This document shows positions 1 through 35,780 of a stretch of 35,780 nucleotides of DNA, in pieces (the first letter of the stretch is position 1; each line of letters opens with the position of its first letter). The translations under genes were made by a program, and so were the position numbers. This stretch comes from a virus (Duplodnaviria > Caudoviricetes): positions 1 through 35,780 of the IMG/VR virus record IMGVR_UViG_3300030372_002552; one strand, 5' to 3'. The notes below the pieces were generated by a model. That model was not told the DNA's origin. It saw only the letters and a list, made by a program, of their open reading frames with translations, and searched no databases.

Positions 1-3000
1 CATTTGAAGTCGGTTATAAAGACCATACCCAGTTGTATTTTCTCCACTAGCGGCTTGTGCATGAGTCTCAGAGTATATACCCATAAGATTTGAAAAACCA
101 GCATCAGCATCATTAAACGTCATTGATGTTTCAAGTCCAATAAAATCATCACTTGAATCTGATGCCCCAGCAGTTTTAGTGTGTTTATTTTCTAAACCAC
201 TATATGATGCCGTTGTATCAATAGTGGAATTGTTATTTTTTATTTTACCACAAAAAACTGTCGCTTTGTAACTTTCACTCATATAAACAGAGTCTACCGA
301 TGTATTACCAAGTGTTACTGAGTTATTTCCTTGACCAGCTACACCTTGACCTATTACTATTTGATTAAGTGCACCAGTAGCACTTACTCTTGAATTATGT
401 CCTAATATTGTATTGTTGTCACCAGTTGTTATATTGGTAGCACCTGTTCCTCCAGCCGCATATCCAATGCAAGTGTTACCCGTTCCCGTACTAATGTAAT
501 AACCGCTAAAACTTCCAACACCAGTATTCTCTCCGTGGTCATCTGTATCTGGATTCAATGAATACAATGATGAATAGCCAACTGCTGTATTATTATCACC
601 TACATCCATATTAGAGTAAATAGCTTGGTATCCAAGAGCTGTGTTCCTTTTTCCTGTACTACAACCACTTAATGATTGATACCCAACTGCTGTGTTTTGC
701 TGTCCTTCTGTCAATAAATTAAGTGCTTCATACCCAATAGCTACTGTACCAATAGCATCAGCAGTAACAAGTGCACTAGCCATAGACGAATGACCTACGG
801 CAACTGTTCTTGTGGCACTTGTTGTTGTATGACCAGCAAAGTCTCCCACAAATGTATTTAAAGAACCCACACTTAAATCTTCTCCGCTACGAGAGCCAAG
901 TGCGACATTAAAGTCACCACTTGTAACTGATTTTAAAGCTTGGTAGCCTACTCCAGTATTATAAATGGCATCATTCATAGAGCCAGTTGCAATACTTTCA
1001 CCAACAAAAACATTATAGTTACTACCCGCATCCAATGATGTGGCTGTACTTTTTCCAAAGATAGTATTTGATGTACCGCTATCATTATTAGATAGTGAGA
1101 TTCGGGAGTTGTTGTCAATTATAAAATTTGTTGTACTTTCATTTGTTAAAAATCTATGCTGACTTGATGTACCAGTAGTTGTATAATCTATATGCCCACC
1201 AGATACTGCATTTAATAAATCAATATCAGAATTGCCTGTTGAACCAAATCCAAAAGAACCCATCATAGTAGTAGTTGCATAAAATTCTATAAAACCTATC
1301 GCCCCATTACCAGTTGCAGTATCTTCAAGCCTAATAGCTGGAGTACCACTTTTGATATGCAAAATTCTGTCTGGAGAGTCCTCGTTTATACCAACATTCC
1401 CACCATTAGAAATCCTCATTCTTTCAACAAGCGTTGTAGATGAAGTTGGAGTTGTTGAAAATACTAAATTACCCGGTGACTGACTTGCTGATGGCGGCCC
1501 ACCTTCACTTGAAGAGGTTATAGATGCACCATAACCCGAGTATGTGTTATCACTATAAGCTGACCTAAATCTAATACCTCCGTGCAAATCGTTAGTCTCA
1601 GATGGAGCGGAGGCATTTTCATCATACTGAAAAGTAATATATGAACCACCAGATGCTGTTCCAGACATCTCCATAATTAAGCCATCGCCTTCATTTGTGC
1701 TTGTAATAAAGTGAGCCGCAGGCCCTGTACTATCTTGCTGAATCTTTAAAGGTATAGTACCAGTAGAAGATGCGTGATTATTATGTAAATACATTAAATT
1801 ATTTACATTACTTCCTGTATTACCAGCGTGGTCAATTTTAAAAGCACCATCAGTCGCTGTTGTTGCCATTGAAGTAGATAGGATGTTTGCATTAAATAGA
1901 TGGCCAGTAGTTAAACCACTTGCACCATCAATTCTTATCACTGCTCCAGTTGTTGTTACTGGGCCTTCAAAATAAAGATTATGAGTTGTAGTAGCTTCTG
2001 AATCAATATGCAATGAAAAGGCATCAGTAGCATTTTGGTCTATTTTTACAATTCCAGCAAAAGTAGCATTACCAGAAGGTGTGATTACGAGTGCATTATT
2101 ATAAGCATTATTTTCCAAAACAGAAAACGTCAAAGACGCATCCATATTTGCACCAGTAGAAAAATCTGCTTCTTTTTTAGCAGTTATCTTAGCACCACCT
2201 CTAATAGTCGAACCATCTCCTAAATTAAGACGTAAAGCCGATGTCTCATTTACAGATGAACTGCCACCAGTAACATTGTCAAGTGCTATAAAAGCATCAC
2301 CATCTACGCTTTGTGAAAAAGTAGCACCTTGACTTGAGTCTAATGTAAGTGCATCTGTGCCATTACCACTTCTTAATGTTAAGATACCAGAGGCGTGTTG
2401 AGTGCCAAGTTTTAATGTTTTACTATGGTACTCGTAAAATAGATTCGCACCATTCAAATCATTTGCAGAACCAAATATAATAGATGATGTATGCCCAGAT
2501 GATTCACCAGCCAGAATTGACATTCCAGCATCAGCATTGTTTCTTATAATAAATTCATCACCATCTACATCTGGTGTACCTGAAACTGTACCATCACTAC
2601 CTTGTATTTCTAATTTACCCGCTGGAGAAGTTGTATTTATACCTAATTGACCTGACGAATCTATACGCATACGCTCAGTGAAGGTTGTTCCATCAGAAGT
2701 AGATATTTCTCCAAATGAAACAGGTTCACTGGAATCAGATGGCCCAGCAATTCTAACACCAAAATTTGAGTTTACACCAAGACCAGTAACACTTGTACTG
2801 TTTTTTCTTAGATTAATTATTTGGGAATTGTTACTTGTTACGCCAAAATCTAAATTGACTGATGGTGAAGAATTATTTATGCCAACTCTTGAATTAGTAG
2901 TATCTACAACAAATACATCACCAGCATCAGACTCTTTCCTAACCAGAAAAGCCTCTGTACCAGTAGCATCTATAATTGTGCTATTAGATACAACAGATGT

Positions 3001-3120
3001 TAAATTGATACTTACATCGCCACCTACACCCAGCGATCCAGTAACTGTAAGATCTCCGTCAACTGTCCCTCCTGTAGATAAATTAGCGGCTACCGATTTA
3101 CCAAGGACTGATTCAATCAT
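1..3120 (-). CDS. Large tail/virion fibre protein, allele A (at least 1040 aa, runs off the left edge)
   Basis: ATG at 3120 (MIESVLGKSVAANLSTGGTVDGDLTVTG...). The frame was read at both ends and across the repeat junction and reaches position 1 (...GYGLYNRLQM). It is absent from the ORF track, consistent with having no stop. Contains fibre motifs (RVGINNSSP, ERMRIDSSG) and N-T-A-V-G-Y-Q-S/A-L beta-helix repeats. Confidence 0.85.
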   Translation of the reverse strand, partial: MIESVLGKSVAANLSTGGTVDGDLTVTGSLGVGGDVSINLTSVVSNSTIIDATGTEAFLVRKESDAGDVFVVDTTNSRVGINNSSPSVNLDFGVTSNNSQIINLRKNSTSVTGLGVNSNFGVRIAGPSDSSEPVSFGEISTSDGTTFTERMRIDSSGQLGINTTSPAGKLEIQGSDGTVSGTPDVDGDEFIIRNNADAGMSILAGESSGHTSSIIFGSANDLNGANLFYEYHSKTLKLGTQHASGILTLRSGNGTDALTLDSSQGATFSQSVDGDAFIALDNVTGGSSSVNETSALRLNLGDGSTIRGGAKITAKKEADFSTGANMDASLTFSVLENNAYNNALVITPSGNATFAGIVKIDQNATDAFSLHIDSEATTTHNLYFEGPVTTTGAVIRIDGASGLTTGHLFNANILSTSMATTATDGAFKIDHAGNTGSNVNNLMYLHNNHASSTGTIPLKIQQDSTGPAAHFITSTNEGDGLIMEMSGTASGGSYITFQYDENASAPSETNDLHGGIRFRSAYSDNTYSGYGASITSSSEGGPPSASQSPGNLVFSTTPTSSTTLVERMRISNGGNVGINEDSPDRILHIKSGTPAIRLEDTATGNGAIGFIEFYATTTMMGSFGFGSTGNSDIDLLNAVSGGHIDYTTTGTSSQHRFLTNESTTNFIIDNNSRISLSNNDSGTSNTIFGKSTATSLDAGSNYNVFVGESIATGSMNDAIYNTGVGYQALKSVTSGDFNVALGSRSGEDLSVGSLNTFVGDFAGHTTTSATRTVAVGHSSMASALVTADAIGTVAIGYEALNLLTEGQQNTAVGYQSLSGCSTGKRNTALGYQAIYSNMDVGDNNTAVGYSSLYSLNPDTDDHGENTGVGSFSGYYISTGTGNTCIGYAAGGTGATNITTGDNNTILGHNSRVSATGALNQIVIGQGVAGQGNNSVTLGNTSVDSVYMSESYKATVFCGKIKNNNSTIDTTASYSGLENKHTKTAGASDSSDDFIGLETSMTFNDADAGFSNLMGIYSETHAQAASGENTTGYGLYNRLQM
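709..1254. repeat. Copy 1 of a ~546-bp direct repeat shared with 35235-35780
   Basis: Constant offset of 34,526 with no indels. 1105-1254 is identical to 35631-35780. About 27 substitutions (hand count) in 721-1104. Confidence 0.95.
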
Positions 3121-3123
3121 AAT

Positions 3124-3462
3124 TTATACCTCAACGATCCTTACGGCCCCTGCGGAACCCTTGCCTAAATGATTAAAAAACACAGTAGAACCAAGCGATC
3201 TTGGTATTGTTAAAAATACAAGAGTTGACGATGGGATAATTAAATCATTTGCTGTAGTAATATCTGTCTGAGAGGCACTAAAATTAAAATATAATTCTAC
3301 TGCACTATGCACGCCTATCTGTGAAGTTGTTTCACCTACGCTGAAATGAATCGTGTCTGTATTTGCAGTGCCTGAATGGGTAGCCACTGTGGCTACTGAC
3401 CATCCACCACCAACGCTAATATTGACGGCCTCCTGTACCGATCTTTTATGTAAATCTGCCAT
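3124..3462 (-). CDS. Putative virion structural/decoration protein
   Basis: 112-aa beta-rich ORF with SD-like GGGGTAGG, in the capsid operon. Its N-terminus (KRSVQEAVNISVG) resembles that of the neighbouring gene. Confidence 0.6.
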   Translation of the reverse strand: MADLHKRSVQEAVNISVGGGWSVATVATHSGTANTDTIHFSVGETTSQIGVHSAVELYFNFSASQTDITTANDLIIPSSTLVFLTIPRSLGSTVFFNHLGKGSAGAVRIVEV

Positions 3463-3471
3463 GCCTACCCC

Positions 3472-3783
3472 TTATCCAAAATATGCGATTACTTTGCCAC
3501 TTGACAAAGTAAAGTTGTTATATGATCCGTAAACCCAATCTCCTTGCTTTAATGTGTCAGAAAAAGCATCTCCATTATACTCGGATGCTGTGCTTGTTCT
3601 TCCAAAAAAAATACTGCTTGATGGAGTCAGGGTTGCAAATACTGAATCTGCTACAGCCATGATGGCTACGATCTTTTTCCCTGTAGGAGCTGAGACAGCC
3701 GTAGTGCCGCTTTCATAGACACTACCATTCTGTCCAAGTTGGATATTTAGTGCCTCATTAGCACCAAACTTATTTATTGCCAT
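3472..3783 (-). CDS. Putative virion structural/decoration protein
   Basis: 103-aa S/T/G-rich ORF downstream of the capsid gene; SD AAGGTG. Confidence 0.6.
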   Translation of the reverse strand: MAINKFGANEALNIQLGQNGSVYESGTTAVSAPTGKKIVAIMAVADSVFATLTPSSSIFFGRTSTASEYNGDAFSDTLKQGDWVYGSYNNFTLSSGKVIAYFG

Positions 3784-3850
3784 TTTATCACCTTTTATTT
3801 AGGTCGCCATTGAAGGACTTAGCTTGTCCATGAACAGGCCGTTAAAACGA

Positions 3851-4087
3851 TTATAGGCGTGCTAAAAGCTGTTTCTTTGAGTCGCCTCTATCATAATCTA
3901 CATCATTATCAGACATCCATTCTCTAATGTCGTTTATTTTCCACGCCATTGAGGGCATATCTTTCTTTGATGCCTTTACTTCAACTGCACCATTTGCAAG
4001 CAAATCATTACAGGTATCTTTTCCTCCATCACTGGAGTCATCAACCTGAAAAGTCTCATCTTCATTGGGCCATTTAAATGTTCTCAT
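3851..4087 (-). CDS. Small protein with C-terminal HeH/LEM-like motif
   Basis: WKINDIREWMSDNDVDYDRGDSKKQLLARL fits the helix-extended-helix pattern often found after capsid genes. Confidence 0.6.
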   Translation of the reverse strand: MRTFKWPNEDETFQVDDSSDGGKDTCNDLLANGAVEVKASKKDMPSMAWKINDIREWMSDNDVDYDRGDSKKQLLARL

Positions 4088-4105
4088 AATTAATCCTGCT
4101 TTGAA

Positions 4106-4133
4106 TTTAGGGCCGTTTAAACACGGCCCTAAA
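4106..4133. terminator. Perfect 11-bp hairpin downstream of the major capsid gene (terminator or mRNA-stabilising stem)
   Basis: TTTAGGGCCGT-6nt-ACGGCCCTAAA. The U-tract is poor on the minus strand. Confidence 0.6.
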
Positions 4134-4148
4134 ATCTTTTTTCAGTTA

Positions 4149-5036
4149 TTAACTTGCGTTAGTGAACTTGTAACCTCTGATATTATCAGAGTCATCAAGT
4201 AGCTTTACACCATACAGGGTATGGGCTACAACTTTCGTCCCCAAAACATCAATATCATACTGATTTTTAACGTCAATATCTCTTTGTACTGCCATAGCAC
4301 ATGCACTCTTGTGATAAATCACACCAGATACGTTTGTACCGCCTGTTGATAAAGAGTTAGACATTAGCACTGGCATACCCATCAATCTGCCAACAACCCC
4401 AGATAGAGCTGGGCTATTATCAGAGTTGAAACCAGTAATATCAGACCTGACAAAACTTGCACCAAAAGTACCAGCAGGATTAAGCATGTCTGCATATAAC
4501 TTTGGATTAACAACAAAGAAAACATCACCAGATGTATAGTCAATGTCATTCTCGCCAAGATTAGCAATAGCGGCCTCAAACTCGGCGGCTGTAATTTGGT
4601 CATCTGTCGTTAAGGTTGCACCATTATTAACAGTGATCAACTGTGCCGCAATGTCTGAATCAACCTGCTTTGCGAGGGCATAGCCCATAGCTTTGCCGTA
4701 TGCAGAAATAAGATCATAAGATGACTGAACCTGTAAAACATCAGTAAACAGCTTTGCACTGTAGTAGTGCTTGTCTATTGTAAGCTGTGTGTTTGTTTCA
4801 GCAGGAGCTACATAGCTAACCTGTGCACCATCAGTAAGACTGGATGCAGTCATTTTTGCGATTTCAGGAATATGGATAATTTTTCCGCTACCCTGAACAA
4901 GTGAAGAATAATCCTCAACAGTATTTTTAAAGACTAATCTTTCCTCAAAATATTTATAGATTAAGTCTCCCCAGAGCTCTGGAATAAAATCCTGTGTTAC
5001 TCCAGTATCAAATATAGTTCCAGAAGGTGTTGCCAT
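4149..5036 (-). CDS. Major capsid protein (HK97 fold)
   Basis: FIPELW, IHIP, LTIDK, GYALAKQVD, VGRLMGMPVLMSN and LYGVK motifs; follows the scaffold gene. Confidence 0.9.
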   Translation of the reverse strand: MATPSGTIFDTGVTQDFIPELWGDLIYKYFEERLVFKNTVEDYSSLVQGSGKIIHIPEIAKMTASSLTDGAQVSYVAPAETNTQLTIDKHYYSAKLFTDVLQVQSSYDLISAYGKAMGYALAKQVDSDIAAQLITVNNGATLTTDDQITAAEFEAAIANLGENDIDYTSGDVFFVVNPKLYADMLNPAGTFGASFVRSDITGFNSDNSPALSGVVGRLMGMPVLMSNSLSTGGTNVSGVIYHKSACAMAVQRDIDVKNQYDIDVLGTKVVAHTLYGVKLLDDSDNIRGYKFTNAS

Positions 5037-5037
5037 T

Positions 5038-5592
5038 TTAATTTACCTTTTGTTTGCGTGTGGACTTTCGGTCATAGGCTTTAAGCAATTCTCCAAAATT
5101 TTGACGTTTAAACTTGTCATCATTTGTCATAAATGTATCAAGATTAACGTTTTGATTAGTACGCCCTTGCACAGCCTCTGCTGGGTTGGATACGTCAGGA
5201 GCATCTTTCTGCCTCACGAAATGTCGTAATTGTTCTAAATTCATGTTTTCATAATGCACCCTCTCATCTTCAGGAATAGCCTCTAATAGTGACTCCCTCT
5301 GAGCCGCTACCTGCTTTTCAAACACGCCCAATCTACTTTCCATTGCTTTGTTTTGCTCTCGTAATTCAGCAATTAAATCATCTTTTTTACCTTCAGCAAT
5401 TAGCTTTGCCTGACGATCTTCCTCTGCCTTTACAGACAGCTTATCGTTTTTAGACTCAGCCTCCTGTGCTCTGGATCTCAAAGATTGAGAATACTTTTTT
5501 TCCTTCTGATACAGTGCCTCGTAATCTACATCCCCATCTGGTGACATAGTTTGAGCATCCTGCTCTTCAACTTGTGTTGTTTCTTCAGCCAT
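5038..5592 (-). CDS. Capsid scaffolding protein
   Basis: Acidic N-terminus and long coiled coil, directly upstream of the capsid gene; SD AGGGAG. Confidence 0.8.
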   Translation of the reverse strand: MAEETTQVEEQDAQTMSPDGDVDYEALYQKEKKYSQSLRSRAQEAESKNDKLSVKAEEDRQAKLIAEGKKDDLIAELREQNKAMESRLGVFEKQVAAQRESLLEAIPEDERVHYENMNLEQLRHFVRQKDAPDVSNPAEAVQGRTNQNVNLDTFMTNDDKFKRQNFGELLKAYDRKSTRKQKVN

Positions 5593-5631
5593 CTGGCTTA
5601 TCTCCCTGCTTTTTTCATATATGAATATAGG

Positions 5632-5649
5632 CTTAAAATTATTTTTAAG
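5632..5649. promoter_or_regulatory. Near-palindromic 18-mer, candidate operator
   Basis: CTTAAAATTATTTTTAAG. Its reverse complement recurs at 12786-12803 at nearly the same distance from the island promoter. Confidence 0.4.
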
Positions 5650-5666
5650 AGTATATATTTTTTTTC

Positions 5667-5711
5667 TTGCACTATATGCCTCTTATGTGTTATACTTGTT
5701 ATAGATATGAT
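5667..5711 (+). promoter_or_regulatory. Island promoter P1
   Basis: TTGCAC-N18-TATACT (extended TGn) followed by the invariant TGTTATAGATATGAT. Confidence 0.85.
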
Positions 5712-5750
5712 GATTGATTTTAAACATTTTAAAAGAGGAGATAAAAAAAA

Positions 5751-6035
5751 ATGAAAAAAGCAGACATAATAAAAGAATTAATTGGCTCTGAGTTTCATTT
5801 CTATGATTATGGAATATGTTATCTTAGAGAAAATGGAGTCATAGTTCACTGGGGAGAGCCTTGCTATGTTGAACATAATGGCAAAGAGGTAATTGCAAAC
5901 CTTTACAAACTTCCAAAGGTCTGGGCTGAGTGCTGTGCAAATAGCAATTACTATTACGAGTGGTATGGGCCAGAAGATAAAGAGGTTTACAGCCGCATGC
6001 TTAGAGAAGAGTTAAAAATGGAGTTTGGAATATGA
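5751..6035 (+). CDS. Hypothetical early protein
   Basis: 94-aa ORF with SD AGAGGAG, directly downstream of P1. Confidence 0.75.
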   Translation: MKKADIIKELIGSEFHFYDYGICYLRENGVIVHWGEPCYVEHNGKEVIANLYKLPKVWAECCANSNYYYEWYGPEDKEVYSRMLREELKMEFGI

Positions 6036-6400
6036 TGAAAATACATGACATGACAAATGTAAAAGATTATTCTGTTGAGTATGACAAGATAATGAATACT
6101 AACCTTGAAATCATATACAATGCAAACAAGGAATATAATTCTCTAAAGGAGATGTACTCTTTCTCTGTTGATCCAAAATACACTTATATAAAGAGCGTTC
6201 CTTTTGGCGTGAATGGTTATACTCATCCTGTTCATAATAAATGGGTAGATGATATTCTTGAGTACATGGGAATAGAAAAAAATGCATGTTTGGACAGCCC
6301 AAGGCACAATAATAAACTAAGATATTCTTTCAAAAGCTATGAGGAGGCCGTTGCGGCGTTGTTCATGGTAAAAAAGTCAATAGATAAACACCATAAATAG
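6032..6400 (+). CDS. Hypothetical early protein
   Basis: 122-aa ORF coupled to the previous gene by an ATGA overlap. Confidence 0.7.
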   Translation: MMKIHDMTNVKDYSVEYDKIMNTNLEIIYNANKEYNSLKEMYSFSVDPKYTYIKSVPFGVNGYTHPVHNKWVDDILEYMGIEKNACLDSPRHNNKLRYSFKSYEEAVAALFMVKKSIDKHHK

Positions 6401-6423
6401 TATCCAAAAAAGGAGGTAGTTAA

Positions 6424-6780
6424 ATGACAAAATTAATGCAGTTGTACGATGTTATGAGAAAACAACATTGGACAGTAAGAATAATTGACGAAGGCGATAG
6501 GTATGGCCGTGACATGTGCCTTGTTCAAGAAAAAAGTGAGTATGGCCCTATTGTTGAGTTTTACGATGCTGACCATGATTTTGACAGAGGGCCAAACAAT
6601 GAGTATCTTGGCCAGTTTGTTTCCAGATATTATATTGAAACTTTACTAAGCGATGATTATGGTGGTGCAATAGGAACAGGTAGAGGATTAAATTTATGTG
6701 GACATGAGCCCAAGTGGGAGATCAGTGGCCCAGCAATGGACAGAGTAGCTGAATTTTGTAACAATTATATTAATCAGTAA
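6424..6780 (+). CDS. Conserved hypothetical mobile-element protein
   Basis: Strong SD AAGGAGGT. The GDRYG...VEFYD...GQFVSRYYxxTL...GLxL motif resembles small proteins of phage/plasmid early regions. Confidence 0.75.
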   Translation: MTKLMQLYDVMRKQHWTVRIIDEGDRYGRDMCLVQEKSEYGPIVEFYDADHDFDRGPNNEYLGQFVSRYYIETLLSDDYGGAIGTGRGLNLCGHEPKWEISGPAMDRVAEFCNNYINQ

Positions 6781-6815
6781 TAGATATATATATTTAAAAA
6801 GTAGTAAATTTTAAT

Positions 6816-7106
6816 ATGGCAAAACCAATTATAGATTATGTTGCCATCTATGGTATGGTAGATACACCAGATGCACCATCTGCTGTTGCACGGCGTACAA
6901 GGTCTGACGATCCAGATATTTACTTAACAGAAATATGCACACCACGATCTAAGTGGGAAGAGTCTAACACTGTTATACGCCACTTCATTGGCTTGGAGTC
7001 TAACAGTGAGCCAGTACCTGAAAAAGTTGCTATGTATTTTGTGGATCAGTGGCGTGATGACTGGCCACAGCCAAAATTTGAGACTGGCGAAAAAGATCTT
7101 AGATAA
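6816..7106 (+). CDS. Putative immunity protein for the MuF-fused RelA/SpoT-type toxin
   Basis: 96-aa acidic ORF, tail-to-tail (8-nt overlap) with the toxin gene. The YxA...PxxVxRR...E...W...G...VxExxA...W pattern resembles small proteins next to such toxins. No SD; TAAATT lies 5 nt before the ATG. Confidence 0.6.
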   Translation: MAKPIIDYVAIYGMVDTPDAPSAVARRTRSDDPDIYLTEICTPRSKWEESNTVIRHFIGLESNSEPVPEKVAMYFVDQWRDDWPQPKFETGEKDLR

Positions 7107-8313
7107 GTTCAATTCCTAAGTTTTCTAAATATTGTTTAAAAGTATTTAGCTCATTTATTTGATTCCATCCTGCTGGCTCTGGTACACTTTTGTAAATATT
7201 AACTAATTGATTATCTAATTGTTTTTTTCTTGCTTTTGTAGTGCCCACCAGCCTGTACTCTTCATATATTTTATGAGCTTGATCCATTTTTACTTTAAAT
7301 GATACTGGTGTATGAAATTGCAACTCAACATATTGGCCGTAGGGATTAGCCCAAGCAGTGTTGATACCTTTGTACCCTGAATCTGGCCCCCATGTATTTT
7401 TTACTTTAAAACTTTTCCACCCAAGATCCTTTAGATCGTCAATAGTGCCGAGGGTTGCTTTTACATAGGTGGCATCATCTACCAGCATTGTATAACGTAA
7501 GGCATCTTTTACATTTTGGATTAGCACATCTCTGGCACTGTATTTGTTTTCCATACTCTCTGTTACAATCTTTCGTATTAAACTATCTCTTGACTTTAAA
7601 TGATATGCTAACCCTTCCATTTTGCCACCATTTTTAGTTGCCAATTTTTTGAATATGGAATCTGTTTCATCTACATATATTTTAGCTTTTCTGATTGCTT
7701 TATCAGCTAAAGGTGCGGCCTCTACGCCATTTAACGGCATAAAAACATCTGGCCTGCGTTGCCTTTCCATTGTTCTTTGCATCTGGATCCTTGGCGATAT
7801 TTTACCAGATGGATCTAAAATGCAATAGCAGTAACCACCACAAACTGACCATCCTGTTGCTGGCAGACCTGCACCTTCCCAATCCTTTAACGTTTGCATC
7901 TGGCCGCCTCTTGGTGCACAGTCCGCACAAATTCTATGGCCTGCCACTGTGATCCAAGTAAATAAAGTTTTATCATTTACATCATAAGCCTCAAAAGCTC
8001 CAGCTCTACCAGAATTATTTATACCTTCAACCAGACTTTCTTTTATAGTATTTCTAATTTCTCCAAAAATTGCACCTCCGTTGGCCATATCGTTAGCAAG
8101 CCCAGCAGTGATTGCCGCAGTGCTCATGCCAGCCGCAGACTGAGTTGCTATTGTTTTATTCACTCTGGATTCAAATATATTTGCATCAAACAGCATTTTA
8201 TTCATTGTTTGATCTAATAATTCCCTTGCCTCTGGAGGTAGCTTTGCAAGGCCATCTAAAACATCTTTAAAATCGCTACCAAATAATGCTATCAGTTCTT
8301 TTTGCGTAGCCAT
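7099..8313 (-). CDS. MuF/SPP1 gp7-like minor head protein fused to a RelA/SpoT-like nucleotidyltransferase (Apk2/Tas1-like) toxin domain
   Basis: MuF motif WITVAGHRICADC...LP...CGGYCYCIL. C-terminal synthetase motifs LKSRDSLIRK, DALRYT, KNTW..SGYKGIN, VELQFHT, HKIYEEYR. Confidence 0.88.
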   Translation of the reverse strand: MATQKELIALFGSDFKDVLDGLAKLPPEARELLDQTMNKMLFDANIFESRVNKTIATQSAAGMSTAAITAGLANDMANGGAIFGEIRNTIKESLVEGINNSGRAGAFEAYDVNDKTLFTWITVAGHRICADCAPRGGQMQTLKDWEGAGLPATGWSVCGGYCYCILDPSGKISPRIQMQRTMERQRRPDVFMPLNGVEAAPLADKAIRKAKIYVDETDSIFKKLATKNGGKMEGLAYHLKSRDSLIRKIVTESMENKYSARDVLIQNVKDALRYTMLVDDATYVKATLGTIDDLKDLGWKSFKVKNTWGPDSGYKGINTAWANPYGQYVELQFHTPVSFKVKMDQAHKIYEEYRLVGTTKARKKQLDNQLVNIYKSVPEPAGWNQINELNTFKQYLENLGIELI

Positions 8314-8804
8314 TAAATATCAATAGATTTTACAATTCTTCTAAGCGACATTCTCACATACTTTTCATACTGAGCACCATTTTTACGCATATCTTTTGTA
8401 ACGCCAAACCATTCACGCTTTGGAACTTTTTTATCTGGTATCATGGAATTAGATCCAGTTTTAAATCCTTCATTATGATATACGCCATAGTCAGTTTGCA
8501 TCTTAACTTGTGAAACTAATTTTGATGGCTTTGCTGGTATCACTTTAGTATTTCTTAATTTTTTTTGCCTCTCGCCTTTCATCCTGTCCAGTGGTGTAAA
8601 TCCTTGACCTCGTTTATTTCTGATGTCCAGAGTTGATTGTTTTAATTTTTCAAATGATTTACCATTTATATCTACAGAGCTACTAAGGCCTCTTTGTATA
8701 GACTCGTTTTGATACACGGCCATCTGTGATAATGTATCTGCAATAATATTAGTGATTAATTTTGTTGCTTTTTTAAAACTATAATTTCTTTTAGACTTAA
8801 TCAT
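8313..8804 (-). CDS. Virion morphogenesis protein (Mu gpG-like)
   Basis: YGVYHNEG...VPKREWFG motif; basic protein. Confidence 0.7.
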   Translation of the reverse strand: MIKSKRNYSFKKATKLITNIIADTLSQMAVYQNESIQRGLSSSVDINGKSFEKLKQSTLDIRNKRGQGFTPLDRMKGERQKKLRNTKVIPAKPSKLVSQVKMQTDYGVYHNEGFKTGSNSMIPDKKVPKREWFGVTKDMRKNGAQYEKYVRMSLRRIVKSIDI

Positions 8805-9163
8805 TTAAAGGCTTTTTTCTTTTCTCCATGATATGTATAGGCATGCCCTTCATCAATCAATATCTGGTTTACTGTTCTATTATGGCCATCTACTTTTAAA
8901 ATACCAAGCACTCGACCATACTTACCAAGGCCCATTGATTGCAAAACAAATTTTCCATCGTTTTTATTTAATAGCTCTTTTGTTCTGGCCTTGGCCAGTA
9001 AGCCTTTTTTCTTTTCTTCTTTATTTCTGGTCCTACTTTCCCAAGTATCTACGCCATGAAATCTAATCCGTTTTTTTATCCAGACAGTCATACCCAGATC
9101 AATCATAGCATCAACTGTGTCACCATCTACAACCCTATCAAGCCTTGCCTCATATTCGTACAT
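8801..9163 (-). CDS. Thermonuclease (SNase-family) nuclease
   Basis: RVVDGDTVD, RIRFHGVDTWE, GKYGRVLG and NQILIDEGHA motifs. Confidence 0.9.
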   Translation of the reverse strand: MYEYEARLDRVVDGDTVDAMIDLGMTVWIKKRIRFHGVDTWESRTRNKEEKKKGLLAKARTKELLNKNDGKFVLQSMGLGKYGRVLGILKVDGHNRTVNQILIDEGHAYTYHGEKKKAFK

Positions 9164-9480
9164 CAGTTCCTCCCATAACGGCTCATAGCACCTTTAAGCT
9201 CCATTAAAACATCTGTAACATCGTTAAGCTCGGACACCATTTTTTCATGTCTGCGTGTAGAATCTGAGGCCTCAGAGTTCCACCTGTCAACCAGCTTAAT
9301 TGTAATGCTTTGCGTGTTGTCAATCACTGTACCCATTTTGGCTAAAATCTGCTGGATTTCTTCCAAAGACTCGTCTTGCTTTTTTTGACTGGCCATTAAG
9401 TTCATAATTAAATACACAAATAATCCTACAATAATTGCTACTGCACCATATTCTGCGTATAGATTAAACATTTCTTCCAT
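9163..9480 (-). CDS. Membrane protein with N-terminal TM helix and coiled coil (holin/BhlA-like)
   Basis: Hydrophobic YGAVAIIVGLFVYLIM followed by a coiled coil. Confidence 0.55.
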   Translation of the reverse strand: MEEMFNLYAEYGAVAIIVGLFVYLIMNLMASQKKQDESLEEIQQILAKMGTVIDNTQSITIKLVDRWNSEASDSTRRHEKMVSELNDVTDVLMELKGAMSRYGRN

Positions 9481-9481
9481 A

Positions 9482-9832
9482 CTATTTCCCCTTATCTCGT
9501 TTTTTCTTCCACGATAGCGGATTTAATGAGATCCCTCCAACTTTCACCATTTCAGCCTCGTACCATTTTACCGACTCCTCCAGTGCCGCAATTCTTTGTT
9601 CCTCCTCCTGTTCGTGATGAGCAATTAAATCTTCAATATGTTTTTTATGTCGCTCTAACTCATCCTCCATTGCAATTATACGCATTTGATACTGATAAAA
9701 TGTCCATGTTAGCCCAATAATTAATGCGATTAACTGACACAGCCATTTTATATTGATGGTCAGACTGAAACTATCTGATCCTATCGTTTGACCTTTAAAA
9801 CTTCTTGCACCATTTTGTAAATCTTTTGCCAT
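9482..9832 (-). CDS. Membrane protein with TM helix and coiled coil
   Basis: WLCQLIALIIGLTWTFY then a coiled coil. The ATG at 9832 overlaps the stop of the upstream mini-gene. Confidence 0.65.
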   Translation of the reverse strand: MAKDLQNGARSFKGQTIGSDSFSLTINIKWLCQLIALIIGLTWTFYQYQMRIIAMEDELERHKKHIEDLIAHHEQEEEQRIAALEESVKWYEAEMVKVGGISLNPLSWKKKRDKGK

Positions 9833-9957
9833 CAAATTTTATCCAAATCATAACCACAAACCTCCCAGCCACCACCGCATGCATACACAGATAAAAATAT
9901 TACAAGCAAAACAATCCAACCTGCAAAAACCAGAAATTCTTTCTTTGCCTCATTCAT
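9832..9957 (-). CDS. 41-aa putative lipoprotein (not in ORF track)
   Basis: MNEAKKEFLVFAGWIVLLVIFLSVYACGGGWEVCGYDLDKI: basic n-region, hydrophobic core, VYA-C lipobox-like site. Coupled by overlaps at both ends. Confidence 0.65.
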   Translation of the reverse strand: MNEAKKEFLVFAGWIVLLVIFLSVYACGGGWEVCGYDLDKI

Positions 9958-10190
9958 TTGTTTTTTTTGCCAAATTCGTTACCAAGGCTATAAGCCTTAA
10001 TAAACTTTGGTACAGTCTTTGCAAATTCAAGTTCTATAAAATCAAGAGCGTATCGCTTTGGATCTCTCATAACTTCATTTATATTAACTTGAGGTATTTC
10101 TAAATCAATTTTATTAAGTTTCTGGAGTTTGCTCAAGTAATCTGTTAAATACTGATCGTTCTTGGTTCTCGGTTTGTTCTCCTTCGCCAT
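9954..10190 (-). CDS. Hypothetical protein overlapping the 3' end of the portal gene
   Basis: 78-aa ORF filling the gap between portal and lipoprotein; ATGA coupling downstream. Confidence 0.6.
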   Translation of the reverse strand: MAKENKPRTKNDQYLTDYLSKLQKLNKIDLEIPQVNINEVMRDPKRYALDFIELEFAKTVPKFIKAYSLGNEFGKKNK

Positions 10191-11448
10191 TTACTTCCTT
10201 GTTTTCGTTTAATATTTTATCAGCCTCTTCTTCTGTTAAATGCTTGTTGTATTTTAACAGCAGATCTTTTTGGGTTATTAAATTATTCTGCAACATAAAG
10301 CCATCCATTGCTATTTGATCCTGTACAGCCATTGGATAATCTGGCTCATTAAATCGCAAGCCCATTTCATCTGGTAGCCTTATGCCATTTGCCTCTGCAA
10401 TCACTTTTTCGACTGCATACATTTGATGCTCGTACAGTTCCCATAATTCAATATCATCCTGATAATCTTCAAATCGTTCTAAGTCTTTAATTTTTAAAGC
10501 AATACCACTGGAGGGCCTGTCTGATTTACCATCTTCTGCAAAGGTAATTGATAGATGATTATTTTGAGCCGTTAAATCCAGTATTGCTTTTACAAGATCT
10601 ATGGCATCTCTAACGTTTGCATGAGGTGATTTAATATCCATAGTTGCACCCTCTGGTACAACCATGATCTCAGAGGATCCAGCACGCATAAGTTTTTCTT
10701 CTTCAAACATGCCTGTAATAACGTACTGGCCAAACATTTGAAATCTCATGCCCAGTGCCGCCTCTGTCAGCAATATATTTATTTGCTCATTTGCCGCACA
10801 AATGTCATGTGCACCAGCAACAAAAAACTCGTTTAAATGATGCTCTCTATGTGTAAATACAAAAGGGATAATGCCGTAATTATGTGCCTGCTCAAAAATG
10901 ATATTTCCATCTTCATCATAGATCATATAATTCATTTCATCCCAGTATGCATAATTGAGCTTATCGGTATCAGATACATCATGCACATTTTGCACCATTG
11001 GATATGTAATGGCATAAGGAACAAAAGGATCGCCGTCAAAATACGCATCAAAATAATACACAGGATTATAATTAAAATGTGGCTTGGGAGACTGTTTAAA
11101 CACTACCTGTGTTGCGATTGTTCCCAGCAACCTTGTCATTTTTTCCATGTGTTTTAATTTATGAGGTTTATTTTTAATCATTTGATCGTATGTCTCATTT
11201 ACATTTCTTGTAGCTCCAGTAGTATAGATGCGGCTCAACCTGTCAATCATTCTTCTGGTAACATTAAATTCTGATACTGGTATTTCTCTGAAAGCATCAG
11301 CACCAAACCTATCCTCAATGTATTGAGCTGTGTTATCTCCTGCATAATAATCTAATAGCTTATAAATCATGTGCCTGCGATCTTGTGCATATAGCATCTT
11401 TTGCTCTTTTAGAGACTCTTGAATTAATAGCTGTGCTGATTCTATCAT
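10114..11448 (-). CDS. Portal protein (SPP1 gp6-like)
   Basis: 444 aa, directly after TerL. HNYGIIPFV and SGIALKIK motifs. Confidence 0.88.
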   Translation of the reverse strand: MIESAQLLIQESLKEQKMLYAQDRRHMIYKLLDYYAGDNTAQYIEDRFGADAFREIPVSEFNVTRRMIDRLSRIYTTGATRNVNETYDQMIKNKPHKLKHMEKMTRLLGTIATQVVFKQSPKPHFNYNPVYYFDAYFDGDPFVPYAITYPMVQNVHDVSDTDKLNYAYWDEMNYMIYDEDGNIIFEQAHNYGIIPFVFTHREHHLNEFFVAGAHDICAANEQINILLTEAALGMRFQMFGQYVITGMFEEEKLMRAGSSEIMVVPEGATMDIKSPHANVRDAIDLVKAILDLTAQNNHLSITFAEDGKSDRPSSGIALKIKDLERFEDYQDDIELWELYEHQMYAVEKVIAEANGIRLPDEMGLRFNEPDYPMAVQDQIAMDGFMLQNNLITQKDLLLKYNKHLTEEEADKILNENKEVNGEGEQTENQERSVFNRLLEQTPET

Positions 11449-12767
11449 AGTTGTTCAGTCCTGTATTTTTGCTTTCTAATTGGAAACCTGCCACAGATGC
11501 CATATCTGAGTGCATCTGCTCCATGATCATTGTAACCATTTTTAAGAGGTTCGTTTTTTAGAGTGCTGTTTTCTTTATGATCTGGATACCTGTACGCCTC
11601 CAAATCTTCTACTATTCCTGTGCATTTATGATCTATATGTAGTCTTATTTCTCCATCTGCTGTCATCATATACTGTCTAACATGACTAATGCCAGAGGCT
11701 ATAGATCTGCTGTACTTATCCCTCCTGCTAATAACAGGTAGGCCCATAATCTGCCTGAATATGTCGGCCTCACCCATACCTACAGATGACTGCATCTGAT
11801 ACCCTGCTGGATCGCCAAAGACTCTGGAGATCCTGTATTTCTTTTTTTGTATCGCCGCACACAGCTCCGATATTTTTAAATTTTTCTCATGTAATATTTC
11901 ATCAATAATAAATATATGATCATCACCTTTGTCACCAATCCTGCCAGTCTGGAAGAAGATCACCGCAGGCATCCGATAGCCAAAATCCACGCCCAAAAAT
12001 ACTGGCAACATTGGATTATATGGAAAGTTACCTACATGGCTTTGCCTTGAAAAGTCACTATACACACGACCAGCCAGAGCTGTAAACTCGCCTTTGAATT
12101 CCTGATCAAATACTTCTTTTGTCATTGACTCTTTGGCCTCTATAAGATCTGGATCTTTTTCACCAAGCGGAAAGCTGTGATGATTTTCCCACGATGGCGA
12201 ATTAAACGAATCCCACATATCAGATTTTTTTGCATATAAAAAGTATTCATAAAATGCATCATATCCTTCTGGAGTAGAAATCATCAAACATTTACCTTTT
12301 GTATCTGACAATGTAGGCCGTAAATACATTTCAAATATTTTTTTAAGATTCATTTTACTGGCCTCATCAATAATCACCAGATGATTTCCAGCACCAATAA
12401 GAGATTCTGGATGTTCAGCAGATTTACCTTCTATTCTGGATCCCCATTCAAATTCTATATACTGATCATTTAATGACTTTCTAAGTGTTGGCAAATTGTG
12501 TTTTATAATCAGGTCATCATATACGATCCTAAAAATACGTTCAGATGTCGAATATGTAGGAGCCACGATCCATACATTTTTGTCTGGCTGTGACACCAAA
12601 GCCTCTGCCTCCTTGGCCGCCGCCATAGACTTGCCCCATCTACGGCCACAGCAAGCTACAACAATTCTAACTTTCTCTAATGCCTCATGTACTTTACGCT
12701 GGCCCTCATGCGGATCATAATCCAAAAACTCAAACCACTTTTGTTTATATGCAGATATTTGACTCAT
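11445..12767 (-). CDS. terL: Terminase large subunit
   Basis: Walker A GRRWGKS, Walker B IIDEA, coupling motif ISTP, nuclease motifs GVDFGY, GDPAG and DHGADALRY. Confidence 0.96.
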   Translation of the reverse strand: MSQISAYKQKWFEFLDYDPHEGQRKVHEALEKVRIVVACCGRRWGKSMAAAKEAEALVSQPDKNVWIVAPTYSTSERIFRIVYDDLIIKHNLPTLRKSLNDQYIEFEWGSRIEGKSAEHPESLIGAGNHLVIIDEASKMNLKKIFEMYLRPTLSDTKGKCLMISTPEGYDAFYEYFLYAKKSDMWDSFNSPSWENHHSFPLGEKDPDLIEAKESMTKEVFDQEFKGEFTALAGRVYSDFSRQSHVGNFPYNPMLPVFLGVDFGYRMPAVIFFQTGRIGDKGDDHIFIIDEILHEKNLKISELCAAIQKKKYRISRVFGDPAGYQMQSSVGMGEADIFRQIMGLPVISRRDKYSRSIASGISHVRQYMMTADGEIRLHIDHKCTGIVEDLEAYRYPDHKENSTLKNEPLKNGYNDHGADALRYGICGRFPIRKQKYRTEQL

Positions 12768-12785
12768 TTAGCTATTTTAATTTAC

Positions 12786-12803
12786 CTTAAAAATAATTTT
12801 AAA
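12786..12803. promoter_or_regulatory. Second copy of the near-palindromic 18-mer
   Basis: CTTAAAAATAATTTTAAA, between the terL start and promoter P2. Confidence 0.4.
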
Positions 12804-12821
12804 TATTATTCATTTTTTTAT

Positions 12822-12866
12822 TTGCATGTAATATATACTATATGTTATATTTGTTATAGATATGAT
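12822..12866 (+). promoter_or_regulatory. Island promoter P2
   Basis: TTGCAT-N18-TATATT-TGTTATAGATATGAT. Confidence 0.85.
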
Positions 12867-12900
12867 GATCAATAACAAAGAAAACACAGCAGGAGTTGAC

Positions 12901-13128
12901 ATGGACAAAATACAGAACATTGTCAAAAGAATGATTGGCGATCATGTAAAAGTAGCCCTTGCAAATCAAGACAACTATGATAATGATGGTAATGTTATAG
13001 ATGACTATGTTGCGGCAGATGTTAAGATTGCAATGGATAATGATAACTGGATGAATGTTGACGATCTTATAGATGACGTTCTAAAAGATCATGGCATTTA
13101 TCAAAGTGCAATAAGGAGAGTAGCGTAA
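12901..13128 (+). CDS. Hypothetical acidic early protein (alternative in-frame start at 12862)
   Basis: SD AGGAG before ATG 12901. Confidence 0.7.
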   Translation: MDKIQNIVKRMIGDHVKVALANQDNYDNDGNVIDDYVAADVKIAMDNDNWMNVDDLIDDVLKDHGIYQSAIRRVA

Positions 13129-13391
13129 TGAAAACAGTATATGTTGTTTCTGGTAGTGAAGATGGAATTATAGGAGTCTATGGTAATAAAAAGGCGGCTT
13201 ATAATAAATGTATTGAATACACTGGCGGTAAAAGTTATGATACATATAGTGGAATTGTAAAGCCATTATCTTATGCAAAGTGCTGTAAAGAGCTGAATAA
13301 TAAAGAGTATTATACAGGGCATTTTGACTTGTATGATTATCACAATGTGGACACAGGTGCATCCATAGAAATGCATACTTTGAATCATTAA
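13128..13391 (+). CDS. Hypothetical early protein
   Basis: 87 aa, SD AAGGAG, TAATG coupling. MKTVYVV...IIGVYGNKKAA motif is common in small phage proteins. Confidence 0.75.
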   Translation: MKTVYVVSGSEDGIIGVYGNKKAAYNKCIEYTGGKSYDTYSGIVKPLSYAKCCKELNNKEYYTGHFDLYDYHNVDTGASIEMHTLNH

Positions 13392-13395
13392 TAAC

Positions 13396-13472
13396 TTTGG
13401 GCCGCAGACACGGACAAGGCTGTAGAGTATGAAACACGACTGTGGGAGGCGAGTGGTGATCTGTGGCCCAGA
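13396..13472 (+). ncRNA. Putative structured RNA 1
   Basis: GC-rich intergenic segment closed by a 13-bp stem TTTGGGCCGCAGA/TCTGTGGCCCAGA, whose G-U pairs favour the + strand. Confidence 0.5.
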
Positions 13473-13509
13473 AATTCAAGAGAAAAAATGGATTATAAAA
13501 AAATAATAC

Positions 13510-13554
13510 TTGCATCGTATTATTATTTAGTGTTATAATTGTTATAGATATGAT
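13510..13554 (+). promoter_or_regulatory. Island promoter P3
   Basis: TTGCAT-N18-TATAAT-TGTTATAGATATGAT. Confidence 0.88.
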
Positions 13555-13594
13555 AAACAATAATCAACAATTCATTAATTACGGAGGTCAAAAA

Positions 13595-13972
13595 ATGAAT
13601 TATGCTCAAATCTTAAATGAGGCCCATGAGGCAGGTATGGTGGCTGGAAGTGCCAAAGTTCCTGCTCCTATGGTCGTTACAGAGCGTGCTAATCCTGTTG
13701 ATGATAGTAGCGAGGTCAAAAACCAGTGGGTTGTTCCTTCAGGTGTTTGTGGCTTTGCTTATGTCATTACAAATGAGCATGGCAATGGCAAGTTCGTTAA
13801 GTATCTTAAAAGTATTGGCGAAGGTCGCAAGTATTATTATGGTGGTCACTATGCCAAGTACGTTAGAGAGTTCGGCCAGAGCTATGAGCAAAAGATGGCT
13901 TATGCAGATGCCTATGCTCAAGTGCTCCAGAATTATGGGATCAAGGCTTATTCAGATGGGAGGCTCGACTAA
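13595..13972 (+). CDS. Conserved hypothetical phage protein (alternative in-frame start at 13550)
   Basis: SD GGAGGT. CGFAYV...QSYEQKMAYADAYAQVL..YGIKAY..GRLD motif. Confidence 0.8.
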   Translation: MNYAQILNEAHEAGMVAGSAKVPAPMVVTERANPVDDSSEVKNQWVVPSGVCGFAYVITNEHGNGKFVKYLKSIGEGRKYYYGGHYAKYVREFGQSYEQKMAYADAYAQVLQNYGIKAYSDGRLD

Positions 13973-14508
13973 TGGATAAATACATAATCGCAGGAGGCAA
14001 GAACTTCGTGAACAAGCCAAAGATGGTTAAAAACTGGGTTGGAAAGGTTAGCGGCCTAATGCCTGATGACATTGAAAACATAGGTGTGCCAGCCAGATAC
14101 TTTTCTGGCGGCCATCATGATCCTAAATACATTAGCACTGGCGGCGTTTCTGTGATCGTTAAAAAGATACACCAGCACCTAAAAAAAGTAGGTGTAATGC
14201 AGTACGTTAAAATCTGGGTTAAAAGTGAAACGTATTCTGGAGGCAGTTCAGTAAAAGTGTATTTTGATCGTGCAAGCAATGACACCATAGAGCTATCCAA
14301 AAAAATCATGGATGCCCTTGAGTATGGTTCTTTTAATGGAATGATTGATTTGTATGAATACAAAAACGATGTAAGACCAACTTACAAGATAAATCATAAT
14401 GGTGCAGAAATAGAGCTAAGTGCAAAATACAACTTTGTCTATGATAACCCTCCTTACGGCACGCCAGAATATGACCAGTATAAAAAAAGACAGAATCCTG
14501 CAAATTAA
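13972..14508 (+). CDS. Protein with LPD29-like (large polyvalent protein-associated) domain
   Basis: VKIWVKSETYSGGSSVKV...FNGMIDLYEY resembles the LPD29 signature. Confidence 0.65.
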   Translation: MDKYIIAGGKNFVNKPKMVKNWVGKVSGLMPDDIENIGVPARYFSGGHHDPKYISTGGVSVIVKKIHQHLKKVGVMQYVKIWVKSETYSGGSSVKVYFDRASNDTIELSKKIMDALEYGSFNGMIDLYEYKNDVRPTYKINHNGAEIELSAKYNFVYDNPPYGTPEYDQYKKRQNPAN

Positions 14509-14510
14509 AC

Positions 14511-14555
14511 TTGCATCGTATGTATTCTGTATGTTATATTTGTTATAGATATGAT
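14511..14555 (+). promoter_or_regulatory. Island promoter P4
   Basis: TTGCAT-N18-TATATT-TGTTATAGATATGAT. Confidence 0.85.
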
Positions 14556-14583
14556 AGTTAAACACAAACAAATGGGGCCAAAA

Positions 14584-14886
14584 ATGAAACTAATGACAAA
14601 AGAAATCGAAAAAAAACTTCCTGCTCTTTATGATACAGAAAAAGTAGCTTTGGCAGATAAAGAATTGGTTGCGAAGTTCTTTACTCCTTGGAGCCACTGG
14701 ACATGGTACGCTGTTGAGTATGACAAAAATAGCGGCGACTGCTTTGGATATGTTCACGGCGACTCTGATGAGTGGGGATATTTTAATTTGGAAGAGCTAA
14801 AAAAAGTTACAGGGCCTTTTGGTCTTAAGATTGAGCGTGATAAGTTTTGGAGTCCTGTAAAATTTTCAGAACTAAAGGATGCATAG
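14584..14886 (+). CDS. DUF2958-family protein (alternative in-frame start at 14551)
   Basis: KFFTPWSHWTWYAVEYD...FGYV...EWGYFNLEEL...GLKIERD. Confidence 0.85.
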   Translation: MKLMTKEIEKKLPALYDTEKVALADKELVAKFFTPWSHWTWYAVEYDKNSGDCFGYVHGDSDEWGYFNLEELKKVTGPFGLKIERDKFWSPVKFSELKDA

Positions 14887-14887
14887 A

Positions 14888-15184
14888 ATGGCAAGCTATA
14901 AAGGATATAAAAACAAAAACACTTTTGATTTTATATTGACTATTATGAATGATCAGGATGACTACACTACAGCTATGGATATGGTAAAAGATGCAAATGG
15001 CGTAATTTCATTAACAGATACGCTCAGAGACTGGGCTATTGACATGGCTGATGATGCATTAAGCTCTTACCAGTACACTCATCCTTTCATAAAAAGCGTT
15101 GTAAATAGTGCAATAGCAGAAGTTGATTTTTATGAGGTTGCTGAAACGCTAATTGCAGACTCTAAAGAACTAAAGGAGGTTTAA
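14888..15184 (+). CDS. Hypothetical early protein
   Basis: SD AAAGGA; YKGYKNKNT...VDFYEVAE motif. The ORF track start is 14879. Confidence 0.7.
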   Translation: MASYKGYKNKNTFDFILTIMNDQDDYTTAMDMVKDANGVISLTDTLRDWAIDMADDALSSYQYTHPFIKSVVNSAIAEVDFYEVAETLIADSKELKEV

Positions 15185-15185
15185 A

Positions 15186-15365
15186 TTGAAAAGTTACAAA
15201 GTATATAAAGTAGTTCGTAAAGGATCAGGCTTTCAGGTTGTCTGGTTCTATGAAGGAAGTTTGTACGGAACTGAGTACGAAGTAGAAAATGGATACTTCG
15301 ATAACTTCAGAGATGCAGAAAACCTTGAGTATGAACTTTCGCTCACGGCCTCGAACTGGATGTAA
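15186..15365 (+). CDS. 59-aa hypothetical protein with TTG start (not in ORF track)
   Basis: Perfect SD AAGGAGGT 5 nt before TTG; MKSYKVYKVVRKGSGFQVVWFYEGSLYGTEYEVENGYFDNFRDAENLEYELSLTASNWM. Confidence 0.75.
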   Translation: MKSYKVYKVVRKGSGFQVVWFYEGSLYGTEYEVENGYFDNFRDAENLEYELSLTASNWM

Positions 15366-15369
15366 ATAA

Positions 15370-15467
15370 TTGGATAGTTCCTTGGGCTTACAATAGAGGA
15401 CAGTAGATTGCAAAGTGTGCATCTGTACAACTAAGGCTGGGGCTGAAAAAATAGGCTCACTATCCAA
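15370..15467 (+). ncRNA. Putative multi-stem structured RNA 2
   Basis: Nested stems TTGGATAGT/ACTATCCAA, CCTTGG/CTAAGG, GTAGA-TGCA/TGCA-TCTGT and GGGCT/GGCTC. G-U pairs favour the + strand. Confidence 0.5.
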
Positions 15468-15515
15468 ATATTTTAAAACAAACAAAAGATGTAACCTGTA
15501 GAGAACGCCGCTCCC

Positions 15516-15548
15516 AAAAAGCCTCGGATCCGTCTGGGGCTTTTTTTT
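15516..15548 (+). terminator. Intrinsic terminator
   Basis: AAAAA-GCCTCGGA-TCCG-TCTGGGGC-TTTTTTTT. Confidence 0.85.
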
Positions 15549-15569
15549 ATTTAAATATTTTGTAAGAAA

Positions 15570-15583
15570 GTTATAATTATAAC
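15570..15583. promoter_or_regulatory. Perfect palindrome GTTATAATTATAAC, candidate operator
   Basis: Upstream of the 15596 gene; near copy at 20499-20512. Confidence 0.45.
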
Positions 15584-15595
15584 AGTATAAGAGGT

Positions 15596-15808
15596 ATGAC
15601 AAAAACAGAACATATAAAGAATGATGATAAAACCAACAACTGCGATACATGTGGAATTGATTTGCCTGTAGAACAGTTAGAAGATGGAGAGTGTTGGCAA
15701 TGCACTTGCGACCATGAGGTGTCTGAATATTATCCAGAAGATAAAAAGCATAATATACCTGAAACGCATTACTGTAGTGAGTGCGGCTCTGACCTTTTAC
15801 ATACATAG
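15596..15808 (+). CDS. Small Cys-rich zinc-binding protein
   Basis: CDTC, CWQC, CDH and CSEC motifs in 70 aa. Confidence 0.7.
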   Translation: MTKTEHIKNDDKTNNCDTCGIDLPVEQLEDGECWQCTCDHEVSEYYPEDKKHNIPETHYCSECGSDLLHT

Positions 15809-15887
15809 TGCTACGTTGTTCGCAGATTTCTCAACAGTGCTGATGTCATAATCAGCATAAGGTCTAATCATCCTTGCGTAGCATTTT

Positions 15888-15963
15888 ATTAAGGCCCAGT
15901 GTTATTATTAGTTGCATGTGTTAATATTTTGAAAACCAACCAAACATTTTACTGGGCCTTAAT
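15888..15963 (-). repeat. 13-bp perfect inverted repeat (long hairpin) at the 3' end of terS
   Basis: ATTAAGGCCCAGT-50nt-ACTGGGCCTTAAT, with further inner pairing TTGGTTG/CAACTAA on the minus strand. Confidence 0.7.
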
Positions 15964-16644
15964 TCCTTGGGCCTGTTCTCTGGCCACTAATTCTTCCAGC
16001 CATTGCTCTCTGACGTTCTTTCTTTGCCTACCTGATGGTAATAAAGGCATACCTACTTTCTCAGCCCTCATCCTTAGATTATACGCCGCCCTACGCTTTG
16101 CCAGTGCTCCTTCATTCTTGTAGGATCCATTCTGAATGGACTTTACAGCTTTGTTTTCTTTTCTTGTACGTTCTTTAGGGCTGTCATTACTTGGATCACG
16201 CTCTGGCAGGTTTGTAGATACTGGAATCATATTCCCTATTTCTACAGCATCTGATTCTTCAACCACTACAGCATCATCCAAGTTACCTATTTTTAAAAAC
16301 TTCTCAAAAGGGCTTTCAACTCTTATCGTTATTTTATCTTCCAGCTTGCCATAGTGCTTTAGAACTAACGTAGCCGCCTGTACATTGCCTTTTGTAGCCT
16401 CTCTGATCATAGAATCTACTACATCTATTAACTTGCCTCCTGATATCTCCATAAACCGAGAATATACAGCATCATTAAACGCTGGATCCCTCCTGTATGA
16501 TCTAACTGTTTCCTCAGTACACTCCAGAGCCTTGGCGGCCTCTGTTGTTTTTAATGCAGGCCTTGATGCTAACAGCTCTATAGCCAGTCGTTGCCGTTCA
16601 TTAAATGACTTCATATAAGCTGGTAGCTTTATATTATGTTCCAT
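15949..16644 (-). CDS. terS: Terminase small subunit (N-terminal HTH)
   Basis: LNERQ-like start, HTH (TTEAAKALECTEETVRSYR), GNVQAATL motif; upstream of terL on the same strand. Confidence 0.7.
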   Translation of the reverse strand: MEHNIKLPAYMKSFNERQRLAIELLASRPALKTTEAAKALECTEETVRSYRRDPAFNDAVYSRFMEISGGKLIDVVDSMIREATKGNVQAATLVLKHYGKLEDKITIRVESPFEKFLKIGNLDDAVVVEESDAVEIGNMIPVSTNLPERDPSNDSPKERTRKENKAVKSIQNGSYKNEGALAKRRAAYNLRMRAEKVGMPLLPSGRQRKNVREQWLEELVAREQAQGIKAQ

Positions 16645-16645
16645 G

Positions 16646-16801
16646 CTATTCTTCCTTAAACCTTTTTTCTAATTCTTTAATTCTTTTCTCTAACAGGTTT
16701 ATTTTCTGCTCCATAAGAATACCAGCCTGTGATAAAACAGTAATCAGCTTTATTATAGGCATTATATCATCGTTTTTAGACGTTTTATTAATTATGGACA
16801 T
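16646..16801 (-). CDS. 51-aa coiled-coil protein (not in ORF track)
   Basis: MSIINKTSKNDDIMPIIKLITVLSQAGILMEQKINLLEKRIKELEKRFKEE; stop lies 1 nt before the terS start. Confidence 0.6.
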   Translation of the reverse strand: MSIINKTSKNDDIMPIIKLITVLSQAGILMEQKINLLEKRIKELEKRFKEE

Positions 16802-17101
16802 TGCAAAAGTTATATTTTAAAAAGGGAATAGGCAAAATGGACATTGGTATTTTATATTTTCGCCTGTGGCTATAGCACACAGCAGGAGTTGCTATTACCC
16901 CCATACCCCTTCTATTATACATAATGTATGTTATATGCAGTATATATAATGATGTAAGTGTAGTATTATTAATCACTTATGTAATCCATAGTATACACAG
17001 TATCCATAGCTGTGCCATGATGTCTTACATTATGGCCATTGGAAAGCACTGTCTGTGGGTGTTGTTGTCCCATAATACCTACACCTAAAGTACCTATTCC
17101 C

Positions 17102-17307
17102 TTATCCATTTAGTGTATCCAAAGGTGTATTAGTTAGTTGTTTATAAAAGTTATCCACATTCCTATCCTATTTGTAATATCATATAGTATTTATCTTTAA
17201 TAGTATTCTTGTAGTATTATGTTTAAAGAATACTTTAAGGGTATCATAAAGTTATCTTTAAGGCTATTTAAATCTATTTGTAAGGCTGTTAATAGCATTG
17301 TGGATAA
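17102..17307. other. Putative replication origin with DnaA boxes and iterons
   Basis: Perfect DnaA boxes TTATCCACA (17151-17159) and TGTGGATAA (17299-17307). Three 22-23-bp imperfect repeats at 17224-17290. AT-rich non-coding context. Confidence 0.7.
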
Positions 17308-17574
17308 CTATTCTTCTTCATCTTTGTCATTTAATATCCTTTTACAAAATGTACAAACAACCCTGTTAAGTCCATAAGTAGGTAAATGGTCATATCTTCT
17401 CACTGTACCTGTATGTCCTATCTCCCAGACCTGTTCACAGTTAGGGCACAGCTTTAACCTTCTGGCCTCTTTTACATAGTGATTGCTTTGATACTTCTTC
17501 TTTACATGGTAAGGCTGGCCATACCTTACGTTCAGCTTATCTATAACCCATTGTATGCCTTCATCATCATTCAT
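17308..17574 (-). CDS. Zn-finger hypothetical protein
   Basis: CPNC...CTFC. Confidence 0.7.
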   Translation of the reverse strand: MNDDEGIQWVIDKLNVRYGQPYHVKKKYQSNHYVKEARRLKLCPNCEQVWEIGHTGTVRRYDHLPTYGLNRVVCTFCKRILNDKDEEE

Positions 17575-18061
17575 CCTTTAATGCCTTATGTATAAAGCCT
17601 GTAGATACTTCTGATTCACTGAGGTCTGGTGCTACCTCTCTACACCAATTAGCCAACAAAATAGCATCTGCTGTTTTAAGTGTTACTTTTTCTGTGGGAT
17701 ATAATGACTGTGCTAAGTGCTTTAAATGTGCTTTTCTTTTCTTCCTGTCCTTTGGCATAGCTCCATAGAACTTCATCCATGTCTGTGGAGGCACTTCCCT
17801 GTAAGGTACTTCATGTGCCGCTAATATACCAAGCCACTCGCCATAGTTCTTTCCAAATGTCCATACAGACCTGACTCCCTGCTTGGGCATAGAGTGCACC
17901 TTTTCAATGATGCAGAACATGTTTAAACAGTCCCATTTAGCCAGCTTAATAATATCTGACATATCCTTTACTGTGTCTGGACAGCCGTGCGTTTCTATAT
18001 GTCCATTATCTAAAATAGCTATGCCTCCATTAACACCAGCATCTATTCCAATGTGGATCAT
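17567..18061 (-). CDS. RuvC-like Holliday junction resolvase
   Basis: IGIDAGVNGGIA, IIEKVHSMP, TFGKNYG, PQTW and ADAILLA motifs. Confidence 0.85.
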   Translation of the reverse strand: MIHIGIDAGVNGGIAILDNGHIETHGCPDTVKDMSDIIKLAKWDCLNMFCIIEKVHSMPKQGVRSVWTFGKNYGEWLGILAAHEVPYREVPPQTWMKFYGAMPKDRKKRKAHLKHLAQSLYPTEKVTLKTADAILLANWCREVAPDLSESEVSTGFIHKALKDE

Positions 18062-18204
18062 GTACCCTCCTGTTTTTTTATTTCATAATTAATACCCTTA
18101 AAACCTCGTAAAGTAAATACCCAAGCATAAGCATGCTTTCCAGCATAATTTGCACTATATGAGGCGTTTTTGCCCCAAATAGACTTATTCTGTTTCTTTT
18201 TCAT
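18058..18204 (-). CDS. 48-aa basic hypothetical protein (not in ORF track)
   Basis: MKKKQNKSIWGKNASYSANYAGKHAYAWVFTLRGFKGINYEIKKQEGT; ATGA-coupled to the resolvase gene. Confidence 0.55.
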   Translation of the reverse strand: MKKKQNKSIWGKNASYSANYAGKHAYAWVFTLRGFKGINYEIKKQEGT

Positions 18205-18436
18205 ATTCCCTTAATCTCTGCACCTTCATTTTAATAGACATTGTTTCAGATGTTGTTCTAATCTGCATAATAGAAAAAAACAGCTCTCTTTTTCTAAGTT
18301 CAAGATCATAGCTGTTTAATTCTTCACTGTATTCCAGAAGATCCTCACATTCATCAGATACCTCATCATTCCACTCATCAATGCCAAACCAGTTTGGTAC
18401 TTTAACCGCTTTTATCTTCTTCTTCTTCTTCGTCAT
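18185..18436 (-). CDS. Hypothetical protein
   Basis: Likely start MTKKKKK at 18436 with GAGG upstream. Confidence 0.6.
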   Translation of the reverse strand: MTKKKKKIKAVKVPNWFGIDEWNDEVSDECEDLLEYSEELNSYDLELRKRELFFSIMQIRTTSETMSIKMKVQRLREYEKETE

Positions 18437-18527
18437 CGTAAACCTCGCAATGCTCTTTACAAGCACCGCATATATACGTTTCAATACTAATCCAGACAGG
18501 TGCATCGCAACAGTTACTCCTCTTCAT
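18402..18527 (-). CDS. 41-aa Cys-rich mini-protein (not in ORF track)
   Basis: MKRSNCCDAPVWISIETYICGACKEHCEVYDDEEEEEDKSG; SxCCxA...CxxCKEHC metal-binding motif; GAGG SD. Confidence 0.7.
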   Translation of the reverse strand: MKRSNCCDAPVWISIETYICGACKEHCEVYDDEEEEEDKSG

Positions 18528-18807
18528 TTTGCCCTCGTATATCGCCTTTCAGCCTTGGTACAAATATCCTTCGATGTGGATTGTAACTTATTTGTATGTA
18601 TTTGCATGCCTTTAATTTACTAATCCAGTTAGATACAGTTACGTCAGTCACATCATAACGCTTGGCGAACCACCCATTGCTCGCAAAACAAAAGCCATGC
18701 TTATTGGACAAAGCCTTTATTTCTCCGTACAAGAGCCGTGCACCAAGCGGCAGTCTGCCATCGTACCTTATTATGGCAGGAACTATGATGTAATAGTTGT
18801 TCTTCAA
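18514..18807 (-). CDS. Short replication-initiator-like winged-HTH protein
   Basis: YYIIVPAIIRYD..L...ARLLYGEI.ALS...GFCFASN.WFA..Y.V...TVS.WIS.L is typical of phage replisome-organiser N-termini; TTG start. Confidence 0.85.
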   Translation of the reverse strand: MKNNYYIIVPAIIRYDGRLPLGARLLYGEIKALSNKHGFCFASNGWFAKRYDVTDVTVSNWISKLKACKYIQISYNPHRRIFVPRLKGDIRGQNEEE

Positions 18808-18810
18808 CGA

Positions 18811-19752
18811 TTAAAATGGTAAATCGTCATCATCCAAATCATGCTTTTCAAACTCATCAGAAAGATTAGCGGATGATCCTTTACTTTGAGGTATTTCTTC
18901 AAACTCGTACTTAACCTCACCATTAGGCAACGTTTGCTCTGCAATCCATCGTTCCACATCAAGATTAAATTTACCTGATGGCATTGCCACCAAGTCTTTT
19001 ATCTTGCTCTTAGGAACCCAGTAAGGCTTTGTAGCCTCAAAGTCACCTGTGTCACCTTTAAAACTGCTTGGTATCAGTAAATATGATTTATCAGATTCTC
19101 TAACCTTGTTAAGATTTTTAATTCTGACGTATTCATTTTCTGGAGGCGTACCCTGCTTTAAATCAGACTTAGGCTTTAACTCTTGGCCCTCGCCACGATC
19201 TTCTGCCTGCTTTGCCAGCTTTTTGATCTTCTCTTGAGCCTCATTGACTTCGGTGGGAGGCTGGGACTCAGTGACTTGAGAAGATGTAGTTGTGAGCTCA
19301 CTGTTGTCCTGCTGTGCGGAACTGTCCCAGCCTATAGGTTTCCAATCTCTTTCAACATAACCATTGCTTAAATCGGCCCAGTATTGTTTCATTGAATATA
19401 AGTCACGACCAATACCATAATGAACTGCGGCTCTTTTAAATGCATCTGATACTTGGCCTTTCTCAGCATCTACCTCTGTTTCCATGCCACAATCAGCTTT
19501 GGTTGTACTGGACCCATCTGGCCATTTAATCGTGAGCCTGCAAAACAAATGATTCCCAACAACATCATATTCTGTTGACCAGTTCTCTTTGCCTACAGCC
19601 TCATCAAGCCTGTCCATTACAAACCTTGCATCCACATAAGCAAGCATACAGGCTTTTGTATTACTTTTATTTTTAAACCCTACCCTAAAGTTAATACGCT
19701 CTTTTGGTGTAGGTGCAGATAGTGCATCTATTACTTCTTTATTTTTTGACAT
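18811..19752 (-). CDS. Rad52/Sak-family single-strand annealing protein with C-terminal extension
   Basis: LAYVDARFVMDRLDEAVG..NW...KADCG...EKGQVSDAFKRAAVHYGIGRDLY; ends in DDDDLPF. Confidence 0.9.
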   Translation of the reverse strand: MSKNKEVIDALSAPTPKERINFRVGFKNKSNTKACMLAYVDARFVMDRLDEAVGKENWSTEYDVVGNHLFCRLTIKWPDGSSTTKADCGMETEVDAEKGQVSDAFKRAAVHYGIGRDLYSMKQYWADLSNGYVERDWKPIGWDSSAQQDNSELTTTSSQVTESQPPTEVNEAQEKIKKLAKQAEDRGEGQELKPKSDLKQGTPPENEYVRIKNLNKVRESDKSYLLIPSSFKGDTGDFEATKPYWVPKSKIKDLVAMPSGKFNLDVERWIAEQTLPNGEVKYEFEEIPQSKGSSANLSDEFEKHDLDDDDLPF

Positions 19753-19767
19753 TTTTATCCTTTTTAT

Positions 19768-20103
19768 TTATAAATCCAATAACCTTTGCCCATCATCATC
19801 AAGCAACCTTTCTTTTGCATCCTCAAGTTTTTTAATTACGTCAACAATGGCCGCTACACGGCTTTTGAGATCTGCAATGCTTGCATTTAACTCACTTCCT
19901 TTTCTGGCGTAATAAAAACCCCTTGGGCCACTTCCCACTGGATGACAATCAAGACGTAATTGCCTAATTGTCTGGCGTACTTCAACATCATTCATGTTAA
20001 ACTGCCGTTGTATTCTTTTACTGGTTATTGGAAATTCTTCACTACTATCTAATTTTAATAAGTTTAAAACTCGATCTTTGTAATAATCAGCCGTATCAGT
20101 CAT
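19768..20103 (-). CDS. Winged-HTH DNA-binding protein
   Basis: PITSKRI...DVEVRQTIRQLR...PVGSGPRGFYYA motif. Confidence 0.75.
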   Translation of the reverse strand: MTDTADYYKDRVLNLLKLDSSEEFPITSKRIQRQFNMNDVEVRQTIRQLRLDCHPVGSGPRGFYYARKGSELNASIADLKSRVAAIVDVIKKLEDAKERLLDDDGQRLLDL

Positions 20104-20284
20104 CTGATTGTAAATGCTGATCTATATATTCTTGCATAAAGTTTTTTAACACTTCATTGCCAGATTTATTATTCAGTTTACATACCGCTAAAAATTTTGA
20201 TCTCAGCACTTGATCAAGACCGATAATTTGAAATCTATGATCTTTTACTGTAGTGCTTGGATCAACTTTTATTTGCTTTTTCAT
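20096..20284 (-). CDS. Ribbon-helix-helix (Arc/ParG-like) regulator
   Basis: FQIIGLDQVLRSKFLAVCKLNNKSGNEVLKNFMQEYI fits the beta-alpha-alpha RHH pattern. Confidence 0.7.
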   Translation of the reverse strand: MKKQIKVDPSTTVKDHRFQIIGLDQVLRSKFLAVCKLNNKSGNEVLKNFMQEYIDQHLQSDD

Positions 20285-20292
20285 GTTGTTCC

Positions 20293-20481
20293 TTATGTTG
20301 TTAATATTATTATAATTACGACCAAAGTACCCACAAATATCATCCTATGATCGCCTCTCATTTCAAACTTTTGATCTATGATACTGTCAATAAAAATGTA
20401 CAGTAATGGTACACATACTGTAGTGATCAAAAGTGACAGCGACCAGATAAAGAAGTTTGCGATTATTTCATATATTTGCAT
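20293..20481 (-). CDS. Small two-TM membrane protein, probably leaderless
   Basis: Two hydrophobic segments; ATG lies 6 nt after TATAAT. Confidence 0.6.
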   Translation of the reverse strand: MQIYEIIANFFIWSLSLLITTVCVPLLYIFIDSIIDQKFEMRGDHRMIFVGTLVVIIIILTT

Positions 20482-20487
20482 GTACCT

Positions 20488-20516
20488 ATTATATTTATGT
20501 TATAATTATGATGCAA
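20488..20516 (-). promoter_or_regulatory. Sigma70-type promoter of the early/replication operon
   Basis: Minus strand reads TTGCAT-N17-TATAAT-AGGTAC-ATG. Confidence 0.8.
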
Positions 20517-20540
20517 GTTATATTTAACATAATTATTTAC

Positions 20541-20569
20541 TTGCTTTTAATTGTTATAAGTGTTAGATT
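20541..20569 (+). promoter_or_regulatory. Divergent promoter for the histone island
   Basis: TTGCTT-N17-TAGATT with TGn; contains TGTTATAAG-TGTTAGA. Confidence 0.65.
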
Positions 20570-20614
20570 ACTATGTAGTTGTTTTTTGATAATGATAAAA
20601 CACAAGGAGCCAAA

Positions 20615-20851
20615 ATGAGCGACATAGTGATGGAAGTCACTAAAGAGTACGCTGGCGATGGTGCTTTTTGTAATGGATGCCAAGAAAAAGGTAATGACTA
20701 TATGAGATTAGTTCATACCTTTTACTGTGTGAAGGTAAACATCATAAATGAGCACGGCACTTCTGAAATCTTTATGTGTGAAAGATGCATAAAGGGTGCA
20801 AAAAAAGAATCAGAAGAGCAAGGCATGTTCAGCGTAAAAGAAACAGGTTAA
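20615..20851 (+). CDS. Zn-finger hypothetical protein
   Basis: SD AAGGAG; CNGC...CERC. Confidence 0.7.
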   Translation: MSDIVMEVTKEYAGDGAFCNGCQEKGNDYMRLVHTFYCVKVNIINEHGTSEIFMCERCIKGAKKESEEQGMFSVKETG

Positions 20852-20860
20852 TGTAAAACA

Positions 20861-20895
20861 GGGAGGCAGTGCCAAACCAAAAGTCACTGCCTCCC
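20861..20895 (+). other. Perfect 11-bp GC-rich hairpin upstream of the histone gene
   Basis: GGGAGGCAGTG-13nt-CACTGCCTCCC. Confidence 0.7.
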
Positions 20896-20916
20896 AAAAT
20901 GGAGCGTAAAAAGTTA

Positions 20917-21225
20917 ATGTCTTACATCCAAAAAACAAAAATAAAAGCCCTTGTTCGAGATCAAGGATACAGGATAAGCCCTGAATCATTTGATGGCATA
21001 AATCGAGCTGTAGAGGGCTTAATAAAAGGCATGCTTGATAAGGTTGAGGCTGATGGTATGAAAACGCTTATGGTGCAACATACAGGCGTAAACAAAGCAC
21101 CAAGGCAATCATCAGGTAGCTGTAAAAAGTGTGTAAACATAAAACCAGAGTTTTTAAAGTTTGCCAGAAGTACACAAGTATGGTGTCACGATAAGGCTTA
21201 TAAACTCTCAAAAAACGTAAAGTAG
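20917..21225 (+). CDS. Histone-fold protein (bacterial/phage type) with C-terminal CxxC and helix
   Basis: YIQKTKIKALVRDQGYRISPESFDGINRAVEGLIKGMLDKVEADGMKTLM follows the bacterial histone pattern (K.K.L....G...S.E......A.E.L.......ADG.KT.M). Confidence 0.75.
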   Translation: MSYIQKTKIKALVRDQGYRISPESFDGINRAVEGLIKGMLDKVEADGMKTLMVQHTGVNKAPRQSSGSCKKCVNIKPEFLKFARSTQVWCHDKAYKLSKNVK

Positions 21226-21236
21226 AAATACTTTAA

Positions 21237-21297
21237 ATCATGCCCTTAGATAGCCAAACAGCAGGAGGGATTTTGCTCGGCTTTCTTTGGGCATGAT
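21237..21297 (+). terminator. Long interrupted hairpin between convergent genes
   Basis: ATCATGCCC/GGGCATGAT, AGCC/GGCT and GCAGGA/TTTTGC stems capped by a GGGA (GNRA) loop. Confidence 0.6.
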
Positions 21298-21300
21298 ATT

Positions 21301-22347
21301 TTACCAATGCTCTATAAGATCCATTTTAGTGCTCCAGACTTTATGGATCGTGTGACTGGAACTGAACGTATCACTGTCAACCCTGAATAATCCATAATCC
21401 CCATTATCTGTACTGTCTTTATTTATACTAAATAGGAATGGATTTCTTTGGCCTAAGACTTTATTATAAAATGAATTATGTAAATTTGTTGTATCATAAA
21501 ATTTACTATTGTCTGCGTTGCCCATATCCTCTGGCCAGATATTAGTATCTACAATATGACTAAACGATAGGCTATGCCTCATCCTTCCATAACGCTGTTT
21601 AAAAACCTTCGTATCTTGGTCTGGGCCTATTGCTGTATGCCAAGGCAATGTATGATCCCAAACAGGATTTCCCAAGTGTGTAGTATTTGCATACATGTTG
21701 CCGCCTAAAGATCTTTGTACTGTAGTCCCATCATATTCAATATCTGTACTTAATGACAAATCCATACTTGGAAAATCAAAGTATTCGCCAAACATAATAC
21801 TTCCTATTCTTGGATCTTTTAAAAAGTTTTGACCAGTTCCATTTTCGTCAGTAATAGTAATTCTTAAAAATTGATTATTGCTTTCCTGTGTAGGCCATGT
21901 GATTAGTGTCCATCCATCTTCTGCTGGATCTATTTCCCCAGCACTGTCATTAGCCGCCGCATTAACTACTTTAGTATGGTTGCCAGTAGTACTAATTGTT
22001 GTTGGCGATGAAAAGTTTGATGCATCATCAGTCTGTACTACAATCACAGCATCAGCCGCCGCAAAATTATGATTCATTATAGCTAAAAAATTACTTTCAG
22101 CTAAAGCATCTGTTGAGTTGCCTGTATTATACTGGATAATAAAAGACTGATTTTCTTTTTCAATCCTTGTAACGTTTTGAGGTCGTGCATCAAATATATC
22201 TGACTTGCTACCTTCTTGAAAAGTAACAGCAGTTGATCCGTCATCTTGTAACATTGAAATATCGCTTAATGATCTCCAGCCAGTTGCTAAATCAAAAGTA
22301 ATAAGGTCAACGTATGCCCTTGGTTGTGTAAATCTATTATAACTCAT
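21301..22347 (-). CDS. Tail tip / minor tail protein
   Basis: 348 aa, last gene of the tail operon, beta-rich. Confidence 0.65.
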   Translation of the reverse strand: MSYNRFTQPRAYVDLITFDLATGWRSLSDISMLQDDGSTAVTFQEGSKSDIFDARPQNVTRIEKENQSFIIQYNTGNSTDALAESNFLAIMNHNFAAADAVIVVQTDDASNFSSPTTISTTGNHTKVVNAAANDSAGEIDPAEDGWTLITWPTQESNNQFLRITITDENGTGQNFLKDPRIGSIMFGEYFDFPSMDLSLSTDIEYDGTTVQRSLGGNMYANTTHLGNPVWDHTLPWHTAIGPDQDTKVFKQRYGRMRHSLSFSHIVDTNIWPEDMGNADNSKFYDTTNLHNSFYNKVLGQRNPFLFSINKDSTDNGDYGLFRVDSDTFSSSHTIHKVWSTKMDLIEHW

Positions 22348-24716
22348 ATTTGCCTCGATTGAATTTTTAAACTTCCTAAACTCCTTTGCACGCTTGTAAC
22401 CATAAATGTTAAGCCAGACCAGCTTGCAGAATTATCGCCAAATGGAGTTTCAGGATACATATCAGAAAATGATATAATATCACCAGTGTCAATATTATAA
22501 TATTTAGGATTAACTATTGTAAAATCTACTAATAGTTTTATGTCTCCAAAAATTGCATCATAATAACTGTAAAAATCTTGATTAGGATTAGCGTTGCCCC
22601 CTGTTGTACTGGCAGACATAGATGGTGCAACATAAGCATCTAAATTTATTTCCACTATATTTTCAGGCGTTTTTATATTATACTTTTTTCTTAATGAGTT
22701 ATTACTTGATGTTACAGTAGAAACATAACGATCTTCCTCAACAGCAGGATGCTTTTCATAATTAACAGTAACCTTAGTAACTAAATTATTAAATGAGGAT
22801 GGCTTTACTGTCACTTTACTGATGTCTTGCTTTGTTAAAGTGTGTACAGCACTCATTGATTGTTTAATATATATATATTTTAACTTGTTCGTTGACGTTA
22901 GTTTAAAAATAAAACCACCCTCAAACTGCAACTGCTCAAGAATGTCTTTAATTAGTGCTGGCTTTAGTTTCCAATATCTAATTAGCCAATTTGTTTTTAC
23001 TGTGTTGAAATCTGACCAGTCCTCACCTGAAAAGTTTGTTTGTATATCTCCATCAGTTGCATCTATACCTGCAAAGCTATTTAAAATTTCTCTATGAGCT
23101 TCATGTATTTTAGTAACTGCACCACTGCCTCCATTATAAGTTTTTGGCAGTCCATCGTTCCCACAATAAACATGCTTAACATCTCCACGCTCTTTACCGC
23201 TTGAGTGAGGTTCATCTTCTGGTGCTTGGGTACTTGCCTGATAATAGGCATTAAATATTGTAGCATCATATTTTTGACTTCCTCCTCTACTTGCACCAAT
23301 ACTAATATTTCCTAATGGATTATTTTGAGATTCTAATTGAGAACTTGAAAAACCTCCTCCATCATAAGCAGTACCACTACCATCAATGTCTGTAGATCCT
23401 GACAGCGTATGCGTTGTCCCTGCCGTATTTGAACTAAAAATAGTTGCAGAGCCACTGCTACTGGTATTATCAACTCCTTTTATTTTTGCTAATATACTTG
23501 CAGTTTGCTCAGAGGCTCCATCTGTAACATCTATGCTTAATGTTCCTCTTACAAAAACAGTAAAACTTGTAACCTTGCCTCCAAATTCTAAAATATTAAA
23601 AGCCATAAAGTTTGTTCCATCAGACTCATCTGGCAGTGATGCAGAATTACTATCATCCGTTAAAACATTAGCACCATTATTCCAGTTAGTAGATGAAATA
23701 AAAGATGTTGGAAACAATCTAAATGTTCTTTCTAATTCTGGATTAACACCAATAGCGTTAATACTGTATTTAGTTTCTGTGCTTGAGTTTGCTGTTAATA
23801 CTGGAAATAAATCGGATGTTTTATCATAAAAATTTAAAACAACACTTCCATCAGTTATGGCTTTATGCATTGCAAAATATATTTTGCCCCCATCTCCTTG
23901 TATTACTGGAATTGGAAATGATTTTATTCTTTCTGTTTTTGTACTTGTAGTATTACCATCATAGTCTCCATAAGAAATCGGTGCATATACATTTTGAGGA
24001 GCATCAGATTTAGATTGTGGTGCAGTTATTAAATCCCAAGGTTGCCTTGATGTTAATGATAAATTTATTTTATTACCATCTGTGCTAATATTTGTTAGTC
24101 TAAAAGATCCAATTTGCACTTCGTCATCTTGATTTATTTTACAAAAAATCTTTACTTCGTGATTTATATAGTTCCGTGTGCCTCCATATAACTCCCTTGA
24201 TACTGGTGCACCTTCATAATCAAAATCTGGTATTTGTATAGATATGTTTCCTGTTTTTGCTGTGGATTTTTGCAGATCAATACTTTCTCTTAATGTAGGC
24301 CTATTTAATATCACACCTTTATAATATTTAGTCTCATAAATAGCATCTGCAAAAGCCATAGGAAAATAATTATACCAAAATATTTGTGTATTATCAGAAT
24401 GGGTTGCTTTTGTAGTTCCTAACTGTGCACGAGTTACAGCTAAAGTATCAGAATCTGTAATGCCAGTAATTTTTAATATTTCGTTGTCAATTTTTATAAA
24501 ATCACCAACAACAAAAACTGTGGTATCATCCACATTAATAGAAGTTGCACTTGCATTAGTTATAGCACCTTTAAGTAAATTAGCAGAGCCACTTGCTTGC
24601 GTTACAGCACTAAAACCACCATCGCCATTACCTTGTGCATCTCCATTGTAAAAACCAAATTGAAAGAGCCAATTTTCTGTTATATTGCCAAGGCCTATAC
24701 TGTCGCCGTATGTCAT
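22344..24716 (-). CDS. Tail tip / baseplate hub-like protein
   Basis: 790 aa, directly after the tape measure gene; includes an IKIDNEIL...VTRAQLGT..ATH module. Confidence 0.7.
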   Translation of the reverse strand: MTYGDSIGLGNITENWLFQFGFYNGDAQGNGDGGFSAVTQASGSANLLKGAITNASATSINVDDTTVFVVGDFIKIDNEILKITGITDSDTLAVTRAQLGTTKATHSDNTQIFWYNYFPMAFADAIYETKYYKGVILNRPTLRESIDLQKSTAKTGNISIQIPDFDYEGAPVSRELYGGTRNYINHEVKIFCKINQDDEVQIGSFRLTNISTDGNKINLSLTSRQPWDLITAPQSKSDAPQNVYAPISYGDYDGNTTSTKTERIKSFPIPVIQGDGGKIYFAMHKAITDGSVVLNFYDKTSDLFPVLTANSSTETKYSINAIGVNPELERTFRLFPTSFISSTNWNNGANVLTDDSNSASLPDESDGTNFMAFNILEFGGKVTSFTVFVRGTLSIDVTDGASEQTASILAKIKGVDNTSSSGSATIFSSNTAGTTHTLSGSTDIDGSGTAYDGGGFSSSQLESQNNPLGNISIGASRGGSQKYDATIFNAYYQASTQAPEDEPHSSGKERGDVKHVYCGNDGLPKTYNGGSGAVTKIHEAHREILNSFAGIDATDGDIQTNFSGEDWSDFNTVKTNWLIRYWKLKPALIKDILEQLQFEGGFIFKLTSTNKLKYIYIKQSMSAVHTLTKQDISKVTVKPSSFNNLVTKVTVNYEKHPAVEEDRYVSTVTSSNNSLRKKYNIKTPENIVEINLDAYVAPSMSASTTGGNANPNQDFYSYYDAIFGDIKLLVDFTIVNPKYYNIDTGDIISFSDMYPETPFGDNSASWSGLTFMVTSVQRSLGSLKIQSRQI

Positions 24717-26752
24717 TAGGCTAAATTCATCCTGCTTGCCCTTTCAATAGCTGGGATAATTGCATCTATAACTGTTTCATCTACTAATGGAGCTGATATA
24801 TTTAAAGTTATACCCCTACCCTGTGGCCCATTTATATTAGGATCGCCTCCTAATGGCGTTATTTCGACAAGTTCTCGCCCAGATGGGTTATCACCTACCT
24901 GAATCATTTGTGGGCCATCTGTGACAAATTGCCCACCTGTAGCAAATGATGAAAGGCCCTTATCTATAACACCAGCTACTGTTGCACCTCCTGCGGCGGC
25001 CAATGCCAAGTTAAATGGATATGGAACACTTTTAAAAATACTTGAAATAAATCCAGCTACTGCCTCCATTGACTCAGCTCTTACAACTGCTTTAACTGCA
25101 TTTTTTGCAGATGTTTGTTGCAATGCGGCGTTTTTTAAATCGTCCATCAATTGTTGTTTTTTTAGCTTTCCTGCCTCGATTCTTGCGTTATTTTCTTTTA
25201 TAGCTTCTTCAGAAATGGGCTTTATAGAAGATAATAAGCTATTATTATCTTCAGATACTTTTCTAATTTCACCAGATTGAATACTATATTGCTCATTTAA
25301 ATGCTGTAATATTTCAGACTGATCAAATCCCATTCTTGTCATAAAATTTACACTATCTGCAAACTCACTGCTTTCCTGTGTGCCAACGTTAGTTTTATTT
25401 GAGTGACTATCTAAAGCTGTGTTTGCTTTATTAATAGCCTCTGCCTCATCCTCAAAAGCTCCTGTTAATTCTAAAATTTTACCTAACAAAAGACCTGCAC
25501 CAACGATTGCGGCTCCATACCCAGTTTTTATTAATGCCGCTTGTAGTACCTTTGTCTTTACTGAGGCAATAGTTACTGCGGTATTATATGCAATTACGGC
25601 AGTTGTCACTGCTCCAATACCCATAGCGTAATTTGCAAAAGATTCAAGTGCCTCCTCATCAATGGTATTTGTTAGTGATGTTATGTCATCCACCATGCTC
25701 CTTAATGGGCCGTCAACAAACTCAAACATTCTAAGGCCAAGGCCTTCCATAGCACTGTTTAATAATGTTAAACTACCATCAAGATTATCAAGTTGAGTCT
25801 CAGCCATTTCTTGTGCTTTTCCACCAGCTTTTTCAAAGCTATCTGCAAGGGTTGCAGTTGTGTCAACGCCATTCAGTAAAACGCCAAATGCACTTACAGC
25901 CCTTTTGTCAACCAGCTCAAGCATTTCAGTTGATCCCATGCCCATTTCAGATAATTTTTTAAAGGCTTTTTGCAGGTCATCACTTGACTTAACTGAAAAT
26001 CCAATCTTTTTGGTTAGCTTTGAATTTTCGTCACCCAGTTTTAATAAAATAGTCCTTAAAGCTGTTCCTGCTAATGATCCATCAATACCAGCATTTGCAA
26101 GAGTTCCAAGCATACCAGTAGTTGCCTCGATGTCTATACCTACTTGCCTTGCAATGGGAGCAACAAATTGCATTGAGAAAGTAAATTTTTCCATATCAAG
26201 TGCTGAACTACTAAAAGATGCGGCCATCGTGTCAGTTACTCTTGACGTTTCTGATACATCAAGGCCAAACGCTCTTAACGTTTGCCCAGCGACCATTGCA
26301 GATTGAGCAAGATCTGTACCAGATGCGGCGGCTAAAGCAAGCGTGTCTTTTGTTACGCCTTGTATTTCTTTACTTGTAAATCCAAGTTTACCAAACTCAA
26401 CGCTTAATGCGGCTACCTCTGATGCCGTAAATACAGTAGTGCTACCAAGTTGCCTTGCATTACGCTCTAATGCTTTTAACTCTTCTCCAGTTGCACCAGT
26501 AATAGCAGATAAATTGCTAATTTGCTTTTCAAAGTTTCTACCAACACTTACCACAGCAGACATTGCACGCATTGTACCAAATAGTGCACCTGTGGTAAGC
26601 CCTAAAGCGGCAATCATACCACCTAAAGATTTACTGCTTCTATTTGTGGCTCCCTCAAGGCCTCTTGTTCTTTTTTCTAACTCAGCATATTGCGTTTTTA
26701 ATTTGGCAATGCCCTTGCCCTGAAACTCTATGATCTGTTTATTTGTTGCCAC
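24716..26752 (-). CDS. Tape measure protein (TP901-family core)
   Basis: LGSTTVFTASEVA, GSLAGTALR, MAETQLDNLDG motifs; GTG start. Confidence 0.93.
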   Translation of the reverse strand: MATNKQIIEFQGKGIAKLKTQYAELEKRTRGLEGATNRSSKSLGGMIAALGLTTGALFGTMRAMSAVVSVGRNFEKQISNLSAITGATGEELKALERNARQLGSTTVFTASEVAALSVEFGKLGFTSKEIQGVTKDTLALAAASGTDLAQSAMVAGQTLRAFGLDVSETSRVTDTMAASFSSSALDMEKFTFSMQFVAPIARQVGIDIEATTGMLGTLANAGIDGSLAGTALRTILLKLGDENSKLTKKIGFSVKSSDDLQKAFKKLSEMGMGSTEMLELVDKRAVSAFGVLLNGVDTTATLADSFEKAGGKAQEMAETQLDNLDGSLTLLNSAMEGLGLRMFEFVDGPLRSMVDDITSLTNTIDEEALESFANYAMGIGAVTTAVIAYNTAVTIASVKTKVLQAALIKTGYGAAIVGAGLLLGKILELTGAFEDEAEAINKANTALDSHSNKTNVGTQESSEFADSVNFMTRMGFDQSEILQHLNEQYSIQSGEIRKVSEDNNSLLSSIKPISEEAIKENNARIEAGKLKKQQLMDDLKNAALQQTSAKNAVKAVVRAESMEAVAGFISSIFKSVPYPFNLALAAAGGATVAGVIDKGLSSFATGGQFVTDGPQMIQVGDNPSGRELVEITPLGGDPNINGPQGRGITLNISAPLVDETVIDAIIPAIERASRMNLA

Positions 26753-27185
26753 GCTTTTTCACCTTTCTAACCTCATGCTCATTTATGATTGATCTAATAA
26801 TAAAATATTTATCAATCCAAATTTTTGGCGTATTGCCATACCCCCCTTCAAACGGCGGCGTATTAGTATCTTTTGAATAAGTATAACGCCTTATATCGCT
26901 TTGTAATTTAGCATCAAGAAAGATATTTATATTTGAAAAAAACGGAATCTGTGTGTATGTATCAAGTATTGCACCTGAATTTTCTCCGTTATTATAATCT
27001 AAAGATTCATAATAAACCCTTAATAAATAATCATTTACTTGATCTTTATTGTGAAATGTAACTGTCTTTTCATCTTTTAAGACAGATATTGTAGTATATG
27101 GAAACGCCTCAAACTCAGGCCTGCTGTCTGGTGCACCTAAAAGGCTACAAACAGCGTTAATTCCAAATAACAGGCCTTCTACTCC
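26739..27185 (-). CDS. Tail assembly chaperone extension (gpT-like), reached by -1 frameshift
   Basis: Stop-free 148-codon frame with no early start codon, beginning at slippery GGGGGAG (27188-27182) and ending over the tape measure start. Confidence 0.8.
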   Translation of the reverse strand, partial: GVEGLLFGINAVCSLLGAPDSRPEFEAFPYTTISVLKDEKTVTFHNKDQVNDYLLRVYYESLDYNNGENSGAILDTYTQIPFFSNINIFLDAKLQSDIRRYTYSKDTNTPPFEGGYGNTPKIWIDKYFIIRSIINEHEVRKVKKRGNK

Positions 27186-27478
27186 CCCAAGGTCTGAGCA
27201 TCCTGTATATGAGACATTAGTTCATCTTTTTCTTCCAGAGTCATTTGTTTAATTACGGCATCTGTTGGTTGGTTGTTTACTTCTTTGTAGTTTTTAAAAT
27301 CACCACCACCAAGGCCATAACGAATCCACTGTGTGCGTGCTTTTGATGAGTTTTTAATAGTGCTAATAGCACCATCATTAAATAAGATATCAGGTATATC
27401 GGTGCACTCATCCATTTGATCAACTGTCATAGATTTAATTTGCACCTTACGGCCTGACTTTAATTTTTTTTCAGTCAT
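27179..27478 (-). CDS. Tail assembly chaperone (gpG-like)
   Basis: Lies between tail tube and tape measure; ends ...LGE* at the slippery site. Confidence 0.8.
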   Translation of the reverse strand: MTEKKLKSGRKVQIKSMTVDQMDECTDIPDILFNDGAISTIKNSSKARTQWIRYGLGGGDFKNYKEVNNQPTDAVIKQMTLEEKDELMSHIQDAQTLGE

Positions 27479-27497
27479 AGTCCCCCCATGTTTTTAT

Positions 27498-28535
27498 TTA
27501 AGACATTGTTATTACAGCAAGGCTACCACTTGCGGCGGCTCCAGTAGTTGCAGTAAATGGTATTTCTACAAACATTCCTTCATCTGCAAAATCAAGGTTA
27601 TGGCCTGTCATTCTTGCCGATGGTATGCTTATATCAAAGGTACTGCCATCATTTAATGCCAAGGCATAGGCTGTATTAGCTTTCCAGTCTGCACTTAATG
27701 CATCAGCCATGTTTGCATCATACTTCACAGTAATACTGCCACTAATGTCAAATAATCCACCTCTAACATATCCATCTGTTTCTGCACTTGTCCCTTGAAA
27801 GCCAACCCTGTTGGCCTCGTTTGAAATAGTCATTGTAAAGTCTGTACATGTTACAGCATGGCCTCCAACTGTTAAAGCACCTGATGCAAAATCAAAAATA
27901 CTCTTTTCAAAGTTTGATGCTGTTGTGGCTCCTGTTACTCCAGAGTTTTTAATAATTGGAGCGTATCCAGACATAAATTGACCACTTGCGTGCATACGAC
28001 CTGCATCAGTTCCCATTGAAAATGACAGCGTAAGATTCTGTAAAACGGCTGAGTGCATAATCTGATCATCTGCATCAAGGCCTGTGTTGCTTGTTCCTGC
28101 CTCTAATAAAATGATACCAACATTGTCAGATCCTGAACTTTTACCATGAGACAAATCCTCAAATGCATCATGCACACCAGAGTTAATATCAATAGCACCA
28201 GTGCAATCTGCTACGCCTGTTGCAAGGCTTAATAATGTTTGTAGCATTACTTCATTTTCTACAAGATAATCAAAATCCCACGTCCATACTCCAGAGCCAT
28301 AATGTCTAATAAAATCTCCATCTTCATACGCTCTTCTGCCAGACCTCATAACAGATGCATTAGTAAATGCGGCATCATAGTTAATATTATTTAACTGATT
28401 TAAACGCATAAACAATCTTGATCCAGATACGAAATCATCATCAGCAAGACTCCCATCTCCACCAATATTTAATACGTTTATATCTTGCTTACCTACAATA
28501 CATTTATACTCTCTACCTGATGCATTAGTTGCCAT
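27498..28535 (-). CDS. Major tail tube protein
   Basis: 345 aa, typical position; ISGSITVKYD and EIPFTA motifs. Confidence 0.8.
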   Translation of the reverse strand: MATNASGREYKCIVGKQDINVLNIGGDGSLADDDFVSGSRLFMRLNQLNNINYDAAFTNASVMRSGRRAYEDGDFIRHYGSGVWTWDFDYLVENEVMLQTLLSLATGVADCTGAIDINSGVHDAFEDLSHGKSSGSDNVGIILLEAGTSNTGLDADDQIMHSAVLQNLTLSFSMGTDAGRMHASGQFMSGYAPIIKNSGVTGATTASNFEKSIFDFASGALTVGGHAVTCTDFTMTISNEANRVGFQGTSAETDGYVRGGLFDISGSITVKYDANMADALSADWKANTAYALALNDGSTFDISIPSARMTGHNLDFADEGMFVEIPFTATTGAAASGSLAVITMS

Positions 28536-28547
28536 ACCAATACTCCT

Positions 28548-28736
28548 TTAAACCTCTTTTATTAGTTGATTAACAAGCAAATATCTCATTTGCTTTTCAG
28601 GGACATTTTTAAGCTCATCAGCTTTTCCCTGTGTCAACGCCTTATACTGATCTTTACTCAGCAATCCCTCACCAGACATAACTTTTTTAAACATCTTTGT
28701 GGCCTTATAGGCCTTTTTCTTTACAGATTTACTCAT
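28548..28736 (-). CDS. Small basic hypothetical protein
   Basis: 62-aa ORF within the tail operon; its 3' end supplies the SD for the tube gene. Confidence 0.6.
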   Translation of the reverse strand: MSKSVKKKAYKATKMFKKVMSGEGLLSKDQYKALTQGKADELKNVPEKQMRYLLVNQLIKEV

Positions 28737-28756
28737 GCTATTGCCCTTAATTTAAT

Positions 28757-29212
28757 TTAATCTGCTCTACTTAACCTACAAGAAAAAGCAAATCTGGCAA
28801 CATGTAGTCCATCCACCTCTTCTTCATCCTCTACAAACTCGTTAAATAATACCTCACTAACTTCACCATCATGCCAAGGAAATGTAGCCGCATCAATCGT
28901 TTTATTATTAAAAAGCAACTGATTTAAACGCTCTGCATCTGAATAAAACTGCTCGTAAAACCTTTCATCTGCTTTTTCACCCATGACATATAAAACGATT
29001 TCTGTATTGTAAACTTTTCGCCATTCATTAGCCATCATCAAATCTGTTTCCATACTCGTGCCCCAGAGCCTAATTGAAAAAGATCCCATGTCTCTATATG
29101 ATGGCGAAATATAAACTGTACAAGGTCTATCGGTTGTAATAATACTACGCAACTTTTTTAAAACATTATCATAAAAAACATTGCCGTAGCTTGTGCCCAG
29201 TACGAGGCCCAT
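28757..29212 (-). CDS. Putative tail terminator/completion protein
   Basis: 151 aa; position and alpha/beta pattern. Confidence 0.55.
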   Translation of the reverse strand: MGLVLGTSYGNVFYDNVLKKLRSIITTDRPCTVYISPSYRDMGSFSIRLWGTSMETDLMMANEWRKVYNTEIVLYVMGEKADERFYEQFYSDAERLNQLLFNNKTIDAATFPWHDGEVSEVLFNEFVEDEEEVDGLHVARFAFSCRLSRAD

Positions 29213-30235
29213 TTACATCCTCATTTTTCTGTGGCCAACTCTATGAAATCCGCCCTGATGCCGCATTTTACCAACATGATAAGATCCACGAGTCATGTTT
29301 ATATTGCCAACGTTGCTAACCCTTACATCCTCCCCAACGCCATAAACCTCTATTTCCCACTCATCATTGGCATTAGCAGTAGATGAGTCAGTAGCACCTG
29401 CAAATCTAATTTCTAAACCGCCAGCACATTGTTGATAATCGCCGTTGATTGTTTCAGCGTTTACAACTTGAGTGGCCTTTAAGTCAGTTGATGATTTTTC
29501 AAATACTGAATAAGTTGCTGTTCCAATTGCTCCAGAGTCTACAATAACTATTTTAATAAGATCATAAGTACCAGAATAAGAGCCCCTTGTCTGGATGGGC
29601 CTTACCTTACCAGAGGTATATGAAACGTCCCTTATAACACCATACGGAGAATCCCCTGTAACTGACGTAGGCAATTGTATCTCTCCTGTCCTCAATCCAT
29701 CAAGATACTCTTTTGCCTCTTCCATAAACGCATTACCAACGTCATCCATAGGATCTTCAGCTTTTATCATCATCGCTACGGCCACCAATGCAGTTGTGCG
29801 TTTAATTATATATGGGTAAAGCCCTTCTCTATCCAGACTTATTTCAGATGCCAGTCTTGAATCAAGTTTAGATTCAACGTATCTGCTGGCATTTCTTCTA
29901 TATCTTTGCGTAAATGTTGCGGCATCCTCACCAGCCTCCATTACCATATCGTTTGGAGTTGCTAAATCATTATAATAATAAACCGCATCTAATGATGATT
30001 CATAAAACCACTCATCATTTGCGTTTACCTCTCCAGAGTTAGCCTGTGCTGATCCCAAATCCTTACCATTGGCAAACAGCCCTGTGGTCAATCCTGCGTT
30101 ATCAGCCCTATATAAACTGCCGCTATGCACCACCCATCCATAAACTCTCGTTTTAGAATCTGAGGATTTTACTTGTGGATAAACGTCAAAAATATCACGA
30201 TCTGTACAATATTCAATTGTTGATGTTAAAGCCAT
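29213..30235 (-). CDS. Putative head-tail adaptor with extra domains
   Basis: YCTDRDI start; ASRYVESKL...YP.IIK...A..YLD.LR.GEI adaptor-like motifs. Confidence 0.6.
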   Translation of the reverse strand: MALTSTIEYCTDRDIFDVYPQVKSSDSKTRVYGWVVHSGSLYRADNAGLTTGLFANGKDLGSAQANSGEVNANDEWFYESSLDAVYYYNDLATPNDMVMEAGEDAATFTQRYRRNASRYVESKLDSRLASEISLDREGLYPYIIKRTTALVAVAMMIKAEDPMDDVGNAFMEEAKEYLDGLRTGEIQLPTSVTGDSPYGVIRDVSYTSGKVRPIQTRGSYSGTYDLIKIVIVDSGAIGTATYSVFEKSSTDLKATQVVNAETINGDYQQCAGGLEIRFAGATDSSTANANDEWEIEVYGVGEDVRVSNVGNINMTRGSYHVGKMRHQGGFHRVGHRKMRM

Positions 30236-30417
30236 TATCTGCCTACTTTTTTCATTGCCCTCTTATGTGAGTTTGTAAACGTACTACCTTTTCTCATAGC
30301 TGTTACCATTACTCTAATGTGTTTTCGTGTATGATGTCTGGCATGCCTACGCATAGCAGTTACTTGCCTCTTATTCAGGCCATTTACACTTACACCTTTT
30401 ACTTTAGTGACAGCCAT
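30235..30417 (-). CDS. Basic His/Arg-rich mini-protein
   Basis: RRHARHHTRKH...HKRAMKKVGR. Confidence 0.75.
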   Translation of the reverse strand: MAVTKVKGVSVNGLNKRQVTAMRRHARHHTRKHIRVMVTAMRKGSTFTNSHKRAMKKVGR

Positions 30418-30515
30418 TAATACTTTCTCATTTTACGCTTTTTCTTACCCTTCATCCCTTTTTTCTTTTTAGGTCGGCCTCTTTTAGATCCATAACTTCC
30501 TTTACCCATTGGCAT
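30417..30515 (-). CDS. 32-aa AT-hook/protamine-like peptide (not in ORF track)
   Basis: MPMGKGSYGSKRGRPKKKKGMKGKKKRKMRKY; AAGGGG SD; TAATG coupling. Confidence 0.75.
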   Translation of the reverse strand: MPMGKGSYGSKRGRPKKKKGMKGKKKRKMRKY

Positions 30516-30533
30516 ATTATACCCCTTTTTTTA

Positions 30534-30692
30534 TTAGTCTAATTTATCAAGAATTTTCTTTATTTCCTGTACCGCCTTATCGTCTTTTTTTGACGGCGTT
30601 ACTTTTGCAATCATAGAAATGAGGCCCAACATTACATGCTTTAAACCTTTTTTCTTTACTTGCCTTCTAATGTAGCTACTTAACAAGCTCAT
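30534..30692 (-). CDS. 52-aa hypothetical, possibly membrane-associated (not in ORF track)
   Basis: MSLLSSYIRRQVKKKGLKHVMLGLISMIAKVTPSKKDDKAVQEIKKILDKLD; SD GGAGGT. Confidence 0.7.
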   Translation of the reverse strand: MSLLSSYIRRQVKKKGLKHVMLGLISMIAKVTPSKKDDKAVQEIKKILDKLD

Positions 30693-30837
30693 CTGACCTC
30701 CCCATTGCCTTATATAAGGCTGTTTTTATTGATGTCCATAGTAAATCATCCCAAGTGCTTGGGCTTAACGCTACGGCTTTATCTATCGCCATTATACCAA
30801 TAACGACATATTCCCAGTTTTCAACCATCCAGTTCAT
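30676..30837 (-). CDS. 53-aa holin-like membrane peptide (not in ORF track)
   Basis: MNWMVENWEYVVIGIMAIDKAVALSPSTWDDLLWTSIKTALYKAMGRSDELVK; SD AAGGAG; ATGA coupling. Confidence 0.65.
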   Translation of the reverse strand: MNWMVENWEYVVIGIMAIDKAVALSPSTWDDLLWTSIKTALYKAMGRSDELVK

Positions 30838-31082
30838 CTGGCTCTCCTTACTCTTTTTGCAACCCTCTTTGTGTACTTAGCCTTTGCCTTGCCTTTTTTA
30901 TTAGCCGCCCTTTTCTTTCTGTTTTCATACGCTTTTTGAGATGCAGTTAAACTTTTTCTTACGCTTGCAGGTAAATACCTACCTCTTTTACGGCGTGGCT
31001 TTTTAGAATCACCTTTTGATACATAGCCCCAGTCTTGTTTTGTCCATTTTTTTAAACTTTTTTGAGATTTTTTTAATGCCAT
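30834..31082 (-). CDS. Highly basic mini-protein
   Basis: Likely start MALKKSQKSLKKWTKQDW at 31082; RYLP motif. Confidence 0.75.
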   Translation of the reverse strand: MALKKSQKSLKKWTKQDWGYVSKGDSKKPRRKRGRYLPASVRKSLTASQKAYENRKKRAANKKGKAKAKYTKRVAKRVRRAR

Positions 31083-31083
31083 T

Positions 31084-31281
31084 TTATTTGTAACCACCGC
31101 CTGCTTTTTTATACTCCCTCGCAAGTAATTGGGCTTTTCTTCCTGACCATTTTCCACGCCTTCCCCCACGAGATCCAGCAAGAATTTTTTTAAATAATCT
31201 TTTTCTCATTGCAGGCTTAGTGTAATTACCTGCGGCATTTACAGTTGATTTCTTACGCTTTCTTGTCTTTTTCCTTGGCAT
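31084..31281 (-). CDS. Highly basic mini-protein (DUF5872-like)
   Basis: NYTKP.MRKRL...GKWSGRKAQLLAREYKKAGGGYK. Confidence 0.75.
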   Translation of the reverse strand: MPRKKTRKRKKSTVNAAGNYTKPAMRKRLFKKILAGSRGGRRGKWSGRKAQLLAREYKKAGGGYK

Positions 31282-31284
31282 ATT

Positions 31285-31569
31285 CTACCACTTAACCTTA
31301 TTTGCCCAATAAGCCGCCGACATCTTTCCCCTTGCAATGTTCTTACGATGTCTGGCCTTAAAAGACTTTCTTTTAGCTTTAGTTCTTGCAGATTCGCCCT
31401 TTTTTGGCTTTCCTGCTGTCTTGGCCCCCTGCATACCGAATCTGATTAATTTAACCCTACTACCGCTTTTTGCGAGCACTACATGGCTTTTAGTTTTATG
31501 GCTTGGCGTTCTTTTAGGCTTATTAAAGCCACTAAGGCCAAACCTTTTTAGTCTTGGATCTCTTGCCAT
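31285..31569 (-). CDS. Highly basic conserved phage protein
   Basis: NKPKRTP.H.TKSHVVLAK....KLIRFG.QG...RKSFKARH...SAAYWA.KVKW. Confidence 0.8.
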   Translation of the reverse strand: MARDPRLKRFGLSGFNKPKRTPSHKTKSHVVLAKSGSRVKLIRFGMQGAKTAGKPKKGESARTKAKRKSFKARHRKNIARGKMSAAYWANKVKW

Positions 31570-31570
31570 T

Positions 31571-31795
31571 CTATTTAAGGTATGCCACCAATCCTATAAA
31601 TATTGTTAAAACACTGCCCACCAGAGCAGTCATGCCTTTCATATATGCAAAACCTGTTTCCAGAGTGTTTACACGCCCCATATTATGCGTTAATGTCCTA
31701 TCAATAGACTTTAGGCGTGAAAAGATCTCATCCAGCTTTGCACCATGCTCTGCTAATGTAGCAATAACCTCTTTGTTAAATTCTTCTGATTTCAT
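31571..31795 (-). CDS. Coiled-coil protein with C-terminal TM helix (holin/XhlA-like)
   Basis: ATGA-coupled to the endolysin stop; C-terminal hydrophobic helix. Confidence 0.6.
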   Translation of the reverse strand: MKSEEFNKEVIATLAEHGAKLDEIFSRLKSIDRTLTHNMGRVNTLETGFAYMKGMTALVGSVLTIFIGLVAYLK

Positions 31796-32280
31796 ACAGA
31801 GTTGCACCTTCTATACCAGCCATAATAATATTTTTCATATTTATCTGGTCGTTTCAAAACGATGGATGCATAATGCATAAGTCTGAAAGCCCTAAACCTT
31901 TCAACCTCTACATTTTGCACAGCCTTAATAGTATTAGGGCCAATCCTACCATCTACAGATATTGATTTACCTTTTCCATTTTTATGGTTGGCCGCTTTTT
32001 GTAAAATCTTTGTTGCACGAGATCTGCCCTGATTTACAACGCAATCAAAAAATGCCTCCTGTAAATGATCTGGTAGCTTATCGCATTTTGATGGCTTGTA
32101 ATATTGATCTCTGTAAATATCAATGGCCTTACGCTTTGTAAGTGCTTTGATATCGTCAGCACTCATATCAGTTCCATGCTCACTAATGCCATATTTAGTA
32201 GTACCACCAGTATCTACTACAATTTTTTCGCCACCCTCACGCTCAATCAATGGCTCTATAAAATCATCAAATTTGCTCAT
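31792..32280 (-). CDS. Endolysin, glycoside hydrolase family 108 with peptidoglycan-binding region
   Basis: REGG, DTGGTTKYGIS, FDCVVNQG, VDGRIGPNT, GWYRR. Confidence 0.92.
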   Translation of the reverse strand: MSKFDDFIEPLIEREGGEKIVVDTGGTTKYGISEHGTDMSADDIKALTKRKAIDIYRDQYYKPSKCDKLPDHLQEAFFDCVVNQGRSRATKILQKAANHKNGKGKSISVDGRIGPNTIKAVQNVEVERFRAFRLMHYASIVLKRPDKYEKYYYGWYRRCNSV

Positions 32281-32684
32281 GCAAACTCTCCTACAGATTC
32301 GTTTACGTCTTTATCCTTAATGTAACAGGCCGCTAATATAGTCTCATAATTATTTGCCTTGGCTGGTAACATAGGATATCTATATTTTACAACGTTTAGC
32401 CAATGTTTGACCATTAGCTTTTTATCATCTGGATATACACCAAAATAATCCATCCATTCAGCAGACTCTATTATTTTATAATCCCAATGAAATACATCAA
32501 AAATGCCTGACCATCTGCCAATATCATACAGATCACCATTGTCAATAATAACACACTTTGCTCTTAGATATTTATAACGTCTAAATATTTCAAGGCTAAA
32601 GCTGTCATTTAAATAATAAAATGAATGATTAGTATTATGAATAATTGATATTGTTTGATTAGGCACTACAGCAAGATAGATCAC
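32277..32684 (-). CDS. Hypothetical protein
   Basis: 135 aa, GTG start, coupled by overlaps at both ends. Confidence 0.6.
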   Translation of the reverse strand: MIYLAVVPNQTISIIHNTNHSFYYLNDSFSLEIFRRYKYLRAKCVIIDNGDLYDIGRWSGIFDVFHWDYKIIESAEWMDYFGVYPDDKKLMVKHWLNVVKYRYPMLPAKANNYETILAACYIKDKDVNESVGEFA

Positions 32685-32950
32685 ACTTCTTCCCCTAATG
32701 TTTTTATAACGCCATCTGTGATCGTATGCGTGCCAACCTGAAAGCGGCCATGTACATCATCGTAATGCTTTTGGCACTCTGTAGTGTATCTATCTTCTGC
32801 CGTTAGAAGATTGTCTGTCCTAAGTATAATACCGCCATCTGACCATACAACATATTTTTTTGCTGTATCAGTTGGTATGTCCTGATCAAAGTCATACGGC
32901 TTAAAAAAGATTTTTACATCTTTACCTTTATGTGATTTTCTATATAGGAT
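32681..32950 (-). CDS. 89-codon ORF lacking a canonical start (ATC start or read-through)
   Basis: ILYRKSHKGKDVKIFFKPYDFDQ...TLGEEV*; in frame directly after the TAA of the upstream gene; GTGA-coupled downstream. Confidence 0.6.
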   Translation of the reverse strand: MLYRKSHKGKDVKIFFKPYDFDQDIPTDTAKKYVVWSDGGIILRTDNLLTAEDRYTTECQKHYDDVHGRFQVGTHTITDGVIKTLGEEV

Positions 32951-33184
32951 TTATTCCTCTTCTTTTCCCTCTTTGAAACCTTCTACAGCGATTGCCTGAT
33001 AATGATCACGAAGTACAACGCTATCATTTAAGGATGCGTTTAAACGCCCTATCTCTGCGTTTAAGGCATTAACTTTCTCACAGGCATATATTTGCTCACC
33101 TGACAGCTCATCTGCTGTTTTTTCGACCTGTTTACCATCCTCAAAGGCCATTGTATATTTTCTTGGTTCTTGCTGTTCGCTCAT
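32951..33184 (-). CDS. Small coiled-coil protein (fibre-associated)
   Basis: 77 aa; SD AGGAG. Confidence 0.7.
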   Translation of the reverse strand: MSEQQEPRKYTMAFEDGKQVEKTADELSGEQIYACEKVNALNAEIGRLNASLNDSVVLRDHYQAIAVEGFKEGKEEE

Positions 33185-33525
33185 TATTTGTCTCCTGCGT
33201 TATTTATTTTATTTAAATCTGCTAACAATGTTTGAAAATCTGCAACCTCTGAGTCAATGCGTGCTTTCTCTTCCTTCTTGCTTTTTAACTGACTTTCAAC
33301 AGACTTTAAATCAATTCTTTGCACCTGATCTTTTAAAGCCTCGCCTGTAGCTGGATCAAATCTTTTTGAAACAATTTGTAATTCTTCATGTGATTGCTCT
33401 GGCTGATGTGCTCTTATTATGTTTTGAGATTCATCTGTTATCTCACGCACCTCTTCACGATCTACAACCTTTTTCTTTCTTACAATTACTTTACTTTTTG
33501 CTTTTAATGTTTTATAACCTAACAT
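33184..33525 (-). CDS. Hypothetical protein (fibre-associated)
   Basis: 113 aa; SD AAGGAGG; KRFDPATGE motif and coiled coil. Confidence 0.7.
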   Translation of the reverse strand: MLGYKTLKAKSKVIVRKKKVVDREEVREITDESQNIIRAHQPEQSHEELQIVSKRFDPATGEALKDQVQRIDLKSVESQLKSKKEEKARIDSEVADFQTLLADLNKINNAGDK

Positions 33526-33543
33526 TAATCCTCCTTAAATTAT

Positions 33544-33807
33544 TTAATCTTCTCCAGATTCTTCTTCTGGTTTAGGTTTACTATCTTCATACGCTTTTTT
33601 GATTTCATCAGTCCATAATGCACCAGCTAATGCTTTTAATTCATCAGACTCACCACTTACATCTGCATCTGGCATAAATGAATTTCTATGATATGAAAAT
33701 GATATTTCCTTACCATCTTCTTCAATAGATGTTTTACAGCGTTCTTGAATACATTTGTATTCTCCACGCACTTCATAATCGTATGTTTTTTTCTTTTCTA
33801 AAGCCAT
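33544..33807 (-). CDS. Putative fibre assembly/chaperone protein
   Basis: IQ.R.KT.IEEDG.EIS.SYHR...PD.DVSGE...LWT motif, typical downstream of fibres ending in a DYEEGTFTP domain. Confidence 0.65.
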   Translation of the reverse strand: MALEKKKTYDYEVRGEYKCIQERCKTSIEEDGKEISFSYHRNSFMPDADVSGESDELKALAGALWTDEIKKAYEDSKPKPEEESGED

Positions 33808-33848
33808 TTTAACTCCTTGTTAGTTCCACTTAATTATCCAATTAAGAC

Positions 33849-35780
33849 TTATTCTGTAATAAAAGTACCAGAAAAAAATACTTCCATATTATCATTTTCA
33901 CCAAAATCATCACCCATATTGCTTTCTTCATTACTGTTAGCTCCTTGAAAAAATAATACTGTTGAATTTGGTAATAAAGTTGCGTTAATTACATCATCAG
34001 TACCAAGAGAAGAACCTGTTACTAAAACTGGAAATACTGACCTTAAATTTGTCGTATTTTTAGAAGTGAAAGGCATACCACTTATTCCAATATTATCATC
34101 TACTCTTGCATTATCAGCGTTCCACTTTAAATAAATTTGGAAATGGCACATATTGCCTATTTTTGTATATGCTCCAGTTTGAGTAACATTTGTAGAGTTT
34201 GTCATATCATCAGAGTTTTGATAATAAATAGCTGGTGTAAAAGTGCCTTCTTCATAATTATCTAATGTATTAACATCTCCACTTGGGTTCGCACTTGCAT
34301 CATCTGGAAAGTTTATACCTGTTGTAACATTCACTCCAGCACAATGAACTGTAGCACCAACATCTTCTGCCATATAAACATCAGTACAATCCCCATTACC
34401 AATCGTTGCTGTGTTGTCTCCTTTTCCAGTTACGTGGTATCCAATTACTATTTGATTTTCTCCACCACCACCTCCATTTGGAGCCGCAGTATGACCTATA
34501 ATTGTATTATAATCTCCAGTTGAAAGATCACCGCCAGAATCTGCTCCTACTGCTGTATTTTTTGTTCCAGACGTTACAGCAGTTAAAGATTGATACCCGA
34601 CACCTGTGTTACCATCAGCCGCAGACGTTAAATTAGCATCAAGAGCCGCATATCCAATGGCTACATTCTCACTTGCTCCAGCATTTGTACCAGACATAGA
34701 AGAATTACCAATCGCTACATTTCTTTTATTTTCAGAAGATGTAGATGCTCCACCTAATGCTCCATAACCAAAAGCAACATTATCCTCACCTGTAGTTAAT
34801 TCATCCATTGCTTGGAATCCTACAGCCGTGTTCCTTGCTCCAGATGTCAGCGAACTAAGGGCTTCGTAACCAATTCCAATCGTACCTGTCATTCCTTGAG
34901 CATTACCTGTTGCATCTACAGCATTATAACCTATCGCAATATTTCCCACAAAATCTATGTTGTTATTCAAAAGGTCTCCACCAAGTAAGGCGTTTGTACC
35001 GATAGCAATATTGCCATCTATTTCTGTAGTAGAACGATAACCTTCAACAGCACCCATTGCATCAGTACCTATTGCGATGTTATGATTTCCACCATTAGCT
35101 GGTGCCGCTACTCCACCTGAACCATCTCCACCTTGCAAAGCATCCATAGAATTATGGCCAAGTGCAATGTTATTAGTTCCTGTTTGCATTAAGCTCATAG
35201 ACTGATACCCTATGGCTAAGTTTTTAGCCCCAGATGTCAATACATTAAGTGCTTCATACCCAATAGCTACTGTACCAATAGCAGTAGCATCAACAAGTGC
35301 ACTTGCCATACAAGAGTGACCTATCGCAACTGTCCTTTGGGCACTTGTTGTTGTATGACCAGCAAAGTCTCCCACAAACGTATTTAAAGTACCTACAGTC
35401 AAATCTTCTCCGCTACGAGAACCAAGTGCGACATTAAAGTCACCTGTTGTAATTGATTTTAAAGCTTGGTAGCCTACTCCAGTATTATAAGTGGCATCAT
35501 TCATAGAGCCAGTTGCAATACTTTCACCAACAAAAACATTATAGTTACTACCAGCATCCAATGATGTGGCTGTACTTTTTCCAAAGATAGTATTTGATGT
35601 ACCACTATCATTATTAGAGAGTGAGATTCTGGAGTTGTTGTCAATTATAAAATTTGTTGTACTTTCATTTGTTAAAAATCTATGCTGACTTGATGTACCA
35701 GTAGTTGTATAATCTATATGCCCACCAGATACTGCATTTAATAAATCAATATCAGAATTGCCTGTTGAACCAAATCCAAA
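33849..35780 (-). CDS. Fibre protein C-terminal part, allele B (open at the right edge; joins 3120-1255 on circularisation)
   Basis: The frame continues to 35780 in register with allele A. NxAIGxxA beta-helix repeats and a terminal LDNYEEGTFTP...YTKIGN...GMPFTS domain. Confidence 0.88.
   Translation of the reverse strand, partial: FGFGSTGNSDIDLLNAVSGGHIDYTTTGTSSQHRFLTNESTTNFIIDNNSRISLSNNDSGTSNTIFGKSTATSLDAGSNYNVFVGESIATGSMNDATYNTGVGYQALKSITTGDFNVALGSRSGEDLTVGTLNTFVGDFAGHTTTSAQRTVAIGHSCMASALVDATAIGTVAIGYEALNVLTSGAKNLAIGYQSMSLMQTGTNNIALGHNSMDALQGGDGSGGVAAPANGGNHNIAIGTDAMGAVEGYRSTTEIDGNIAIGTNALLGGDLLNNNIDFVGNIAIGYNAVDATGNAQGMTGTIGIGYEALSSLTSGARNTAVGFQAMDELTTGEDNVAFGYGALGGASTSSENKRNVAIGNSSMSGTNAGASENVAIGYAALDANLTSAADGNTGVGYQSLTAVTSGTKNTAVGADSGGDLSTGDYNTIIGHTAAPNGGGGGENQIVIGYHVTGKGDNTATIGNGDCTDVYMAEDVGATVHCAGVNVTTGINFPDDASANPSGDVNTLDNYEEGTFTPAIYYQNSDDMTNSTNVTQTGAYTKIGNMCHFQIYLKWNADNARVDDNIGISGMPFTSKNTTNLRSVFPVLVTGSSLGTDDVINATLLPNSTVLFFQGANSNEESNMGDDFGENDNMEVFFSGTFITE
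35235..35780. repeat. Copy 2 of the ~546-bp repeat (see 709-1254)
   Basis: Last 150 nt are identical to 1105-1254. Confidence 0.95.

Follow-up and report, generated by a model that had tools for sequence, protein, structure and literature searches.

The stretch of DNA analysed here, referred to as the window, is 35,780 bp long and makes up an entire virus record with a completeness rating of 100%. Its minus strand encodes the terminase, capsid, tape measure, endolysin, ssDNA annealing protein and replication initiator, and short plus-strand islands are interspersed among these genes. The minus-strand ORF at 7099-8313 is likely a divergent MuF-like head domain joined to a predicted alarmone synthetase of the Apk2/SaEAS type, as judged from sequence and model structure. 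It shares 8 nt (7099-7106) with a small convergent ORF on the plus strand, and the two are very probably a toxin gene and its immunity gene. The features are collected in Table 1.

Table 1. Features of the toxin-partner locus and of its surroundings in the window
Feature	Position	Strand	Remarks
Major capsid gene	4149-5036	-	Far side of the island from the partner
Likely scaffold gene	5038-5592	-	Assigned by position; beyond the island, with the capsid gene (4149-5592)
Early-type promoter (sigma-70-like, extended -10), TTGCAC-N15-TGTTATACT	5667-5696	+	Heads the island ending in the partner gene
Three small island genes between promoter and partner	5751-6780	+	Without family matches; swapped out in relatives
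GTAAATT, conserved -10-like element, edge of the toxin-partner module	6804-6810	+	5 nt 5' of the partner ATG
Likely Tis1/IapK-type immunity protein, 96 aa	6816-7106	+	Convergent with the toxin gene; 8-nt overlap
MuF-like head protein with alarmone synthetase toxin domain, 404 aa	7099-8313	-	phrog_7625, E 3e-25; structure matches
RelA/SpoT-type synthetase domain, aa 205-396	7126-7701	-	KS..S..RK, D..RYT, KGxN, E.QF.T; nearest SaEAS (8vx3), Tas1 (6ox6_A)
Conserved N-terminal carrier, aa 1-179	7777-8313	-	Divergent MuF-like; common to proteins with other toxin domains
GTAAATT preceded by an AT-rich palindrome, upstream of the gene for the large terminase subunit	12779-12785	-	Likely promoter of the late unit that includes the toxin gene, by inference

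The C-terminal half had been read from the letters alone as a synthetase domain, and all of the motifs named in that reading are present (KSRDSLIRK at 240-248, DALRYT at 270, YKGIN at 314 and ELQFHT at 330). Pfam RelA_SpoT matched the protein below its cut-off (E = 0.006), and phmmer with the C-terminal half matched SaEAS of Streptomyces albidoflavus at E = 8.6e-30. The model of the toxin domain (pLDDT 87) matched the same enzyme at E = 3e-13 (TM 0.72-0.77) and Tas1 (6ox6_A) at E = 8e-7, with the housekeeping synthetases ranking behind, so the nucleotidyltransferase fold on which the sequence-only reading depended was found. SaEAS is thereby the closest solved protein in both sequence and structure (PDB 8VX3; PMC12691689). 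Across 21 clade members, no variation was seen in the catalytic motif residues K, S, RK, D, RYT, Y.G and E.QF.T; the domain is basic (pI 9.4). The Apk signature includes RYT and GxN (PMC12226406), both of which accompany the Apk-type fold here, while syn4 is FH and not YH. Enzymes related to this domain produce A, G or both products; SaEAS yields both alarmones and two other relatives (p)ppGpp only (PMC12691689). We file the domain as Apk2-like, not as Apk2, since its predicted product may be (p)ppApp, (p)ppGpp or both.

The N-terminal 179 aa are likely a divergent MuF domain, a reading that runs through homologues. The N-terminal half of the window protein gave no MuF match in Pfam, PHROG or NCBIfam. 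The carrier homologue P0032 matched PF04233 at E = 2.6e-6 (28.6 bits, under the cut-off of 29.6), P0020 matched it at E = 9.5e-4, also under the cut-off, and the homologues reached E = 3.2e-5 against TIGR01641, below cut-off as well. Two Cys motifs, CxxC (129-132) and CxxxCxC (158-164), and the position in the head module agree with MuF. The name MuF head protein, given from sequence, is therefore carried by sub-cut-off matches of the homologues and not by a match of the window protein itself. Other proteins have the same carrier, ~60-74% identical, joined to zeta, ART, PARP-like or HExxH domains, and because this shared carrier bears varied toxin domains, the window protein belongs to a polymorphic toxin family. 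A constant carrier, a variable toxin C-terminus and a co-swapped cognate small partner were all found, with L096, L120 and L037 as exceptions.

The convergent ORF had been described as acidic and as the last gene of its plus-strand island, and it is: its pI is 4.7, with 18 D+E and 12 K+R, and it closes the island 5751-7106. Compared with its relative in L084, dN is 0.08 and dS 0.89, indicating purifying selection; against four other relatives dN is 0.15-0.40 and dS is saturated. Searches of PDB sequences, PHROGs, Pfam and NCBIfam gave no clear match, nor did a single-protein scan of viral contigs give any; the family, with 21 representatives from the profile search, surfaced through toxin loci and profiles. 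Neither the viral alignment nor that of genome contigs offered a stretch of sufficient conservation for scanning. The comparison with known Apk2 phages used their genes lying between toxin and hydrolase, which were defined by this iapK position and not as tested alleles. An iterated profile from the outgroup loci, blind to these genes, scored them at 25 bits (Mannheimia), 28 bits (Streptococcus) and 20 bits (Pasteurella), with 7.4 bits for the best shuffle; the first, un-iterated version scored them at just 2-7 bits. With hhalign, the partner family aligned to them with a profile-profile probability of 92.9% (E = 3.8e-7), so that homology to the iapK-position genes was found by both the iterated profile and hhalign.

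Structure predictions pointed in the same direction less sharply. A fold search with the partner model (pLDDT 88) ranked Tis1 (6ox6_B) second of 48,161 chains (Z 5.0, rmsd 3.6, 62 aligned), a match on a par with those to unrelated chains (2ra8_A, Z 5.2; 2jlp_A, 4.8) and short of what the tool regards as reliable, and Foldseek with the same model returned nothing at E <= 0.001. The nearest named Atlas cluster has PF24154 in 19% of its members (score 0.75), which serves as a lead only. The interface between toxin and partner that the sequence-only reading looked for does appear in the predicted complex (0.58; best control, 0.00), but its support is weak: the mark was attained by 116 of 157 solved pairs and 2 of 215 mismatched pairs, and it was attained with a score of 0.60 or less by only 18 of the 157 solved pairs, plus both mismatches. 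At least 82% of contacts agreed between runs, with a partner pLDDT of at least 80, and the score may reflect likeness to the solved Tas1-Tis1. Taken together, sequence and models indicate that the 96-aa ORF is a genuine gene, likely encoding an immunity protein of the Tis1/IapK type. A same-strand 62-aa ORF (6924-7112, minus strand) was also considered as the immunity gene and was rejected, being unconserved and seen in only 2 of 20 cases.

To describe the pairing across the clade, carrier loci were gathered from five loci, the best 80 of 243 viral matches and the best 80 of at least 264 metagenomic matches; with the window, this gave 163 loci, duplicates counted. Among the matches listed, the partner profile was found in 36 of 41 synthetase loci, antisense in all 36, and in none of the 122 non-synthetase carrier loci. 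Of the five synthetase loci without a partner match, four have no more than 26 nt of downstream sequence and the remaining one is L096. Clustering at 95% gave 100 clusters, 10 of which were left out for having less than 250 nt downstream. Among the matches listed, an antisense partner lies opposite 59 of 62 non-redundant toxin-extended MuFs, and none of 28 short MuFs has any of three partner families. The 59 partners fall into the Tis1/IapK-type family (22, all with synthetases), a CxxCxH family (27) that faces PARP-like, zeta and ART toxins as well as two classes of peptidase-like ones, and another family (10) that pairs with the HEYGH class; partner family F0 is shared by several toxin classes. 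The partner overlaps the toxin stop in 49 of the 59 loci. The three exceptions are L038, with a cut-off antisense copy, L120, with a same-strand partner, and L037, with none, and in the double toxin L149 both matching partners are present. The antisense layout of toxin and partner is thus clade-wide, with the partner family following the toxin class, and these counts uphold the co-occurrence and the conserved convergent orientation by which the pair was to be checked. The idea that the layout is peculiar to the alarmone toxin was rejected, since it is common to the ART, PARP-like, zeta and peptidase-like classes.

Exchange of toxins and partners is frequent in this clade. On a tree of 57 carriers, toxin-partner labels changed 33 times, with 35.6 changes after shuffling and a minimum of 12, and near-identical carriers with swapped cassettes were observed (L114, L115 and L035; L019 and L022). 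In L096 the synthetase is intact and identical to the one in L095, yet a zeta-type partner faces it (L096:95-2602), which is either a natural mismatch or a mis-assembly. Over 19 pairs, partner divergence correlated more closely with that of the carrier (rho 0.79) than with that of the toxin domain (rho 0.69); the mirror-tree test could not separate toxin from carrier and so does not show domain-level co-evolution.

Several further arrangements were seen among these loci. The MuF proteins of L149, L150, L095, L024 and L038 have two tandem toxin domains, some with two antisense partners; the combinations are a synthetase with a peptidase-like, an ART or a JAB-like domain (the last being our label) and a zeta with a second domain. 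ORFs of 29-49 aa directly follow the MuF stop in L095, L096, L024, L037, L038 and L150. They come after ART-like or second domains, on the same strand except for the antisense one in L150, and are possible peptide antidotes; the same-strand ones behind some second domains measure 37-49 aa and tell against the antisense reading. The CxxCxH..C.A(F/Y)P..IP proteins (62-91 aa, phrog_33375, unnamed), partners of L017, L093, L009 and L023, belong to a family with class-specific sub-types, which possibly acts as a general scaffold for immunity that binds metal. In Flavobacterium phage lotta8-1, a gene of the CxxCxH family comes after a long MuF and is same-strand with it. Second and third plus-strand islands of the window (12862-15184) contain DUF2958 and a weak LPD29 match, and a DUF2958-like gene recurs in the partner-adjoining island of relatives.

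Outside the clade, the orientation is different. The outgroup consisted of 76 synthetase loci in other phages, drawn from the 80 best of 264 matches, of which 47 were non-redundant with enough sequence. Among the matches listed, the partner is on the same strand in 38 of 47, antisense in one (L221) and undetected in eight, seven of which show a small same-strand ORF by eye; the profile behind this count took up candidates as it was iterated, and its first round detected 16. An HD hydrolase comes next in 5 of the 47 loci. L221 (1981-4232), from an unrelated phage, pairs a MuF-synthetase with an antisense partner that overlaps it by 4 nt, likely an independent origin of the antisense arrangement. 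In L176, L190, L196, L218, L224 and L233, the partner domain is the N-terminus of proteins of 220-560 aa.

Promoter-like sequences on the partner strand were then compared. The form TTGCAY-N15/16-TGTTATA occurs five times in the window, where 0.03 were expected, and four of the five either head a plus-strand island or lie inside one. We infer that this promoter type is early because the replication genes, which carry TTGCAT-17-TATAAT, share its kind. On the partner strand of the interval from scaffold to partner, TGTTATAHT was found in 25 of 25 loci (1.1 expected; one on the other strand), and the partner sits directly behind it, within 75 nt of its start, in 6 of the 25. The proposal that the antidote is transcribed early from the opposite strand is therefore favoured by an early-type motif at each of these 25 loci, but the nearer element, GTAAATT, need not be early because the identical hexamer precedes the terminase gene, also in close relatives. 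GTAAATT may act late or constitutively. In 5 of the 25 loci the early promoter is separated from the partner by a hairpin with a T-run, and there the partner would depend on GTAAATT and would perhaps be late; the window showed no such hairpin.

A leaderless promoter of the form TAGATA-N18-TAAATT had also been suggested for the partner. TAGATA (6781-6786), TAAATT (6805-6810) 18 nt further on and the ATG after another 5 nt are present, and GTAAATT is conserved, but TAGATA is not kept: it is replaced in close relatives and was rejected as a conserved -35. The sequence agrees with the sigma-70 consensus at 8 of 12 positions and is absent from the promoter candidates listed by the scan. GTAAATT occurs in the window at chance level (11; 11.7 expected), and it carries weight because it is conserved in relatives. 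TAAATT is found no more than 30 nt from the partner ATG in 36 of 57 cases, with a mean of 6 and a maximum of 14 in shuffles. The distance is exactly 5 nt in 18 cases, and when it is longer a Shine-Dalgarno site is present in 13 of 15, a pattern as expected of a putative -10 element. GTAAATT accompanies 16 of 19 loci with a far early promoter and 1 of 6 with a near one (p = 0.0055). Contigs from three runs (two studies) diverge from the window exactly at 6804, and one of them extends to 8798; since the likeness stops at the first base of GTAAATT, this position is taken as the module edge. Back-to-back units were observed at 5593-5700 and 12768-12860, kept in close relatives, with an early-type promoter on the plus strand and, on the minus side, an AT-rich palindrome (TTAAAA..TTTTTAAG) followed by TA(A/T)ATT upstream of scaffold and terminase. 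Late promoters may have an activator site in this palindrome.

Considering these results, the reading that we prefer is that the synthetase fusion would be made late, packed at low copy number and delivered along with the DNA, and that the 96-aa partner would be read from the early promoter and would plug the toxin's active site. The injected enzyme would drain ATP and stall the host briefly until the early unit makes the antidote, which would afterwards accumulate and cover late toxin synthesis. If the host destroyed the DNA before it was read, no antidote would be made. Early RNA may in addition run antisense into the 3' end of the toxin gene and damp leaky toxin mRNA; such read-through is possible because of the 8-nt overlap and because no terminator-like site was found at 5400-8500 of the window, where 2.1 were expected by chance. 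We give this whole reading, with its late, packaged toxin, early opposite-strand antidote and transient stall, an even chance of being right, and packaging of the fusion in the virion, by analogy, appears somewhat probable. Alarmone synthesis from ATP and the timing of the promoters are predicted from sequence, and packaging and injection are deduced because they are published for MuF/gp7: presence in the virion and delivery with the DNA is a hypothesis in PMC5576092 and PMC10083569 and has been shown for the short SPP1 gp7 only.

The first alternative is a real toxin-immunity pair without a timing role, in which the partner, captured once, shields the producer and the adjacency to the early island is incidental; in a variant, the partner may be co-packaged and the injected enzyme inactive. 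Short-MuF relatives are consistent with it, because there too an opposite-strand unit meets the gene head-on (14 of 28 share a terminase-small-subunit-like family) and the position thus predates the toxin. A same-strand partner exists in the clade (L120), and GTAAATT resembles the late hexamer. On the other hand, three unrelated partner families are antisense across many swaps though same-strand elsewhere, and the partner is immediately behind the early promoter in 6 of 25 loci. We regard this explanation as unlikely, though it deserves consideration.

It is improbable that the toxin acts in the producing cell, with injection incidental and the late toxin shutting down the host or timing the end of the cycle by overtaking the threshold set by an early antidote. 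Opposite strands permit separate timing, a catalytic toxin from the late unit could outrun a 1:1 inhibitor, and an Aph1-type hydrolase was not found (HD_4 in 0 of 2 records). Nevertheless, an ATP drain during packaging would harm the phage, very unlike toxin classes have only the carrier in common, which points to delivery, and full-length Apk2 is less toxic than the isolated domain (PMC10083569).

The observation that the genome has no recognisable integrase is confirmed by family searches of the window, and the tyrosine integrase PF00589 was found in none of 11 clade records of 90-100% completeness. In five clade records, PF07508 (serine recombinase), PF00717 (S24 repressor), PF13614 (ParA), PF01381 (HTH_3) and PF16684 (protelomerase) were each found in none. 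Among 185,579 species genomes there was a single distant match (28%) and no close copy. This absence of markers suggests that the clade is lytic, so the published association of MuF toxins with temperate phages is not seen here at the marker level. Under a hidden lysogeny, lysogens would hold the immunity, competitors would be poisoned, and the antisense promoter would keep the prophage immunity on. The published MuF toxins all come from temperate phages (PMC5576092), many ORFs of the window are without a family, and a separate promoter of sigma-70-like type would be in keeping with a prophage; we nonetheless give this explanation little credence, as six marker families are missing from 5-11 records that are 90-100% complete, close copies are missing from the species genomes, and there is no repressor to silence the strong island promoters. 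That the early antidote serves mainly to shield an infected cell from the toxins of like phages that co-infect it, with toxin diversity reflecting phage-phage competition, fits the negative frequency-dependent selection implied by rapid swapping among near-identical carriers but is very improbable, since a rival phage carries its own antidote gene, orphan immunity arrays were not seen and the partner family is in 0 of 122 non-synthetase loci.

Returning to the injected toxin with an early antidote, a same-strand late operon could not supply antidote before toxin in a fresh infection without the immunity stock of a lysogen, and this need for the antidote first would explain why a lytic clade keeps the partner in the early unit. 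As a tentative and rather doubtful extension, a widespread lytic marine clade may use injected, freely swapped toxins as a fail-deadly timer. If true, entry would poison the cell and only reading of the early unit would bring the matching antidote from the opposite strand; the host would be stalled during phage set-up, and hosts that destroy the DNA would die anyway.

In colicin-type bacteriocins, toxin and immunity genes lie on opposite strands with separate promoters, and the immunity protein is present before the toxin. The window pair resembles these systems in its opposite strands and separate promoters and differs from them in that they are secreted, plasmid-borne or chromosomal, built of unrelated proteins and without virion delivery. 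Opposite-strand immunity in colicins is a table entry in PMC5821083.

The closest known relatives are the Apk2/IapK (BcTis1)/Aph1 prophage loci of Streptococcus pneumoniae, Mannheimia haemolytica, Pasteurella multocida and Bacteroides caccae (PMC12226406, PMC10083569). The window protein shares with Apk2 a likely MuF-type N-terminus and a synthetase with RYT and GxN, its toxin domain being 32-37% identical to phage homologues, and its partner is homologous to the iapK-position gene. Unlike Apk2-IapK, the partner is on the opposite strand with an early-type promoter and no lysogeny markers were found; syn4 is also different and the MuF domain is below the Pfam cut-off. The same-strand downstream immunity gene of apk2-iapK(-aph1) is replaced by an antisense one in 36 of 36 clade matches, and the HD hydrolase aph1, variable in published loci, had no HD_4 counterpart in two clade records. 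Tas1(Apk1)-Tis1 of Pseudomonas aeruginosa (PDB 6OX6) is like the window pair in toxin fold (E 8e-7) and perhaps in partner fold (Z 5.0), and occlusion of the active site, as in that pair, is the mode expected of the window partner. It differs in its carrier, a T6SS PAAR protein instead of a phage head protein, in being a co-expressed pair, and in sequence (~20% and 3% identity).

Polymorphic toxins of the MuF type (Jamet et al. 2017, PMC5576092) and MuF-linked polyvalent proteins (PMC5512222) likewise have a conserved head-module carrier. As in the window's clade, the C-termini of published MuF toxins vary among ART, peptidase-like, zeta and RelA-like domains, and a small gene adjoins the toxins and not the short MuFs; fusions of MuF with ART, zeta and RelA are covered by PMC11699363, PMC5512222 and PMC3482391. 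In contrast to the marine clade of the window, which has no lysogeny markers and antisense partners in 59 of 62 cases, no MuF toxin was found in virulent phages in PMC5576092, and published models lean on lysogeny for this reason. According to PMC12254948 and PMC10083569, the part that MuF toxins play in the phage cycle is not known. Our literature searches, which covered mainly the main texts of open-access papers, gave no paper on a MuF toxin with an antisense partner or a lytic carrier; the supplementary tables of Jamet and Ahmad may list orientations or marine members. By its make-up, the window protein is a MuF polymorphic toxin, and the pair would work like Apk2-IapK. The parts are known; what is new is the clade-wide antisense layout and the unexpected phage lifestyle, with a predicted function. 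A marker-free clade with at least five toxin classes and early-type opposite-strand antidotes points to a role at infection, and keeping toxin and antidote apart makes their timing testable. Three class-matched partner families are also supplied, which same-strand downstream searches would miss.

The sequencing runs in which the window was found are marine metagenomes, with no RNA dataset listed among them. The carrier domain was found in none of 50,697 cultured-phage records, and the top matches of the terminase are ~31% identical. A terminal repeat of the window was looked for and none was found; the two ends share a 300-nt repeat that is 87% identical. Open tail-fibre-like frames lie at both ends (1-3123 and 33849-35780), and they are probably a single circularly permuted gene region.

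What the first reader, a model, noticed from the sequence alone, without database searches (positions are those of the whole stretch)
20917..21225. Phage-encoded histone-fold protein with a CxxC tail on its own transcription unit
Seen: the N-terminal ~55 aa align by eye with Bdellovibrio-type bacterial histones (K.K.L..G..S.E...A.E.L...ADG.KT.M). A linker, CKKC and a predicted helix follow. The gene sits in a two-gene plus-strand island divergent from the replication operon and is flanked by strong hairpins. Known: histone-fold proteins occur in some bacteria and have been noted in metagenomic phages, with little known about function. Inference: it may coat or bridge phage DNA, shield it from nucleases, or remodel the host nucleoid. 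The canonical R..T...D loop is altered (MKTLMVQH), so its DNA binding may differ.
Basis: partly seen in the sequence, partly recalled or inferred. Interest (0 to 1): 0.8.

Follow-up and report, generated by a model that had tools for sequence, protein, structure and literature searches.

The report
Phage histone of the VTTHFP family
This phage gene encodes a small histone-fold protein of an already catalogued but bench-untested phage family; it is likely made early in infection and predicted to grip and bridge DNA, and it carries a conserved cysteine pair, not mentioned in the main text of the two papers on the family, that likely clasps zinc between chains.

Summary
The gene is real and the histone call holds: residues ~4-56 match HTkC, HBb/Bd0055 and HLp by sequence and by predicted fold; a variable linker, C69xxC72 and a 24-residue helix follow. 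But the family is described: 'phage histones' (Schwab 2024), apparently the same as VTTHFP (Liu 2025), and a 79%-identical relative (L001) is listed as VTTHFP in Liu's supplement. Both papers already propose a tail-to-tail, DNA-bridging tetramer; no experiment on the family appeared in the passages read. Added here: (1) CxxC is kept in 26 of 30 diverse members (20-59% identity) with no other conserved ligand, as expected of half of an inter-chain zinc site; (2) the gene sits behind a conserved sigma70-type promoter, so probably early rather than virion; (3) 9 of 10 HBb DNA contacts are kept or conservatively changed, and the altered loop loses mainly the structural RD clamp. The hairpins exist but do not define a histone-specific unit: the upstream one is absent in relatives, the downstream one follows the tail gene. 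The oligomer could not be modelled. The scan had no look-alike sequence, only a tail-less phage histone elsewhere.

The parts
20917..21225 (+). Phage histone / VTTHFP gene, 102 aa
20926..21084 (+). alpha3-type histone fold (residues ~4-56): helices 6-15 and 24-45, one-turn alpha3; K8, K10, S21, R30, K49, T50
21085..21120 (+). Variable linker (residues 57-68; 10-39 aa across the family, low pLDDT)
21121..21132 (+). C69-K-K-C72, conserved two-cysteine motif (predicted half of an inter-chain zinc site)
21145..21219 (+). C-terminal amphipathic helix (residues 77-101; conserved A83, Q87, A94), predicted oligomerisation helix
   Evidence: role from PMC11390915 and PMC13681535
20901..20904 (+). GGAG ribosome-binding site, 12 nt before the ATG
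   Evidence: sequence
20540..20569 (+). sigma70-like promoter cTTGCTT-17-TAGATT with extended -10 TG, heading the two-gene island
   Evidence: consensus match and conservation only
20488..20517 (-). Back-to-back sigma70-like promoter heading the minus-strand replication operon
20615..20851 (+). 78-aa upstream gene with CxxC...CxxC, no family hit; this slot holds other genes or none in relatives
20861..20895 (.). 11-bp hairpin between the two genes; U-rich tail only on the minus strand; not conserved in near relatives
21237..21297 (.). Long hairpin between the histone stop and the convergent tail-type gene; C-rich loop (CCCTCC) on the minus strand shared with relatives

Best explanation
The gene encodes an alpha3-type histone-fold protein of the phage histone / VTTHFP family that is likely made early in infection and is predicted to act as a zinc-clasped, tail-to-tail tetramer that bridges and condenses intracellular phage DNA. 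Steps: (1) shown: fold, family, purifying selection, conserved CxxC and amphipathic tail helix. (2) Inferred from promoter consensus and gene order: host RNA polymerase transcribes it soon after DNA entry. (3) Inferred from HBb: two chains form the handshake dimer and grip the DNA backbone without sequence preference through K8, K10, R14, R19, S21, K49 and T50. (4) Predicted in the two papers and not modelled here: the tail helices of two dimers bundle, so that two DNA-binding heads on flexible linkers can hold two duplexes, as MJ1647 does. (5) Inferred here: each chain gives two cysteines to a shared Zn(Cys)4 site at the base of the bundle, which stabilises it. (6) Least certain: the target is the incoming and replicating phage genome, which is thereby organised and partly shielded.
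For: Fold. Family: K10, K49 and R30 and the missing RxTxxxD match Schwab; K5/K9/R29/K48 of Liu equal K6/K10/R30/K49 here; 10 of the 30 loci were seen under VTTHFP in Liu's mmc5, the other 20 not looked up there. DNA face: of 10 HBb contacts mapped by the alignment, 5 are identical, K16>R and S9>T are conservative, T8>K and N22>R become basic, R57>Q is lost; K49 is kept in 29 of 30 diverse members. Tail: hydrophobic periodicity peaks at 98-100 degrees; A83 27/30, Q87 24/30, A94 24/30. CxxC: 56 of 61 close and 26 of 30 diverse members; C73, C90, H91 and H55 are each at or below 15 of 32, so a chain has only two conserved ligands. Early: strict promoter motif upstream in 11 of 31 loci against 2 of 313 background windows; looser motif in 7 of 10 tail-to-early gaps against 1.8 expected; the same promoter class heads the other + strand islands of the window (6 hits, shuffle mean 0.2). 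MJ1647 needs its C-terminal domain to bridge DNA (PMC11894785).
Against: No oligomer model was obtained here. In Schwab's source data phage-histone pLDDT falls from 74-88 in the first block to 62-78 in later blocks, which I take to be the multimers. The fold is only weakly basic (net +2; family median +2.5) and the basic tail of this member (+7) is not typical (median +2). CxxC is missing in 8 of 38 tree rows, 2 of which keep a Cx5C pair, so it is dispensable in some lineages. The promoter motif was written by eye from 4 of the loci, 4 more hits are near copies or homologous regions, and 20 of 31 loci lack the strict motif. Host, timing and DNA target are unknown.
Confidence: 0.5

Rival explanations
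1. It is an early host-takeover factor: it coats or cross-links the host nucleoid, or pairs with and poisons a host alpha3 histone, rather than serving phage DNA.
For: It shares a promoter class with the window's other + strand islands of small genes, which include DUF2958 and a weak LPD29 match. Nonspecific backbone binding as in HBb could not tell host from phage DNA. The RD clamp is lost.
Against: No host is known (one search shows empty host fields for 5 related contigs), so no host histone could be tested. The gene keeps a fixed place at the tail-end/early junction in 18 of 31 loci, unlike the variable genes around it.
Confidence: 0.2
2. It is a local transcription or replication regulator that loops or occludes the AT-rich divergent promoter region, as NF-Y/NC2-type histone folds do (recalled), and times the early-to-late switch.
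For: It lies at a conserved back-to-back promoter pair next to an RHH-like and an HTH-like gene; a two-headed tetramer suits looping; the charge is low.
Against: No sequence-reading element is evident and the HBb-type contacts are backbone contacts. In L010, L012, L014, L017 and L027 it sits at the far end of a long operon with no motif within 1300 nt.
Confidence: 0.12
3. It bends or wraps DNA as a dimer or face-to-face tetramer like HBb, HLp or HTkC; the CxxC-helix tail binds a protein partner, and the cysteines serve as a redox or Fe-S site or a helix cap, not as a zinc clasp.
For: The closest solved structures are benders and wrappers. Many close members have CCN or a further Cys at 90. Some lineages lost CxxC.
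Against: The tail helix has a broad conserved hydrophobic face with small Ala residues, as in helix bundles, and both papers predicted tail-mediated tetramers.
Confidence: 0.12
4. It is a virion core protein that condenses the packaged genome.
For: Giant-virus histones are used for packaging (PMC11390915 passage); in 10 loci the gene is co-oriented downstream of the tail genes.
Against: In the window and 7 other loci it is on the strand opposite to the tail genes; in the 10 co-oriented loci a 200-426 nt gap, with a promoter motif in 7, intervenes. Terminase-portal packaging loads essentially naked DNA (established knowledge).
Confidence: 0.06

Closest known systems
[quoted passage not shown] 2025, PMC13681535)
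   Same: alpha3 fold + flexible loop + long C-terminal helix; K5/K9/R29/K48 equal K6/K10/R30/K49; the 79%-identical L001 protein and 9 more related loci appear in its VTTHFP table or alignment.
   Different: No difference in architecture. The main text has 0 hits for cysteine, zinc, CXXC, promoter or virion, although its alignment holds the CxxC; Fig. S5 (mmc1.pdf) could not be read.
Phage histones (Schwab et al. 2024, PMC11390915; type example A0A2E7QIQ9)
   Same: Caudoviral and metagenomic; alpha3 fold lacking RxTxxxD; conserved K10, K49 and an arginine; C-terminal helix predicted to tetramerise and bridge DNA.
   Different: The sequence of A0A2E7QIQ9 was not available for direct comparison; Liu describes it as having a longer linker and a more extended tetramer. 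Main text: 0 hits for cysteine or CXXC; Supplementary Figs 22-23 could not be read.
HBb/Bd0055 of Bdellovibrio bacteriovorus (PDB 8FVX, 8CMP, 9EZZ)
   Same: Same fold (28-30% identity over ~55 residues, rmsd 1.6-2.3 A); 9 of 10 DNA contacts kept or plausibly replaced.
   Different: HBb is a tail-less dimer that bends DNA and has the R51-D58 clamp (here M48, H55).
Face-to-face histones HTkC (9F2C) and HLp (9QT0)
   Same: Best sequence hit (HTkC, E 4e-5) and best fold hit (HLp, rmsd 1.0 A over 52).
   Different: They tetramerise through the fold and wrap DNA; no linker, CxxC or tail helix.
MJ1647 of Methanocaldococcus jannaschii
   Same: Works-like model: histone dimers joined by C-terminal helices bridge DNA, shown by deletion (PMC11894785).
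   Different: Canonical (not alpha3) fold, two extra helices, cellular; no cysteine clasp is mentioned in the passage read.
Rad50 zinc hook (recalled)
   Same: Two CxxC from two chains share one zinc at the end of helical segments in a DNA-tethering protein.
   Different: Unrelated protein; analogy only, not tested by any search.

Membership tests
VTTHFP / phage histone | N-terminal alpha3 histone fold (short alpha2, 3-4 residue alpha3) | tested here: met
   Helices 6-15 and 24-45 and a 3-residue turn at 53-55; top structural hits are all alpha3 histones
VTTHFP / phage histone | Flexible linker followed by a long C-terminal helix | tested here: met
   pLDDT dip at 61-70, helix 77-100/101
VTTHFP / phage histone | Conserved K5/K9/R29/K48 (Liu) or K10/K49 plus arginine (Schwab) | tested here: met
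   K6, K10, R30, K49
VTTHFP / phage histone | Lacks the RxTxxxD motif | tested here: met
   MKTLMVQH in place of RKTVMARD
VTTHFP / phage histone | Sequence clusters with listed members | tested here: met
   L001 (79%), L002, L003, L004, L023 in the VTTHFP metadata; L008, L009, L013, L021, L025 in its alignment
VTTHFP / phage histone | Encoded by a tailed dsDNA phage | tested here: met
   Terminase, capsid and tape measure genes in the window; virus record
VTTHFP / phage histone | Predicted homotetramer through the C-terminal helices | not tested
   The complex job never ran because the queue was full
VTTHFP / phage histone | DNA bridging (proposed for the family, not shown) | not testable with these tools
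   Needs bench assays
Bacterial dimer histones (HBb/Bd0055) | RD clamp (R51-D58) and no added domain | tested here: not met
   M48 and H55; 46-residue tail
Bacterial dimer histones (HBb/Bd0055) | DNA-backbone contacts in alpha1, l1 and l2 | tested here: met
   9 of 10 kept or plausibly replaced by alignment: works-like, not membership
Face-to-face histones (HTkC, HLp) | Tetramer through the folds using conserved R48/N52 of the profile | not tested
   Profile numbering could not be mapped and no complex model was obtained
ZZ histones | N-terminal ZZ zinc finger with C4 and C2H2 sites | tested here: not met
   Only one C-terminal CxxC; no Pfam hit

The most novel reading that the evidence does not exclude
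An immediate-early phage histone whose tetramer is held by an inter-chain Zn(Cys)4 clasp, a zinc-hook-like joint on a histone, builds a bridged phage chromatin around the entering genome that shields it from host nucleases and can be loosened by metal or redox state.
Probability: 0.25. Interest if true: 0.75.

Novelty: new member of a known kind. Interest (0 to 1): 0.4.

Why it matters
Liu calls VTTHFP the most abundant cluster of phage histone-fold proteins, yet the passages read hold only predictions for it. The conserved cysteine pair and the early promoter turn a vague proposal into direct tests (zinc stoichiometry, cysteine and tail mutants in bridging assays, timing). If right, small tailed phages use their own histone during the intracellular stage, not for packaging, and a histone oligomer is held by a shared metal. 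As a discovery of a phage histone, the finding is not new.

Tried and rejected
Tetramer prediction: the queue was full and the job never ran, so there is no result either way. Pfam and PHROGs: no hit for the protein. Cultured phages (50,697 records, tblastn): 3 weak rows at E 0.4, rejected. GTDB genome scan: 2 loci, both rejected on reading as a Fur-like protein and a solute-binding-like protein (labels from my reading); the scan finds only close patterns, so it does not show absence from bacterial chromosomes. Context of distant members: 3 single-protein scans found no locus, so the promoter argument rests on members of 34-79% identity. Expression: no RNA holder listed. Rfam: 0 matches in window 19500-22000 and in 10 loci. 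The stock promoter scan missed the island promoter and found 3 sites against 6.1 expected. Atlas: the window protein could not be searched; homologue P0010 gave unnamed viral clusters and weak histone clusters at 0.84. Hosts: empty for the 5 related contigs seen; none of my loci in the part of the host table read. Longer starts (GTG 20869, ATG 20899) rejected: they lie in or just behind the hairpin, and most homologues begin at MSYIQ, though a few are called at 108 aa. Fused or shorter forms were not searched. Supplements not seen that may show the CxxC: Schwab MOESM1 (Figs 22-23), Liu mmc1.pdf (Fig. S5) and mmc4.

Full report
Observation. Window 20917-21225(+) encodes 102 residues. The window is a tailed-phage record (terminase, capsid, tape measure, endolysin). 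The ORF has 62 homologues at E<=0.001 among 64 candidates, 42-95% identical, and evolves under purifying selection: against 6 relatives pN is 0.06-0.28 and pS 0.55-0.98 in residues 1-56, while the linker is nearly unconstrained. Pfam and PHROGs do not know it.

Fold. phmmer against the PDB gives HTkC (E 4e-5), HBb (6e-4) and HLp (8e-3) for residues 4-55; a profile of 32 diverse members improves these to 6e-7, 1e-6 and 2e-5 and reaches archaeal histones. Two AlphaFold2 monomer models (pLDDT 81.9 and 88.6) show helices 6-15 and 24-45, a one-turn alpha3, a low-confidence linker and helix 77-100/101. Foldseek's first nine rows are HLp, HBb and HTkC chains (rmsd 1.0-2.3 A), none at E<=0.001.

Family. 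Schwab et al. 2024 (PMC11390915; I saw passages, and searched supplementary files 1 and 3) define 'phage histones': alpha3 fold without RxTxxxD, conserved K10, K49 and an arginine, and a C-terminal helix predicted to tetramerise and bridge DNA. Liu et al. 2025 (PMC13681535; I read parts 1-3 of 7, searched the whole main text, and mmc2, mmc3, mmc5) define VTTHFP with K5, K9, R29, K48. The window protein has K6, K10, R30, K49. Of the 30 viral loci found with my alignment, 10 were seen under VTTHFP in mmc5, among them the 79%-identical L001; the other 20 were not looked up there. Membership is therefore about as sure as sequence allows. Five searches for further work on the family listed only these papers, their preprints, the HLp paper (abstract and one section seen) and unrelated work; the library lacks most subscription journals.

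DNA-binding face. Hu et al. 2024 (PMC11317129, passages) list ten HBb DNA contacts. By the alignment K10, K12, S24, K52 and T53 are identical (K8, K10, S21, K49, T50), K16>R14 and S9>T7 are conservative, T8>K6 and N22>R19 become basic, and R57>Q54 is lost. The R51-D58 pair, a structural clamp, is M48-H55. So the altered loop does not by itself imply a different way of binding DNA. Against strong binding, the fold's net charge is only +2 (family median +2.5), within the -1 to +6 of 11 single-domain relatives.

The CxxC. It is present in 56 of 61 close sequences of 90 residues or more (2 fragments dropped) and in 24 of 28 full-length representatives that I picked by hand from the 71 hits (single and tandem folds, fragments and repeats left out); in the 30-row alignment (20-59% identity) C69 and C72 are each 26 of 30, on a par with the best-kept fold residues. 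The linker before it varies from 10 to 39 residues, but the motif stays fixed four residues before the helix. No third or fourth ligand is conserved (C73 4, C90 13, H91 10, H55 15 of 32); an acid at 92 is kept in 26 of 30 and could be an alternative ligand. In a 38-row tree the 8 rows without CxxC need 3-4 changes (at least 2 by starred branches) and all deep branches carry it; the root is midpoint only, so 'ancestral and lost' is an inference, and 2 of the 8 keep a Cx5C pair. Two conserved cysteines per chain at the start of an oligomerising helix are most simply read as half of a shared Zn(Cys)4 site, as in the Rad50 hook (recalled). In an antiparallel four-helix bundle two helix starts would meet at each end, which fits one zinc per end; this is geometry, not a model. 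The tail helix is amphipathic (peak at 98-100 degrees) with conserved A83, Q87 and A94. Neither main text mentions cysteine or CXXC; the figure supplements with the logos could not be read. The tetramer prediction never ran because the queue was full. Schwab's source data give phage histones lower pLDDT (62-78) in the blocks that I take to be multimers, so the tetramer itself is only moderately supported.

Context. The island holds a 78-aa CxxC...CxxC gene and the histone. A strict motif CTTG(A/C)-N-17-TAnnnT occurs only twice in the 35.8 kb, back to back at 20517(-) and 20540(+), and within 900 nt upstream of the histone in 11 of 31 loci against 2 of 313 background windows. The motif was written from 4 of these loci and 4 more are near copies or homologous regions; L021, L023 and L025 are the independent hits, and 20 loci lack it. 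The divergent pair aligns in 6 loci. In L002, L003, L008 and L019 the histone is the first gene behind the promoter. In 18 of 31 loci the gene lies at the end of the tail-type genes: convergent in 8, and in 10 co-oriented behind a 200-426 nt gap, 7 of which hold a looser promoter motif (1.8 expected). In five near-related loci it ends a long operon with no motif within 1300 nt. The window's other + strand islands of small genes start at promoters of the same class (6 hits, shuffle mean 0.2). These are consensus matches, but together they point to early expression by host polymerase and away from a virion role. No integrase was seen among the ORFs scanned; host unknown.

Hairpins. Both fold far better than shuffles. 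The first lies between the two genes, is followed by AAAAUGGAG on the + strand and by UGUUUU on the minus strand, and is absent in near relatives: a local feature, perhaps a stop for tail read-through or a stabiliser of the histone message. The second follows the stop of the last tail-type gene and keeps a C-rich loop while the stem changes (15 of 18 loci; 8 of 15 and 7 of 14 consensus pairs with double changes on the two strands); it may end both transcripts but travels with the tail gene.

Verdict. A true, well-conserved member of a described, untested family. Most likely an early, zinc-clasped, DNA-bridging tetramer acting on phage DNA (0.5); rivals are host-nucleoid takeover (0.2), promoter regulator (0.12), bender with a partner-binding tail (0.12) and virion protein (0.06). 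The scan's notes held no look-alike sequence and one tail-less phage histone called early on another genome, which I did not check. Interest 0.4.

Noticed in passing
window 21237-21297 (minus strand); L005:4590-4665, L007:5445-5525, L013:470-548, L020:3028-3105, L021:5398-5480, L023:5238-5315, L004:4602-4685, L011:5808-5890: A structured element right after the last tail-type gene in 15 of 18 loci: stems vary freely, the loop keeps an anti-Shine-Dalgarno-like CCCTCC or GCTCC. In the co-oriented loci it also holds TATTCAC, whose complement GTGAATA lies 103-114 nt downstream just behind the early promoter (L020 has TATTCGC with GCGAATT). Either an antisense RNA against the early leader and its ribosome-binding site, or inverted DnaA-box-like sites (consensus recalled). 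No Rfam match; the strand could not be told.
   Followed up: partly
window 5667, 12822, 13510, 14511 (+): Four copies of a promoter cassette TTGCA-N-TGTTATAnT followed by TGTTATAGATATGAT head the + strand islands of small genes (DUF2958 at 14551, weak LPD29 at 13972); TGTTATA recurs in both promoters of the divergent pair and may be an operator.
   Followed up: partly
window 35631-35780 and 1105-1254: The last 150 bases repeat positions 1105-1254 exactly, inside a long minus-strand tail-fibre-like frame: the genome probably closes there, and 1-1104 may be an alternative fibre end or an assembly branch.
   Followed up: no
window 20096-20284 (-), 19768-20103 (-), 20293-20481 (-): The first genes of the divergent operon, a two-helix membrane-like 62-mer, an RHH-like 62-mer (my reading) and a 111-aa phrog_2113 protein, are kept in 5-6 loci and may be the regulators of the promoter pair.
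   Followed up: no
window 20615-20851 (+): 78-aa gene with CNGC and CERC, zinc-ribbon-like, no Pfam or PHROG hit and no homologue among the fetched loci; the slot between promoter and histone is variable.
   Followed up: no
window 18514-18807 (-): Only the 97-aa HTH_36 part of a replication-initiator-like protein is encoded here; homologues of the same short length occur in several loci, so it is probably not a break.
   Followed up: no
P0045, P0059, P0062, L019, L022: A subgroup has a different tail helix with a 30-residue basic extension (KYDPxxATKxGRxNNF) on the same fold and CxxC.
   Followed up: no
L010, L012, L014, L027 upstream of the histone: An unrelated or distantly similar G+C-rich hairpin (GCAGGGAA...TTCCCTGC) also sits just before the histone's ribosome-binding site.
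   Followed up: no
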